A stretch of DNA of 54,648 nucleotides. It comes from an uncultured Mycoplasmatota bacterium. Lineage in GTDB: Bacteria; Bacillota_I; Bacilli_A; RF39; UBA660. The stretch spans positions 1 through 54,648 of the forward strand of contig CAMLWN010000002.1 of assembly GCA_946490195.1 (NCBI GenBank). Direction: 5' to 3'. Shown piece by piece: positions 1 to 54,648 of this stretch (position 1 is the stretch's first letter; every line of letters begins with the position of its first letter). Both the position numbers and the translations under genes were made by a program. The notes under the pieces were generated by a model, which did no database searches, was not told where the DNA came from, and saw only the letters and a program-made list of their open reading frames with translations.

Positions 1-56
1 TAATACATTCAGTTCTTTTAAATAAGAACTGATTATATTATACAAGGTGAAATAAA

Positions 57-521
57 ATGGAAGATAAAAAAAATATGACTGATGAAGAACTAAAAAATTT
101 AACTGAAGAACAATTGAGAGCACTGATAAACGATACTCTAAATAAATTTGCCTATGTATTTTCATCTGCATCGAAACACATTAGTCAATTAGAAGAATAT
201 AGAAAGAAAGCAAGTTTATCAGGCACTAGAATTGATGAAGTAGATCAAATGCTTGATTACGCTAAACCAAAGTTAAAAAAAGCTCTTGGTGATATTCAAG
301 ATATTGTTGGTGATGTATATGGAATGGATGCTAAAATATTGACTCAAGATAATAAATCATTAGAAATGGAAAAAAGTTATGTTGAAACAATATCCTCTCA
401 AGCAAGACTGCAACAAGAAAATATTCAACGAAGAAGAGATGAAAGATATGAAGAAATGATATCTGAAGCTGAAGAAAAATTAGGCCCTATTGAATCTCCA
501 ATGGATCGATTAAGAAGATAA
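57..521 (+). CDS. hypothetical protein, 154 aa, highly charged and helical-looking
   Basis: Intact ORF with an AAGGTGA Shine-Dalgarno about 7 nt upstream. No recognisable domain. Confidence 0.5.
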   Translation: MEDKKNMTDEELKNLTEEQLRALINDTLNKFAYVFSSASKHISQLEEYRKKASLSGTRIDEVDQMLDYAKPKLKKALGDIQDIVGDVYGMDAKILTQDNKSLEMEKSYVETISSQARLQQENIQRRRDERYEEMISEAEEKLGPIESPMDRLRR

Positions 522-632
522 TTTATTCATTTGAATATTATTCTTATTATTTTAATATGATGTAAAAAATTTTTAATGAGTGATATTTATATCATTCGTA
601 CTATGCAAGAGTTGTAGATATCTACGACACTC

Positions 633-866
633 GCACCAGAGAAGATTTTGCTCGAACTTTTGAGCTTTATTATATATTTTAAAATGTAGAATTAAACGGT
701 TCTACATTTTATTTATATATTTTGACATTTTGTCAAAATATATAGGGAGTTAGAGATTTTGCGTTTGAAAATTATTTACAATTAAAGTTAAATTTATGTT
801 TAAAAATAGTTGCTGAAAAGTTGCTGAAAAGTTGCCGAAAGAATTGATAATTTGAAATGTAATGTA
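633..866. repeat. Copy A of a ~230-bp direct repeat (partner at 2731-2954)
   Basis: About 95% identical to 2731-2954 by eye. Contains the hairpin AAAATGTAGAA/TTCTACATTTT, the 15-bp palindrome TTGACATTTTGTCAA, and 3 tandem 11-mers GTTGCYGAAAA (copy B has 2). Confidence 0.9.
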
Positions 867-920
867 TATACTATAATTGGTAATAATATTTAAAGATGAA
901 TATACAGAGTTAAAAATTCT

Positions 921-964
921 CAGAAAAAAAGATGATTTTAATTAAGAAATCTAATCATCTTTTT
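921..964 (-). terminator. Intrinsic terminator hairpin after the 553-aa ORF
   Basis: AAAGATGATT/AATCATCTTT stem flanked by an A-run and a T-run. It abuts the stop codon at 963. Confidence 0.6.
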
Positions 965-2624
965 AAGTATTAGGTACTAATTTTTTTACTGGTGATTCTT
1001 GTTCACCTTGAGTTGCTATAATCATTAATCGTTCATTGCTATCAATTGATAAAATATTATTGATATTATTTATATTCTTAATATCTATTTTACCAGTTTC
1101 TGAATCAATATTAGCAGTTATCATTAAAGGACCAATTTCACCAGTAAGGGTGTTTAAAAATTCACTTTTGTCATTATGAATAATTTGAATAAGATTTCCT
1201 AGTGCATAGCATTTATGTTGAACAGAATCTAAAATCATTCCACCATTTGCATTTTGTATAATCGTTCGCAATCTATATTCACCATAACTGTTTACAAAGT
1301 GTTTTTTAATACAAATATAATCATTAACAATAAAATAATTAAATTCATGCCAATGAAAATTTAAATCAAATTTTTTATAATCAAAATTGGGAATTATAAT
1401 ATTTAAGTTTTCATCAAAAAAATCCATTTTACTAGTTGAAAAATTTACTCCATAACCATATGGTAATGAAAGATGAAAATGAATATAATCATAATCGATA
1501 TCTCTTATGCAGCCATTTTCTGCATTTAATAATTGTTTGCGTTCATTTCCATTATCTGATGTTCTAATAACAAACATACATTCTTTATTGCTATCAACAC
1601 CTTCATATGAATTAGCAGATACTTTTATAATTGGATCAAAAGCAGCATTATAAAAATGATAATCTTTTACTTCTGAATCTATACTATCCTGTCCTATGTA
1701 TATTGTTGGCTTCCAATATGGATAACCTTCGATACGAATATGAGATATTGATTTTCCTGTATTTAAGTTTATATATAAGTGTTTATTAACCTGTTTTTCA
1801 TCAACTAGATATGGCAAACAAAGTTTTAATGTATCAGAAACTATCTCGTAATCAATAATTTCTTTCAATTCATCGACAACAAATTTATTTACCAATTCAA
1901 AATCAGGAGTATATATTTTTATAATTCCTTTTTCTATAATAATGATATTTCCATTATGATATGTAGGTTTTGAGATTACTTTTTCATTTTTCTCTATAGT
2001 TTTCATATCTAATGTTAAATCTTCGTTAATTTTAACAACACATAATTTGTTTTTCTTTTCGATAACTAAGTGATTGTCACTTAATTCTATCCAACCATCA
2101 ATATCTTTTAAAAGAATTTTGCCATTAGCATTTATCACACATCTTTTATAATCATAAAAATTTGTATAAGAATTACCTTTTTCTCTAAACACATATAAAT
2201 TATTTCCTAAAGACCTTTCGAACTCATAATTACTTGGGGCTGGTAAATATTTTTTTGTTTCAATATCATAGATAGTATTATTCCCACCACCAATTTTCAT
2301 AATAATATGTAATGTTCTATCATCTTGTTTACTTACATGATAGGATTTTTCATCTTCAAATAATACTTCCATAGTCTTTAAATCTACAACACATTGTGAA
2401 TATCCTTTTGTCATAACTGCACAAAATTTATCTCCCATGTTAAACATATCTGATAAATGACTATAATCAGAAACATCATATAAATCCTTACCATCGGTTA
2501 ATATTTTTTGTCCGTTATCTAATATTATAAACAAATAATTATCTACTTTATCCATATCAATTATTTTTATATTTTTGGTGCTAAATTCTTTATTTGGAAT
2601 ATTTTCTAATTCATTATTTAACAT
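963..2624 (-). CDS. hypothetical cytoplasmic protein, 553 aa, possibly a divergent WG-type beta-repeat protein
   Basis: Long intact ORF with no signal peptide. Recurrent segments resemble the spacing of WG beta-repeats (for example YDYKRCVINANGKILLKDIDGWIELSDNHLVIEKKNKLCVVK). This is a weak call made by eye. Confidence 0.6.
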   Translation of the reverse strand: MLNNELENIPNKEFSTKNIKIIDMDKVDNYLFIILDNGQKILTDGKDLYDVSDYSHLSDMFNMGDKFCAVMTKGYSQCVVDLKTMEVLFEDEKSYHVSKQDDRTLHIIMKIGGGNNTIYDIETKKYLPAPSNYEFERSLGNNLYVFREKGNSYTNFYDYKRCVINANGKILLKDIDGWIELSDNHLVIEKKNKLCVVKINEDLTLDMKTIEKNEKVISKPTYHNGNIIIIEKGIIKIYTPDFELVNKFVVDELKEIIDYEIVSDTLKLCLPYLVDEKQVNKHLYINLNTGKSISHIRIEGYPYWKPTIYIGQDSIDSEVKDYHFYNAAFDPIIKVSANSYEGVDSNKECMFVIRTSDNGNERKQLLNAENGCIRDIDYDYIHFHLSLPYGYGVNFSTSKMDFFDENLNIIIPNFDYKKFDLNFHWHEFNYFIVNDYICIKKHFVNSYGEYRLRTIIQNANGGMILDSVQHKCYALGNLIQIIHNDKSEFLNTLTGEIGPLMITANIDSETGKIDIKNINNINNILSIDSNERLMIIATQGEQESPVKKLVPNT

Positions 2625-2730
2625 GATATCACCTGTATCTAATACTATTATACACTATAGTTGTTAAATTTGATTTATATTGTTCATTATTTATAAATTT
2701 GTGAAAAAGTTGGAGATTACTTTCTCAACG

Positions 2731-2954
2731 GCACCAGAGAAGAATTTGCTCGAACTTTTGAGCTTTATTATATATTTTAAAATGTAGAATTAAACGGTTC
2801 TACATTTTATTTATATATTTTGACAAAATGTCAAAATATATAGGGAGTTAGAGATTTTGCGTTTGAAAATTTTTTACATTTAAAGTTAAATTTATATTTA
2901 AAAATAGTTGCCGAAAAGTTGCCGAAAGACTTGATAATTTGAAATATAATGCAT
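2731..2954. repeat. Copy B of the ~230-bp direct repeat (partner at 633-866)
   Basis: Same order of motifs as copy A. The central palindrome reads TTGACAAAATGTCAA, which is the exact reverse complement of the copy A version. It has one fewer 11-mer. Confidence 0.9.
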
Positions 2955-3150
2955 CTAATATATTAGAGAGACTTGCTAACCAATGTCAAGTCTCCTTCCA
3001 CTTTTAAAAGTAAAGGAGAATAGGACCCAATCTAATTAAGTATTCCTAAGTCGATTATGACAAACATTTGTTCTCAAGACAATAATTTATACTAAATTTA
3101 TGACAATTTAAAAAACACACTTGTATAATGACATAATCATTATACGTGTG

Positions 3151-3179
3151 ATAGTAGAAATTTTTCTTCTACTATTTTT
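3151..3179 (+). terminator. Terminator-like hairpin in the ORF-free region upstream of the adhesin gene
   Basis: ATAGTAGAA/TTCTACTAT stem followed by TTTTT. It is preceded by a second hairpin, CACACttGTATAATGA/TCATTATACGTGTG. Confidence 0.45.
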
Positions 3180-3272
3180 AAATAATTTCAAATAGTATAT
3201 AAATATTGTTCATGCTTAACATAGAGTATCAACTCCTTGAGATAGTATTTTTTGTAAAACCTAAATAGAAAC

Positions 3273-3295
3273 TCCTATACTCATAGGATTTTTTT
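3273..3295 (+). terminator. Terminator-like hairpin
   Basis: TCCTAT-actc-ATAGGA followed by T7. Confidence 0.4.
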
Positions 3296-3381
3296 CTTGC
3301 AAATTTTGTCGAACACTTTTTTTAAGAAAAAAAAGGAAATTCATATTTTTTCTTGAATGTATTGATAGAAGGAGAAAAAAT

Positions 3382-5838
3382 ATGAAAAAATTAAGTATTT
3401 TTCTTTTATTCCTTTGCTTGTTAGGAATAAAAGAAGTATATTCGGCTACTATAACCGATCAAATAACAAGCACGTTTTTAGGAGATTATCATTACGTATA
3501 TTCGGATGGTAAATTTGGAGATTTTGAACTTTTTAGAAAAAATAGTAATCAAGATATTGCTTATTGTATTGAGCCCGGTGTTTCAAGACATAAGGGAGAT
3601 TATACTGGGTATTATGGTTTATCTAATGCCGAACTTGCTTTAAAGGCTGGAATCAGTACTCAACAATTAGAAATGATAAGTCTGTTATCCTATTACGGAT
3701 ATGGCTATAAAAATCATACAAGTACAGATTGGGTAGTCGCGACTCAGTCTAAAATTTGGAATGTATTAGGAAAAGAATTTCAATTCACAAGTAAAAATTA
3801 TTCTCCAAATCCATGGCAATACGTTATAAATACTCCATCAAACATTCAGGAAAAATATAATGAATTAGACGTTTTAATAGAAAGACACTACACTAAACCT
3901 AGTTTTGATCGTCAAACGATTTTAATTCCTTATGGAGAATCTTATATCTTGGAGGATACAAATGGAATTTTAAATGAATTTGAAATTAAGAGTTCAACAA
4001 ATTGTACAGTAACTATAGAAAATAATTCACTAATAATCACTCCTAACAATTCAAAAAGTGAAGGTGTTATATACCTTATTAAAAAAAATGATGCTTGGAA
4101 TCGGGAGATTATCCTTTTTCATCATGATACAGGTCAGGATCTTTTAGCAACGGGCGATGTGAAATCTGTAGAAAGCACAATTGTTTTTAAGGCTGTCACG
4201 GGAAAAACCACTTTAAAAAAAGTGGATAAGAGCACTAAAACATGTACACCTCAAGGAGAAGCTTCTTTAGAAGGTGCGGAATATGGTTTATATAAAGAGG
4301 ATGGTACTTTAGTACAAAGTATCAAACTTGAAAACTGTGAAGCTACTATAAGTAATTTGGTTTTAGGAAACTATTATGTAAAAGAATTAAAAGCTCCTCC
4401 AGGATATCAGTTAGATGAGAATAAATACCCATTTTCTATTACTAAAGAAAACTTTCAAAAAACTCAGACTATTTTGGTAGAAGATGAAGTGTTCACAACT
4501 GATTTAGTTATCAACAAACACTATTTGACTAGTGAAGGATTGCTACCAGAAGAAAATACTGAATTTGCTATATTGAATAAAAAAACTGAAAAAGTTCTAT
4601 ATACTTTTAATACAAATGAATTAGGACAAATTCATGTTACTCTTCCCTATGGTGAATATATTATTAGACAAATTTCTGGTTTAGAAAACTATTATAAAAG
4701 CGAAGATATTTTTTTAAATGTAAATGAAACAACTCCTAAGGAAACAACAATTGATCTAATTAATGAACCTTACACTTCAAAGGTTAAAGTTATTAAAAAA
4801 GATAGTACTACAAATGAGAAAATTTATTTAGAAAATATTTCTTTTAAAATTTATGATGTAATCAATAAGAAATACGTTTGTCAAACTGAAGATTGTGTTT
4901 TTAAAACAAACCAAAATGGCGAGTTTATAACAGAAGAACTCTTTCCTTCAACCTATCGTATTGAAGAAATTAAGCAAAATATTAAGGGATACTTATGGAA
5001 TGATGAAACTATTCTTTTTACTGTAGATAAAAATTCACCAGATATTATTGAATTAGAGTTTTTTAATAAACCAGCAAAGGGAAAAATAAAGCTTCAAAAA
5101 ACTAATCAAAAAGATGAGCCTCTAAGTAACGTTGTTTTTACTCTTTATGCTAAAGAAGATATTCTCGAAAATGGGAAAATTATTTATAATAAAGATGAAG
5201 CAATTAAAACATTTCTTACAAATGATTTAGGACAATTTGAAACCAATTTACTTCCTTTAGGAGAATATTATTTTCTAGAATCAAATTCATTGGACGGATA
5301 TATTCCTTTAAAAGATCCTATTTTTGTTTCTTTAAAGTTTCGAGATTCTTTTACAGAAGTAGTTGAATATGAACTTTCAGTTGTTAATAAGCCTAATTAT
5401 AAAGGAAAAATTGTGTTAACAAAAACAGATAATTTAGGTAATCCTTTAGAAAATGTCGGGTTTACTCTTTATGCTAAAGAAGATATTTTTGAAAATGGTA
5501 TAGTTATTTATTATCAAAATGAACGAATTGGCGATTTCTATACGGATTCTTTAGGCCAACTAGAAACATCTTTACTTCCTTTAGGAAAGTACTATTTTAT
5601 TGAGTCAAATCCTATAGTTGGCTATATTTCAACAAATGCACCAATTTTGGCTGAGCTTAAATATAATGATGAAGAGGATTTTATAGTGATTGAACAAATA
5701 GAAATTATAAATGAAATTTTTGAAGTTCCTAATACACATTTAGACGCTACCTTTTTTCCTGCTATTCATGTTTATTTAGAGGAAGACAGTAATGAAAAGA
5801 AAAATAAGCATTTTAGTTTTGTTGCTCGTACTTTGTAG
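3382..5838 (+). CDS. Secreted surface adhesin with an N-terminal thioester-like domain and multiple SpaA/Cna-B type (prealbumin-fold) repeats
   Basis: Signal peptide MKKLSIFLLFLCLLGIKEVYS/A. AYCIEPG and ATQSKIW resemble the Cys and TQxA(I/V)W motifs of thioester domains. Repeated modules of the form GxYxxxExxAPxGY (LGNYYVKELKAPPGYQL, LPLGEYYFLESNSLDGY, LPLGKYYFIESNPIVGY). Two adjacent ~100-aa modules are near-duplicates. Confidence 0.75.
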   Translation: MKKLSIFLLFLCLLGIKEVYSATITDQITSTFLGDYHYVYSDGKFGDFELFRKNSNQDIAYCIEPGVSRHKGDYTGYYGLSNAELALKAGISTQQLEMISLLSYYGYGYKNHTSTDWVVATQSKIWNVLGKEFQFTSKNYSPNPWQYVINTPSNIQEKYNELDVLIERHYTKPSFDRQTILIPYGESYILEDTNGILNEFEIKSSTNCTVTIENNSLIITPNNSKSEGVIYLIKKNDAWNREIILFHHDTGQDLLATGDVKSVESTIVFKAVTGKTTLKKVDKSTKTCTPQGEASLEGAEYGLYKEDGTLVQSIKLENCEATISNLVLGNYYVKELKAPPGYQLDENKYPFSITKENFQKTQTILVEDEVFTTDLVINKHYLTSEGLLPEENTEFAILNKKTEKVLYTFNTNELGQIHVTLPYGEYIIRQISGLENYYKSEDIFLNVNETTPKETTIDLINEPYTSKVKVIKKDSTTNEKIYLENISFKIYDVINKKYVCQTEDCVFKTNQNGEFITEELFPSTYRIEEIKQNIKGYLWNDETILFTVDKNSPDIIELEFFNKPAKGKIKLQKTNQKDEPLSNVVFTLYAKEDILENGKIIYNKDEAIKTFLTNDLGQFETNLLPLGEYYFLESNSLDGYIPLKDPIFVSLKFRDSFTEVVEYELSVVNKPNYKGKIVLTKTDNLGNPLENVGFTLYAKEDIFENGIVIYYQNERIGDFYTDSLGQLETSLLPLGKYYFIESNPIVGYISTNAPILAELKYNDEEDFIVIEQIEIINEIFEVPNTHLDATFFPAIHVYLEEDSNEKKNKHFSFVARTL

Positions 5839-6322
5839 TTTTTTACAATTTGAAAAAAATGTAAATAATACAACAATTGGAACCTCACTTCCGCTTTACA
5901 TATCAACTATTCCTATAAAAAACACAAAGCAAGAAACAGAAAAAGAAGCAACTTTAGAAATTAGCAAAATTTCTTTAAAACAACCTTATTATCCGACAAC
6001 ATCTTCTTTAAATACTGTAGATAAAGGTATTGAACAGCTTAGTAATTGTAAACCTAGTGAAAATTGTACTATTGTCCTAGCGGCTCATTCAGGAACAAGT
6101 AAAATTTCCTATTTTAAAAATTTAAATAATTTAACTAAAAACGATGAAGCTAAAATTTATTATAAAGATAAAACATATTCTTATCGATTAATAGAAATTC
6201 TTTATCAAGAAAAAACTGGTTTTATTACGATACCCAAAAACACTTATGATTTAGTCTTAACTACTTGCAATACAGAAAAAGAAAATATTCAAAACATCTA
6301 TTTATTTGTAAAAACAAACTAG
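5792..6322 (+). CDS. Small sortase-like transpeptidase, 176 aa, membrane anchored
   Basis: N-terminal anchor KRKISILVLLLVLCSF. His motif IVLAAHSG and Cys motif LVLTTC. GAGGAAG Shine-Dalgarno. The start overlaps the adhesin 3' end by 47 nt. Confidence 0.65.
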   Translation: MKRKISILVLLLVLCSFLQFEKNVNNTTIGTSLPLYISTIPIKNTKQETEKEATLEISKISLKQPYYPTTSSLNTVDKGIEQLSNCKPSENCTIVLAAHSGTSKISYFKNLNNLTKNDEAKIYYKDKTYSYRLIEILYQEKTGFITIPKNTYDLVLTTCNTEKENIQNIYLFVKTN

Positions 6323-6422
6323 ATGTTTTTTTAATAACAAAAGTGTAAGAAAGTTTTAATAAAGTTTTTGCTATAATGGTAATAACCAAACAAGTGCACA
6401 TTTGGCTGAAAGGAATTTGATT

Positions 6423-6652
6423 ATGAAAGAAATATTAAAAATCAATCATTTAAAAAAATACTATGGTTCAAAAACAAACATTACCAAAGAAAAGGTTTTA
6501 CTGGGAGTAACCGAGCAAAAAAATATGCCACAGGTATGGGATTATATTTAGCTAAAAAGTTATCAGAAAGCTTAAACATTCATTTAAAAATCGAATCAAA
6601 ATATCAAGAATTTACAAAAGTTATTCTAGAATTTTCTCTTCAAAAAAAATAA
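6423..6652 (+). pseudogene. Deletion scar in which the first ~20 codons of an ABC ATPase are joined out of frame to the last ~55 codons of a BceS/MbrD-type histidine kinase
   Basis: Frame 0 reads MKEILKINHLKKYYGSKTNITK (typical ABC ATPase N-terminus) with a TGcTATAAT promoter and an RBS upstream. From ~6485 a different frame reads QRKGFTGSNRAKKYATGMGLYLAKKLSESLNIHLKIESKYQEFTKVILEFSLQKK* (kinase G2 box and C-terminus). Confidence 0.7.
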
Positions 6653-6686
6653 TAACTTAACATATAATTTATGATATAATATAAAT

Positions 6687-6793
6687 GTCAAAGATATTGA
6701 CATAAAAAAGGGAATACTTAACATTCGATGGTTGAGTACTCACCTTAAGGTTGATAAGTACTTAATTCATCACGAATTGAGTACTATTTTTTT
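6687..6793 (+). ncRNA. Candidate antisense sRNA (putative antitoxin), copy 1; ends are approximate
   Basis: Extended -10 TGATATAAT at 6672-6680. The transcript would end at the hairpin AGTACTTAATTC-atcac-GAATTGAGTACT plus T7 (6757-6793), which overlaps the stop codon of the convergent peptide ORF. Confidence 0.5.
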
Positions 6794-6873
6794 ATTAAAA
6801 TTATCAATAAAGATAAAATCAACAACAGATTAGTTAAGAGTAAAAAGGTAATTAGTAAATCCTTTTTCTTCAT
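6784..6873 (-). CDS. 29-aa hydrophobic peptide MKKKDLLITFLLLTNLLLILSLLIILIKK (candidate type I toxin), copy 1
   Basis: Strong Shine-Dalgarno GAAAGGAGAAG upstream of the ATG. A single TM-like core has charged ends. The copy at 7114-7203 encodes the identical peptide, and the only 3 nucleotide differences are synonymous. Confidence 0.6.
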   Translation of the reverse strand: MKKKDLLITFLLLTNLLLILSLLIILIKK

Positions 6874-6935
6874 AACTTCTCTTCTCCTTTCAAAAAGAAG
6901 ATAAGTACTCATGTGCTAAATATTCCCTTAAGCCA

Positions 6936-6964
6936 AATATAACATATACCTTCTATAATTGCAA
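6936..6964 (-). promoter_or_regulatory. Sigma-A type promoter for peptide copy 1
   Basis: TTGCAA, then a 17-bp spacer ending in TG, then TATATT. The predicted start is near 6929. Confidence 0.5.
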
Positions 6965-7013
6965 ATAGCAAAAAAATAGAATAAAAACAAAGAATTTATG
7001 ATATAATGAAATT

Positions 7014-7123
7014 GTCAAAAGAAATGACATAAAAAAGGGAATACTTAACATTCGCTGGTTGAGTACTCACCTTATAGTTTAAGTGAAGTACTTAATTCAT
7101 CACGAATTGAGTACTATTTTTTT
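7014..7123 (+). ncRNA. Candidate antisense sRNA (putative antitoxin), copy 2; ends are approximate
   Basis: TGATATAAT at 6999-7007 and an identical terminator hairpin plus T7 at 7087-7123. Confidence 0.5.
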
Positions 7124-7203
7124 ATCAAAATTATCAATAAAGATAAAATCAATAACAGATTAGTTAAGAGTAAAAAGGTGATTAGTAAATCCTTTTTCTT
7201 CAT
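7114..7203 (-). CDS. 29-aa hydrophobic peptide (candidate type I toxin), copy 2
   Basis: Peptide identical to copy 1, with the same Shine-Dalgarno. Confidence 0.6.
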   Translation of the reverse strand: MKKKDLLITFLLLTNLLLILSLLIILIKK

Positions 7204-7267
7204 AACTTCTCTTTTCTCCTTTCAAAAAGAAGATAAGTACTCATTTGTTAAATATTCCCTCAAGTAA

Positions 7268-7296
7268 AATATAACATAAACAAACTAGGTTTTCAA
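7268..7296 (-). promoter_or_regulatory. Sigma-A type promoter for peptide copy 2
   Basis: TTGAAA, then a 17-bp spacer ending in TG, then TATATT. Confidence 0.5.
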
Positions 7297-7316
7297 ATTT
7301 ATAGAAAGGACATAAT

Positions 7317-7682
7317 ATGTTAGAAACAAATGAAATTTTAGAAAAATTAAGTAAATCAAAATTTAGAAATAGCGTTCACCTAAAGGATAAAGAAAAAAAT
7401 TATATCAAAGAAAAAGGAATGGATACAATAGAAAGACATGCGAAAGATTTTATCTCAAAAAGACTAGCCCCAACAAATCCTTTAAATGATGGAAAACAAA
7501 CACCTATGAAAGGACATCCTGTTTTTATAGCTCAACATGCTACAGCAACATGTTGTCGAAGTTGTCTTTACAAATGGCATCATATTCCTAAAAATAAAGA
7601 ATTAACGACCTCAGAACAAACCTATATCATAAATATAATTATGACTTGGATAAAAAAAGAATTAGCTCATAAAACAAGCTAA
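7317..7682 (+). CDS. DUF4186-family protein, 121 aa
   Basis: GHPVFIAQHATATCCRSCLYKWHHIP matches my recollection of the DUF4186 core. Confidence 0.65.
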   Translation: MLETNEILEKLSKSKFRNSVHLKDKEKNYIKEKGMDTIERHAKDFISKRLAPTNPLNDGKQTPMKGHPVFIAQHATATCCRSCLYKWHHIPKNKELTTSEQTYIINIIMTWIKKELAHKTS

Positions 7683-7690
7683 TTCTTTTT
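7655..7690. terminator. Bidirectional terminator between convergent genes
   Basis: Perfect 13-bp inverted repeat AAAAGAATTAGCT/AGCTAATTCTTTT with flanking A and T runs. Confidence 0.6.
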
Positions 7691-7698
7691 GAATACTT

Positions 7699-9144
7699 TT
7701 ATAAAATAATTGAGAAGAATGTTAATAAAATAACATTAACAATTGCAATAGTTAATACAACTTTAAATGCCCATTTAAACCAAGTTGAATATTCTACTTT
7801 AGCTAAAGCAAGTCCTCCCATAATTGCCCCACACGTTGGAGTAATTAAGTTTACAAGTCCATTAGCTGCTACCATAGTCATAACAGTCGTTTCCACACTA
7901 TAATTTAATTGAGTAGCTAAAGGTCCAATAATTGGAGCTGATAATGTTACTAAACCTGAAGATGATGGAACTAAAATAGATAGTACTACATGTAAAACAT
8001 AGTTAAGTGGAGTAAAGACAAATGCTGGAACATTTCGTAATAATTCAGCTGCATTATAAATAATATAATTATCTAAATGTGTAGTTTGCATTAATACTGA
8101 TGCTCCGCGAGCAATTGCAATAATTAAAATAACTCCAACCATATCATCTGCACCATCTACAAATGTATCAACAAAACTTTTTTCTCCTGTATGATTTATA
8201 ATTCCAATTAATACAGCCATTATTAAGAACCATAAAGCTGCTTCAAAGAAATACCAGCCACCTAATGGTGTTCCTGTTAACCATCCAGTAAACTTAGTAA
8301 AGAATGTAACTCCAAAGTCTTCCCATGGAATAAATCCAATAATCATAACTAAAAATGTTAAAGCAAATAACCATAAAGTAACCTTTTGATGAAAATCTAA
8401 ATGAACAACTTTACTTTGAGCTTCTTCATCTTTAACACCATATTCTTTTTCCATATTTTTTTGTTCTCTCAAAGAAAGAATTGTTGAGCCTTTTTTCTTA
8501 ATAACTCTTTTTGCATACATCATAACAAAGAAAATAGAAATTGCTAAAGTTGTTAACCATAAAGCTACACCAATACCTATAATTAATCCTTGATTAACTA
8601 CTGTTCCCTCTGGTAAGGCACTTATTGCAGCCCCTACTGCAAATGGGTTAATTGTTGAGCCTAAAACTCCACTTCCTGCACCAAGTAAAACAATTGCTGA
8701 GGCAACTACTGTATCCATACCTGCCATAACCATAGTTGCTGATAAAAGTGCATAAAAGCCAACTGTCTCTTCAAGCATACCATAAGTAGTTCCACCTAAA
8801 GAGAAAATAAACATTAAAATTGGAATTAAAACAAGTTCATGTCCTTTTAATTTTCGAACTAATACTTGTATTCCTGTTTCCAAAGCTTTAGTTCTTGATA
8901 CTACAGCTAAAAACCCTCCTAAAATTAATACGAAAATTCCTACATCAATCGCATTTTCAAATCCTAAAATTGGAGCCATTAAAATATCTGATAAACTTGC
9001 TCCAACAACACCACTACCGTTGACGATTTCCTCACCAACAAATTCTGCTTTTGGTAAAAAATGCGAAACAATACCAAGAACAAAAATTAAAATTAAAATA
9101 ATTGAGAATGAGGTTAAAAACCCCTTTTTCTTAGATTTTGCCAT
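7699..9144 (-). CDS. YfcC/DcuC-type (C4-dicarboxylate anaerobic carrier family) membrane transporter; last gene of the ADI operon and a putative arginine/ornithine exchanger
   Basis: Polytopic 481-aa membrane protein with YfcC-like sequence character, directly downstream of arcC. Confidence 0.7.
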   Translation of the reverse strand: MAKSKKKGFLTSFSIILILIFVLGIVSHFLPKAEFVGEEIVNGSGVVGASLSDILMAPILGFENAIDVGIFVLILGGFLAVVSRTKALETGIQVLVRKLKGHELVLIPILMFIFSLGGTTYGMLEETVGFYALLSATMVMAGMDTVVASAIVLLGAGSGVLGSTINPFAVGAAISALPEGTVVNQGLIIGIGVALWLTTLAISIFFVMMYAKRVIKKKGSTILSLREQKNMEKEYGVKDEEAQSKVVHLDFHQKVTLWLFALTFLVMIIGFIPWEDFGVTFFTKFTGWLTGTPLGGWYFFEAALWFLIMAVLIGIINHTGEKSFVDTFVDGADDMVGVILIIAIARGASVLMQTTHLDNYIIYNAAELLRNVPAFVFTPLNYVLHVVLSILVPSSSGLVTLSAPIIGPLATQLNYSVETTVMTMVAANGLVNLITPTCGAIMGGLALAKVEYSTWFKWAFKVVLTIAIVNVILLTFFSIIL

Positions 9145-9153
9145 TTTATCCTC

Positions 9154-10086
9154 CTATACAATCCAAGTACCCGTTTTACCATTTAAAGCAGGTAACGCTT
9201 TTTCAAGCGATGTAATAATCGCTACTTTTTTTGTATTTTTTACAAACTCAACACATGCTTCTACTTTTGGCTTCATACTCCCTTCTTTAAACTCTTTATT
9301 ATCCATATAGATAAGAGCTTCCGACACAGTCATCTCATCAAGCTTTTTCTCATGCTCTGTATTAAAACCAATGCAAACTTGATCAACAGCTGTTAAAATC
9401 ACGAAAACATCAGCTTTAACATCCATTGCAAGTCTAGCGCTTGTTTTATCTTTATCAATAACTGCATCTACTCCAACTAAATGATTCCACTTTTGAACAA
9501 CGGGAATACCACCACCACCAGCTGCTACAACAATATGTCCTTTATGTAAAAGATCTTTTATTACACCTTTTTCAATAATTTTTAAAGGCTTTGGGGATGC
9601 AACTACTCGTCTATATCCTCTCCCAGCATCCTCTTTCATTACCCAGCCATTTTCTTTTTCAAGTTCTTCAGCTTCTTCTTTCGAATAAAAGCTACCAATT
9701 GGCTTTGTTGGATTTGAAAAAGCCTTATCCTTAGAATCAACTAAAACCTGTGTTACAACAGTTACACAACTCTTAGCAATATCATTTTTATAAAGTTCTT
9801 GTTGAATAGCTTGTTGCAAATGATAACCGATATACCCTTGACTCATTGCGCCACATTCTGCAAAAGGAACTTCAGGAGTATTTTCTTCCTCATGCGAATA
9901 CTCTAAAGCCATATTTATCATTCCAACTTGAGGTCCATTTCCATGAGTAACAACAACTTGATAACCTTCACGAACCAAAGATACAATACTTTTTGCAGCT
10001 TTCTTAACCAGCTTTAATTGTTCCTCTGGGGTATTTCCTAATGCATTACCACCTAATGCTATAACAATTTTTTTACACTTATTCAT
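9154..10086 (-). CDS. arcC: carbamate kinase
   Basis: [22 protein letters not shown] and [10 protein letters not shown] motifs. Confidence 0.92.
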
Positions 10087-11077
10087 CTTTTAAAGTTGCA
10101 AGCATAACTGCTTTAATCGTATGAAGTCGATTTTCTGCTTGATCCATAACTTTTGATTGACTAGACACAAATACATCATTAGTAACTTCCATTTCATTAA
10201 TTCCAAATTTTTCAGAAATCTCTTTTCCAATTTTAGTATTTGTATCATGAAAAGATGGTAAACAATGTAAAAATATAGCATTAGGATTAGCGTAACTCAT
10301 TATTTCTTTATTCACTTGATATGGTTTTAAAAGACGAATTCTGTCTTCCCATAAAGATGCATCTTCTCCCATAGAAACCCAAACATCAGTATAAAGAACA
10401 TCAGCATCTTTAACACCTTCACGTGGATCTTCAGTAAGTAAAATTGTTGAACCTTCTCTTTGAGCAATTTCTTTACAGATAGAAACTAAAGTTTCATTAG
10501 GAAATAATTCTTTAGGAGCGCAACAGGCAAAATGAATTCCAAGTTTTGCACAAACAACCATTAAAGAACATGCCACATTATTACGAGCATCTCCTAAAAA
10601 AACTAATTTTCTTCCCTTAACTTCTCCAAAGTTTTCTTGCATTGTTAAAATATCTGCAAGCATTTGAGTTGGATGAAATTCATTAGTAAGTCCATTCCAA
10701 ACTGGAACAGAAGAGTTTTTAGCAAGTTCTTCTACAACGGTTTGTTCAAATCCACGATATTCAATTCCATCATACATTCTAGATAAAACTTGAGCAGTAT
10801 CTGCAATACTTTCTTTTTTTCCCATTTGAGAACCAGTAGGACCTAAGTAAGTAACACCCATACCTAAATCCATTGCTCCAACTTCAAATGCACAACGAGT
10901 TCTTGTAGAATCTTTTTCAAAAAGTAAAACAACATTTTTACCTTTTAAATAAGCATGATTTTCATGATTTTTTTTCTTTTCTTTTAAAACTTTCGCTAAT
11001 CCTAAAAGATATAAAATTTCTTCTTGAGAATAATCTAACAATTTTAAAAAATCTCTTCCTTTTAAACTAATATTCAT
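10079..11077 (-). CDS. arcB: ornithine carbamoyltransferase (catabolic context)
   Basis: STRTR, HPTQ and HCLP motifs. Overlaps arcC by 8 nt. Confidence 0.92.
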
Positions 11078-11078
11078 T

Positions 11079-12317
11079 TTAATCTTCTCTTTCTAATGGC
11101 ATACTCATACATCTAGGACCACCACGTCCACGAGATAACTCTGCCCCGTGAAGCTCTAAAACAACAAGTCCTGCTTCTCTTAAAACTTGGTTCGTAACTT
11201 CATTACGGTCATAAACAACTACAACACCTGGTGCAATACATAAAGTATTTGAACCATCATTCCATTGTTCACGTTCACTACCAACTTTATCTCCTCCAGC
11301 ACATGGAATTAAAGTAACAGGAACTCCTAAATAATGTTCCAAAATATTTCCTAAAGAATCATTAATTTCACGAACATTTAAATCTTCTTCACTACTTGGA
11401 TCATTGCCTTCAGTAATTTCAAAAACTTGTAAAGTATCTAAAATTCCAGGATGATATGTAAAAATATTGCGGTCAATTTGTGTAAATACTGTATCCAAAT
11501 GCATGAAAGCTCTTGAATTTGGAATATTAAAAGCTAAAACCGTATCAATTTTACATTTTTTATCTTTAAATAAATTCTTAGCAATTTGGTCAATTGCTTC
11601 AGCGCGTGTACGTTGAGAAATACCAATAGCTAAAGTATGTTCATTTAAATTTAAAATATCTCCACCTTCAATATGATAATCATAAGTACGATTATAATAT
11701 TTTGGAACATCTTTATATTCTGGATGATAAGTAAAAATATACTCAGCATATATAGTTTCTCTATTTCTTGTAACGGAATACATTCTATTTAAAGAAATAC
11801 CATTTCCAATACTTGCAAAATTATCTCGAGTAAAATACAAATTTGGCATTGGATCAGCTAAGAAATTTGTTTCATCAGTAACTAAATCAACTAAAGATTT
11901 TTCTGTTTCTCTTTTACGACGATTAATTTCTTTTACTTGAATTCCCTCCATAGTTTTTAAAACAAGTTCTTTTGTATCTTTAAAACTCATTAAATATTCA
12001 AAAACCAAATCTTTGTATTTTGGAGTACAAATACCAGCTTCTTCAATAAACTGTCTTAAGAATTTTTCTTTAATTTCTTGACTAATATTTAAAACATCAG
12101 TCATTAAATCTTCCAAGTAAACAACTTCAACGCCGTTACTTTTTAAAATTCTTGCAAATTCATCATGTTCATCTTGAGCATCCTTTAAATAAGGAATATC
12201 ATCAAAAAGTAAATCATGAAGAGTGTCCGGTGTCAAATTTAAAAGTTCATTACCCGGACGGTGTAATAAAACTTTTTTTAGTGGTTTAATTTCACTAGTT
12301 ACATGAATAGCATTCAT
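11079..12317 (-). CDS. arcA: arginine deiminase
   Basis: 412 aa. N-terminal [17 protein letters not shown] and C-terminal [10 protein letters not shown] are typical of ArcA. Confidence 0.92.
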
Positions 12318-12335
12318 TTATATCCCTCTTTCCTT

Positions 12336-13052
12336 CTAATGTTTTATTTTTCCCAAAAAAACTTTCAACCGCTCCGACTTCGGATGATTGAAAATTTCTA
12401 AAGGAGTTCCCTCTTCTAAAATTTTTCCTTCATCCATAAAAATCACTCGGGTTGCAAATTCTTTAGCAAAATTTAATTCATGAGTTACAACGACCATCGT
12501 CATTCCCTCTCTTGCAACATCCATCATCAAATTTAAAACTTCATCTATCATCTCCGCATCTAAAGCACTAGTCGGTTCATCAAACAAAATGATATCTGGA
12601 TGCATCATTAATGTTCTAATAATCGCGACTCGTTGCCTCTGTCCTCCAGATAAAGAGGAAGGATAAACCTCACTTTTATCTTCGAGATGAATTTGACTTA
12701 AATATTTTTTAGCATTTTCATTAATAGTTTTCTCATCTTCTATTTTTCTTGATAATGGAGCAATCGTTATATTTTCCCAAACAGTTAAATTTTCAAATAA
12801 ATTGAAACTTTGAAAAACCATTCCTACTTTATGTCTCATTCGTTTAAATTCATTTTTAGTAATATCTTTATCTTCAAAAAAAATCTTACCTTGAAAACTT
12901 TCTAACCCATTTAAACATCTTAAGAATGTAGATTTTCCACTACCACTCGGGCCAATAATAACGACTCTTTCCCCTTTAGAAATTTCTAAAGAGATATTTT
13001 TCAAAATTTTATTTTTTCCAAAAGATTTAGATAATTTTTCAATTTTATACAT
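12336..13052 (-). CDS. polar amino-acid ABC transporter ATP-binding protein (GlnQ/ArtP-like)
   Basis: Walker [10 protein letters not shown], signature LSGGQRQR, Walker [12 protein letters not shown]. Confidence 0.9.
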
Positions 13053-13743
13053 ATCGATTTAACCTCCTTTCTCCAAAGGAAATTAACTTCGTTAATATAA
13101 AGGTACAGAACAAATAAATAATTGCTGTGATAATCAAAGGAAAGAAATAATCATATGTTCTAGAAGAAATAATATCAGAGGCTTTAATCAGTTCAACAAT
13201 ACCAATATAACTTGCCACTGAAGTTTCTTTCAAAAGAGTAATGACTTCATTTCCTAAAGCCGGGAAAATCTTACCTATAGCTTGTGGAAAAACAATACTT
13301 TTCATTGTTTTAAAATAACTAAGTCCTAAAGTTTTTGCCGCTTCTTTTTGTCCTCTAGAAACACCATCAAAACCAGCTCGGATAATCTCGGCAACATACG
13401 CTCCTGAATTAATCCCAAAAGTAAGGACGCCAACTGTAATAATAGAAATATCTACACTTCGAAAAACTACATAGTACAAAATCATTAATTGTAAAAGCGT
13501 TGGTGTTCCACGAATGATATATACATAAATGTTGGAAATAGCATTTAAAATTTTTAACTTACCAGTCTCTTTATGATAATCCCGAATAATAGAAACAACC
13601 GTTGCTATAACAAAACCTAATATTGCTGCAAAAAAAGCCATCAATAAGGTGTTTTTCAAACCTTCTAAAAAATATAAATATCGTTCATCATAAATGACAC
13701 TTTGATAAAAACGATCTCCTAATTCACTAAACCACTCAATCAT
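13045..13743 (-). CDS. polar amino-acid ABC transporter permease
   Basis: His/Glu/Gln/Arg-type permease features. Translationally coupled to the ATPase gene. Confidence 0.85.
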
Positions 13744-13755
13744 TTTACTCCCCCA

Positions 13756-14484
13756 TTATTCTGTATATTGTAAAATATACTCCTCAATTTTCCCTTCGTT
13801 CATCAATCTTGTTAATACTTCATTAATTTGATTTAATAATTCTGTATTTCCTTTTTTGACAACCATTCCATATTTATCGGAAAATAAAATACCATCCATA
13901 ATTTTTAGTTCTGGATTAGATTGAACAAGTTCTTTAGCAGGAAGTTCATCCATAACAATACAATCTGCTTTTCCACTTTTTACATCTTCGGCTGCTGCCA
14001 AATATTTTTTTTGAGAAACAATAGTAGCATTTGGATAATTTTCCTCTACATATCCTTCACCAACGGTTCCTAATTGAACAGCGATTTTTTTATCTCCTAA
14101 CTCATCAAAACTTTGAATGGAACTATCATTTCTTACAACAACAACTTGATTAGATACTGTATATTCAATAGTAAAATCTACTTGTTCTTTTCTTTCATCA
14201 GTAATACTAATTCCTGCTGCTCCAAAATCAGCCTTTCCACTCTGTACTTCATTAATAATAAAATCAAAAGCAACATCTTTAACTTCTAATTCTTTTCCTA
14301 AAGCTTTTGCAATCTCCTTAGCAATTTCAATATCTACTCCAACAACTTCACCGTTTTCATAGAACTCATAAGGAGCAAAACCTGCTTCAGTTGCCATAAT
14401 AAGTTTTTGGTCACGATCACTACCACAGCCTCCAAAAATTAAAATAGAAATGATTAGAAGAAGACTATATAAAACTTTTTTCAT
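13756..14484 (-). CDS. amino-acid ABC transporter substrate-binding lipoprotein
   Basis: Lipobox LIFGGC. Family-3 SBP-like sequence. Confidence 0.85.
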   Translation of the reverse strand: MKKVLYSLLLIISILIFGGCGSDRDQKLIMATEAGFAPYEFYENGEVVGVDIEIAKEIAKALGKELEVKDVAFDFIINEVQSGKADFGAAGISITDERKEQVDFTIEYTVSNQVVVVRNDSSIQSFDELGDKKIAVQLGTVGEGYVEENYPNATIVSQKKYLAAAEDVKSGKADCIVMDELPAKELVQSNPELKIMDGILFSDKYGMVVKKGNTELLNQINEVLTRLMNEGKIEEYILQYTE

Positions 14485-14561
14485 TATTCTACTCTCCCAC
14501 CTATTATAACCATTGTATCATAAAAAAAGTTTTTGTAAATCCACAAAACAGAAAAATGTCA

Positions 14562-14596
14562 AATAAAAAATGCGATTTTTCAATTTTTATCGCATT
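14562..14596 (-). terminator. Intrinsic terminator after the 189/151-aa gene pair
   Basis: AATGCGAT/ATCGCATT stem followed by a T-run on the minus strand. Confidence 0.55.
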
Positions 14597-14619
14597 ATAA
14601 AAACAAATTTTATATTTTT

Positions 14620-15075
14620 CTAGTCTATTGGTTTTAATACCCTTTTTGGACAATTTAATAATTTTGCAGACTTATCAATTGGTCTTTCTTTTGCTCGATA
14701 AGTAACACCATCATAAAAAATATCATAAACAACGTTTATATAATCATATGAAGATGTAAGTATCGTTGCCAATTTTTTTCTAGCATAAGAAACATTCTGT
14801 GGTAAAAACAAGATACCTGACCGATAATTTTCTTTTTGCTTTGAAGTATCTATAAAAACGATATTTCCTTCTAAAACTATTTTAATTGCAATCATATTTC
14901 TAGTATTTTGATATAAATCTTCCAAAGTAACCGTTCTATATGTTTTTTTAGAAAGATACTCTTGCCAATATTCTAAATGATTTTGATAATTTGAATTTCG
15001 AAATAAAATATCAATAGCTCCATAAATTGGTTTAGAATTATGAATAACAAATATTTTAATATCTTGAATGCCCAT
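14620..15075 (-). CDS. hypothetical protein, 151 aa
   Basis: Intact ORF that overlaps the upstream ORF by 20 nt. No recognisable domain. Confidence 0.5.
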   Translation of the reverse strand: MGIQDIKIFVIHNSKPIYGAIDILFRNSNYQNHLEYWQEYLSKKTYRTVTLEDLYQNTRNMIAIKIVLEGNIVFIDTSKQKENYRSGILFLPQNVSYARKKLATILTSSYDYINVVYDIFYDGVTYRAKERPIDKSAKLLNCPKRVLKPID

Positions 15076-15625
15076 ATTTCTGTCGTCTAGCTAAATAATT
15101 TTGTATTGCTACTGAACCATTTTCAAAATACGTTTCTTTAATATTCTTTTCATAATCATAATATTCTTTTACTTCTATCTCTCTAAAATAATTAACATAT
15201 AAATCAAGTTCCTTCAAAGCTTCATTTTGAGCATCAGTAGGATTTATAGGAATTAATAATTGTCCATGTATTCCATTTATAAAAAATGTTGGTCCTTCAT
15301 ATGTAGTGGTATTATTAAACAAAATATTTCCATCTTCTAAAAATTCATAAATAGGTGCATAAATATTACCCTGCTTAATTTTTTCTAACAAATCTATTTT
15401 ATCAGGGAAAAAATTTTCAACTAATTTAGCTAAATAATGTTGATGTTGATTACAAGTTATCTCTTTATTAAAAATAGAAATAGTTTTTCCATCATTACTC
15501 ATATCCGAATATAAAATTGTCCCATCTGGACAAATAAGAACAAATTTTGGATGACTTTTCACATTGTCTATCGTTCCCGGTTGTTTAGAATAAACACACT
15601 CATTCATAAAATCAATTGCTTGCAT
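15056..15625 (-). CDS. hypothetical protein, 189 aa
   Basis: Own promoter (TTGCTG-17-TATAAT) and RBS AAGAAAGAGG upstream. No recognisable domain. Confidence 0.55.
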   Translation of the reverse strand: MQAIDFMNECVYSKQPGTIDNVKSHPKFVLICPDGTILYSDMSNDGKTISIFNKEITCNQHQHYLAKLVENFFPDKIDLLEKIKQGNIYAPIYEFLEDGNILFNNTTTYEGPTFFINGIHGQLLIPINPTDAQNEALKELDLYVNYFREIEVKEYYDYEKNIKETYFENGSVAIQNYLARRQKYGHSRY

Positions 15626-15688
15626 AATACTACCTCTTTCTTAAATACCATTATACAATATTAAAGAAAAAACAGCAAATTCTAAAAT

Positions 15689-16153
15689 TTACTGTTCTTG
15701 AAATGCTTTAATTGCATCATACTCATTATTCTTTTGAGTTTCTAAAATATTTTTTAATTCTTCTTCATTACTACTTCCAAAACCAACCATTACTTCTTCA
15801 CCAATGAGAACAGTTGGTGTACCTTCATTTTCTCTATCCAAGAAAGACATCACATCATCCATAAGTTTTGCATTCTCTTCATCTTTCCAAGTTTCAAAAG
15901 AAAATATTTGATAATCATTTTTCCATAAGTTGGCATTGTCTTCTAAAAAAACACGTAAATCTTCACAATGAGCACAACCATTGCCCCAGAAAATATAAAT
16001 GTTTTTTTTATCGTCCACATAAGTAACATCACTAATATGGTCATTTTTTAAAACTTCAACTTTAGTCATATTATCATATACAACTAAACCAACTATAAAA
16101 ACAATAAAAACTAAACAAAAAATTCCAAACGCTTTTAATACTTTTGTATCCAT
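15689..16153 (-). CDS. membrane-anchored thioredoxin-fold protein with a CxxC motif
   Basis: N-terminal TM segment, WGNGCAHCEDL active-site-like motif, and GTPTVLIG (cis-Pro loop). Confidence 0.75.
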   Translation of the reverse strand: MDTKVLKAFGIFCLVFIVFIVGLVVYDNMTKVEVLKNDHISDVTYVDDKKNIYIFWGNGCAHCEDLRVFLEDNANLWKNDYQIFSFETWKDEENAKLMDDVMSFLDRENEGTPTVLIGEEVMVGFGSSNEEELKNILETQKNNEYDAIKAFQEQ

Positions 16154-16155
16154 AA

Positions 16156-18102
16156 TTAAAACCTCACATATTGCTCTGTATCATATAGTATACCATCAAT
16201 TTTTAAATAAATCGAGTATTTTCCACTTAAACCTTCCTGATTTATATATTTTGTTACCACAATACCATTTTCAGTTTCTTCTTCAGTAAACACATCCACA
16301 CATAAAGCTGTATAAGGTTTTTTACTAATAGGTACATCATATCTTTTTGCTAAACCATTTTGATAAAGAATAACTTCTACATCAGTTCCACGTAAGAAAC
16401 GTCCAGAAAAAACAAATCGGTCAGCTTCTTGAGTCATTTGAATTTCATGAGATTCTTCTATTTCTTCAAAATCATGAGCACCAATACTAAAGAAGATAGA
16501 TTCATTATCCACTTCTGTTTTTCCAAGACTCCCTACTTTCGAAGGTTCTCCTAAAGAAAAAACTTCATTTTCATATAAATCCATTTTTTCTGCACGATAA
16601 TTATTTGTAGGCAAAACAATTTCAAAAATCACTTGATCATTTAAAAGTTCAACGGTATCAGAAGTAAGTTTTACATCTCCACTTGTTAAACCGGCTGGTT
16701 GATTAGAAGGTTTTCCATCTACTGAAACAATTCCACCAGAATGAACAATATAATGATTTTTATCTAAATAATCAACATCAGAAATATATGGACTGTAAAA
16801 AGAACTTCCTCTTTCTTTTCCATATTCCCAAACTTGTTCAATAGTCATCTTTTCCGTATCAATTTTATACATAACTCCACGAGTATAGCTTTCACTTGCC
16901 GGAACATATTCACTAGAAATCTTACTCTTATTATTTCCGTTATCTAATATAAACACATAACCTTCAGGTGTAATCATCGCTGCATGTTGACTCCATTGCC
17001 ATTCAAAATCTTCACCCACTGGTGTAAAGAAATATTTTTGATATTCTTCACTCCAATTTGTCGGGTCTCCAATAATCCAATTAAGTTCACCAGTTTCATA
17101 AGAAATATTAATTACAGCGTCCATATGTCTTCCAGATAAAGTAATAGAATTCGTATTTTCATCATACCAAACGGAATTATTATGAAACCAATCATATTGG
17201 CTCCAGTTCTCACTTTTTCCATCTTCCTTATTTAAAATTTTTGTTAAATCAAAAGTTTTAACAATATCACCAGTCTCACGATCGACTTCAACAATATAAT
17301 CTTCTACAGTTCCAGAAGAAAAATTATCACTAGCTACTAAAAAGTTTCCATTAGGCATCTCATAATAATCATGATGATACCCACCTTCCAAACTATATTC
17401 TTTCACAATTTTTCCAAGTAAAGTTATCTCATACATTCCAGTCATATAATATGGAGAATTAACAAGTCTTTCAGTACTAACAAGCAAATTCCCATTTTCT
17501 AACCGGTCGATTCTCCACAACGCATAATTAGTTAAATACCAACGAACATCTCCATTCACATCATACGCAACAGTATAACCAGAACTTGAAGGTGTGAAAA
17601 AATAAAGTTCATTCCCTAATTTACTTTTATCAGCTTTAACACTTGTAGGTAAAATCATATCTTCTGGTAAAGCTTCAGTTTCAATAACTATCTTTTTTGT
17701 TTGGTCTCCAACTTTTAAAGTAATTTCATTTTTCTTTCCCGCATAAAGTCCATAAATAGGTAAATAATGCTCCCTTGTAGCTTCAAACGTATGTGTAAAA
17801 GTAGTATTTTTATCTTTACCAGGAATAGTAACAGTAACTTCTACTTCTTCATCAGTTTGAAAAATTACTAAAGCAGTTAAAGGAGAATTTCCATAAGGAT
17901 TCACAATCACATTAGGATTATCAATTGTATATCCTTCAATTTGAAATTCTTTTTCTTTTTCAATTTGACTATCCATCAAACTAACAATTTGTTCTACTTC
18001 CTCATGATTTTGAGAAAACAAATCTAGTCCAACATAACAAACTAATAAAAGAATAACAAAACATAACAAACCAATCCCTATCATTTTTTTCTTTTTTTCC
18101 AT
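16156..18102 (-). CDS. aryl-sulfate sulfotransferase (ASST family) beta-propeller protein, membrane anchored or secreted
   Basis: NPYGNSPLTALVIFQT, GGYHHDYYEMPNGN and DWFHNNSVWYDENTNSITLSGRHMDAVINISYETGELNWIIGDP are ASST-like. The start was moved to MEKKKK (GGAGGGAAG RBS) because the longer track ORF runs through the upstream terminator. Confidence 0.8.
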   Translation of the reverse strand: MEKKKKMIGIGLLCFVILLLVCYVGLDLFSQNHEEVEQIVSLMDSQIEKEKEFQIEGYTIDNPNVIVNPYGNSPLTALVIFQTDEEVEVTVTIPGKDKNTTFTHTFEATREHYLPIYGLYAGKKNEITLKVGDQTKKIVIETEALPEDMILPTSVKADKSKLGNELYFFTPSSSGYTVAYDVNGDVRWYLTNYALWRIDRLENGNLLVSTERLVNSPYYMTGMYEITLLGKIVKEYSLEGGYHHDYYEMPNGNFLVASDNFSSGTVEDYIVEVDRETGDIVKTFDLTKILNKEDGKSENWSQYDWFHNNSVWYDENTNSITLSGRHMDAVINISYETGELNWIIGDPTNWSEEYQKYFFTPVGEDFEWQWSQHAAMITPEGYVFILDNGNNKSKISSEYVPASESYTRGVMYKIDTEKMTIEQVWEYGKERGSSFYSPYISDVDYLDKNHYIVHSGGIVSVDGKPSNQPAGLTSGDVKLTSDTVELLNDQVIFEIVLPTNNYRAEKMDLYENEVFSLGEPSKVGSLGKTEVDNESIFFSIGAHDFEEIEESHEIQMTQEADRFVFSGRFLRGTDVEVILYQNGLAKRYDVPISKKPYTALCVDVFTEEETENGIVVTKYINQEGLSGKYSIYLKIDGILYDTEQYVRF

Positions 18103-18142
18103 TCTACTTCCCTCCAACAAAAATTCTACAAAATTTTTTTTC

Positions 18143-18183
18143 AAAAAAAAAGAAACGTTTAGTTTAATCAAACTAAACGTTTC
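18143..18183 (-). terminator. Strong intrinsic terminator after the XRE-type regulator gene
   Basis: Perfect 14-bp stem GAAACGTTTAGTTT/AAACTAAACGTTTC followed by T10 on the minus strand. Confidence 0.8.
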
Positions 18184-18189
18184 GTTTAC

Positions 18190-18897
18190 TTAATGAACCA
18201 TACAACTTGTAAGTTCTAAAGGAACAATATACGTTTCCGTTTTATTTTCTTTAGTCAAAGCATGAATAGCCAAATAAAGATTACTTTCACTCAAATTCTT
18301 ACAACTAATTTCAAAAGAATCAATATGAAATTCAATTTGTTTTAAAAATTCATTCAAACTTTGTACTTTATCACTTTGAATAATTCCACTTTCTCCAATT
18401 TTTCTTTCAACATTTCCATCAGCTTCATATAACAAGCATTCAATCGAAACATATTCTTCATGAGTATTTTCTTCATCTAAATAAACAATATCCGAGATAA
18501 AAATTGAACTTTGTTCATCAGAATAAGCTGCGACACCTTTAATAGAAAAAGATTCATTTGAAGAAACAACATCAGAAAAAGAAAAACCTTGATTATTTTG
18601 AAAGAAAAAATAAAAAACAAGAACGATACAAACCAAAATTCCTAAACCAAGAAAAAGAAAAATTTTTTTATCTATCTCTTTTTTCTTTTTCTCTTCGCCA
18701 TTCAAAAGAGTTTCTAAATCCACATGAAAAAGTTCACTAATTTGTTTCAACATTTCAATATCCGGTATTCCTCTTCCATTTTCCCATTTAGAAACAGCTT
18801 GACTAGTTACCATTAACTTTTGAGCAAGTTCACTCTGTGTCATTCCATTTTTCTTACGCAAAGAACAAATAAACTGACCTATTTTCTGTGGATCCAT
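18190..18897 (-). CDS. XRE-family HTH regulator with a central TM segment and an extracytoplasmic C-terminal domain
   Basis: LRKKNGMTQSELAQKLMVTSQAVSKWENGRGIPDIEML is a canonical HTH_3 sequence. It is followed by a KKKK stretch and the hydrophobic segment IFLFLGLGILVCIVLVFYFFF. Confidence 0.85.
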   Translation of the reverse strand: MDPQKIGQFICSLRKKNGMTQSELAQKLMVTSQAVSKWENGRGIPDIEMLKQISELFHVDLETLLNGEEKKKKEIDKKIFLFLGLGILVCIVLVFYFFFQNNQGFSFSDVVSSNESFSIKGVAAYSDEQSSIFISDIVYLDEENTHEEYVSIECLLYEADGNVERKIGESGIIQSDKVQSLNEFLKQIEFHIDSFEISCKNLSESNLYLAIHALTKENKTETYIVPLELTSCMVH

Positions 18898-18917
18898 ACT
18901 TCACTTCCTTTCAAATT

Positions 18918-18972
18918 TACTGCGACATTACTGCGACATTACTGCGACACTACTGCGACATTACTGCGACAT
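18918..18972. repeat. Tandem array of five 11-bp units, TACTGCGACAY (ATGTCGCAGTA on the coding strand)
   Basis: Read directly from the sequence. Four units are identical and one has a single variant base (C). The array fills the 76-bp gap between the stop at 18974 and the start at 18897. Confidence 0.95.
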
Positions 18973-18973
18973 T

Positions 18974-20431
18974 TTATTTGATAACATATACTTTTTGTGG
19001 ATCTTTTATACTTGTTCCAATCCATGTAACTAAACCTAAATCTTGTAATTTTTTTAATTTTCTCTGAACTGTTTTTCGATCTCTATGAATAAGTTCAGCT
19101 AACTCAGAGGTAGTCATTCGTCCACGATCATGTATTGCTTGAATCATTTGTTGTTCCAGCAAATTCAAACCATCCCAACTTTTATTTAAATCATCATTTT
19201 TTAATAAAGTTTCATTTTTTCTTTTATTTCTCATTATAATATTATTTTTTAAAACCAATTTAACTGCTCTTCTTTGAGGTTCAGAATACTCAGGATCATC
19301 TAAAAAATAATCCTTCATTTCTTTATATATTCTTTTAACACCTTCATTTAATTCACGCACAATATTTAAGTCATATAACACTCTAGATATTTTAGGATTT
19401 CTAGAAAAACGTTCTGTCATCATAGTTTCTAAAGTAATAAGACCTGGCAATTTTCCTGGACTAATAATTTCCATCCGATCATCATATAACATAATCTTAA
19501 TATGCTCACCACTTATAGAATAATCACGATGTGTAACTGCGTTTACAAGTCCTTCCTTCCAAGCAAATTCAGGATACTCTGGAATAGAAACAAATTTTCC
19601 ATCTTCTCCTAAATGACTAAATTCTCTTAACTGCGTTTCAATAAACTTTTCTGTTTCTACAATAACTTTATAAAGTGGTAAAGCAAAAGTAACATCTTTA
19701 ATAATATTCATACCAGTACCAGTCAACAACATCGTACCATCAATTTTTATAACACGTACCCTAGCACTTGGTAAAAATAAAGACGGATCCTTAGCAAATA
19801 ACAAAACTGCAGCGTTTGTTAAATATTCCTTATCATGTTCTTTAACTAAAAATTTACGAGCTTTTAAAAGTTCCCTAGCTTCTAGATTTGTATGAATTTT
19901 TTTACGATATAAATCTAAAACTTCTTCATCCAAATCTTCTAAAGTCGCTCTCCTTACTAATTCATCTTCAAAAACAGATTCATTTCTTTCATATTCCAAA
20001 ATTTTAATTTGTTCCTTATCTGTAATTTTATTAGAAGAATCGCCTTGTCTTAAATAAACCTCTCCCTTTGCATTATAGATTACCTTATTTGTACTTGCAT
20101 AAACATGAAAAAGCAAAATAAAATCATCTAAAGCATCTATTTTTTCTATCATACAAACTGGAACAATTTTAAAATAAGAAGAAGAAAGTATTTTTTGAAA
20201 TTGATTATATTTATCACTATGAATATTTTTAAAACCACTAATAGTTCCATCATCTTCAATACCAACAGCAATTACTCCACCATTAGCATTTGCAAATGAA
20301 CAAATTGTATTTGCTAAATTTCTTAAATCTATTTTAGCACTTTTTCTATCAAAAAAAGAATCTTCTACATGATTTTGTAAATAATCTAAAGTCAATCTTT
20401 TATCAATTTTTGAAACCAATTTGTTCACCAA
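18974..20431 (-). CDS. AlbA_2 (Schlafen-type) + HATPase_c_4 + C-terminal winged-helix protein (COG2865-like putative regulator)
   Basis: ICSFANANGGVIAVGIEDDGTISGF (AlbA_2), NAVTHRDYSISGEHIKIMLYDDRMEIISPGKLPG (HATPase_c_4), and a C-terminal wHTH (MTTSELAELIHRDRKTVQRKLKKLQDLGLV). The start is TTG or GTG with only a weak RBS. Confidence 0.75.
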   Translation of the reverse strand: MVNKLVSKIDKRLTLDYLQNHVEDSFFDRKSAKIDLRNLANTICSFANANGGVIAVGIEDDGTISGFKNIHSDKYNQFQKILSSSYFKIVPVCMIEKIDALDDFILLFHVYASTNKVIYNAKGEVYLRQGDSSNKITDKEQIKILEYERNESVFEDELVRRATLEDLDEEVLDLYRKKIHTNLEARELLKARKFLVKEHDKEYLTNAAVLLFAKDPSLFLPSARVRVIKIDGTMLLTGTGMNIIKDVTFALPLYKVIVETEKFIETQLREFSHLGEDGKFVSIPEYPEFAWKEGLVNAVTHRDYSISGEHIKIMLYDDRMEIISPGKLPGLITLETMMTERFSRNPKISRVLYDLNIVRELNEGVKRIYKEMKDYFLDDPEYSEPQRRAVKLVLKNNIIMRNKRKNETLLKNDDLNKSWDGLNLLEQQMIQAIHDRGRMTTSELAELIHRDRKTVQRKLKKLQDLGLVTWIGTSIKDPQKVYVIK

Positions 20432-20498
20432 CTTTCTAAAAACATTAAATCTATTATACTAAAATTTAAAACAAGAAACAAGCAAACTAAAAATCTAC

Positions 20499-20578
20499 TA
20501 AGGCAATCGCATAAAAAATAATTTGTAAAAAATGGTACAATATATTTTTTACAAATTATTTTTTATGCGATTGCCTTA
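20499..20578. repeat. Perfect inverted repeat with 34-bp arms and a 12-nt loop
   Basis: TAAGGCAATCGCATAAAAAATAATTTGTAAAAAA - tggtacaatata - exact reverse complement. Confidence 0.95.
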
Positions 20579-20765
20579 CAAACACTACGTGGTATTTGCA
20601 ATTCCACTTCGTGTGTGCTAAACTATTTACGTCCACTTAGGACACCTCCTTTGATTTTTAGTGCATTCGATAAACAGCATCTATTCTATCAAAGGAGGTT
20701 TTTCTTTGCAACGCTAAAGCTTTTTAGAACCCCCAGTTTTACTGGGGGTTTTCGTTACACAATAA
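20579..20765 (-). mobile_element. tnpA: IS200-type (IS200/IS605 family) left-end remnant carrying only the first ~19 codons of tnpA
   Basis: Minus strand reads AAAGGAGGTG-6 nt-GTG DVNSLAHTKWNCKYHVVF, matching the conserved Y1-transposase N-terminus (SLAHTxWNCKYHIVF). Upstream lie a GC hairpin (AACCCCCAG/CTGGGGGTT) and an 11-bp stem (CCTCCTTTGAT/ATCAAAGGAGG) that can occlude the SD, as described for IS200. The outer boundary is approximate. Confidence 0.7.
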
Positions 20766-21157
20766 GGTTCATGATAAAGATTTTGATAAATTTCCAAAGC
20801 CCTTTGTACTCCAGCATCAGTTATTACAATCGACTTACTTTTATAACTATTAAAAACATATCCTCGTTCATCTAAAATTTTTAAAACACCATAAGAACAA
20901 TCTTTCCAAGTTCTTCGAAATTTCTTTTTAACAAACTTTTCATTATCATCATAATCAAAACCAGCATTTTTTTCAATCTTTTCAGCAACAGATTGCAAAA
21001 CAGCATAATTTTTTTCAAAGTAACTCAAAATATTTTCCTTTTGTTGAATCAAATCTTCTAAAACCAATTTATAACATTCTTTATTTTCATTTTCATATAA
21101 CTTTTGAACTTTTAAAATTTGTTCCCATATATCAAATAGTTTATAAACATTCTCCAT
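20714..21157 (-). CDS. hypothetical small protein with a possible C-terminal winged helix; the last ~15 codons are read from the IS200 remnant
   Basis: RBS GGGGGAA and a TATAAT promoter. The segment LKILDERGYVFNSYKSKSIVITDAGVQRALEIY looks wHTH-like. The tail VTKTPSKTGGSKKL is encoded by the IS hairpin. Confidence 0.5.
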   Translation of the reverse strand: MENVYKLFDIWEQILKVQKLYENENKECYKLVLEDLIQQKENILSYFEKNYAVLQSVAEKIEKNAGFDYDDNEKFVKKKFRRTWKDCSYGVLKILDERGYVFNSYKSKSIVITDAGVQRALEIYQNLYHEPYCVTKTPSKTGGSKKL

Positions 21158-21208
21158 AGTATTCCCCCGAATAATTCTATTATAAAAGTGAACAAATCAA
21201 AAAACAAG

Positions 21209-21233
21209 AAAAAAATTCTTACAAAAGTAAGAA
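21209..21233 (-). terminator. Intrinsic terminator after the 480-aa secreted protein gene
   Basis: TTCTTAC-aaaa-GTAAGAA followed by a T-run on the minus strand. Confidence 0.5.
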
Positions 21234-21244
21234 CTTTATTAAAA

Positions 21245-22687
21245 TTATAAACTCAATTGATAAGGATTACCTTGAGACCCATCTCCTCCACTTATTTTAA
21301 CATTAGAGGATAGATATAAGGCGGGGGAAACAGCGTTCCTGATGGACACATTGTTGGGGTAGACACGGCCACGACTGTACACAATGAACACGTAGTTCGA
21401 AGCACTGGAACTGGGAGTTAAGGTCCATTGAGAATCTGAACTTTCATGTAACCAGTCGTTATTTTTACAATCACTTACACCTGCACCATCCCAGTAGTAC
21501 AACTCAGTATTTAAGCATGTCTCTCTATCTGTACTACTTTCTCCACTTGTTGCATAGCCATAATCACTTGGATACATTAATCCTATTTTCCCTATCCACT
21601 CCGTTGGTCTATTAGTACATACATCTGTGCCTCTTTCTCTTTCATAAAACATACTTGCTGTTGCATCAGTATATGTACTACTTCCTCCTAGATTCCATTT
21701 AGCATTACTTATCATAGACTTTGCTTCTTCTGTTAAGCCATTATTCGTAAAATCACAACTTGTTGTTGCTCCATCTTCTCCATATGGACATTCTCCACTT
21801 GTTCGATTCCAATATGCTCCTTCATTTAATACAATTTGTAAAGCTGAATCACTCCAATCATTACTTCCATATGATGAAGTAGATGATCCTGTTCCACTTG
21901 CTTTATTATCCCAACTATATTCTCCTATAGGTTCATTTCTTATGATTTTTAATCTAGTCTCTTTATTTCCTGTTCCATCATCTATATTATTAAATACTCC
22001 TATGATTCTCCATAATTCATTATTAAATAAAACGTAGTTATTTGGATTAGACCCTATATATCTTAAGTTGTTATCTACTGTGCCATCATAAGCCAATTCT
22101 TCTGTTTCTCCTTTAGCTAATATTACATCTGTTGCTTTTGGAAATACACATTCCCCTAATTCTCCTATAATGGTTCCACTAAAACTTTTTCCCATATCTG
22201 CTGTCTGGTCTTCATCTGTATTTTGATAAGTTACAGTTAAAGTAAATGTATCTGTTGTACTAGATTCAATTCTTGTTCCTTCTAATAACATCGTAGTTCC
22301 ACTAGTGGTTGCAGGAAATTGAGCATCTTCTACAAGTACTGTTCCATCACTTTTTTCAAGTTTTACTCGTAAATCTTTTTGATTTACAAATGTATTCGTT
22401 GTATTATTCCATAATAAATTATAACATACATCTATGTTATTTGGATTTTGAACAGTAAAAGTATACGTAACACTATCTCCTGGTATCATATTGCTACTTA
22501 CGACATTCGCCGATTCACTGATAATCAAATTTTGTAATGTATTCGTTTGACCTTGGGACTGATTATTCTCTGTATTTCCTGTTCCTTCTACCCTTGATGT
22601 AAAATAAGAATACGTTCCTTGATAGGTCAAAGAAATCATAATGACTAAAGCTGATATGATAACTACAAACATTCTTTTTTGTTTCAT
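21245..22687 (-). CDS. secreted protein with a TasA/camelysin-type (SipW-type) signal peptide and a DUF6273-like C-terminal domain
   Basis: The N-terminus ...ISLTYQGTYSYFTS resembles the GT(F/Y)AYF(S/T)D signal motif. The C-terminal WTLTPSS...AVSPALYL resembles the WWLRSP...VRPAL pattern. Both calls are from memory. Confidence 0.6.
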   Translation of the reverse strand: MKQKRMFVVIISALVIMISLTYQGTYSYFTSRVEGTGNTENNQSQGQTNTLQNLIISESANVVSSNMIPGDSVTYTFTVQNPNNIDVCYNLLWNNTTNTFVNQKDLRVKLEKSDGTVLVEDAQFPATTSGTTMLLEGTRIESSTTDTFTLTVTYQNTDEDQTADMGKSFSGTIIGELGECVFPKATDVILAKGETEELAYDGTVDNNLRYIGSNPNNYVLFNNELWRIIGVFNNIDDGTGNKETRLKIIRNEPIGEYSWDNKASGTGSSTSSYGSNDWSDSALQIVLNEGAYWNRTSGECPYGEDGATTSCDFTNNGLTEEAKSMISNAKWNLGGSSTYTDATASMFYERERGTDVCTNRPTEWIGKIGLMYPSDYGYATSGESSTDRETCLNTELYYWDGAGVSDCKNNDWLHESSDSQWTLTPSSSASNYVFIVYSRGRVYPNNVSIRNAVSPALYLSSNVKISGGDGSQGNPYQLSL

Positions 22688-22753
22688 CTTTTATCCTCGC
22701 TATTCTATAAACATTATAAAAGAAATTCCAAAATATTTCAACGTAAAAAAAAC

Positions 22754-25087
22754 TTAGGATAAAATCTCTAAGCCATTTTTTGCAATATGTTCCATAAATT
22801 TTTCTTTAAATTTATCAATTTCTTTTGTTTCTAAAGTTTTTTCTTCACTACCTAAAACATATCTCATTGTATATTTTTTAACTTCTTTATCTTCATAAGT
22901 TCCAACTAATCGATATTCTTTAATATATTTATTATTAAAAGGTTTTAAAACTTTCAAAAGCTCTTCATATTTAAAATCTTTACTTGTTAAAATCGTATAA
23001 TCTAAAGTAACATTTGGATACTTACTAACATTTTCATAAAGAATTTCTTGTGGGTCTAAAGATACATACATGTCAAAATCAATATCAATAGCAACAAGAG
23101 CTTTTTTCTTACCAATATATCTAGTACATTCCCCATTAAAAACATGAACATAACCTAAAACATTTTTATGAATAAGAATTTCATTACTTAAATTCTCATC
23201 ATAATAATCAAACATTCTTCCTTTTTTAAAATCCACTTTTATATGTTTCAAAGATTTAAATAAAGAAACCACAATTTTCTTAGCTTCATAATAAAGATTC
23301 ATCATCTTACTTTCATCATCCGCTAAAAGAATGGATAAACGTCTTTTATTTTGATTATCAACAATAACTGTTCCTATTTCAAAAATACCTAACTTATCCA
23401 CATTTTTTAAATTATTTTTAACAATAGGTAACAAACTCAAAGATAAATCATCACGAAGAAGATTATTTTCATTTTTACCAAGTAAAGTAACACCACTTTT
23501 TTCTAAATGACAAGTTTTTAACAAAGAAGTTTCATACCACAAATAAGAATGAACTTCACGTAGAGAATAACGAGTTGCCAAATATCTTTTCACATCATAT
23601 TCTTTATTCCAAACCGTATCTTCTTCTTTTCCTGTTAATTCAAGTTTTAAAGGAATTTCTTTAATATTTTCATACCCATAAAGTCGAACAATTTCCTCAA
23701 TGATATCTGCATCCATAGAAACATCCTTCGTAGCTCTGAATGTTGGAACAATGACTTCATAAGCATCTTCTAAAACCTTGACTTTAAAATCTAAAGACTT
23801 CAAAGATTTTACAACTTCATCATCAGAAAAATCGATAGCCGTATAAGCTTTTAATTTATCTTTTTTTAAGATAACCGTTTTTTCTTTCAAAGGTTCAGGA
23901 TATACATCTGTTAAATTAGAAGCAATAACCATATTAGGATTTTCATTCTTTAAAAGATAAGCAAGTCTTTTAAGGGCTACATCACACATATTTGGATCTA
24001 AACTTTTCTCATAACGAGCACTTGCTTCAGTTCGTAGTCCTAATCTTACCGCACTTTTTCTTATATTCCCAGCATCAAAACACGCCGATTCAAGAAAAAC
24101 ACTTGTTGTATCAGGTAAAATTTCACTATCAAGTCCACCCATAACTCCAGCAATACCAAAATAAGCATCACCATTGGTAATCATTAAAGTATCCTTAGAA
24201 AGTAGTCTTTCTACACCATCTAAAGTAGTATAAGTATCTTTTTCTTTAGCAAGCTTCACATCAATATTTTTTACAACTCGTGCATCAAAAGCATGCATAG
24301 GTTGACCAAGTTCTAACATCAAAAAGTTCGTTAAATCAACAAATAAATTAATAGAACGCATACCTGCATAATGCAAGAAAATTTGCATTTCAAGTGGCGT
24401 TTTATTATTTTGTAAATTCTCAATTTTTAAGCCACAATATCTCTTACATAACTCTTGATTAGAAACCTTAATATCTAAATCTTTTTGATTATTTGGAATA
24501 TCCAATAAATCTAATGGAAGTAACTCATGATCTGTAATTGCACAAACCTCACGAGCGATTCCATAATGTCCCCACAAATCTGGACGATTCGTTAAACTCT
24601 TATTATCAATTTCGACAATAATATCTTCTACGGGATACAATTTTTTAAAATCCACACCAATTGGAGTATCACTAGGAAGTTCCAAAATTCCTTCATGATC
24701 CGTACCAATTCCTAATTCATCTACTGCACACATCATACCTTCAGATGGGTATCCAGCAAGTTTACGAGTCTTAATTTTAAACCCACTTACCATTCCTCCA
24801 TCACGTACCAAAGCACCAATAAGCCCGACACGTACATTAGGCGCTCCACAAACAATATTGTATTCTTTTTCTCCATCACTTACCTTTAACAAAGACAATT
24901 TATCACTTTCCGGATGCTTTTCACAAGAAACAATTTTAGCCGTGACAACATTATCCATATCATTACCTTTGACTGTAACACCTTCTACTTCAGCAACCCG
25001 TAAAGTAAAATCATCCCAAATATGTAAAAAGTCTATATCTTGAGCATTTTTAATATATTTTTTTAAACGATTACATGAAATTAACAT
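22754..25087 (-). CDS. pheT: phenylalanine--tRNA ligase beta subunit
   Basis: 777 aa with an N-terminal tRNA-binding domain and B3/4 and B5 regions. Immediately downstream of pheS. Confidence 0.93.
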   Translation of the reverse strand: MLISCNRLKKYIKNAQDIDFLHIWDDFTLRVAEVEGVTVKGNDMDNVVTAKIVSCEKHPESDKLSLLKVSDGEKEYNIVCGAPNVRVGLIGALVRDGGMVSGFKIKTRKLAGYPSEGMMCAVDELGIGTDHEGILELPSDTPIGVDFKKLYPVEDIIVEIDNKSLTNRPDLWGHYGIAREVCAITDHELLPLDLLDIPNNQKDLDIKVSNQELCKRYCGLKIENLQNNKTPLEMQIFLHYAGMRSINLFVDLTNFLMLELGQPMHAFDARVVKNIDVKLAKEKDTYTTLDGVERLLSKDTLMITNGDAYFGIAGVMGGLDSEILPDTTSVFLESACFDAGNIRKSAVRLGLRTEASARYEKSLDPNMCDVALKRLAYLLKNENPNMVIASNLTDVYPEPLKEKTVILKKDKLKAYTAIDFSDDEVVKSLKSLDFKVKVLEDAYEVIVPTFRATKDVSMDADIIEEIVRLYGYENIKEIPLKLELTGKEEDTVWNKEYDVKRYLATRYSLREVHSYLWYETSLLKTCHLEKSGVTLLGKNENNLLRDDLSLSLLPIVKNNLKNVDKLGIFEIGTVIVDNQNKRRLSILLADDESKMMNLYYEAKKIVVSLFKSLKHIKVDFKKGRMFDYYDENLSNEILIHKNVLGYVHVFNGECTRYIGKKKALVAIDIDFDMYVSLDPQEILYENVSKYPNVTLDYTILTSKDFKYEELLKVLKPFNNKYIKEYRLVGTYEDKEVKKYTMRYVLGSEEKTLETKEIDKFKEKFMEHIAKNGLEILS

Positions 25088-25098
25088 ACCAAAACCTC

Positions 25099-26106
25099 CT
25101 ATTCAATCTCAAATTCCTGTAAAGACCGAACATCTCCACTATTTAAAACTCGAATATCCCCAATTTTATACTTCATCATCGCAATACGTGTCACGCCAAA
25201 ACCAAAAGCAAAACCAGTATATTCATCTGGATCAATTCCACTTTCTCTTAAAACATTTGGATGAATCATTCCACAACCACAGAATTCAAGCCATCCAGAA
25301 TTTTTACAAGTTGGACAACCTTTTCCACCACAAATTAAACAAGAACAATCTAATTCAAAACTAGGTTCTGTAAATGGAAAGAATCCTGGCCGTAAGCGAA
25401 CCTTTACTTCCTTTTTAAAAGTTTCAGAAAGTAAACTACGCATAACATAAATCAAATTAGAAATCGAAATACCTTTATCAATAACCATTCCTTCTAATTG
25501 AAAAAAAGTTGTATCATGATTTGCGTCCATATCCTCATTTCGAAAAACTCTTCCAGGTGCACAAACCTTTAAAGGTGCACCATACTTTTGCATTGCCCGA
25601 ACTTGATTAGGAGATGTATGTGTCCTCAAAAGCTTACCATTACTTAAATAATACGTATCTTGCATATCACGAGCCGGATGATCCTTAGGAATATTTAAAG
25701 CTTCAAAATTATAATACTCTTCTTCCATCTCTGGTCCACTAACTACAGTAAAACCCATTTTTTTCATAATATCCGTCATCTCTTTAATAACTAAAGTAAT
25801 CGGATGCATTGAACCAGTTTCTACATAAATTGGTAAGGTTTCATCAAAATCATAAGAAACTTGATTGTTAATTTCTTCCAATTTTTGACTAAAAGCCTCT
25901 TCAAGTTCTTTTTTGGTTTGATTAAGTAAAGGTCCCATAACCTTCTTCTCATCAACAGAAAGCTCTTTTAAAGAACTTAAAAACTCATTCAATTCACTTT
26001 TCTTACCTAAATATTTAGCTTTACAATTTAACACATCTGCTTCTTTAGAAAGTTTTTTTACTTCTTCTAAAGCATTTTCTTTTAACTTTAAAACTTTTTC
26101 TTTCAT
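25099..26106 (-). CDS. pheS: phenylalanine--tRNA ligase alpha subunit
   Basis: Class II motifs such as HPARDMQDTYY and FRNE...FFQLEG. Confidence 0.95.
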   Translation of the reverse strand: MKEKVLKLKENALEEVKKLSKEADVLNCKAKYLGKKSELNEFLSSLKELSVDEKKVMGPLLNQTKKELEEAFSQKLEEINNQVSYDFDETLPIYVETGSMHPITLVIKEMTDIMKKMGFTVVSGPEMEEEYYNFEALNIPKDHPARDMQDTYYLSNGKLLRTHTSPNQVRAMQKYGAPLKVCAPGRVFRNEDMDANHDTTFFQLEGMVIDKGISISNLIYVMRSLLSETFKKEVKVRLRPGFFPFTEPSFELDCSCLICGGKGCPTCKNSGWLEFCGCGMIHPNVLRESGIDPDEYTGFAFGFGVTRIAMMKYKIGDIRVLNSGDVRSLQEFEIE

Positions 26107-26125
26107 CGTTTCACCTTCCTACAAT

Positions 26126-26339
26126 AAAAAAACTTCTAGAACATTGGGACGAAAAAATCCGTGGTACCACCCAATTTCTAGAAGATATCTAGCACTCTAA
26201 ATCTTTAACGCAGATTTACGATTAAAACTCCAGTATCGAAATTCATTTATTTTTTCTTCTTAAAAGTACTCTCAGCTTATAATACTTTCTCTCTACAAAG
26301 GAACAAAATAAACTACTTATATACCTTCCTCGTTTACAT
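26126..26339 (-). promoter_or_regulatory. T-box leader (Phe, UUC specifier) with terminator/antiterminator, controlling pheST
   Basis: The minus strand contains AGAGAG, GCTGAGAG and GAATTCG (the UUC specifier candidate). It also has the T-box sequence AATTGGGTGGTACCACGGA (26158-26177) and the terminator CTTCTAGAA...TTCTAGAAG plus T7. Promoter TTGCTT-17-TAAAAT lies at 26346-26374. Confidence 0.85.
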
Positions 26340-26377
26340 AAATGTATTTTAACACTTTCTTTTTTACTAAGCAAGCC

Positions 26378-26932
26378 CTATTCTGTAACTTCTGGAGTTT
26401 CTGAAGTATCGATAACCTCCATTAATTTTACACTAACAAGTTGATAATTATCATCTTTTTTCTCAAAAACATATTCATAAGTAGTTCCATTATCTAAAGA
26501 TGCATCAATAGTTGCGTTATCATAAGGACCTACTAATGTATCATCTATCTTATAAAGATTATTTTCTACCCTTTTTAATACATTAACATGAAGAACAACT
26601 CCAACATCATTGTAAGTATAACCAATCATTTTTGAATAATAATTATCTGTATGACAAGCATTAGTGTCAGCCAAATTATCAATAGTAACGGTCTCTCCAA
26701 CACCTAAATCCCAAACTAAAGCTCCACTACACTCACTTGTTAAAGTAGAATACATATCCTCAGCTTGATCAGGTGCTACCTCTTCTATTGGATGATTATC
26801 TAAAATTGAATCATCTGGATCTTCATTCTTAGGCTTAGCAAATAATAAAATTCCTCCTCCAATAATAACGACTAATAAAAGAAATATTCCCACAAACAAC
26901 ACTTGTTTTTGCTTCTTACTTAATTGTTTCAT
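26378..26932 (-). CDS. membrane-anchored hypothetical protein, 184 aa
   Basis: The start was moved to MKQLSKKQK (RBS GAGGGA), because the longer track ORF overlaps rubrerythrin and its terminator. One N-terminal TM segment. Confidence 0.55.
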   Translation of the reverse strand: MKQLSKKQKQVLFVGIFLLLVVIIGGGILLFAKPKNEDPDDSILDNHPIEEVAPDQAEDMYSTLTSECSGALVWDLGVGETVTIDNLADTNACHTDNYYSKMIGYTYNDVGVVLHVNVLKRVENNLYKIDDTLVGPYDNATIDASLDNGTTYEYVFEKKDDNYQLVSVKLMEVIDTSETPEVTE

Positions 26933-26963
26933 TTTATCCCTCGATTCTAAATAAAAGTATATC

Positions 26964-26990
26964 AAAAAAAAAGAAGTATTTCCATACTTC
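26964..26990 (-). terminator. Intrinsic terminator after rubrerythrin
   Basis: GAAGTAT-ttcc-ATACTTC followed by T9 on the minus strand. Confidence 0.6.
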
Positions 26991-27530
26991 CTAATAATTT
27001 TCTGCTTTAATTTCCATAAAACTTTGTGGATGTTTACAAATTGGGCAAACAGCAGGTGCAGTTTCTCCAACATGAATGTGTCCACAGTTGCGGCAAATCC
27101 AAATTTTTTCCTCGCCTCTTTGGAATACTAAATTATCTTCAATATTTCCAACAAGTTTTAAGTAACGTTCTTCATGAGATTTCTCGATTTTTGCAACACC
27201 TTCAAAAAGGAATGCAATATCATCAAAACCTTCTTCACGTGCAACTTCAGCAAAATTCTTATACATATCTGTCCACTCATAGTTTTCACCACTTGCAGCA
27301 TCTTTAAGATTTGTTAATGTATCAGGAATACTACCTCCATGTAAAGCTTTAAACCAAAGTTTAGCATGTTCCTTTTCATTATTAGCTGTTTCTTCAAAAA
27401 TAGCAGCCATTTGTTCATATCCATCTTTTTTAGCTTGAGATGCATAATATTTGTATTTTGTATGAGCTTGACTTTCACCTGCGAAAGCAGCCATTAAATT
27501 TGCTTCAGTTTTACTACCTTTTAATTCCAT
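26991..27530 (-). CDS. rbr: rubrerythrin
   Basis: N-terminal di-iron four-helix motifs ([17 protein letters not shown]) and a C-terminal rubredoxin-like CRNCG...CPICK. Confidence 0.92.
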
Positions 27531-27611
27531 AAATTTACCTCCTTACTACAAAAATATTATACTAAAATTTTTTTAAAAAGTAAAACAAAAAGCAAACATA
27601 CCGTTTACTTT

Positions 27612-27857
27612 TTATAACTGACTTTTTAATAATTTTGTAAGTTCAATAATGAGCTTAGAATCTTCTACTTTAGAAACATAAATATCTTCATTTTCTTTTT
27701 CTTCCTTAAAAATTGCTACTTTAGAAGAAAGAATTTCACGATTTGCATCTACACCCATTACTAAAAAATAATGATTATTTTCAAAAAATGTCTCATTTAA
27801 AACCATATACTGCTCATCATTAGAAAGTGTAATGATTGAATTAATTTGTATTTCCAT
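27612..27857 (-). CDS. small hypothetical protein, 81 aa (possibly DUF1292-like)
   Basis: The start was chosen at MEIQ (RBS AAGGTGA). Overlaps the end of the upstream coiled-coil gene. Confidence 0.45.
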   Translation of the reverse strand: MEIQINSIITLSNDEQYMVLNETFFENNHYFLVMGVDANREILSSKVAIFKEEKENEDIYVSKVEDSKLIIELTKLLKSQL

Positions 27858-29799
27858 TCTCATCACCTTCCAATAAGTTATTAAAACTTATATACTCATC
27901 ATCACTATTCTCTGTACCAGAATCTAACTTTTCCACATCTCGAGTATCTAAAGATAGAGGCTCAACTCGAATTACTTTTAGACGATTATCATTTTTTTCT
28001 TTTGGTTCTTCAGAAACCACTTTTAAATTTTCTTCGACATCCTCTATTACAGGAACCTCTTCTTCTTTTATAGGTTCAAAGATTATAGAATCATCATTTT
28101 TTTCTTCTATAATAGGTACCGAATCAGGTATTTCCTGAGGCTCTTCGACAAGGATAGGTTCTGGAATAGTAGTTTCTTCAACACTACTTTCAGGTACAGA
28201 ATCATCACTTGAAGAAAGATCGATTCGATAATCACTTAAATCCACAAAATCATCTGGCTTCAATAAAGAATCTTTAGATGTTTCCAAAGGTGTCATCGAA
28301 CCTAAAAGTAATTCAATTTCATCATAAATTTCATCAGGCATTTTATCAAATTCTTGACGATGAGCAATAGCTTGTACATCATCATTTAATTTCTTTAATT
28401 TTTCTTTATCTTTTTCAGCCGCCAAAATATCTTTTGAAGAATTCATCAAAACTTGATTCTTTTGAATATCTTTGATTTCACTTTCAATTTCTTCCATAGA
28501 TTCTGATAATTTTTGCAAAGTTTTTTCTTCTAAATTACGTGATGTAATAACTAAATCTTCTAAATCTTTTTCAAAAGCAAGCACCAATTGATTTACAAAA
28601 GCATATTCTTCTTCTTTCTTTTTTAAAGCAGCACGCAAACTCGCTTCTTTTTTTGGAGTTTTAAACTCTTGATGAGAAGAAATAACCTTCTTATATTCAA
28701 GAATATCTTCTTGTAAAGAATCTCGACAGGCTTTAGAATCACGAACATATTCCATAAGCTCTTTTACAGAAACAACATCGATATTTTTAATTTTTTCTTG
28801 CAAAGAATGAATTTCTTCTGAAAGCGATTTCTTGCGTTCTCTTAAAAAACTCAATCTTGTTTCCACTACCATCATTTCTTTATTAGAATAAATCTTATTT
28901 TCAAGTTGAGTAGCCAAACCATCACGTTCATTTATAGTTCTTTCAAGCAATTCTTCTAAATCAGCTTTATCATACTCCATAAATGGTTTAGTTTTAACAA
29001 TAGTCACTAATTCTCGTACTTTTTCTAAGGCTTCAGCTTCTTTTTCATCAACCATAAGCATAACCGCATCATGAGCAATAAAAGAAGGATCAGTTAAAAT
29101 TTCCAAACGACGACGTTCCATTTCTTCTAATTGAGAAGTTAATTGATCAATCAATTTCTCATCGTTTTGCTTAGCTTTTTGATCCACATAAGAATTTGGA
29201 CTAGCTAAAAATTGATTGATTTCTTTTAAACGTTCTTGTTCTTTTTGTAATTTTCCTTCTACATCTTCCCGACGATTACCAAGTTGATCCAATTTATCAC
29301 AGGCTTGTTCATACTTCGTTTGATAGTCACTTAAAAGAGAGTGATTCTTTTCTAAATCGTTCTTAGTTTTTTCAATTAACTCTTCATAAAATTGATAAAC
29401 ACTTTTATCTTTATTTCCAATAGTTTTTAACTTCAATTCTAACGATGAAAAGAAACTTTCTAATTGTTTTTTTTCTTCTTCTAAAGAAACAATGGAAGAA
29501 TGAATAGACGTTTCATCTTGTGAAACCCCTTTCAATTGAGAAAGTAAATCATCTAAACTATCCTGATAATACTGAATTTTATTTTCAATACCAATCTTAA
29601 TATTTTCATCAATAATTCGATCGCTTGCTTTAATATATGTATTTTCAGAAATACTTTTCTTCAAATTACGAACTTGATTTTTTTGATTCTCAATCTGTTT
29701 TTCAAGTTGAGACAATTCTTCTTGTAAAGGTTCATAACTATTAGTTGTTCCTGACATTTTCACTAATAAATCAATTTTTTCAATCACATCTTTTTGCAT
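27841..29799 (-). CDS. large coiled-coil protein with an acidic, Pro/Glu-rich C-terminal tail, 652 aa
   Basis: The heptad-like charged sequence runs for ~520 aa. The tail is rich in E, D, P and S. No recognisable enzymatic motif. Confidence 0.6.
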   Translation of the reverse strand: MQKDVIEKIDLLVKMSGTTNSYEPLQEELSQLEKQIENQKNQVRNLKKSISENTYIKASDRIIDENIKIGIENKIQYYQDSLDDLLSQLKGVSQDETSIHSSIVSLEEEKKQLESFFSSLELKLKTIGNKDKSVYQFYEELIEKTKNDLEKNHSLLSDYQTKYEQACDKLDQLGNRREDVEGKLQKEQERLKEINQFLASPNSYVDQKAKQNDEKLIDQLTSQLEEMERRRLEILTDPSFIAHDAVMLMVDEKEAEALEKVRELVTIVKTKPFMEYDKADLEELLERTINERDGLATQLENKIYSNKEMMVVETRLSFLRERKKSLSEEIHSLQEKIKNIDVVSVKELMEYVRDSKACRDSLQEDILEYKKVISSHQEFKTPKKEASLRAALKKKEEEYAFVNQLVLAFEKDLEDLVITSRNLEEKTLQKLSESMEEIESEIKDIQKNQVLMNSSKDILAAEKDKEKLKKLNDDVQAIAHRQEFDKMPDEIYDEIELLLGSMTPLETSKDSLLKPDDFVDLSDYRIDLSSSDDSVPESSVEETTIPEPILVEEPQEIPDSVPIIEEKNDDSIIFEPIKEEEVPVIEDVEENLKVVSEEPKEKNDNRLKVIRVEPLSLDTRDVEKLDSGTENSDDEYISFNNLLEGDENGNTN

Positions 29800-29874
29800 A
29801 AAAGATCAACCTCTCTTTTATTCTTTCATTCTTACTATCTTATCATACCAAAATCTTCATCTAAAGTAAATGAA

Positions 29875-29910
29875 AAAAAAGAAAAAAATACCCAAAACAT
29901 ATAGGTATTT
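29875..29910 (-). terminator. Intrinsic terminator after cysS
   Basis: AAATACC/GGTATTT stem followed by a long T-run on the minus strand. Confidence 0.5.
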
Positions 29911-31299
29911 TTATTGAAAAGTGTATGTAGTACCTTCTCGAGTATCTTTTAAAATAACATTTTTTCTTAATAATTCTTCACGTATTTCATCAGCCAATTG
30001 ATAATCTTTATTTTTCTTAGCTTCTGCTCGTTCTTCAATTTTCTGTAAAATATATTTTTCAAACTCAGAATCAACATTTTTTGAAACAGTTAAATCTAAA
30101 GAAAATACTTGATCCCAGCTTTCTATAAGAGCATATTTAGTCGCATCATTTGTAGGACTTTTTAATACATCATACACTAAAGTTAAAGCATTCGCAATAT
30201 TCAAATCATCTCCAAGATATTCCTTGAATTTTTGATCATATTCTTCAAAAACTTGTTTTTCTACATCTCCAGTTTTTTCTAAACTTTGAACTCGAGATTT
30301 TAATTTTTGATAACTTTGCATTGCATTATCTAAAATTTCAAAACTAAAAGTTAATTGCTTACGATAATGACTAGTTAAACATAAATAACGATACGCTAAT
30401 GGATCATATCCTTTTTCTTCAAGTAAAGAAACGGTCAAAAATCCTCCCTTACTTTTACTCATTTTGCCACTGGTATCATTTAAATGTTCACCATGCATCC
30501 AATACTTACACCATTTATGTCCTAAATATCCTTCACTCTGAGCAATTTCATTCGTATGATGAGGAAATATGTTATCCACTCCACCACAGTGAATATCTAA
30601 ATATTCTCCCAAATTAGAAATCGCGATACCCGAACACTCAATATGCCATCCTGGATATCCAACACCCCAAGGGCTTTCCCACTTAAGCTCTTGACTATCA
30701 AACTTAGATTTTGTAAACCATAAAACAAAGTCAGCTTGATTTCTTTTGTTGTTATCTTCTTCTACTCCTTCACGAACCCCAACAACCATTTCATCGGGTC
30801 TATGATTAGTAAGTTGATAATAGTCATCTAATTTTGAAGTATCAAAATACACATTTCCGCCACTTATATAAGCCAAATCTTTTTCTAATAATCTCTCAAT
30901 AATTTTAAAATACATAGGAATATTCTCAGTTGCAGGCGATACAATCTCAGGCCATTTTATATGTAATTTTTCTGTATCTTTTTGAAAAGCATCCGTATAA
31001 AATTGGGCAATTTCTAAAACAGTTTTATTTTCTTTTTTAGCTCCTTTAACCATTTTATCTTCACCAGAATCCGAATCACTAGTCAAATGCCCGACATCCG
31101 TAATATTCATACATCGTAGGACCTCATATCCTAAATATCTTAAAGTTTTTTCTAAGATATCTTCAAATATATACGTGCGAAGATTCCCAATATGTGCATA
31201 ATTATACACAGTAGGTCCACAAGTATACATTTTTACTTTACCTTCTTCATAAGGAATAAATTCTTCCACTTGATGGGATAAAGTATTATAAATTTTCAT
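29911..31299 (-). CDS. cysS: cysteine--tRNA ligase
   Basis: HIGN (HIGH) and KMSKS motifs. The start was moved to MKIYNTLSHQ (RBS GAAAGGA, with a TGGTATAAT promoter just upstream). Confidence 0.93.
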   Translation of the reverse strand: MKIYNTLSHQVEEFIPYEEGKVKMYTCGPTVYNYAHIGNLRTYIFEDILEKTLRYLGYEVLRCMNITDVGHLTSDSDSGEDKMVKGAKKENKTVLEIAQFYTDAFQKDTEKLHIKWPEIVSPATENIPMYFKIIERLLEKDLAYISGGNVYFDTSKLDDYYQLTNHRPDEMVVGVREGVEEDNNKRNQADFVLWFTKSKFDSQELKWESPWGVGYPGWHIECSGIAISNLGEYLDIHCGGVDNIFPHHTNEIAQSEGYLGHKWCKYWMHGEHLNDTSGKMSKSKGGFLTVSLLEEKGYDPLAYRYLCLTSHYRKQLTFSFEILDNAMQSYQKLKSRVQSLEKTGDVEKQVFEEYDQKFKEYLGDDLNIANALTLVYDVLKSPTNDATKYALIESWDQVFSLDLTVSKNVDSEFEKYILQKIEERAEAKKNKDYQLADEIREELLRKNVILKDTREGTTYTFQ

Positions 31300-31342
31300 G
31301 TTACTCAGTCCTTTCAATCTGATTATACCATACTTTATGACA

Positions 31343-31380
31343 AACAAAAAGGATAGTTTCTCTCTAACGAGTCTATCCTT
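31343..31380 (-). terminator. Terminator-like hairpin upstream of the cysS promoter
   Basis: AAGGATAG/CTATCCTT stem with a 16-nt loop, followed by TTTTTG on the minus strand. Confidence 0.4.
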
Positions 31381-31520
31381 CAAAATATTTCAATGCTTTG
31401 ACCAAAGAAATACAAAATTTTGTAATATAACAATTCACTTGTGTACACAAAAGCATTATATATTACGAAAACATCGTACCACAATTTTATAAAAAATTCA
31501 ATAACTCACACCTAAACGCA

Positions 31521-31808
31521 TTATAAATATTCAACAATAGCTACATTCTTAGCTAGTTTTTCAACTAAATCATCACGATCATATTTATTAAAAATATTAA
31601 CAAAATTACTATGATCTAACAAAAACAATTCATAATAATTTTGAAAAATTTCTTTAAAATTTGTAACTCCTAATTCTAACAAATAATTTCCATTAGCTAA
31701 AACTAGTTTTCTAGCATCTTCTAAAGTACGTAGCATAACATCAGCTGTATTATTTTCAAAAGCATTTATTTCATCCTTTGTAAAATTAAATTTTTCTAAA
31801 AATTTCAT
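31521..31808 (-). CDS. hypothetical protein, 95 aa
   Basis: RBS GGGAGG. The start is 1 nt after the upstream stop (operon). Confidence 0.6.
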   Translation of the reverse strand: MKFLEKFNFTKDEINAFENNTADVMLRTLEDARKLVLANGNYLLELGVTNFKEIFQNYYELFLLDHSNFVNIFNKYDRDDLVEKLAKNVAIVEYL

Positions 31809-31809
31809 C

Positions 31810-32109
31810 TTAACGACCTCCCTGATTCTTTATAAAATGAACTACTCTTTTATATAAAACATCAGGATTTCTTAATTCTTCCATATTTTCATGATTTTCT
31901 TCACAAGAATTCCAGAAAGAACTTAAAGAATCAGCCACTTGAAACAAACGAGCTGTAGCAAGAAAGTTAGAAGTATCTATTCCCTTTTCATTGCAAAAAT
32001 TTAATACATCAAATGCCCCACCAGATAAAGATGCATCAATAGTTGCCAAAGAAACTTGAGTTGGTGTACATTGTTCATTACTTCTAATTAATCGAATTGC
32101 ATTTTCCAT
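31810..32109 (-). CDS. hypothetical protein, 99 aa
   Basis: RBS AAAGGAGGAAAG. In an operon with its neighbours. Confidence 0.6.
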   Translation of the reverse strand: MENAIRLIRSNEQCTPTQVSLATIDASLSGGAFDVLNFCNEKGIDTSNFLATARLFQVADSLSSFWNSCEENHENMEELRNPDVLYKRVVHFIKNQGGR

Positions 32110-32123
32110 AAATCTTTCCTCCT

Positions 32124-33263
32124 TTAATAAGCCATCAATGGAATTTCTTTCGGATCCATTCCATTAGCTGCGATTACAGACACAACTCGTTCCAATTGAT
32201 CACATGTATATTTTACTAAAACATTTGGATTCAAATAAATATCCATCGCTTCTTTACCAACATTAAGTAATAATTCTACTTTTCTTCTTAACTCTTTATC
32301 ATACATCATAGAAATATGATGAATAAATACATCTAAAGCAATATTTTTTGAATTCATAAGTTCAATATTATCACGAACAACTTGTTCATCAAAATGCGCA
32401 AGTAAATCATCCATTTCTTCACTTGTAAAATCTAAATAATCAATTCCACAATCTTTTAATGTTTCAATAACTTGACTTTTACGTTCATCTTCCTCAGTTA
32501 CTTCAGATACTTCATCAGTTACTTGAGGTTCTGCCACATAATTATCATTTTGAATATCTGGTGTATTTGTTACTTCAGGACTCATAGATTTAGCTTCATG
32601 AATAACCTCAGAAATAGATTTTCCAGCTTTATCTTTTGCTTTAACCTTTGAATCATATGCAAATAAAGCATCTTCTGGGAACATCAAAATTTTTGCAGTT
32701 TCTCTTTGCTCAGCTTCATTAAATCCAAATTCTTCCAATAAAGAAGTAATAGAATCACGCGTGATATTAATATGTCCTTCTAAAGCAAGCTCAAAATATT
32801 CATTCAATTTTTCTTGATTAGCAAGCGCAGCATCTTTACGAATACCAAGTTCTTCAATAGTTGTGATTGCTGTATTCATTTCTTCCTCAACTTTAACTAA
32901 TTCATCTTCAGCTTTCTTTGTATCGCGCTCAACATTATCTATAGTTCTAGGAAGATTCTTGTCTAATTTTTCTAAAAGATTTTTTGGATCAAAATCAATA
33001 CGTAAACGATCTAAAACAGTAGCGTAGTCTTCACGATGAATTCCTTGCAAAACTTCTTTAAATTTCTCGCCTTGATCTTCTAACTCTTCTCTTTGTTTTT
33101 TTAAACTTTCTATATCTTTTTGAAGTTTTGCTTTCTCTTCTGTTGTTCTATCTCTTGTTTGCTCGGCTTTATTTTTTTGACGATCCATTTCTTTTAAAAT
33201 GTCACTATCAGAACCACGCAAATTATATAATTTATCTAATAGAACTTCTGTATTTACTGTCAT
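32124..33263 (-). CDS. coiled-coil protein, 379 aa
   Basis: RBS AGGGAG. The N-terminal ~200 aa look like charged coiled coil and the C-terminal part is a helical repeat-like region. Confidence 0.6.
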   Translation of the reverse strand: MTVNTEVLLDKLYNLRGSDSDILKEMDRQKNKAEQTRDRTTEEKAKLQKDIESLKKQREELEDQGEKFKEVLQGIHREDYATVLDRLRIDFDPKNLLEKLDKNLPRTIDNVERDTKKAEDELVKVEEEMNTAITTIEELGIRKDAALANQEKLNEYFELALEGHINITRDSITSLLEEFGFNEAEQRETAKILMFPEDALFAYDSKVKAKDKAGKSISEVIHEAKSMSPEVTNTPDIQNDNYVAEPQVTDEVSEVTEEDERKSQVIETLKDCGIDYLDFTSEEMDDLLAHFDEQVVRDNIELMNSKNIALDVFIHHISMMYDKELRRKVELLLNVGKEAMDIYLNPNVLVKYTCDQLERVVSVIAANGMDPKEIPLMAY

Positions 33264-33514
33264 GACTGAGTCACACTCCCTTTATTCTGAAAATATTATA
33301 GCAAAATAAACTTTTTTTGTAAACAACTTTTTACAAAAAAGGACTTGACAAATTTTAGTCGATAAATAAAAGAAAAATTGAAAAACTAGACAACATAACC
33401 CAAAAAAAGAATGTCTAAAAATGTAAAGAAAAATGCGTTTTACACTACTTTTGTCATGAACATCAAAAGACAAATTACATAAAATACCATGGAAACAAAA
33501 AGGAGGAATTTGTT

Positions 33515-34504
33515 TTGAAAAAGAAAATTATTGCAATAATCATCGGGGTAATTTTAATTGCCGGAATGATTACTATTTATGTACTATTTAAACCAAAAGA
33601 TGAAACCACAAATTTAACAAAAATCAACTTAGCTGAAGTAACTCACAGTGCTTTCTATGCCCCACTTTATGTTGCTATAGAAGAGGGATATTTAGAAGAA
33701 GAAGGAATCGAAGTTGAACTAATATTAACACCAGGTGCAGATAAAGTAGCCGCAGCTGTTTTATCTGGAGACGTGAAAATTGGTTTTGCCGGAACAGAAA
33801 GTGCAATTTACGTTTATGATGGAGGAGAAGAAGATTATTTAGTAACATTTGCTGGTCTTACAAAAAGAGATGGGCAATTTATTATTGGAAAAGAAAAAGA
33901 TTTTGATTGGAGTAGCCTTGAAGGAAAAGAAGTCTTGGTAGGAAGAAAAGGCGGAATGCCAGCCCTAAATTTCTTGAATGCATTAAAAAACGCTGGAATT
34001 GATGCCTCAAAAGTAAATATTAACTACTCAATTGACTTTGCTTCATTATCTGGAGCATACATCGGTGGAACAGGAGACTTTGTAAACCTATTTGAACCAA
34101 ACGCAACACTTCTTGAAAAAGAAGAATATGGTTACGTAGTTGCATCAATTGGAGAACTATCAGGAGAAATGCCTTATACAGCATTCTATGCAAGAAAAAG
34201 TTACTTAAATGAAAACAAAGAAACATTAATAAAATTTAATAACGCAATAAATAAAGGATTAGAATTTGTCAAAAACAATGATGCTCGTACCATTGCCGAA
34301 AAAATACTACCACAATTTCCTGATACAAGCTTAGATGATTTAGAAAAAATTGTTCAAAGATACAAAGATAGTGACTCTTGGTTAGAAACAACATATATTC
34401 CAGAAAAATATTTTACAAACTTAGAAGATTTAATGATTGAAAATGATTTATTAGAAGAGTATGTACCATATACTGATTTAATACAAAACTTAAACAATGA
34501 ATAA
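33515..34504 (+). CDS. ABC transporter substrate-binding protein, NMT1/THI5-like (NitT/TauT family)
   Basis: TTG start 8 nt after AGGAGG. N-terminal membrane anchor. The HSAFYAPLYVAIEEGY region is typical of the family. Confidence 0.8.
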   Translation: MKKKIIAIIIGVILIAGMITIYVLFKPKDETTNLTKINLAEVTHSAFYAPLYVAIEEGYLEEEGIEVELILTPGADKVAAAVLSGDVKIGFAGTESAIYVYDGGEEDYLVTFAGLTKRDGQFIIGKEKDFDWSSLEGKEVLVGRKGGMPALNFLNALKNAGIDASKVNINYSIDFASLSGAYIGGTGDFVNLFEPNATLLEKEEYGYVVASIGELSGEMPYTAFYARKSYLNENKETLIKFNNAINKGLEFVKNNDARTIAEKILPQFPDTSLDDLEKIVQRYKDSDSWLETTYIPEKYFTNLEDLMIENDLLEEYVPYTDLIQNLNNE

Positions 34505-35246
34505 TTTATTAGAAATTAATCAAATCAAAAAAAATTACATAACGGATAGAGAAGAAATAAAAGCCATAGAAGATATTACTTTACAAATTCACAAAGGAGA
34601 AATCGTAACTTTAATTGGTTCAAGCGGATGTGGAAAATCTTCGTTATTAAGCATTCTAGCTGGAATTGATAAAGAAACAGACGGTTTTTTCTTTTTTCAT
34701 AAAGAGAATCCTGTAATTGGCTATATGTTACAAAACGATGCCCTATTTCCTTGGTTAACAATTTATCAAAATGCCCTCTTGGGTTTAAAAATTCAAAAGA
34801 AAAAAACAAAAGAAAGCGAAAATTATGTTAAAGACTTATTTAAAAAATACAAATTAGAAGAATTTATGAACAAATACCCTCATGAATTATCAGGAGGAAT
34901 GAAACAACGGGTGGCTTTAATTAGAACTCTCGCAATTAAACCAGATATATTGTTATTAGATGAACCTTTTAGTGCACTAGACTATCAATCAAGATTAGCT
35001 GTAAGTGATGATGTTTTTAATATAATAAAAAAAGAAAACATCACTACAATTATGGTTTCACATGATATTGCTGAAGCAATATCCATGTCAGATCGAATTG
35101 TCGTTTTATCAAAAAGACCCTGCTATGTAAAAAATATATACGATATAGTTTTAACCAACAAAAAAAATCCAATTGAAAATAGAAAAGCCAAAGAATTTTC
35201 GGATTACTATAATAAAATATGGAAGGATTTAGATATCAATGTCTGA
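34497..35246 (+). CDS. ABC transporter ATP-binding protein (NitT/TauT family)
   Basis: Walker A GSSGCGKSS, signature LSGGMKQR, Walker B LLLDEPFSALD. Confidence 0.9.
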   Translation: MNNLLEINQIKKNYITDREEIKAIEDITLQIHKGEIVTLIGSSGCGKSSLLSILAGIDKETDGFFFFHKENPVIGYMLQNDALFPWLTIYQNALLGLKIQKKKTKESENYVKDLFKKYKLEEFMNKYPHELSGGMKQRVALIRTLAIKPDILLLDEPFSALDYQSRLAVSDDVFNIIKKENITTIMVSHDIAEAISMSDRIVVLSKRPCYVKNIYDIVLTNKKNPIENRKAKEFSDYYNKIWKDLDINV

Positions 35247-36021
35247 AGAAACAAAAAAAATCATAAAAAAGAAAAAAAGAAAAAAACTTTTTATTATCTT
35301 AATTCAAATCTTAATCGTAATTACTTTTTTTGTTGGATGGGAAATTCTTGCTAATAACAAAATACTAAATCCATTTATCTTTTCAAGTCCAAGCCGTATA
35401 TTTAACACTATATATGAACTTATCATAAGTGGTGAACTATGGAGTCATATTTTTACAACTCTTTATGAAACAATATTAGCGTTTACAATAGGCATATCTC
35501 TAGGATTTATAATCGCGATTATTCTATATGAATGTCCAACACTAGCTAAAATTATTGATCCATTTTTAACAATGATTAACAGTTTACCAAAAGTAGCCTT
35601 AGGTCCAATCATCATCATTTGGGCTGGAGCAAACACAAAATCAATAATTGTCATGGCTTTATTAATCAATTTAATTGTTAGTATTATGAACATCTATAAT
35701 GGGTTCCAAGGAGTAGATCCATTAAAAATTAAACTATTAAAATCTTTTGGAGCTACCAAAGGACAAATTTTAAAATATTTAATTATTCCAGAATCAAAAA
35801 GAACAATTATTTCTTCTTTAAAAATTAACATTTCCATGACCTTAATTGGTGTAATCATGGGCGAATTCTTAGTAAGTAAAAAAGGAATAGGATATTTAAT
35901 CATATATGGAACACAAGTATTTAATCTAACCTTAGTCATGGCTGGAATTATTGTTTTAATTATACTATCTTTTATCATCTATGAAATTGTATCTTTCATT
36001 GAAAAAAAATTATCCACTTAA
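35239..36021 (+). CDS. ABC transporter permease (NitT/TauT family)
   Basis: Six-TM BPD-type permease, coupled to the ATPase gene. Confidence 0.85.
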   Translation: MSEETKKIIKKKKRKKLFIILIQILIVITFFVGWEILANNKILNPFIFSSPSRIFNTIYELIISGELWSHIFTTLYETILAFTIGISLGFIIAIILYECPTLAKIIDPFLTMINSLPKVALGPIIIIWAGANTKSIIVMALLINLIVSIMNIYNGFQGVDPLKIKLLKSFGATKGQILKYLIIPESKRTIISSLKINISMTLIGVIMGEFLVSKKGIGYLIIYGTQVFNLTLVMAGIIVLIILSFIIYEIVSFIEKKLST

Positions 36022-36046
36022 CAGGATAATTTTTTTTTATAGTAAA

Positions 36047-37063
36047 TCATTTGCTTTCAAAATAATCAATTTGCATAGCTTCTTTTACATCATGCATTGT
36101 TTCAATAGCTATTTTTCGTGCATCTTTAGTTCCATTTTTTAAAATATCTAAAACTTCCTCAGGATGATCACGATAATATTGCTTCTTCTCACGAATTTCT
36201 TTTAAAAATTCATTCATTTTAACAATTAATTCTTTTTTACACTGTACACATCCACGTGCACCTTTTTTACATTCTTCACAAACTGTATTTAAATTTTCTT
36301 GATTTACTAATTTGTGATAATAATATACCATACATACATCTGGATTAGCCGGATCATCTTTTTTTATTTTTTTTGTATCTGTCACTGCACCCATAACTTT
36401 TTTAGTAATAGTGTCTTCATCATCTACTAAAAAAATAGCATTTCCTAAACTTTTTCCCATTTTTTCATTACCATCTAATCCCTTAATTCTAGGAGTTTTA
36501 GAAAGATAAGGCTCAGGTTCTTTTAAAATATTCCCATAAATCGAATTAAACTTACGAACAATTTCACGACATTGTTCAATTAAAGGAAGTTGATCTTCTC
36601 CAACAGGAACTAACTCACCTTTAAAAGCTGTAATATCTGCCGCTTGACTTACAGGATAACCTACAAACCCATAAGTAACAATTTCCCCATCATTACCAAA
36701 CAAAGCCTTTTTTTGAGCAATTTCTGTCTTAACAGTAGGATTACGATACAATCTTGCCATGGTTACTAAATTTGAATAAAAAACAGTTAACTCAGCAATC
36801 TCAGGAATCTGTGATTGAATAAAAATATGCACTTTTTTTGGATCAATTCCAATAGATAATAAATCACTTGCTAATTCAAAAACATTTAAGTGAACTTTAC
36901 TAGGGTTATGAAAATTATCAGTTAAAGCTTGAACATCAGCAATTTCTAAATAAAAATCATATTTATCTTGCAATTCCAACCAAGTTTTCCCGGCTCCAAA
37001 TAAATGACCAAAATGCAAATTTCCAGTAGGACGTATGCCAGTTAAAATTGTCCTTTTTTCCAT
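36047..37063 (-). CDS. trpS: tryptophan--tRNA ligase
   Basis: GIRPTGNLHFGH (HIGH-type) and KMGKS (KMSKS-type) motifs. The start is at MEKRT. Promoter TTGCAG-17-TATACT is upstream, with no T-box. Confidence 0.92.
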   Translation of the reverse strand: MEKRTILTGIRPTGNLHFGHLFGAGKTWLELQDKYDFYLEIADVQALTDNFHNPSKVHLNVFELASDLLSIGIDPKKVHIFIQSQIPEIAELTVFYSNLVTMARLYRNPTVKTEIAQKKALFGNDGEIVTYGFVGYPVSQAADITAFKGELVPVGEDQLPLIEQCREIVRKFNSIYGNILKEPEPYLSKTPRIKGLDGNEKMGKSLGNAIFLVDDEDTITKKVMGAVTDTKKIKKDDPANPDVCMVYYYHKLVNQENLNTVCEECKKGARGCVQCKKELIVKMNEFLKEIREKKQYYRDHPEEVLDILKNGTKDARKIAIETMHDVKEAMQIDYFESK

Positions 37064-37145
37064 AAAAATCACTTTCTTTCATCTATTAAAGTATAGCAAA
37101 AGAAAGAAAAAACTGCAATTATAAATAAAAATTAAAAATATTCTC

Positions 37146-37979
37146 TTAAAATTCTTTATTCACCGAAGTTGCCATTTTCTGCAGCTCTTTTATATTTATA
37201 TTTGTCGCTTTGGAGATAACTCCTAAATCTACTCCTGCTTTCACTAAATTATAAGCAGTTTCTGTTTTTCCTTCATCTCGTCCAATATCAATACCTTTAT
37301 CCATTCCAACTTCTTTTCCTAATTCATATGGATCATAATATAATAAAGCATCAAAATTTTCCATTATTCTTTCGGCTTCTTTTTTTACATCCATCATCAG
37401 TTTATCTCCTTCATATATTTCTTTAATTTTTTTTTCATCTCTTTCTACTAGCAAATAAAGCAATCTTCTAATTTATTTTTCTTGATATCATTATAAGCTA
37501 CATATTTTAGATAGTCAAGATTGATATCATATATCTCTATCTCTTCATTTCTTTTTACATAAATATTCTCTTCTATTAGACTTGTCTTATATATAAATTT
37601 TCCTTCTTTAAATCGATCATAATTGTCTAAATTTATTTGTATAACCTTCTTTGTTTGATTATATTCTTTAGATTTTTTTATACTTCGTAAACTTAATTGA
37701 TGCAAATAAGCTAAATTCTTTTTATCTAACTTTTCCGAATAATCTTTATTGATTTCAATATTGTAGTAAGTATCTTCTGTTTCATGTACAATATCTACTT
37801 CACTATTTACAATATTTTTATTTATTCCAATACTAGGATGAACAAGCTTTACTTCTTCTTCAATTTTCCTTCCGGTTACTTCTTCAAGTATTTCTTTTAC
37901 ATATTTTTTTAAAACAGGTGTATTACCTGATAACAACTTTTTGATTATTCGATCATTTAAAAGAACAAGTTTCAGTCAT
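37146..37979 (-). pseudogene. Rpn-family PD-(D/E)XK nuclease/putative transposase, disrupted by at least two frameshifts
   Basis: AAGGAGG-ATG at 37979 opens an 8-codon ORF. The family-like sequence continues in another frame (LLNDRIIKKLLSGN..., EVDIVHETEDTYYNIEINK, VIQINLDNYD) and then in a third ORF (37146-37463) with the typical C-terminal region. Confidence 0.7.
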
Positions 37980-38143
37980 TTTATTCCTCCTTTTCGAGGA
38001 AGTATTCTACATACTTTTTGTTTTCATGCAACACATTCGACAAAATATATCAAAAATTGTCATAGGTAAATAGTTTAATATCTTCTCCATAAAAGTAAAA
38101 AGTTTTTGCATAAAAATAATAATAATTAATTTACTTGAATCTT

Positions 38144-40087
38144 TTATTTAAAAGAATAATTTATTGAAGATGATCTTTGATATTCTCTCATTCTTTCTAA
38201 AATTTCGTCTTTTCTTTTTATTAATTCATAATAAAAGTTTGTTTCAACCGTATTCTCTTTATTTTCAAGCAAATCCATTAAATAATAATAATTTTGCCCT
38301 GAAAAATATTGTTCAAAAACATTAATCAAAATATTTAATTCATCAAAATTTTCTTTACCAACAGCATCCCAAATTAACTGAACATTTCCTTTTTGCCTAC
38401 TTGCAATTATAATAGGTTTAAATTCTTCAAAAAATTCTTTAACAAGAAAGAACTCGTGTTCATAACTTGTTACATTTTCAGATTGAAAAGTGGTCTCATC
38501 ATCAAAAAGAAAGCATTTTTCTTGTTTCATAATTCCACAAATTTCTTGGCTAATTAACTCATTTACAACCTCATTAAACAACTTATAAATTGGAGCACTT
38601 TCATTTTCTTTGTCTAAAAATAAAGTAGAATCATCCCAACCACTAATAATTTGAAATTTTTCTTCTTGAGAATCTATCAAATAAGACTCATAAATATGAT
38701 TTAATTCATGAATCAAATAATGATCTAAGTGATTAGAACTTCCATTACTATCTATAACGCATAAAGACAAAAGGGAGAAAAGTCCATACCCTTCTTCTGT
38801 TTTTTGAATATTTGGAGAAACTGAAGTACTATCAGTTTGATACAAATCAAAATCAAAGCCATGATTAGGAAATAACAAATTTAAAGAATGAATTTTTTCT
38901 AACCACTTTTTATTACACGCTAAACGACCAAAATAATCTTTTTTTAACTCTCCAATATATTGCTCACGTATTTGAAAAAATTGTGAAATCATTTCTGAAG
39001 AAGGCCATATTTTTTGAGCTTCTGAAGAAGAAACATATTGCTCGTAATCATCCCCTAAATCTAATCCTAAATGATTAAAATAAAAAATTCTATTCATTTT
39101 TACATAATCAGCATCCCAGGAATCATTTTCTAAACACTCTTCTTTTTCCTCCTGAAAAAACTCAAGTAATGAGGTGCCAAATAAACTATCGCCAAAAATA
39201 CTTTGAACACTTTGACTTAAAACTGAAAACTCTTTCTTTCCTTCAAGATATTCTTCAACACTTTTTCTTTCTTCTGGTTTTACAAAATGCAAATTAGCTC
39301 TTAAATATTCTTTAAAATATTTATCTGATAACTGATTGTATAAAGCTTTTGAATCTGAGGCAACCTGATAATAAGGTTGAAAAAAATTTAATTGATTCTG
39401 ATATTCTTCTTGAAGAGCATCTAATTTTTCATTGAAGCTTAATAATTTCTGAAAAGGTTCTTCTTCTAGCTTTTCTTCAAAATTATTGGAATCTATTGAA
39501 GGATCAATTTTTCGACAAAAAAATATATTTTCAATAAAAGTATTCAAATACTCTTTCCGACAATTTTCCTCATTAAAAAAATAATTTATATCATGACTTT
39601 CTTCTGAAGTAATATTTTCCAAAAATTTTGGAACTCGATGTTCATGAACACATGTACAATACTCTTCAAAAGACATATTATCTAAAAAATCTTTTAACCT
39701 AGAATATCCTCGACGATAAAAATCTTGAAGTCGTCCATCTAAAGAAGCCTTATGCATCTTATATAATTCATGAAATTTTTTAATAGGCATAAATTGAAGT
39801 TGTTTTAAAGAATAATTTTCAAACAAAAAATTATAATCTAAAGATAACTTTTCATCAACAAGAAGCTGATTTAACATTTTTTTAGACAAATCTAATTCAA
39901 GACTATTCAAAAATTTTTCTAACGCTTGAGGAGAATAATAAGGGATTATAAGTGCTTTTTGAAAGCTTTTTACAATATCTTCACGAGCATCTTCCCCATA
40001 ATATTGAACAAAAAGTTCAATAAGTTTAGGAAAGTTATTATCTATCAGTTCTTGTGCATTAAAAATTTTACGATAATTTTGAATCAT
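38144..40087 (-). CDS. hypothetical protein with an HExxH motif, 647 aa
   Basis: YLIHELNHIYE motif at about residue 463 of the track ORF. The start is at the ATG preceded by AGGTGA. Confidence 0.55.
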   Translation of the reverse strand: MIQNYRKIFNAQELIDNNFPKLIELFVQYYGEDAREDIVKSFQKALIIPYYSPQALEKFLNSLELDLSKKMLNQLLVDEKLSLDYNFLFENYSLKQLQFMPIKKFHELYKMHKASLDGRLQDFYRRGYSRLKDFLDNMSFEEYCTCVHEHRVPKFLENITSEESHDINYFFNEENCRKEYLNTFIENIFFCRKIDPSIDSNNFEEKLEEEPFQKLLSFNEKLDALQEEYQNQLNFFQPYYQVASDSKALYNQLSDKYFKEYLRANLHFVKPEERKSVEEYLEGKKEFSVLSQSVQSIFGDSLFGTSLLEFFQEEKEECLENDSWDADYVKMNRIFYFNHLGLDLGDDYEQYVSSSEAQKIWPSSEMISQFFQIREQYIGELKKDYFGRLACNKKWLEKIHSLNLLFPNHGFDFDLYQTDSTSVSPNIQKTEEGYGLFSLLSLCVIDSNGSSNHLDHYLIHELNHIYESYLIDSQEEKFQIISGWDDSTLFLDKENESAPIYKLFNEVVNELISQEICGIMKQEKCFLFDDETTFQSENVTSYEHEFFLVKEFFEEFKPIIIASRQKGNVQLIWDAVGKENFDELNILINVFEQYFSGQNYYYLMDLLENKENTVETNFYYELIKRKDEILERMREYQRSSSINYSFK

Positions 40088-40385
40088 ATAAATCACCTAA
40101 CAATTCCTTTAACTGTAAATATTTTAATGGGAATTTTCCTTTCCAAGAAAATTTTTCGACTTTATCGCTTATTATAGTTATTCTACACTCTTCAGCATCA
40201 ATAACATTTCTAGAAGAAACAGAGTTAGAAAAAGAAGAAAGAATACTCAGCAATTGTTCTAAAAAACTATCTGATATTGAATAAGATTTTTGATTTAATA
40301 AACACTTCTTACTTGAAAAATCAATTTTTGCTTCCATTTCATAATTTAAATGATTTGTAATAAATATATGAATTTGTTTAATCAT
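40068..40385 (-). CDS. hypothetical protein, 105 aa
   Basis: The start was chosen at MIKQIH (RBS AAAGGGTG). Overlaps the downstream gene by 20 nt. Confidence 0.5.
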   Translation of the reverse strand: MIKQIHIFITNHLNYEMEAKIDFSSKKCLLNQKSYSISDSFLEQLLSILSSFSNSVSSRNVIDAEECRITIISDKVEKFSWKGKFPLKYLQLKELLGDLYDSKLS

Positions 40386-40464
40386 AATAAACACCCTTTT
40401 ATTAAAGATACCATACATTTTTTAAAAAAAATTTATTTTCTACTTTAATTGACAACAAATTAAC

Positions 40465-40489
40465 AAAAAAACTCAAGTTTCCTTGAGTT
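40465..40489 (-). terminator. Intrinsic terminator ending the alpha operon
   Basis: AACTCAAG-tttc-CTTGAGTT directly after the rplQ stop, followed by T6-7 on the minus strand. Confidence 0.7.
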
Positions 40490-40829
40490 AAACTAATTCT
40501 AAACGAACTTGTAATGCGTCGTCACCAATACGTTCTGTAATCTTAATAATTCTTGTATATCCACCATTACGATCTTGATATTTTGTAGCTAATTCATTAA
40601 ATACTTTACTAACTACTTCATTATCATTATGTACAAAAGCTAAAGCTTTTCTACGAGAAACTAAAGTTCCTCTTTTACCATAGGTAATTAACTTATCCAC
40701 AAATTTACGAACTTCTTTAGCGCGAGCTTCTGTAGTAACAACACTGCCATTTAAAATAACAGTTTTTGTTAAACCAGCAAGAATACTTCTTCTCTTTTTA
40801 GAATCTCTACTTAATTTTCTATAAGCCAT
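40488..40829 (-). CDS. rplQ: 50S ribosomal protein L17
   Basis: Sequence and cluster position. Confidence 0.95.
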   Translation of the reverse strand: MAYRKLSRDSKKRRSILAGLTKTVILNGSVVTTEARAKEVRKFVDKLITYGKRGTLVSRRKALAFVHNDNEVVSKVFNELATKYQDRNGGYTRIIKITERIGDDALQVRLELV

Positions 40830-40843
40830 TTTTAAATACCTCC

Positions 40844-41788
40844 TTAATCGCGGAACTTAAGTCCCATTTCTTCAACTTTATCTAAAACTTCTTTTAATGA
40901 TTTTTTACCTAAATTACGAATCTTCGTAACTTCCACTTCTTTTTTATTGATTAAATCTTGTACTGTATGAATTCCAGCTCTTTTTAAACAGTTATAAGCA
41001 CGAACAGAGAACTCAATTTCTTCAATAGGGGTTTCTAGTGTTTTTGTAATTGTATCAACTTTCTTTTCACTCATAAGTCCTGCAACATCACTAATTGAAT
41101 TTAAATCTGCTACAATACTAAAATGTTCAATTAAAATTTTAGCTGCTAAAGCCATACACTCTTCTGGTGTAATACTTCCATTGGTTTGAACTTCCATAAT
41201 TAACTTATCAAAGTTTTCATTATGTCCTACACGAGCACTTTCAACATCAACAGCTACTCTTTCAACAGGACTATATAAAGAATCAATTGCAATAACTCCT
41301 GGTTTATCTTCAGCAAATAATTTTTGATTTTCTTTAGAATCAACATATCCCTTACCATTATTGCATGTAAGAGTCATGTCAATTTTTCCACCTTCAACTA
41401 AGTTACAAATAACAAAGTCAGGATTTACAACTTCAATATCTGCATCATGCTCAATCATTCCAGCAGTAACTGGACCTGGTGTATTAGCAACTAAATGCAT
41501 TGTTTTAGCTTCTTCTGTATGATTTTTTAAAACAACACCTTTTAAATTCAAAACAATTGCTGTTACGTCTTCATAAACACCATCAATTTTTTGGAATTCA
41601 TGAAGTACACCATCAATCTTTACAGTTGTAATTGCACATCCAGGCATGCTTGATAACATAACACGACGTAAAGCAGTACCAATAGTGGTTCCAAATCCTC
41701 TTTCAAGAGGTTCTAATTCAAATTTTCCATAGTGATTGCTTTCTTGATACTCTGTAATTTTATAATCTGGTTTTTCAAATTTAATCAT
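40844..41788 (-). CDS. rpoA: DNA-directed RNA polymerase subunit alpha
   Basis: Sequence (GFGTTIGTALRRVMLSS) and cluster position. Confidence 0.96.
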   Translation of the reverse strand: MIKFEKPDYKITEYQESNHYGKFELEPLERGFGTTIGTALRRVMLSSMPGCAITTVKIDGVLHEFQKIDGVYEDVTAIVLNLKGVVLKNHTEEAKTMHLVANTPGPVTAGMIEHDADIEVVNPDFVICNLVEGGKIDMTLTCNNGKGYVDSKENQKLFAEDKPGVIAIDSLYSPVERVAVDVESARVGHNENFDKLIMEVQTNGSITPEECMALAAKILIEHFSIVADLNSISDVAGLMSEKKVDTITKTLETPIEEIEFSVRAYNCLKRAGIHTVQDLINKKEVEVTKIRNLGKKSLKEVLDKVEEMGLKFRD

Positions 41789-41808
41789 AATCTAATCCCC
41801 TTCCCCTA

Positions 41809-42192
41809 CTAATTTCTTGGTCTTTTTGGTGGACGGCATCCGTTATGTGGAATTGGTGTCTCATCAACGATACTTGTAACTTCTAGTCCAACAGCTTGTA
41901 ATTGACGAATCGCATTTTCTCTACCAGCACCTAATCCTTTAACGTGTACTTCAACCTTCTTAACACCACAGTCTAATGCAGCACGTCCAGCAGCTTCAGC
42001 ACTTGTACCAGCTGCAAAAGGAGTTTTCTTTTTAGAGCCTTTATATCCTATAGTTCCAGCACTTGCCCAACTTAATACATTTCCTTCTTTATCTGTAATT
42101 GTAACAATGGTATTGTTATAAGTTGAATGAATATGAGCAACAGCTTCAGGAACATTCTTTTTAACTTTTCTTTTTCTTCTATTATATGCCAT
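41809..42192 (-). CDS. rpsK: 30S ribosomal protein S11
   Basis: Sequence. The start is at the ATG 9 nt after GGAGG. Confidence 0.95.
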
Positions 42193-42205
42193 AAACACTT
42201 ACCTC

Positions 42206-42580
42206 CTATTTACCTACTTTTTTCTTATTAGCAACTACTTTACCTTTTCCTTTACGAGTTTTAGCATTTCTACTAGTTCTTTGACCACGTACAGGAAGGC
42301 CTTTTTTATGACGAATACCTTGATAAGAGTTAATTTCCATTTTCTCTTTAATGCTCATTTGCACGTCACGACGAAGATCACCCTCAACAGTATATTGATC
42401 AACTTCTTTACGTAACTTTTGAACTTCATCATCTGTTAAATCTTTAACTTTTTTTGAAGGTTCTACTCCTGCATTCTCGCAAATAGTTTTAGCTAAAGGT
42501 CTACCAATACCATAAATAGCTGTTAAACCGATGCAAATATGTTTTTCATTAGGTAATTCAATATTCTTAATTCTTGCCAT
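42206..42580 (-). CDS. rpsM: 30S ribosomal protein S13
   Basis: Sequence and cluster position. Confidence 0.95.
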
Positions 42581-42597
42581 ATACTAATTTCACTCTC

Positions 42598-42714
42598 CTA
42601 TTTCCCTTGAGTTTGTTTGTGTTTTGGATTTTCACAAATAACCATAACTTTTCCATTTCTTTTAATTAATTTACATTTTTTACAAATTTTCTTTACAGAT
42701 GGTCTAACTTTCAT
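42598..42714 (-). CDS. rpmJ: 50S ribosomal protein L36 (not in the ORF track)
   Basis: Manual translation gives [47 protein letters not shown] is upstream. Confidence 0.93.
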
Positions 42715-42729
42715 AATATTTTACCTCCA

Positions 42730-43017
42730 TTATCTTTTATTCCATACAATGCGCCCACGTGTTAAATCATAAGGAGAAAGTTCTATGGTGACTGTATCAC
42801 CTGGTAAGATACGAATCATATTTACTCGCATTTTACCAGAAACGTAGGCCTCTACAGTATAACCATTAGGAAGTTCTACAATGTAGTCTCCGCCTTTTAA
42901 AACATCTACTACTTTTCCTTCCACTTCTATCTTATCTGACCTACCACTGCTGACAGGTCTTTGTTTTACAACATCTTTACTTTGTAAATTACTTTTTCGA
43001 TCATTTTTTTTAGCCAT
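42730..43017 (-). CDS. infA: translation initiation factor IF-1 with a ~25-aa basic N-terminal extension
   Basis: The core IEVEGKV...[32 protein letters not shown] is canonical. No alternative in-frame start was seen. Confidence 0.9.
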
Positions 43018-43023
43018 ATTTTT

Positions 43024-43767
43024 CTATTCTCCTGTTAAAATTTCATATCCGTCCTTTGTAACGCAAACGGTATGTTCAAAATGTGCTGATGGACTTCCAT
43101 CTTCAGTTACAACAGTCCAATCATCATCAAGCATTACAACATCTTTACTTCCTAAGTTAAGCATTGGTTCAATTGCTAAAGTCATTCCTTCTTTTAAAAC
43201 TAAACCAGTATTTGCTTCCCCATAATTTGGTACATCAGGTGCCTCATGCATATCGGTTCCAATACCGTGTCCCACAAGTTCTTCAACAACAGATAAACCA
43301 TGAGCATGAGCATAAGAACTAATCGCATGTCCAATATCCCCTATTCTAGCACCAGGTTTAATAACTTTCAAGCCCTCATATAAAGCAGCTTCAGTATCTT
43401 TAACCATTTGCTCTATTCTAGGGTCTACTTCTCCTACTAAATAGGTTCTTGTCATATCACTTTCATAACCAGCCTTACGAACGGTAAAATCAAGTTTAAC
43501 AATATCTCCATTTTTTAGTTTTCGTTTTCCAGGAATACCATGAACAACTTCATCATTAATACTAATACAAGCACTTCCAGGAAAACCTTCATAACCTAAA
43601 CAAGAAGGATAACCACCTAACTTAGTAACAAAATCATAAATATGTTTATCAATTTCTTTAGTAGTAATTCCAGGCTTCATATACTTTTCCATTTCTTTAT
43701 GAGCCAAATAATTAATATGACCAGCCTCTTTCATCAACTGAATTTCGCGAGCACTTTTAATTGTCAT
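43024..43767 (-). CDS. map: type I methionine aminopeptidase
   Basis: Sequence and cluster position. Confidence 0.94.
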   Translation of the reverse strand: MTIKSAREIQLMKEAGHINYLAHKEMEKYMKPGITTKEIDKHIYDFVTKLGGYPSCLGYEGFPGSACISINDEVVHGIPGKRKLKNGDIVKLDFTVRKAGYESDMTRTYLVGEVDPRIEQMVKDTEAALYEGLKVIKPGARIGDIGHAISSYAHAHGLSVVEELVGHGIGTDMHEAPDVPNYGEANTGLVLKEGMTLAIEPMLNLGSKDVVMLDDDWTVVTEDGSPSAHFEHTVCVTKDGYEILTGE

Positions 43768-44395
43768 GAACTACCTCCATCAACTCATGAAGAGCTTCTG
43801 TCTGATCTTCTGAATTATTAGTAATTTTAATAAGCAAATCCTTTTGTTCATAAAAATCTAAAATAGGTTTTGTTCTATCTAAATATTGTTGATATCTTTT
43901 CAAAAAAGCTTCTTCCGTATCATCCGTTCTTTTTTTCAAAAGAACTCCACAATCATCACAATAATTTTGTTTTTTTGGACAAAAACTTTTAAAATAAAGA
44001 TTATAGTTTCGATCACAATTTGGACAAACCAAACGTCCTAAAACTCTTTTTAATAAAATATCTTTATGAACATCTAAATAAACAACAATCAAATTTTGAT
44101 AATCTACCAAACTTTCTAAAGTTTTTGCTTGTTCTAAAGTTCTTGGCACACCATCTAAAATAAACAAATCAGTTTCTTTTAAAGAACGCAACTTTAAAGA
44201 AACAAGATTCATTACAAAAGCATCATCAATTAAACTTCCTGATAAAAGTTTTGATGCAAGCTCTTTATTTGTAATAGCCTCATCACGAAGTAAATCACCT
44301 GTTGAAATATGTTGATAACCATATTTATCTGTTAAAAACTCACTGAACGTTCCCTTGCCTGCGGCAGGAGGAGCAAGAAATATTACGTTCTTCAC
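43757..44395 (-). CDS. adk: adenylate kinase (zinc-LID type)
   Basis: HISTGDLLRDE and the CPNC...CDDC LID motif. The P-loop reads APPAAGKGT. Confidence 0.9.
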   Translation of the reverse strand: MKNVIFLAPPAAGKGTFSEFLTDKYGYQHISTGDLLRDEAITNKELASKLLSGSLIDDAFVMNLVSLKLRSLKETDLFILDGVPRTLEQAKTLESLVDYQNLIVVYLDVHKDILLKRVLGRLVCPNCDRNYNLYFKSFCPKKQNYCDDCGVLLKKRTDDTEEAFLKRYQQYLDRTKPILDFYEQKDLLIKITNNSEDQTEALHELMEVVHDN

Positions 44396-45666
44396 GAATT
44401 TCTTCTCCTACTTGAATACTTTCTTGAAACAAGTCCACTTTGAATTTGTTTATAAGTTTCAATAGCTACACCTACAACAATAAGTATTCCAGTACCTCCG
44501 ATAGCAACAGACTGAGGTAACCCAGTTAAATTAGATATAAGAATTGGCATTCCTGCTAAAATAGCAATGAACAAAGACCCAACTAAAGTAAGTCTTCCAA
44601 CAACATTACTAATATATTTAGTTGTTTCAGCACCAGGGCGAACTCCAGGAATATAAGCTCCACTCTTATTTAAATCTTTACTCATCTCTTCTGGATTCAT
44701 TGCCATAAAAGTATAAAAATAACTAAAGAATACAATTAAAGCAATATATAAGATAAATCCAGGAACAGATGTATACATAATATAATTATTTACAAAATTT
44801 ATAGCATCTTGATTACCAATAATTGTTACGATAATTGATGGAATTGTCAGTAACATTGATGCAAAGATTACGGGCATAACACCTGCGTAATTAATTCGTA
44901 AAGGCAAATAAGATTGTTTTTCTTTATATGCACTTACGGTTTTATTTGCATATTGAATAGGAATTCTTCTTTCAGCTAAAGTTATCCACACAATACCTAC
45001 TATAACAAGTAAATACATGATTAAATAAGCTGCAAAGAAAATTATACCAACCCAATTAGCATATGTACCAGCACCTATAAATACCTCATAAGCACCAGTA
45101 AATACTGCAGGTAAACTAAGAACGATACTAGCCATGATTAATAAAGATTGACCATTACCAATACCTTTACTCGTAATTTGATCTCCTAACCATAAAAGGA
45201 AAGAAGTACCAGCTGTCATAACTAAAGTGATTTTTAAAATCATTCCTACATCATTTACACCTAATAAGAAAACGGTTAAAACATAAGCTTGAACAAAAGC
45301 TAAAAGAATTCCTAAATATCTTGTAATTCGATTAATTTTTTGTCTACCAACATAACCTTGTTCTTTTAATTCTTTAAAATACGGAATAATATCCATAGTC
45401 AAAAGTTGTGTAACAATCGATGCATTAATGTATGGGGTTACTCCAAGTCCAAAGATTGCAAACCTTTCAAAACCCCCACCACTCATTAAGTTAAAAACAC
45501 CTAGAAAATCTAATTCACTAAACAAAGTTCCTAACCAAGGAGTGGCCCAAACAATTGTAATACCTGTTCCTAAAGCATAAATGCCTAGAACAAATAAAGT
45601 AAAAAATATTCTCTTTCTTAAATCTTTGGCTTCTTTTGAAAATAACTTGAGAGACCCAGTAGCCAT
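44392..45666 (-). CDS. secY: preprotein translocase subunit SecY
   Basis: Sequence and cluster position. Confidence 0.95.
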   Translation of the reverse strand: MATGSLKLFSKEAKDLRKRIFFTLFVLGIYALGTGITIVWATPWLGTLFSELDFLGVFNLMSGGGFERFAIFGLGVTPYINASIVTQLLTMDIIPYFKELKEQGYVGRQKINRITRYLGILLAFVQAYVLTVFLLGVNDVGMILKITLVMTAGTSFLLWLGDQITSKGIGNGQSLLIMASIVLSLPAVFTGAYEVFIGAGTYANWVGIIFFAAYLIMYLLVIVGIVWITLAERRIPIQYANKTVSAYKEKQSYLPLRINYAGVMPVIFASMLLTIPSIIVTIIGNQDAINFVNNYIMYTSVPGFILYIALIVFFSYFYTFMAMNPEEMSKDLNKSGAYIPGVRPGAETTKYISNVVGRLTLVGSLFIAILAGMPILISNLTGLPQSVAIGGTGILIVVGVAIETYKQIQSGLVSRKYSSRRRNS

Positions 45667-45667
45667 C

Positions 45668-46111
45668 TTAGATCACCTCAGTATTTCCACCTGCATTTTC
45701 GATTTTAGTAACAGCAACACTTGAAAAACGTTGTGCTTTAACAGTTAACTTTTTCGTTAAATTACCATTAGCTAAAACTTTCACGCCATCTAATTGTTTT
45801 TTGATAATTCCTTTTTCTTTTAATACTTCTGGAGTAACTACATCTCCATCATTAAAGAATTTATCTAAATCACTTAAATTGATAACTGCGTATTTAGTTT
45901 CAAAACGTGTATTTTTAAAACCTCTTTTAGGAATTCTTCTATATAAAGGAGATTGTCCACCTTGAAACCATGCAGAAATACTTGCACCACTTCTAGATTT
46001 TTGACCATTCTCTCCATGAGTTGAAGTTTTTCCCATTCCAGAACCAGGTCCACGTCCAACACGTTTTACATTTTTTAATTCTTTTGTTTTAGGTAAACTT
46101 TCTAATCTCAT
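45668..46111 (-). CDS. rplO: 50S ribosomal protein L15
   Basis: The start is at MRLESL (RBS GAGGAG). The track ORF is over-extended into rpsE. Confidence 0.94.
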   Translation of the reverse strand: MRLESLPKTKELKNVKRVGRGPGSGMGKTSTHGENGQKSRSGASISAWFQGGQSPLYRRIPKRGFKNTRFETKYAVINLSDLDKFFNDGDVVTPEVLKEKGIIKKQLDGVKVLANGNLTKKLTVKAQRFSSVAVTKIENAGGNTEVI

Positions 46112-46112
46112 A

Positions 46113-46619
46113 TTACAACTCCTCAACTTTCTTACCACGTAAAGCTGCGATTTTAGCTGGAGTACGAACAGATTTTAAAGCTTCTAAAGTAGCCTTAGCA
46201 ACATTAACTTGTGAATTACTTCCTAAACTCTTAGAAATAATATCTTTAACACCAGCAAGTTCTAAGACAGCACGAGCAGCACCACCAGCAATTACTCCCT
46301 TACCAGCAATAGCAGGTTTAATTAAAACAACAGCTCGTCCAACTTTTCCAGTAGCTTCATGAGGAATCGTACGATTATCTTGTAAAGCTACACGTACAAC
46401 ATTCTTATTAGCAGCTTTGCTTGCTTTAGAAATTGCATCATTAACTTCATTAGCTTTACCTGTACCAATACCAACTAATCCTTTACGATTACCAACAACT
46501 ACAGTTGCAGAGAAACGAAAATGTCTACCACCTTTAGTAACTTTAGTAACACGACTTAAGTTAATTACTTTTTCTTCTAAAAGTTTTTTTCTTGAATCAT
46601 TATTTTGTGTTCTAGCCAT
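46113..46619 (-). CDS. rpsE: 30S ribosomal protein S5
   Basis: Sequence and cluster position. Confidence 0.95.
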
Positions 46620-46631
46620 AAACGTTTCCTC

Positions 46632-46985
46632 CTATATCTCTAAGCCGTTTTCACGTGCAGCATCAGCTAAAGCAGCTACACGTCCATGATAAAGATATCC
46701 ACCTCTATCAAAAACGACTTTTTCAATTTTTGCATTTTTACATTTCAAAGCAATATCTTTTCCAACAGCTTTAGCGCCTTCAATATTGCCTCCGTTTACT
46801 TTTAATACTTTAGAAGAAGAGCTAACTAAAGTAGTACCAGACTCGTCATCAATAACTTGAGCATAAATTTCTTTGTTAGAACGGAAAACATTAAGTCTTG
46901 GTAAACTTGCAGTTCCACTTATATTCTTACGTACTCTTGCATGACGTCTTTGACGCATTACATTTCTTGATTCTTTCTTTATCAT
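46632..46985 (-). CDS. rplR: 50S ribosomal protein L18
   Basis: Sequence and cluster position. Confidence 0.95.
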
Positions 46986-46993
46986 ACTCTCAC

Positions 46994-47533
46994 CTACTTA
47001 GCCGCTTTCTTTCCTTCTTTACGACGTACATGTTCGCCTTTATAACGAATTCCTTTACCTTTATAAGGTTCTGGGCTTCTTATTTCACGAATCTTAGCCG
47101 CAAATTCGGATACTTTTTGTTTATCAATACCTTCAATACTAATCTCTGTATTACTTACAGAAACAATATTTATTCCCTCAGGAGCAGTAACTACAACTGG
47201 ATGAGAAAAACCAGCACTGATATTTAATTTATTACCTTGAACATTGAAACGGTAACCAACACCGATAATTTCAAGACCTTTTTTATAACCTTCACTTACA
47301 CCAATAAGCATATTGTTAATAAGTGAATTCATTGTGCCTTGTACAACATTAGCACGAATTGTATCTTCACGTTTATTTGTTTCAATCACACCGTCAGCGA
47401 TAACAACCTCGATTAATGGATCAATATTTAAAGTTAAAGAACCTTTGCTACTTTTAACAGTTAAAACATCACCATTCATCACAGCTTCAACGCCAGTTGG
47501 GATTTGTAATTTTCTTTTTCCTATTCTACTCAT
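46994..47533 (-). CDS. rplF: 50S ribosomal protein L6
   Basis: Sequence and cluster position. Confidence 0.95.
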
Positions 47534-47541
47534 AAATCCTC

Positions 47542-47937
47542 TTACCAGATATAGGCAAGAACTTCGCCTCCTAACTTAGCTTCGCGAGCTTCTTTATCAG
47601 TCATTAACCCTTTTGAAGTGGAAATGATTGCAATTCCAAGTCCATTAAGAACATGAGGAATTTCTTGAGCTTTAGCATATACACGTAAACCAGATTTACT
47701 AATTCTTTTCAAACCAGTAATAACTCTTTCTTTACGATCACCATATTTTAATGTAAGAGTAAGTTTATCGCCATTTGTATGTTTTTCATAAACAAAATCA
47801 CTAATATAACCTTCTCTTTTTAAAATTTCAGCAATACCTAAAGTCATTTTTGTACCAATTACAACAACGGTATCATATTTTAATTGATTTGCATTACGAA
47901 TTCTTGTAAGCATATCAGCAATTACATCTTGTACCAT
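47542..47937 (-). CDS. rpsH: 30S ribosomal protein S8
   Basis: Sequence and cluster position. Confidence 0.95.
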
Positions 47938-47952
47938 CTAAATTCCTCCTTC

Positions 47953-48138
47953 CTACCAACTTGCTTTCTTTACGCCAGGAATTTTTCCTTCATTTGCTAA
48001 TTCTCTAAAGCAAATACGGCATAAATGATATTTACGTAGAACACCATGAGGTCTTCCACAACGTTCACAACGAGTATAAGCACGAGTGCTAAACTTTGGT
48101 GCACGAGATTGTTTAACTTTTAAACTAGTTTTTGCCAT
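47953..48138 (-). CDS. rpsN: 30S ribosomal protein S14, type Z (zinc-binding, 61 aa)
   Basis: CERCGRPHG...CRIC motif. Confidence 0.95.
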
Positions 48139-48147
48139 AGTGTCCTC

Positions 48148-48687
48148 CTATCCTCTAAAAGGCATTTTAAATTGTGCAAGTAATGCCTTGGCTTCTTCGT
48201 TCGTTTTAGCTGTTGTAACAAACACAACATCCATACCACGAATCTTTAAAATATTATCATATTCAATTTCTGGGAAAATAAGTTGTTCTTTAATTCCCAA
48301 AGTATAATTTCCATGACCATCGAATGCAGTTTTTGATACGCCTCTAAAGTCACGAACACGCGGAAGAGCAACCCGAACAAGTTTTTCAAAGAAAGTATAC
48401 ATTCTTTCTCCTCTTAAAGTAACTTTAACACCAATAGGTTGTCCTTCACGAATTTTAAATCCTGCAATAGACTTATGAGCTTTAGTAACAACAGGTTTTT
48501 GACCAGTAATAAGCTCCAAATCTTTTAAAGCAGCATCAATATATTTTTCATCATTGTGTCCTTCACCAACACCAATATTAATGACAATTTTTTCTAATTT
48601 AGGAACTTGCATAACTGAATCGTAATGAAATTCATTCATTAATGCAGGAATAATTTCCTTTTTATATAAATCTTTAAATGTACTCAT
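48148..48687 (-). CDS. rplE: 50S ribosomal protein L5
   Basis: Sequence and cluster position. Confidence 0.95.
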
Positions 48688-48698
48688 AAATTCCCACC

Positions 48699-48962
48699 TT
48701 AATCTTTCTTAGCTTTCTTTTCTTCTTTTTTTGCTTTTGCATCAGTTTCTACTTTTTTTACATTAGAAACATGAATAGGTGCTTCCATTTCAAATATTCC
48801 GCCGTTTTCATTCGCATTATTAGGTTTTTGATGTTTCTTAATCATATTGATTCCTTCAACAACAACACGGTCTTTTTTTCTTAAAGTTTTCATTACTCGG
48901 CCAGTTTTTCCTTTATCTTTACCAGCCAAAACAACAACATTATCATTTACTTTAATCTTCAT
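48699..48962 (-). CDS. rplX: 50S ribosomal protein L24
   Basis: KOW motif [13 protein letters not shown]. Cluster position. Confidence 0.94.
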
Positions 48963-48971
48963 AAGTACCTC

Positions 48972-49340
48972 CTAAATAACTTCACTAGCTAAAGAGACAA
49001 TCTTCATGTAATCTCTTTCACGAAGCTCTCTTGCTACTGGACCTAATACACGAGTACCTACTGGAGTTTTATCATCTTTAATAATAACGCATGCATTATC
49101 ATCAAATTTAATATAACTTCCATCAGCACGACGAACACCTTCAACACTTCTTACGATAACAGCTTTAACAACTTTTCCTTTTTTCAAAGTTCCATTAGGA
49201 ATAGCCTTTTTTACAGTACAAACAACAACATCACCAATATTAGCATACTTTCTCTTACTTCCACCTAAAGGACGGATAACAAGTACTTCACGAGCACCAG
49301 AGTTATCAGCAACTTTAAGTCTTGATTCTTGCATTATCAT
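48972..49340 (-). CDS. rplN: 50S ribosomal protein L14
   Basis: The start is at [16 protein letters not shown] (RBS GGAGG 6 nt upstream). Confidence 0.95.
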
Positions 49341-49350
49341 GAGATACCTC

Positions 49351-49611
49351 CTATAAAATAACAGCTTCAATTAAGACTTCAACAAGTTCATATCTTTTAG
49401 TTTTAGATAAAGGTCTTGTTGCTCTAATTCTAACTGTATCTCCTACTTTAGCAATATTCTTTTCATCATGAGCAGCATACTTTTTAGAGTATTTTACTCT
49501 TTTTCCATATAATGGATGCATTTTATGAGTTTCGACTAATACGGTAATTGTTTTATCATTACTAGCGCTTACAACTTTACCAACTAGTTCTTGTTTTCTT
49601 TTTTCTGCCAT
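49351..49611 (-). CDS. rpsQ: 30S ribosomal protein S17
   Basis: Sequence and cluster position. Confidence 0.95.
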
Positions 49612-49823
49612 TATTTGTTACCTCCTACAAGACTTTCATTTTCTCTTTCCTTTAAAATTGTCATCATTCTTGCAATATCTTTTTTTAATGTGTTGATTTT
49701 AACAGGTTTTTCTAATGCACCCCTTGCATTTTGCATACGTAAATCTAATAATTCACTTTTAGAAGATTTAATTTTTTCTAAAATTTCTTCATTAGATAGC
49801 TTACGAATTTCTTGAGCTGTCAT
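49611..49823 (-). CDS. rpmC: 50S ribosomal protein L29
   Basis: Sequence and cluster position. Confidence 0.94.
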
Positions 49824-50239
49824 TATACTTCACCTTCCTTTTTAACAAATTTACATTTAACAGGTAATTTGTGAGAAGCTAAACGTAAAGCTTCACGAGC
49901 TGTAGCTTCATCTACTCCAGAAACCTCAAACATGATTTTTCCTTCTTTAACTACAGATACCCATTCTTCAACGTTACCTTTACCTTTACCTTGACGAGTT
50001 TCTAATGGTTTTTTTGTTCTAGGCATATCAGGGAAAATATTAATAAATACTTTGCCTCCACGTTTCATATAACGAGTCATCGCTATACGAGCTGCTTCAA
50101 TTTGACGAGCACTTACATAATTTCCTTCTTTAGCCATTAAACCATATTCACCAAAGTGTAGTTCAGTATTTCCCTTAGCATGTCCTTCATATGATCTACG
50201 ATGTTGCTTACGATATTTAGTTCTTTTTGGCATCAACAT
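49823..50239 (-). CDS. rplP: 50S ribosomal protein L16
   Basis: The start is at [12 protein letters not shown] (RBS AAAGGAG 8 nt upstream). Confidence 0.95.
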
Positions 50240-50900
50240 GTTGGTCACGCTCCTTTACATTTTTTTTAGCAGGAAGAATTTCACCTTTATAAATCCAAAC
50301 TTTAACACCAATTTTTCCATAAGTAGTATCAGCTTCTGATTGAGCAAAATCGATATCAGCACGGATTGTATGAAGAGGAACTGTTCCTTCAGTATATCCT
50401 TCACTACGAGCCATCTCAACACCACCTAAACGTCCAGAAACTAAAGTTTTAATTCCCTTAGCACCAGCCTTCATAGTATTTCTGATAGCTCTTTTTTGAG
50501 CACTTCTAAAAGGTGCACGATTTTCAATTTGCATTGCAATATTATCTGCAACCAATTGAGCATTTAAATCAGCTTGTTTAGATACATCAACAATTGATAC
50601 ATAAACGTCTTCTTTAACTTCACGAGATAAAGCTTTACGTAATTTATCAATATCTTCTCCACCACGTCCAATGATTACACCAGGTTTAGCAGTGTTGATT
50701 GTAACTTCACAACGATTTTTCTTACGTTCAATAATAATAGAAGCAACAGCAGCATCTTTAAGATGTTTCTTTAAATATTCACGAATTTTTAAATCCTTAT
50801 TTAAAGTAGTTCCAAAATCTTTCTTATTAGCATACCATCTAGAATCCCAATCTTTATTAACACCTAAACGATATCCAATAGGATTTACCTTTTGTCCCAT
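50217..50900 (-). CDS. rpsC: 30S ribosomal protein S3
   Basis: Sequence and cluster position. Confidence 0.95.
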
Positions 50901-51250
50901 TATTTGTTGCCTCCTTTCTTCTCATCACTTACTTTAACGATAATATGACTTGTTCTTTTATCTCTTCTGTCAATATTTCCACGACTAGCAAATTTAATTC
51001 TTTTATAAACTGGTCCTGGATTTACCATACATTCTGAAATATATAAATCATTCTCATTCGCTCCGTTATTGTTTACTGCATTTGCAACAGCACTTTCTAA
51101 TACCTTACGAATTAGACGACTTGATTTTGTATTTGTAGTATCTAAGATAGCACGAGCAGCAAAAATATCTTTTCCACGAATTAAATCCATAGTCATTCTT
51201 GCTTTTCTTGGAGCTACCATAGCACTTTTATGAATTGCATATGTTTCCAT
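50900..51250 (-). CDS. rplV: 50S ribosomal protein L22
   Basis: Sequence and cluster position. Confidence 0.95.
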
Positions 51251-51260
51251 GTACTACCTC

Positions 51261-51524
51261 CTACTTCTGACCTGCATGTCCGCCGAACTTACGAGTTGCA
51301 GAAAATTCTCCTAATTTATGTCCAACCATTTCTTCTGTTACATATACAGGAATAAATTCCTTTCCATTATGAACAGCAAATGTGTGACCAACAAAGCTAG
51401 GGAAGATTGTAGAACGACGAGAATATGTTTTAATAACTTCTTTTTTATTATCTTTATTTAATTTTTCAACCTTGTCTAATAAATGCTTATCAGCGAAAGG
51501 TCCTTTTTTTAAACTTCTTGCCAT
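51261..51524 (-). CDS. rpsS: 30S ribosomal protein S19
   Basis: Sequence and cluster position. Confidence 0.95.
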
Positions 51525-51536
51525 ATTTCCCTCCTA

Positions 51537-52367
51537 TTATTTCTTTCTACGACTAACAATAAGTTTGTCAGAAGCCTTCTTATTTTTTCTTGTTTTATAC
51601 CCAAGAGCAGGTTTACCCCAAGGTGTCATTGGACTCTTACGTCCGATAGGCGCGCGTCCTTCTCCACCACCATGTGGATGGTCATTAGGGTTCATTGCAC
51701 TACCACGGTTAGTAGGACGAATACCCATATGTCTAGTACGTCCAGCTTTACCAATGTTAACAAGTTCATAATCTTCGTTACCAACAACACCAATAGTTGC
51801 CATACAGCTTCCTAAGATTTTTCTTGTTTCACCAGATTGTAAACGAACTAAAACATATTTATCTTCTCTACCTAAAATTTGAGCAGAAGTTCCTGCGCTA
51901 CGACATAAACTTGCTCCGCTTCCAGGATTTAATTCAATACAGTGAATAACTGTACCAACTGGAATGTTTTTTAAAGGTAATGCATTACCAACTTTAATAT
52001 CAGCATTCTCACCATTTTCAATAATCATTCCAACTTTTAATCCCTTAGGTGCGATAATATATCTTTTTTCACCATCTAAGTAATTAATTAAAGCAATATT
52101 TGCATTACGGTTTGGATCGTATTCAATACTTGCAACACGTCCTGTAATACCAATTTTATTTCTTTTAAAATCAATTACACGATATTTTCTTTTAGCTCCT
52201 CCACCAATGTGACGAACAGTCATTTTTCCTTGATTATTACGTCCACCAGTTTTACGAGCCTTTTTAAGTAAAGACTTTGTAGGAGTAGAAGTAGTAATTT
52301 CTTCATTCATTAATGCAGACATTCCACGACGACCATTAGTCGTTGGTTTAAATTTTCTAATTGCCAT
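51537..52367 (-). CDS. rplB: 50S ribosomal protein L2
   Basis: Sequence and cluster position. Confidence 0.96.
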
Positions 52368-52381
52368 TACAAATTCCCTCC

Positions 52382-52654
52382 TTACATTTCAATTGATGAA
52401 CCTTGAGCTAAGGTTACAATTGCTTTCTTATAAGTTTTTGTTTTACCAGTGTATCTTCCAACACGGCGATCTTTAGGTTTTGTATTTAATGTATTTACAT
52501 TAACTACTTTTACACCAAAGTGACGTTCAATTTCACTTTTAATTTGTGTTTTAGTAGCTCTTTTATCTACTTTAAATACATAAACACCATTTTGATTTCC
52601 AGTAATACTTTTTTCTGTAATAACTGGCCCTAAAATAATATCTGGATTACGCAT
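52382..52654 (-). CDS. rplW: 50S ribosomal protein L23
   Basis: The start is at [16 protein letters not shown] (RBS GAGGAGGG). Confidence 0.94.
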
Positions 52655-53276
52655 GTGAGATACCCTCCTCAATTACTTTAACAGCAGCTTCATCTAAAAC
52701 TAAAGTATCTGCATTTAAAATGTCTAATACATTAATTTCATCAGCTAAGATATGATAAGCATATCCTAAATTACGACAAGCCATGTATAAGTTCTCGCAG
52801 TCGTCTGCTGTTACAAATAATACTTTTCCTTCTAAATTAGCTTTCTTAATCATTTCTTTAACATCTTTTGTTTTTAAACTAGGCATTTCTAAATTTTCAA
52901 AAACAACAATTGCTTTATTAGCAAGTTTATCTGCTAAAGCACTCTTTAAAGCTAATACTCTTTCTTTACGGTTAATTTTGAATCCATAATCACGAGGTTG
53001 AACACCGTGAGCGATTCCTCCACCAACCCATTGAACAGCTCTAGTAGAACCTTGACGAGCACGTCCAGTACCTTTTTGTCTCCAAGGTTTTCTTCCGCCA
53101 CCAGAAACTTCACTACGATTTTTTGTTTTATGAGTTCCTTGACGAGTAGCAGCAAGTTGTAAACGAACCATCTTCTTTAAAGCATCATCATTTACTTCAA
53201 TTTTCCAAATAGAATCATTTAAAGAGATGTCGCGTACTTTTTCTGCTTGTAAATTTTTCACTTCAACTTTTGCCAT
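52647..53276 (-). CDS. rplD: 50S ribosomal protein L4
   Basis: Sequence and cluster position. Confidence 0.95.
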   Translation of the reverse strand: MAKVEVKNLQAEKVRDISLNDSIWKIEVNDDALKKMVRLQLAATRQGTHKTKNRSEVSGGGRKPWRQKGTGRARQGSTRAVQWVGGGIAHGVQPRDYGFKINRKERVLALKSALADKLANKAIVVFENLEMPSLKTKDVKEMIKKANLEGKVLFVTADDCENLYMACRNLGYAYHILADEINVLDILNADTLVLDEAAVKVIEEGISHA

Positions 53277-53299
53277 TTTTTCATTTCCTTTCTATGATT

Positions 53300-54085
53300 C
53301 TATTCTGCTTTTTCCTCTGTAGTTTCATTTTCTACAGTTTCTGTAGTCTCAACTTGAGGAGTTTCAGAAGTTTCTTCAACTTGAGCTTCTGCAGTAACTT
53401 CTTCTACTTCATCTACTACAGGCTCTTCTACGTAAGAAATAATTTCTTTTGGATTTTTCTTACGATTATTTTTAGCAGCGCTTCGAATAAGCACCATACC
53501 ATTTTTTGCACCAGGCACATTTCCACTTACTAAAATATATTGTTCTTTTTCATTTATTTCAACAATCTCTAGGTTTTGAACAGTAACAGTTTCAGCACCC
53601 ATATGTCCTGGTAAATTTTTACCCTTTAATACTCTTTTTGGAAGCATTGTTCCAAGTGACCCAGGTCCACGATGATAATTTGAACCATGAGTTGTAGGTC
53701 CACGTTGTTGTCCATGTCTTTTAATAGAACCTGCAAATCCTTTTCCTTTGCTTGTTCCAGTAACATCAACAATATCTCCTACTTCAAATACAACTGCGCT
53801 TATTTTGTCTCCAACTTGATAACTTCCTTCACAATCGCGAATTTCTTTCAAGAAGCGCTTAGGAGTAGTGTTTGCTTTTTTCGCGTGGCCAACACTCGCA
53901 CGACTAGCATTTTTTTCTTTCTTGTCGATTACGCCAAGTTGAACAGCATTATACCCATCAGTTTCCACAGTCTTAACTTGCATTACAGTATTCTCTGGAA
54001 CACTAACAACTGTTACAGGAATAAGTTTTCCTTCTTTAGTGAAAACTTGAGTCATACCGACCTTGCGTCCTAAGATTCCTTTCAT
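53300..54085 (-). CDS. rplC: 50S ribosomal protein L3 with a ~50-aa acidic C-terminal tail
   Basis: The core [15 protein letters not shown]... is canonical. The second ATG was chosen for RBS spacing, but 54091 is also possible. Confidence 0.93.
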
Positions 54086-54106
54086 TTCCATTTCCTTTCC
54101 TTATTA

Positions 54107-54415
54107 TTATAATTTAATATTGATATCAACACCACTTGGTAAGTCAAGTCTTGTTAAAGCATCAACAACTTCTTTACTAGGATCCAAAATATCAATTAAT
54201 CTCTTGTGAGTACGACTTTCAAATTGCTCACGAGCGTCTTTGTATTTGTGTACAGCTCTAAGTACTGTAACTCTTTCAATTTCAGTTGGAAGAGGAACAG
54301 GTCCAGAAACAGTACCTCCTAATCTTTTCACGGTTTCAACAATTTTACCAGCAGCTAAATCTAAAACTTTAGAATCAAAAGCTTTCAAATTGATACGAAC
54401 CTTACTCTTTGACAT
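54107..54415 (-). CDS. rpsJ: 30S ribosomal protein S10
   Basis: Sequence. It is the first gene of the cluster. Confidence 0.96.
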
Positions 54416-54539
54416 AACATATGTCCTCCTTTCGCCTATATCTTGTATAGACTTGCTCCGTACAAATTCTCTGATTTAACTCAACAACTCCGCCAAGTGT
54501 ATCAGTAACTTCGCACATCCCAGCCGTCATACAAAGTCA

Positions 54540-54568
54540 ATTTTACTATAAAGAATGCGCTTTTGCAA
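54540..54568 (-). promoter_or_regulatory. Candidate S10-operon promoter, followed by a ~120-nt comparatively GC-rich 5' leader (54416-54533)
   Basis: Minus strand reads TTGCAA-17 bp-TAAAAT. The leader contains GACGGCTGGGATGTGCGAAG...CTTGGCGGAGTTGTTGAG, which is unusually GC-rich for this genome. Confidence 0.5.
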
Positions 54569-54648
54569 GCAAAAATTCACATTTTTCTAAATTATCTGAA
54601 TTCCGAAAGTAAATGCAAAAGAAGGTATACTTTTTGCATTTAGTATCA

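Follow-up and report, generated by a model that had tools for sequence, protein, structure and literature searches.

The two tandem units at 6643-7298 of the window (the whole 54.6-kb stretch of DNA analyzed here), each ~330 bp long and carrying the same set of signals, raise the question of whether they are type I toxin-antitoxin modules, as a preliminary description of the sequence had proposed. Comparative evidence supports the architecture of that reading. The units probably represent a type I toxin-antitoxin family that is new, belongs to the Gram-positive 3'-overlap type, and has an end-to-end lock of the mRNA like those of hok and AapA; transcription, toxicity, and antitoxin action are predictions from the sequence.

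Tandem units and their predicted membrane peptide

Direct-repeat families D1 to D3 spanned 6643-6966 and 6970-7298, with a spacing of 327 to 332 bp and an identity of 84 to 97%, and blastn with unit 1 as the query matched unit 2 at 91% identity. The two-unit repeat with all signals in each unit, as first described, was borne out. The sigma-A promoters claimed for the minus strand were located at 6936-6964 (TTGCAA, a 17-nt spacer with TG at its end, TATATT) and 7268-7296 (TTGAAA, a 17-nt spacer with TG at its end, TATATT). The predicted minus-strand mRNA of copy 1 covers 6703-6929 (~227 nt, its ends being placed by the promoter and terminator T2), and that of copy 2, by alignment to copy 1, 7030-7261. 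Both contain a 29-codon open reading frame (ORF), at 6784-6873 (stop codon TAG) and 7114-7203, respectively. The two copies, each with its own Shine-Dalgarno sequence (SD) upstream, encode the identical 29-amino-acid peptide MKKKDLLITFLLLTNLLLILSLLIILIKK and differ, as had been noted, by three synonymous changes (ATT/ATC, TTG/TTA, and TTA/TTG, copy 1 versus copy 2). A KKKD head and a KK tail flank a hydrophobic helix of 21 residues, so that the peptide is predicted to span the membrane once. In copy 1, an in-frame upstream ATG extends the ORF to 42 amino acids. Copy 2 has that ATG in a different frame, and the wider family lacks it, indicating that the 29-amino-acid ORF is the real one; a protein search with the 42-amino-acid ORF found nothing.

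The search that opened up the family used a degenerate DNA pattern for the N-terminal codons. It yielded more than 120 relatives in metagenome-assembled genomes of uncultured gut Bacilli/Mycoplasmatota. A search with the exact hairpin pattern reached three species only, and a search for related loci by peptide alignment matched 427 stretches, none of which passed tblastn. A probe made from the noncoding 3' part alone matched 137 distinct places, and an SD-preceded hydrophobic ORF ending at hairpin H1, other peptide subfamilies included, was present in at least 97 of them. By these comparisons, the peptide of the two units is a minority variant within a much larger family. The preliminary description had placed it in no named toxin family, and Pfam and NCBIfam searches likewise returned no match. 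PADLOC gave no match, and an exact look-up of seven family peptides in a collection of 15 billion proteins found none on record. In Rfam, nothing was found at an E value of ≤10 beyond chance matches; a match to GibS was rejected as chance (22 bits, where the gathering score is 115), as were the other weak matches.

The ORF was exactly 29 amino acids long in 111 of 126 family copies, and the SD and start codon were kept in nearly all. The ratio of nonsynonymous to synonymous polymorphism (pN/pS) was 0.32 in frame, compared to 0.66 and 3.3 in the other frames, over codons 12 to 28, which lie outside the search pattern; the first 11 codons are fixed by that pattern, so conservation there reflects ascertainment. 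Variability in the ORF was lowest at codon position 2. The purifying selection originally claimed for the peptide is upheld by this in-frame conservation and pN/pS ratio. The preliminary description had also named a pattern that would speak against its reading, namely, relatives in which the DNA repeat is kept and the ORF is lost. This pattern was absent: about 12% of the copies were disrupted by frameshift, start loss, or stop loss, and the remainder were exactly 29 amino acids long. One copy carries a natural ATG-to-ATA change at its start codon. No conserved position of the consensus peptide is P, G, or W, and the sequence varies freely inside the hydrophobic pattern.

Predicted antisense RNA gene and closing helix of the mRNA

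The plus-strand promoters that had been proposed are present as the extended -10 element TGATATAAT, read from the sequence at 6672-6680 and 6999-7007. Across the region, promoter-like sites were not enriched (12 versus 10.5 in shuffled sequences). Within the family, the antisense promoter consensus TGnTAnnnT occurred in 71 of 72 copies, lay 32 nt beyond T2 in 48, and was usually accompanied by a -35 element of TTGnnA. The family consensus of the opposing toxin promoter is also an extended -10 (TGnTATAAT/TATATT), in the same place as in unit 1. The predicted antisense RNA of copy 1 (6687-6794, ~108 nt) folds into three stem-loops with a minimum free energy (MFE) of -31.4 kcal/mol (z = -5.7), and homology places that of copy 2 at 7014-7124.

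The predicted terminators of these RNAs are the plus-strand H1 hairpins with their T7 runs at 6757-6793 and 7087-7123. Each hairpin (6757-6785 and 7087-7115) has 12 pairs, followed by ATTTTTTT. They were the sole terminator-like sites in 6200-7800, where shuffled sequences lead one to expect 0.2, and the 29-nt hairpin sequence has a chance expectation of 0.00 occurrences in the window. In both units, H1 with its T run overlaps the peptide stop codon, as first reported, and in copy 1 the overlap is with the stop and KK codons. Pairing in H1 across the family was 95%, with 6 of 11 pairs altered on both sides in a compensatory manner. In 72 of 78 sequences, a conserved C·A mismatch in the mRNA sense is a U·G pair in the antisense sense, so H1 is uninterrupted on the antisense strand only. 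The U run of H1 is likewise on the plus strand only, and the toxin mRNA is predicted to run on to its own terminator, T2. The antisense RNA and mRNA would overlap at ~6703-6794 (~90 nt), a stretch that takes in the stop and KK codons.

T2 with its U run lies on the minus strand at 6703-6746 in copy 1 (hairpin at 6708-6746) and, as read from the sequence aligned to copy 1, at 7031-7073 in copy 2. The first ~30 nt of the mRNA form a leader (6901-6929 in copy 1, with the UGAGUACU motif at 6904-6911) that is an inverted copy of T2, and the finished transcript can therefore close into an end-to-end helix of 27 to 29 bp. The long-range 5'-3' pairing of the preliminary description is thus real and covarying; its length of 13 bp was wrong, as the whole leader pairs with both arms of the second hairpin. 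The inverted-repeat arms at 6708-6723 and 6914-6929 (16 nt, 88% complementary) close the MFE fold of the predicted copy 1 mRNA, in which the 5' and 3' ends are paired. This fold has an MFE of -69.1 kcal/mol (z = -7.5), compared to -49.8 kcal/mol for the sum of the local folds. Besides the leader, the only 5' complementarity was an AGUACU motif.

The leader:T2 duplex of copy 1 was predicted at -33.0 kcal/mol. Across the family, cognate leader:3' UTR duplexes had a mean of -33.8 kcal/mol, compared to -12.3 kcal/mol for shuffled leaders, and in comparisons between subfamilies the cognate leader:T2 duplex (-30 to -36.5 kcal/mol) was the best in every row. The long-range structure was 78% paired, compared to 32 to 44% with the partners slid; in it, pair 50-194 is AU in 55, GC in 17, and GU in 5, and pair 12-295 is GC in 32, AU in 27, and GU in 7. 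Pairing in T2 was 89%, with five pairs showing changes on both sides. The closing helix covaries across at least four peptide subfamilies on one RNA scaffold. The covariation counts are cells rather than independent events, and the AGUACU-to-AGUGCU change may largely belong to one clade.

The SD is paired by a local anti-SD hairpin (6884-6900 in copy 1, CUUCUU at 6895-6900 with AAGGAG at 6884-6889, as paired in the MFE fold), with an unpaired probability of 0.01 to 0.20. The occlusion is modest: within the 5' UTR, the value was 0.33 for the native sequence and 0.47 for shuffled controls, and the full-length RNA showed no more occlusion than its shuffled controls. The 5' end of the mRNA is clearly sequestered, whereas occlusion of the SD exceeds controls in the 5' UTR context only.

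Alternative explanations and known type I systems

An unlikely alternative is that the peptide is a conserved, nontoxic small membrane protein (modulating, for instance, a transporter or sensor) that is tuned by a cis-antisense RNA and has no addiction or toxin role. The coding and RNA evidence fits this equally, and a histidine-kinase/response-regulator pair adjoins the module in the clade of the two units. Across the family, however, the modules are dispersed and their neighbors are not conserved. Copies were in tandem or clustered at 33 of 114 loci, different peptide subfamilies share one RNA scaffold, and the peptide varies freely; the broken copies are joined by orphan antisense-only remnants. 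Because of this clustering, shared scaffold, decay, and free peptide variation, a selfish or toxin cassette fits better than a small protein specific to one partner. Tandem or clustered copies, nonconserved neighbors, and decayed copies are typical of type I loci (Fozo 2010 criteria, PMC2887945). Synteny with a DUF4186 gene was confined to the clade of the two units.

It is very improbable that the units are MITE-like nonautonomous mobile elements whose leader/T2 repeats are terminal inverted repeats of ~30 bp, with the ORF incidental. Inverted repeats of ~27 to 29 bp do stand on both sides of the ORF, the genomic site differs between species, and some copies adjoin tRNA genes, but the ORF is length invariant and under frame-specific constraint, and conservation reaches past both repeats to the two promoters and the antisense 5' stem-loop. 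The repeats, moreover, covary as RNA helices, with G·U pairs and strand asymmetry. There was no clear target-site duplication (the longest flanking direct repeat was 6.5 nt, versus 5.9 nt in shuffles), the window holds two copies only, and the module was absent from the plasmid, phage, and viral-contig collections searched.

We give similarly little credence to a plus-strand small RNA that functions alone as a trans-acting regulator, with the minus-strand ORF as a by-product. The antisense promoter and 5' stem-loop are the most conserved stretch between subfamilies, and the antisense-only remnants also fit such a role; however, the body of the ORF lies outside the antisense overlap and is still constrained in frame, and the SD and start codon persist in nearly all copies. 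With no codirectional gene downstream and no conservation of the flanks, a leader peptide or attenuator is unlikely, and the lack of a linked transporter or immunity gene makes a bacteriocin or pheromone precursor unlikely as well.

The locus has features of the type I class: a hydrophobic, membrane-spanning ORF below the 60 to 70 amino acids of such toxins with its own SD and, at the sequence level, an antisense gene with its own promoter and terminator that is complementary to the putative toxin mRNA. Its architecture is that of the Gram-positive 3'-overlap class (PMC8594479, PMC8309996). As in TxpA/RatA and BsrG/SR4 of Bacillus subtilis (and also BsrE/SR5 and YonT/SR6), the genes are convergent. 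Also in common are the small membrane peptide, which has one helix and a lysine-rich end, the partly sequestered SD, and, by analogy, the expected duplex formation followed by RNase III cleavage (PMC8594479, PMC8309996). In contrast to those systems, the peptide is shorter (29 versus 38 to 59 amino acids), the antisense RNA spans the entire 3' UTR to the mRNA's own terminator, and the mRNA leader repeats that terminator in inverted orientation. Neither the peptide nor the RNA has sequence similarity to them, and no Rfam, Pfam, or NCBIfam model matched. To our knowledge, a leader of this kind is not known in the TxpA/RatA and BsrG/SR4 group.

With par (Fst/RNA II of Enterococcus faecalis) and the Fst/Ldr superfamily, including SprA1/SprA1as, the module shares an mRNA of ~230 nt, convergent promoters, a terminator hairpin common to both strands, and K and D near the peptide N terminus (PMC7472228, PMC8309996). 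Also shared are a 5' stem-loop involving the SD, whose occlusion is modest here, and an intramolecular helix that hides the extreme 5' end (5'-UH) (PMC7472228, PMC8309996). It differs in that the common hairpin is not one bidirectional terminator and would end the antisense RNA only, since transcription of the mRNA would continue to a second one. Instead of the terminator alone, ~90 nt are common to the two RNAs, and no DRa/DRb repeats cover the start codon. The peptide had no Pfam match and is without the PXXXG(C) motif, conserved tryptophan, and long charged tail of Fst/Ldr peptides.

The closing of the full-length toxin mRNA by long-range 5'-3' pairing, with metastable or alternative local folds conserved beside the closing helix, resembles hok/Sok of plasmid R1 and aapA1/IsoA1 of Helicobacter pylori (PMC6733600, PMC9841398). 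There, however, the antisense RNA is directed at the 5' region and translation is switched on by 3' trimming, whereas here the antisense RNA would act at the 3' end. When the 3' end was trimmed in silico, as the preliminary description had suggested, the SD stayed paired. The module also has no counterpart of the hok leader ORF (mok), no sequence similarity to either system, and a host of Gram-positive type.

Proposed mode of action and significance

In the type I reading that we prefer, each unit would be a self-contained cassette of ~330 bp between two convergent promoters. The minus strand would give an mRNA of ~230 nt for the 29-amino-acid single-pass membrane peptide, and the plus strand an antisense RNA of ~108 nt that starts ~20 nt past the mRNA 3' end (32 nt in most of the family). 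This RNA would be a perfect complement of the entire mRNA 3' UTR (T2, linker, and H1) and the last codons and would end with H1 and its U run, which the KK codons of the peptide encode. The closed form of the mRNA is probably stable and poorly translated. The pairing of the leader with the 3' UTR includes wobbles and bulges, whereas that of the antisense RNA would be complete; the antisense RNA could therefore invade the 3' UTR and form a duplex of ~90 bp. The duplexes of RatA with txpA and of SR4 with bsrG are cut by RNase III, and decay follows. By analogy, RNase III would cut the duplex here, with loss of the terminator and end lock and decay of the mRNA. When the level of antisense RNA drops, the peptide would be made and may damage the membrane or cell envelope.

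More speculatively, the family might be an undescribed superfamily found solely in uncultured gut Bacilli/Mycoplasmatota, with toxin peptides of at least four families being exchangeable on a single conserved RNA scaffold. In this view, the leader would mimic a stem-loop of the antitoxin and lock the mRNA terminator, and the antitoxin would displace the leader from the 3' end, joining the hok/AapA end lock to the Gram-positive 3'-overlap mode.

Type I systems are thought to be underdetected, their toxins being so small that annotation misses them (PMC12390103, PMC8594479). The present family points to such hidden diversity, as it occurs in well over a hundred species-level uncultured gut genomes and is absent from the 15-billion-protein collection, Rfam, Pfam, and NCBIfam. 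With several peptide families on one RNA scaffold and clean covariation, it is a natural comparative data set for studying the interplay of a 5'-3' lock with a 3'-overlapping antisense RNA, and it provides ready-made models for annotating such loci in metagenome-assembled genomes.

Organization of the tandem units and their surroundings

Both strands of the region were read for signals. Repeat families D1-D3, spaced 327 to 332 bp apart, define two units (6643-6966 and 6970-7298) that are 91% identical by blastn. On the minus strand, each unit carries a TG-extended promoter located by consensus scan (6964-6936 and 7296-7268) and a 29-codon ORF (6784-6873 and 7114-7203), both ORFs encoding MKKKDLLITFLLLTNLLLILSLLIILIKK. 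On the plus strand, TGATATAAT lies at 6672-6680 and 6999-7007, and a terminator scan placed the stop-codon hairpin (H1), with T7 directly 3', at 6757-6785 and 7087-7115. These two plus-strand hairpins were the only terminator-like sites in 6200-7800, compared to 0.2 in shuffles. The coordinates and signals reported for both units in the preliminary description were all recovered, and comparing the copies gave the same result as before: three nucleotide differences between the ORFs, all synonymous, and flanks diverged by substitutions and indels. A feature missing from that description is the mRNA's own terminator, a minus-strand hairpin (T2) at 6708-6746 with a U-run on its 3' side.

Plus-strand positions 6402-6652 hold gene debris, in which an ABC-transporter ATPase N-terminus (MKEILKINHLKKYYGSK...) runs on into C-terminal histidine-kinase sequence (weak HATPase_c match, E 0.043). 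Three related loci (L007, L009, and L011) have an intact kinase and response regulator there, and in a fourth (L006) the kinase at the equivalent site is in two pieces. The surface protein encoded at 3382-5838 (plus; 818 aa) combines five SpaA (prealbumin-like) domains with a thioester domain, and the sortase gene that follows (5792-6322, plus) overlaps its coding region. The two have the look of a pilin/adhesin-sortase pair, a sign that the host is cell-walled. A perfect 14-bp inverted repeat at 7654-7690 (AAAAAGAATTAGCT / AGCTAATTCTTTTT), between a convergent DUF4186 gene and a DcuC-family transporter gene, is probably a bidirectional terminator.

The exact hairpin sequence was found in three species-level MAGs labelled "uncultured Bacilli." A codon-degenerate N-terminus pattern gave five matches plus four metagenome contigs, and a slightly relaxed pattern gave at least 120 stretches. 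The relaxed-pattern matches listed were nearly all gut MAGs labelled Bacilli, Tenericutes, Mollicutes, or Mycoplasma, with rabbit, goat, human, mouse, and chicken among the hosts; the same pattern had zero matches in a viral-contig collection. Among the at least 135 distinct family members collected, MKKKDLLISFLILIIILLIVSLMILCIKK is the dominant peptide, and the window's variant belongs to a small clade. The module in this clade is flanked by the DUF4186 gene and a histidine-kinase/response-regulator pair; outside it, the neighbours are unrelated. At seven loci (L116, L133, L188, L181, L190, L160, and L194), two or three modules are clustered a few hundred bases apart, some encoding different peptide subfamilies, so that the paralogous cassettes form small islands. 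tRNA genes occur beside or near modules at L188 (2135-2215 and 5061-5210) and at L036 (1878-1951), where the tRNA gene immediately adjoins the module across a gap of about 60 nt.

A conserved peptide gene

The ORF is exactly 29 aa long in 111 of 126 copies with enough sequence, among the pattern-found copies listed. Over codons 12 to 28, which the search pattern leaves unconstrained, pN/pS was 0.32 in frame versus 0.66 and 3.3 when the frame was shifted, in agreement with the purifying selection proposed earlier. The second codon position varied least, in line with a hydrophobic helix. An HMM built from the non-coding 3' part alone, and thus free of pattern ascertainment, matched 137 distinct places, and in at least 97 of them a hydrophobic ORF with an SD in front of it runs up to the hairpin. 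It uncovered further peptide subfamilies that share the RNA scaffold (e.g., MTKKDFLISALIIIILLLIILLFK, MNKKDLLIFALIVVILLLIALLFVILN, MKTKTFVIKVLKLIAIILLLSTLLVLAIKK, and MTKREFSQFIIILLLFLVVIILLLK) and a few antisense-side-only remnants.

A non-toxic small membrane protein controlled by an antisense RNA is a less likely reading of this gene. A MITE is unlikely because the ORF constraint is frame-specific, conservation reaches past the repeats, and there is no clear target-site duplication. A function of the RNA only would leave the ORF constraint unexplained.

About 12% of the pattern-found copies are broken by frameshifts, premature stops, or stop-loss through a 1-nt deletion in an A7 run. This run (6787-6793 in the window) encodes the two C-terminal lysines and also supplies the antisense terminator with its U-run. 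It is one A shorter in four species (L121, L135, L137, and L149), giving stop-loss peptides ending ...IKNSTQS..., and is a possible slippage hotspot through which the peptide could be switched or lengthened. Two copies are naturally inactivated: the second copy of L003 (2925-3164) by a 2-nt insertion, giving MKKKDLLITFLLL and then a stop, and L038 (7523-7790), found through DNA similarity rather than the N-terminus pattern, by a start codon change from ATG to ATA, with the RNA hairpins and their covariation retained. Matches to the module's 3' UTR/antisense part with no toxin ORF upstream (L125 ~3611, L137 ~731, L139 ~5684, L116 ~5353, L134 ~5809, L181 ~3783, and L124 ~510) look, from their sequences, like orphan antisense genes or leftovers of toxin loss.

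The predicted antisense gene and mRNA folds

A conserved convergent antisense gene is predicted to cover the mRNA's 3' UTR together with its stop codon. The opposite strand carries TGnTAnnnT in 71 of 72 members, 32 nt beyond T2 in 48 members and mostly with a TTGnnA -35 at 17-nt spacing. H1 has a conserved C.A mismatch in the mRNA sense that is a U.G pair in the antisense sense (72 of 78 sequences), so that it is perfect only on the strand where the U-run, the complement of the two lysine codons, comes next. For the window, the predicted 108-nt antisense RNA has a fold of three stem-loops (-31.4 kcal/mol, z -5.7). Conservation across subfamilies peaks in the antisense promoter and the next small stem-loop, where it exceeds that of the peptides. 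This stretch lies ~10 to 60 nt beyond T2 (6672-6701 and 6999-7028 in the window) and reads ATGCAAGTTTCCTTGAC.TATTCATAATAACAT in the mRNA sense of the main family; in the window's clade it has diverged.

The mRNA has alternative local and end-to-end folds, both conserved. In the predicted 227-nt fold (-69.1 kcal/mol, z -7.5), the 5' end pairs with the 3' end, the UGAGUACU motif pairs with the H1 5' arm, and the SD lies inside a CUUCUU/AAGGAG hairpin; folded separately, the local structures total -49.8 kcal/mol. Covariance analysis across relatives, suggested in the preliminary description, supported H1, T2, and the long-range pairs. In the 78-sequence family alignment, H1 was 95% paired, with both sides changed in 6 of 11 pairs, T2 was 89% paired, and the long-range structure was 78% paired versus 32 to 44% in slid controls; co-varying pairs included 50-194 (AU55/GC17/GU5) and 12-295 (GC32/AU27/GU7). 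On this alignment, RNAalifold preferably paired UGAGUACU with the T2 5' arm. Both pairings of the motif are seen because the whole ~30-nt leader is, by duplex calculations, an inverted copy of T2. The 5'-3' closing helix proposed earlier holds as a pairing, but its predicted length is 27 to 29 bp rather than 13 bp (mean -33.8 kcal/mol; shuffled leaders, -12.3). Six representatives covered four peptide subfamilies that differ greatly in sequence; in each row the cognate leader:T2 pairing had the best energy (-30 to -36.5), and this modelled preference is the strongest structural result.

The SD is predicted to be mostly paired (unpaired probability, 0.24 to 0.33), and in the 5' UTR context it was less open than controls (0.33 versus 0.47; p 1e-7). 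In the full-length RNA, SD occlusion was no better than in controls, and folding with a trimmed 3' end, proposed earlier as a test, left the SD closed. Predicted SD occlusion is weaker evidence.

Relation to known systems and proposed mechanism

The window's module and its relatives had chance matches only in Rfam. The peptide matched nothing in Pfam, NCBIfam, or PADLOC; the module had no match in plasmid, phage, and viral-contig collections, and none of seven family peptides was present in a collection of 15 billion proteins. In architecture, as known from sequence, the module is like Gram-positive 3'-overlap type I systems. Unlike Fst/Ldr, its peptide has neither the PXXXG motif nor the tryptophan, its hairpin is not a terminator common to both RNAs, and DRa/DRb repeats are missing. 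It has no homology to TxpA/BsrG, and compared to hok/AapA its antisense RNA is at the opposite end. These differences set the module apart from all three groups, and it is best called a putative new family among the Gram-positive 3'-overlap type I systems.

By analogy with bsrG/SR4 and txpA/RatA (PMC8309996, PMC8594479), par (PMC7472228), and hok/AapA1 (PMC6733600, PMC9841398), the closed mRNA would be stable, with little translation. Being complementary throughout, the antisense RNA would displace the imperfect leader from T2 to form a ~90-bp duplex, which RNase III would cut, and the unlocked mRNA would then decay. If the antisense RNA were lost, a membrane-damaging peptide could be made.

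Specialists expect new type I families. The breadth of this family, its total absence from annotation, its modular scaffold, and its antitoxin-mimicking leader make it well suited to experiments.
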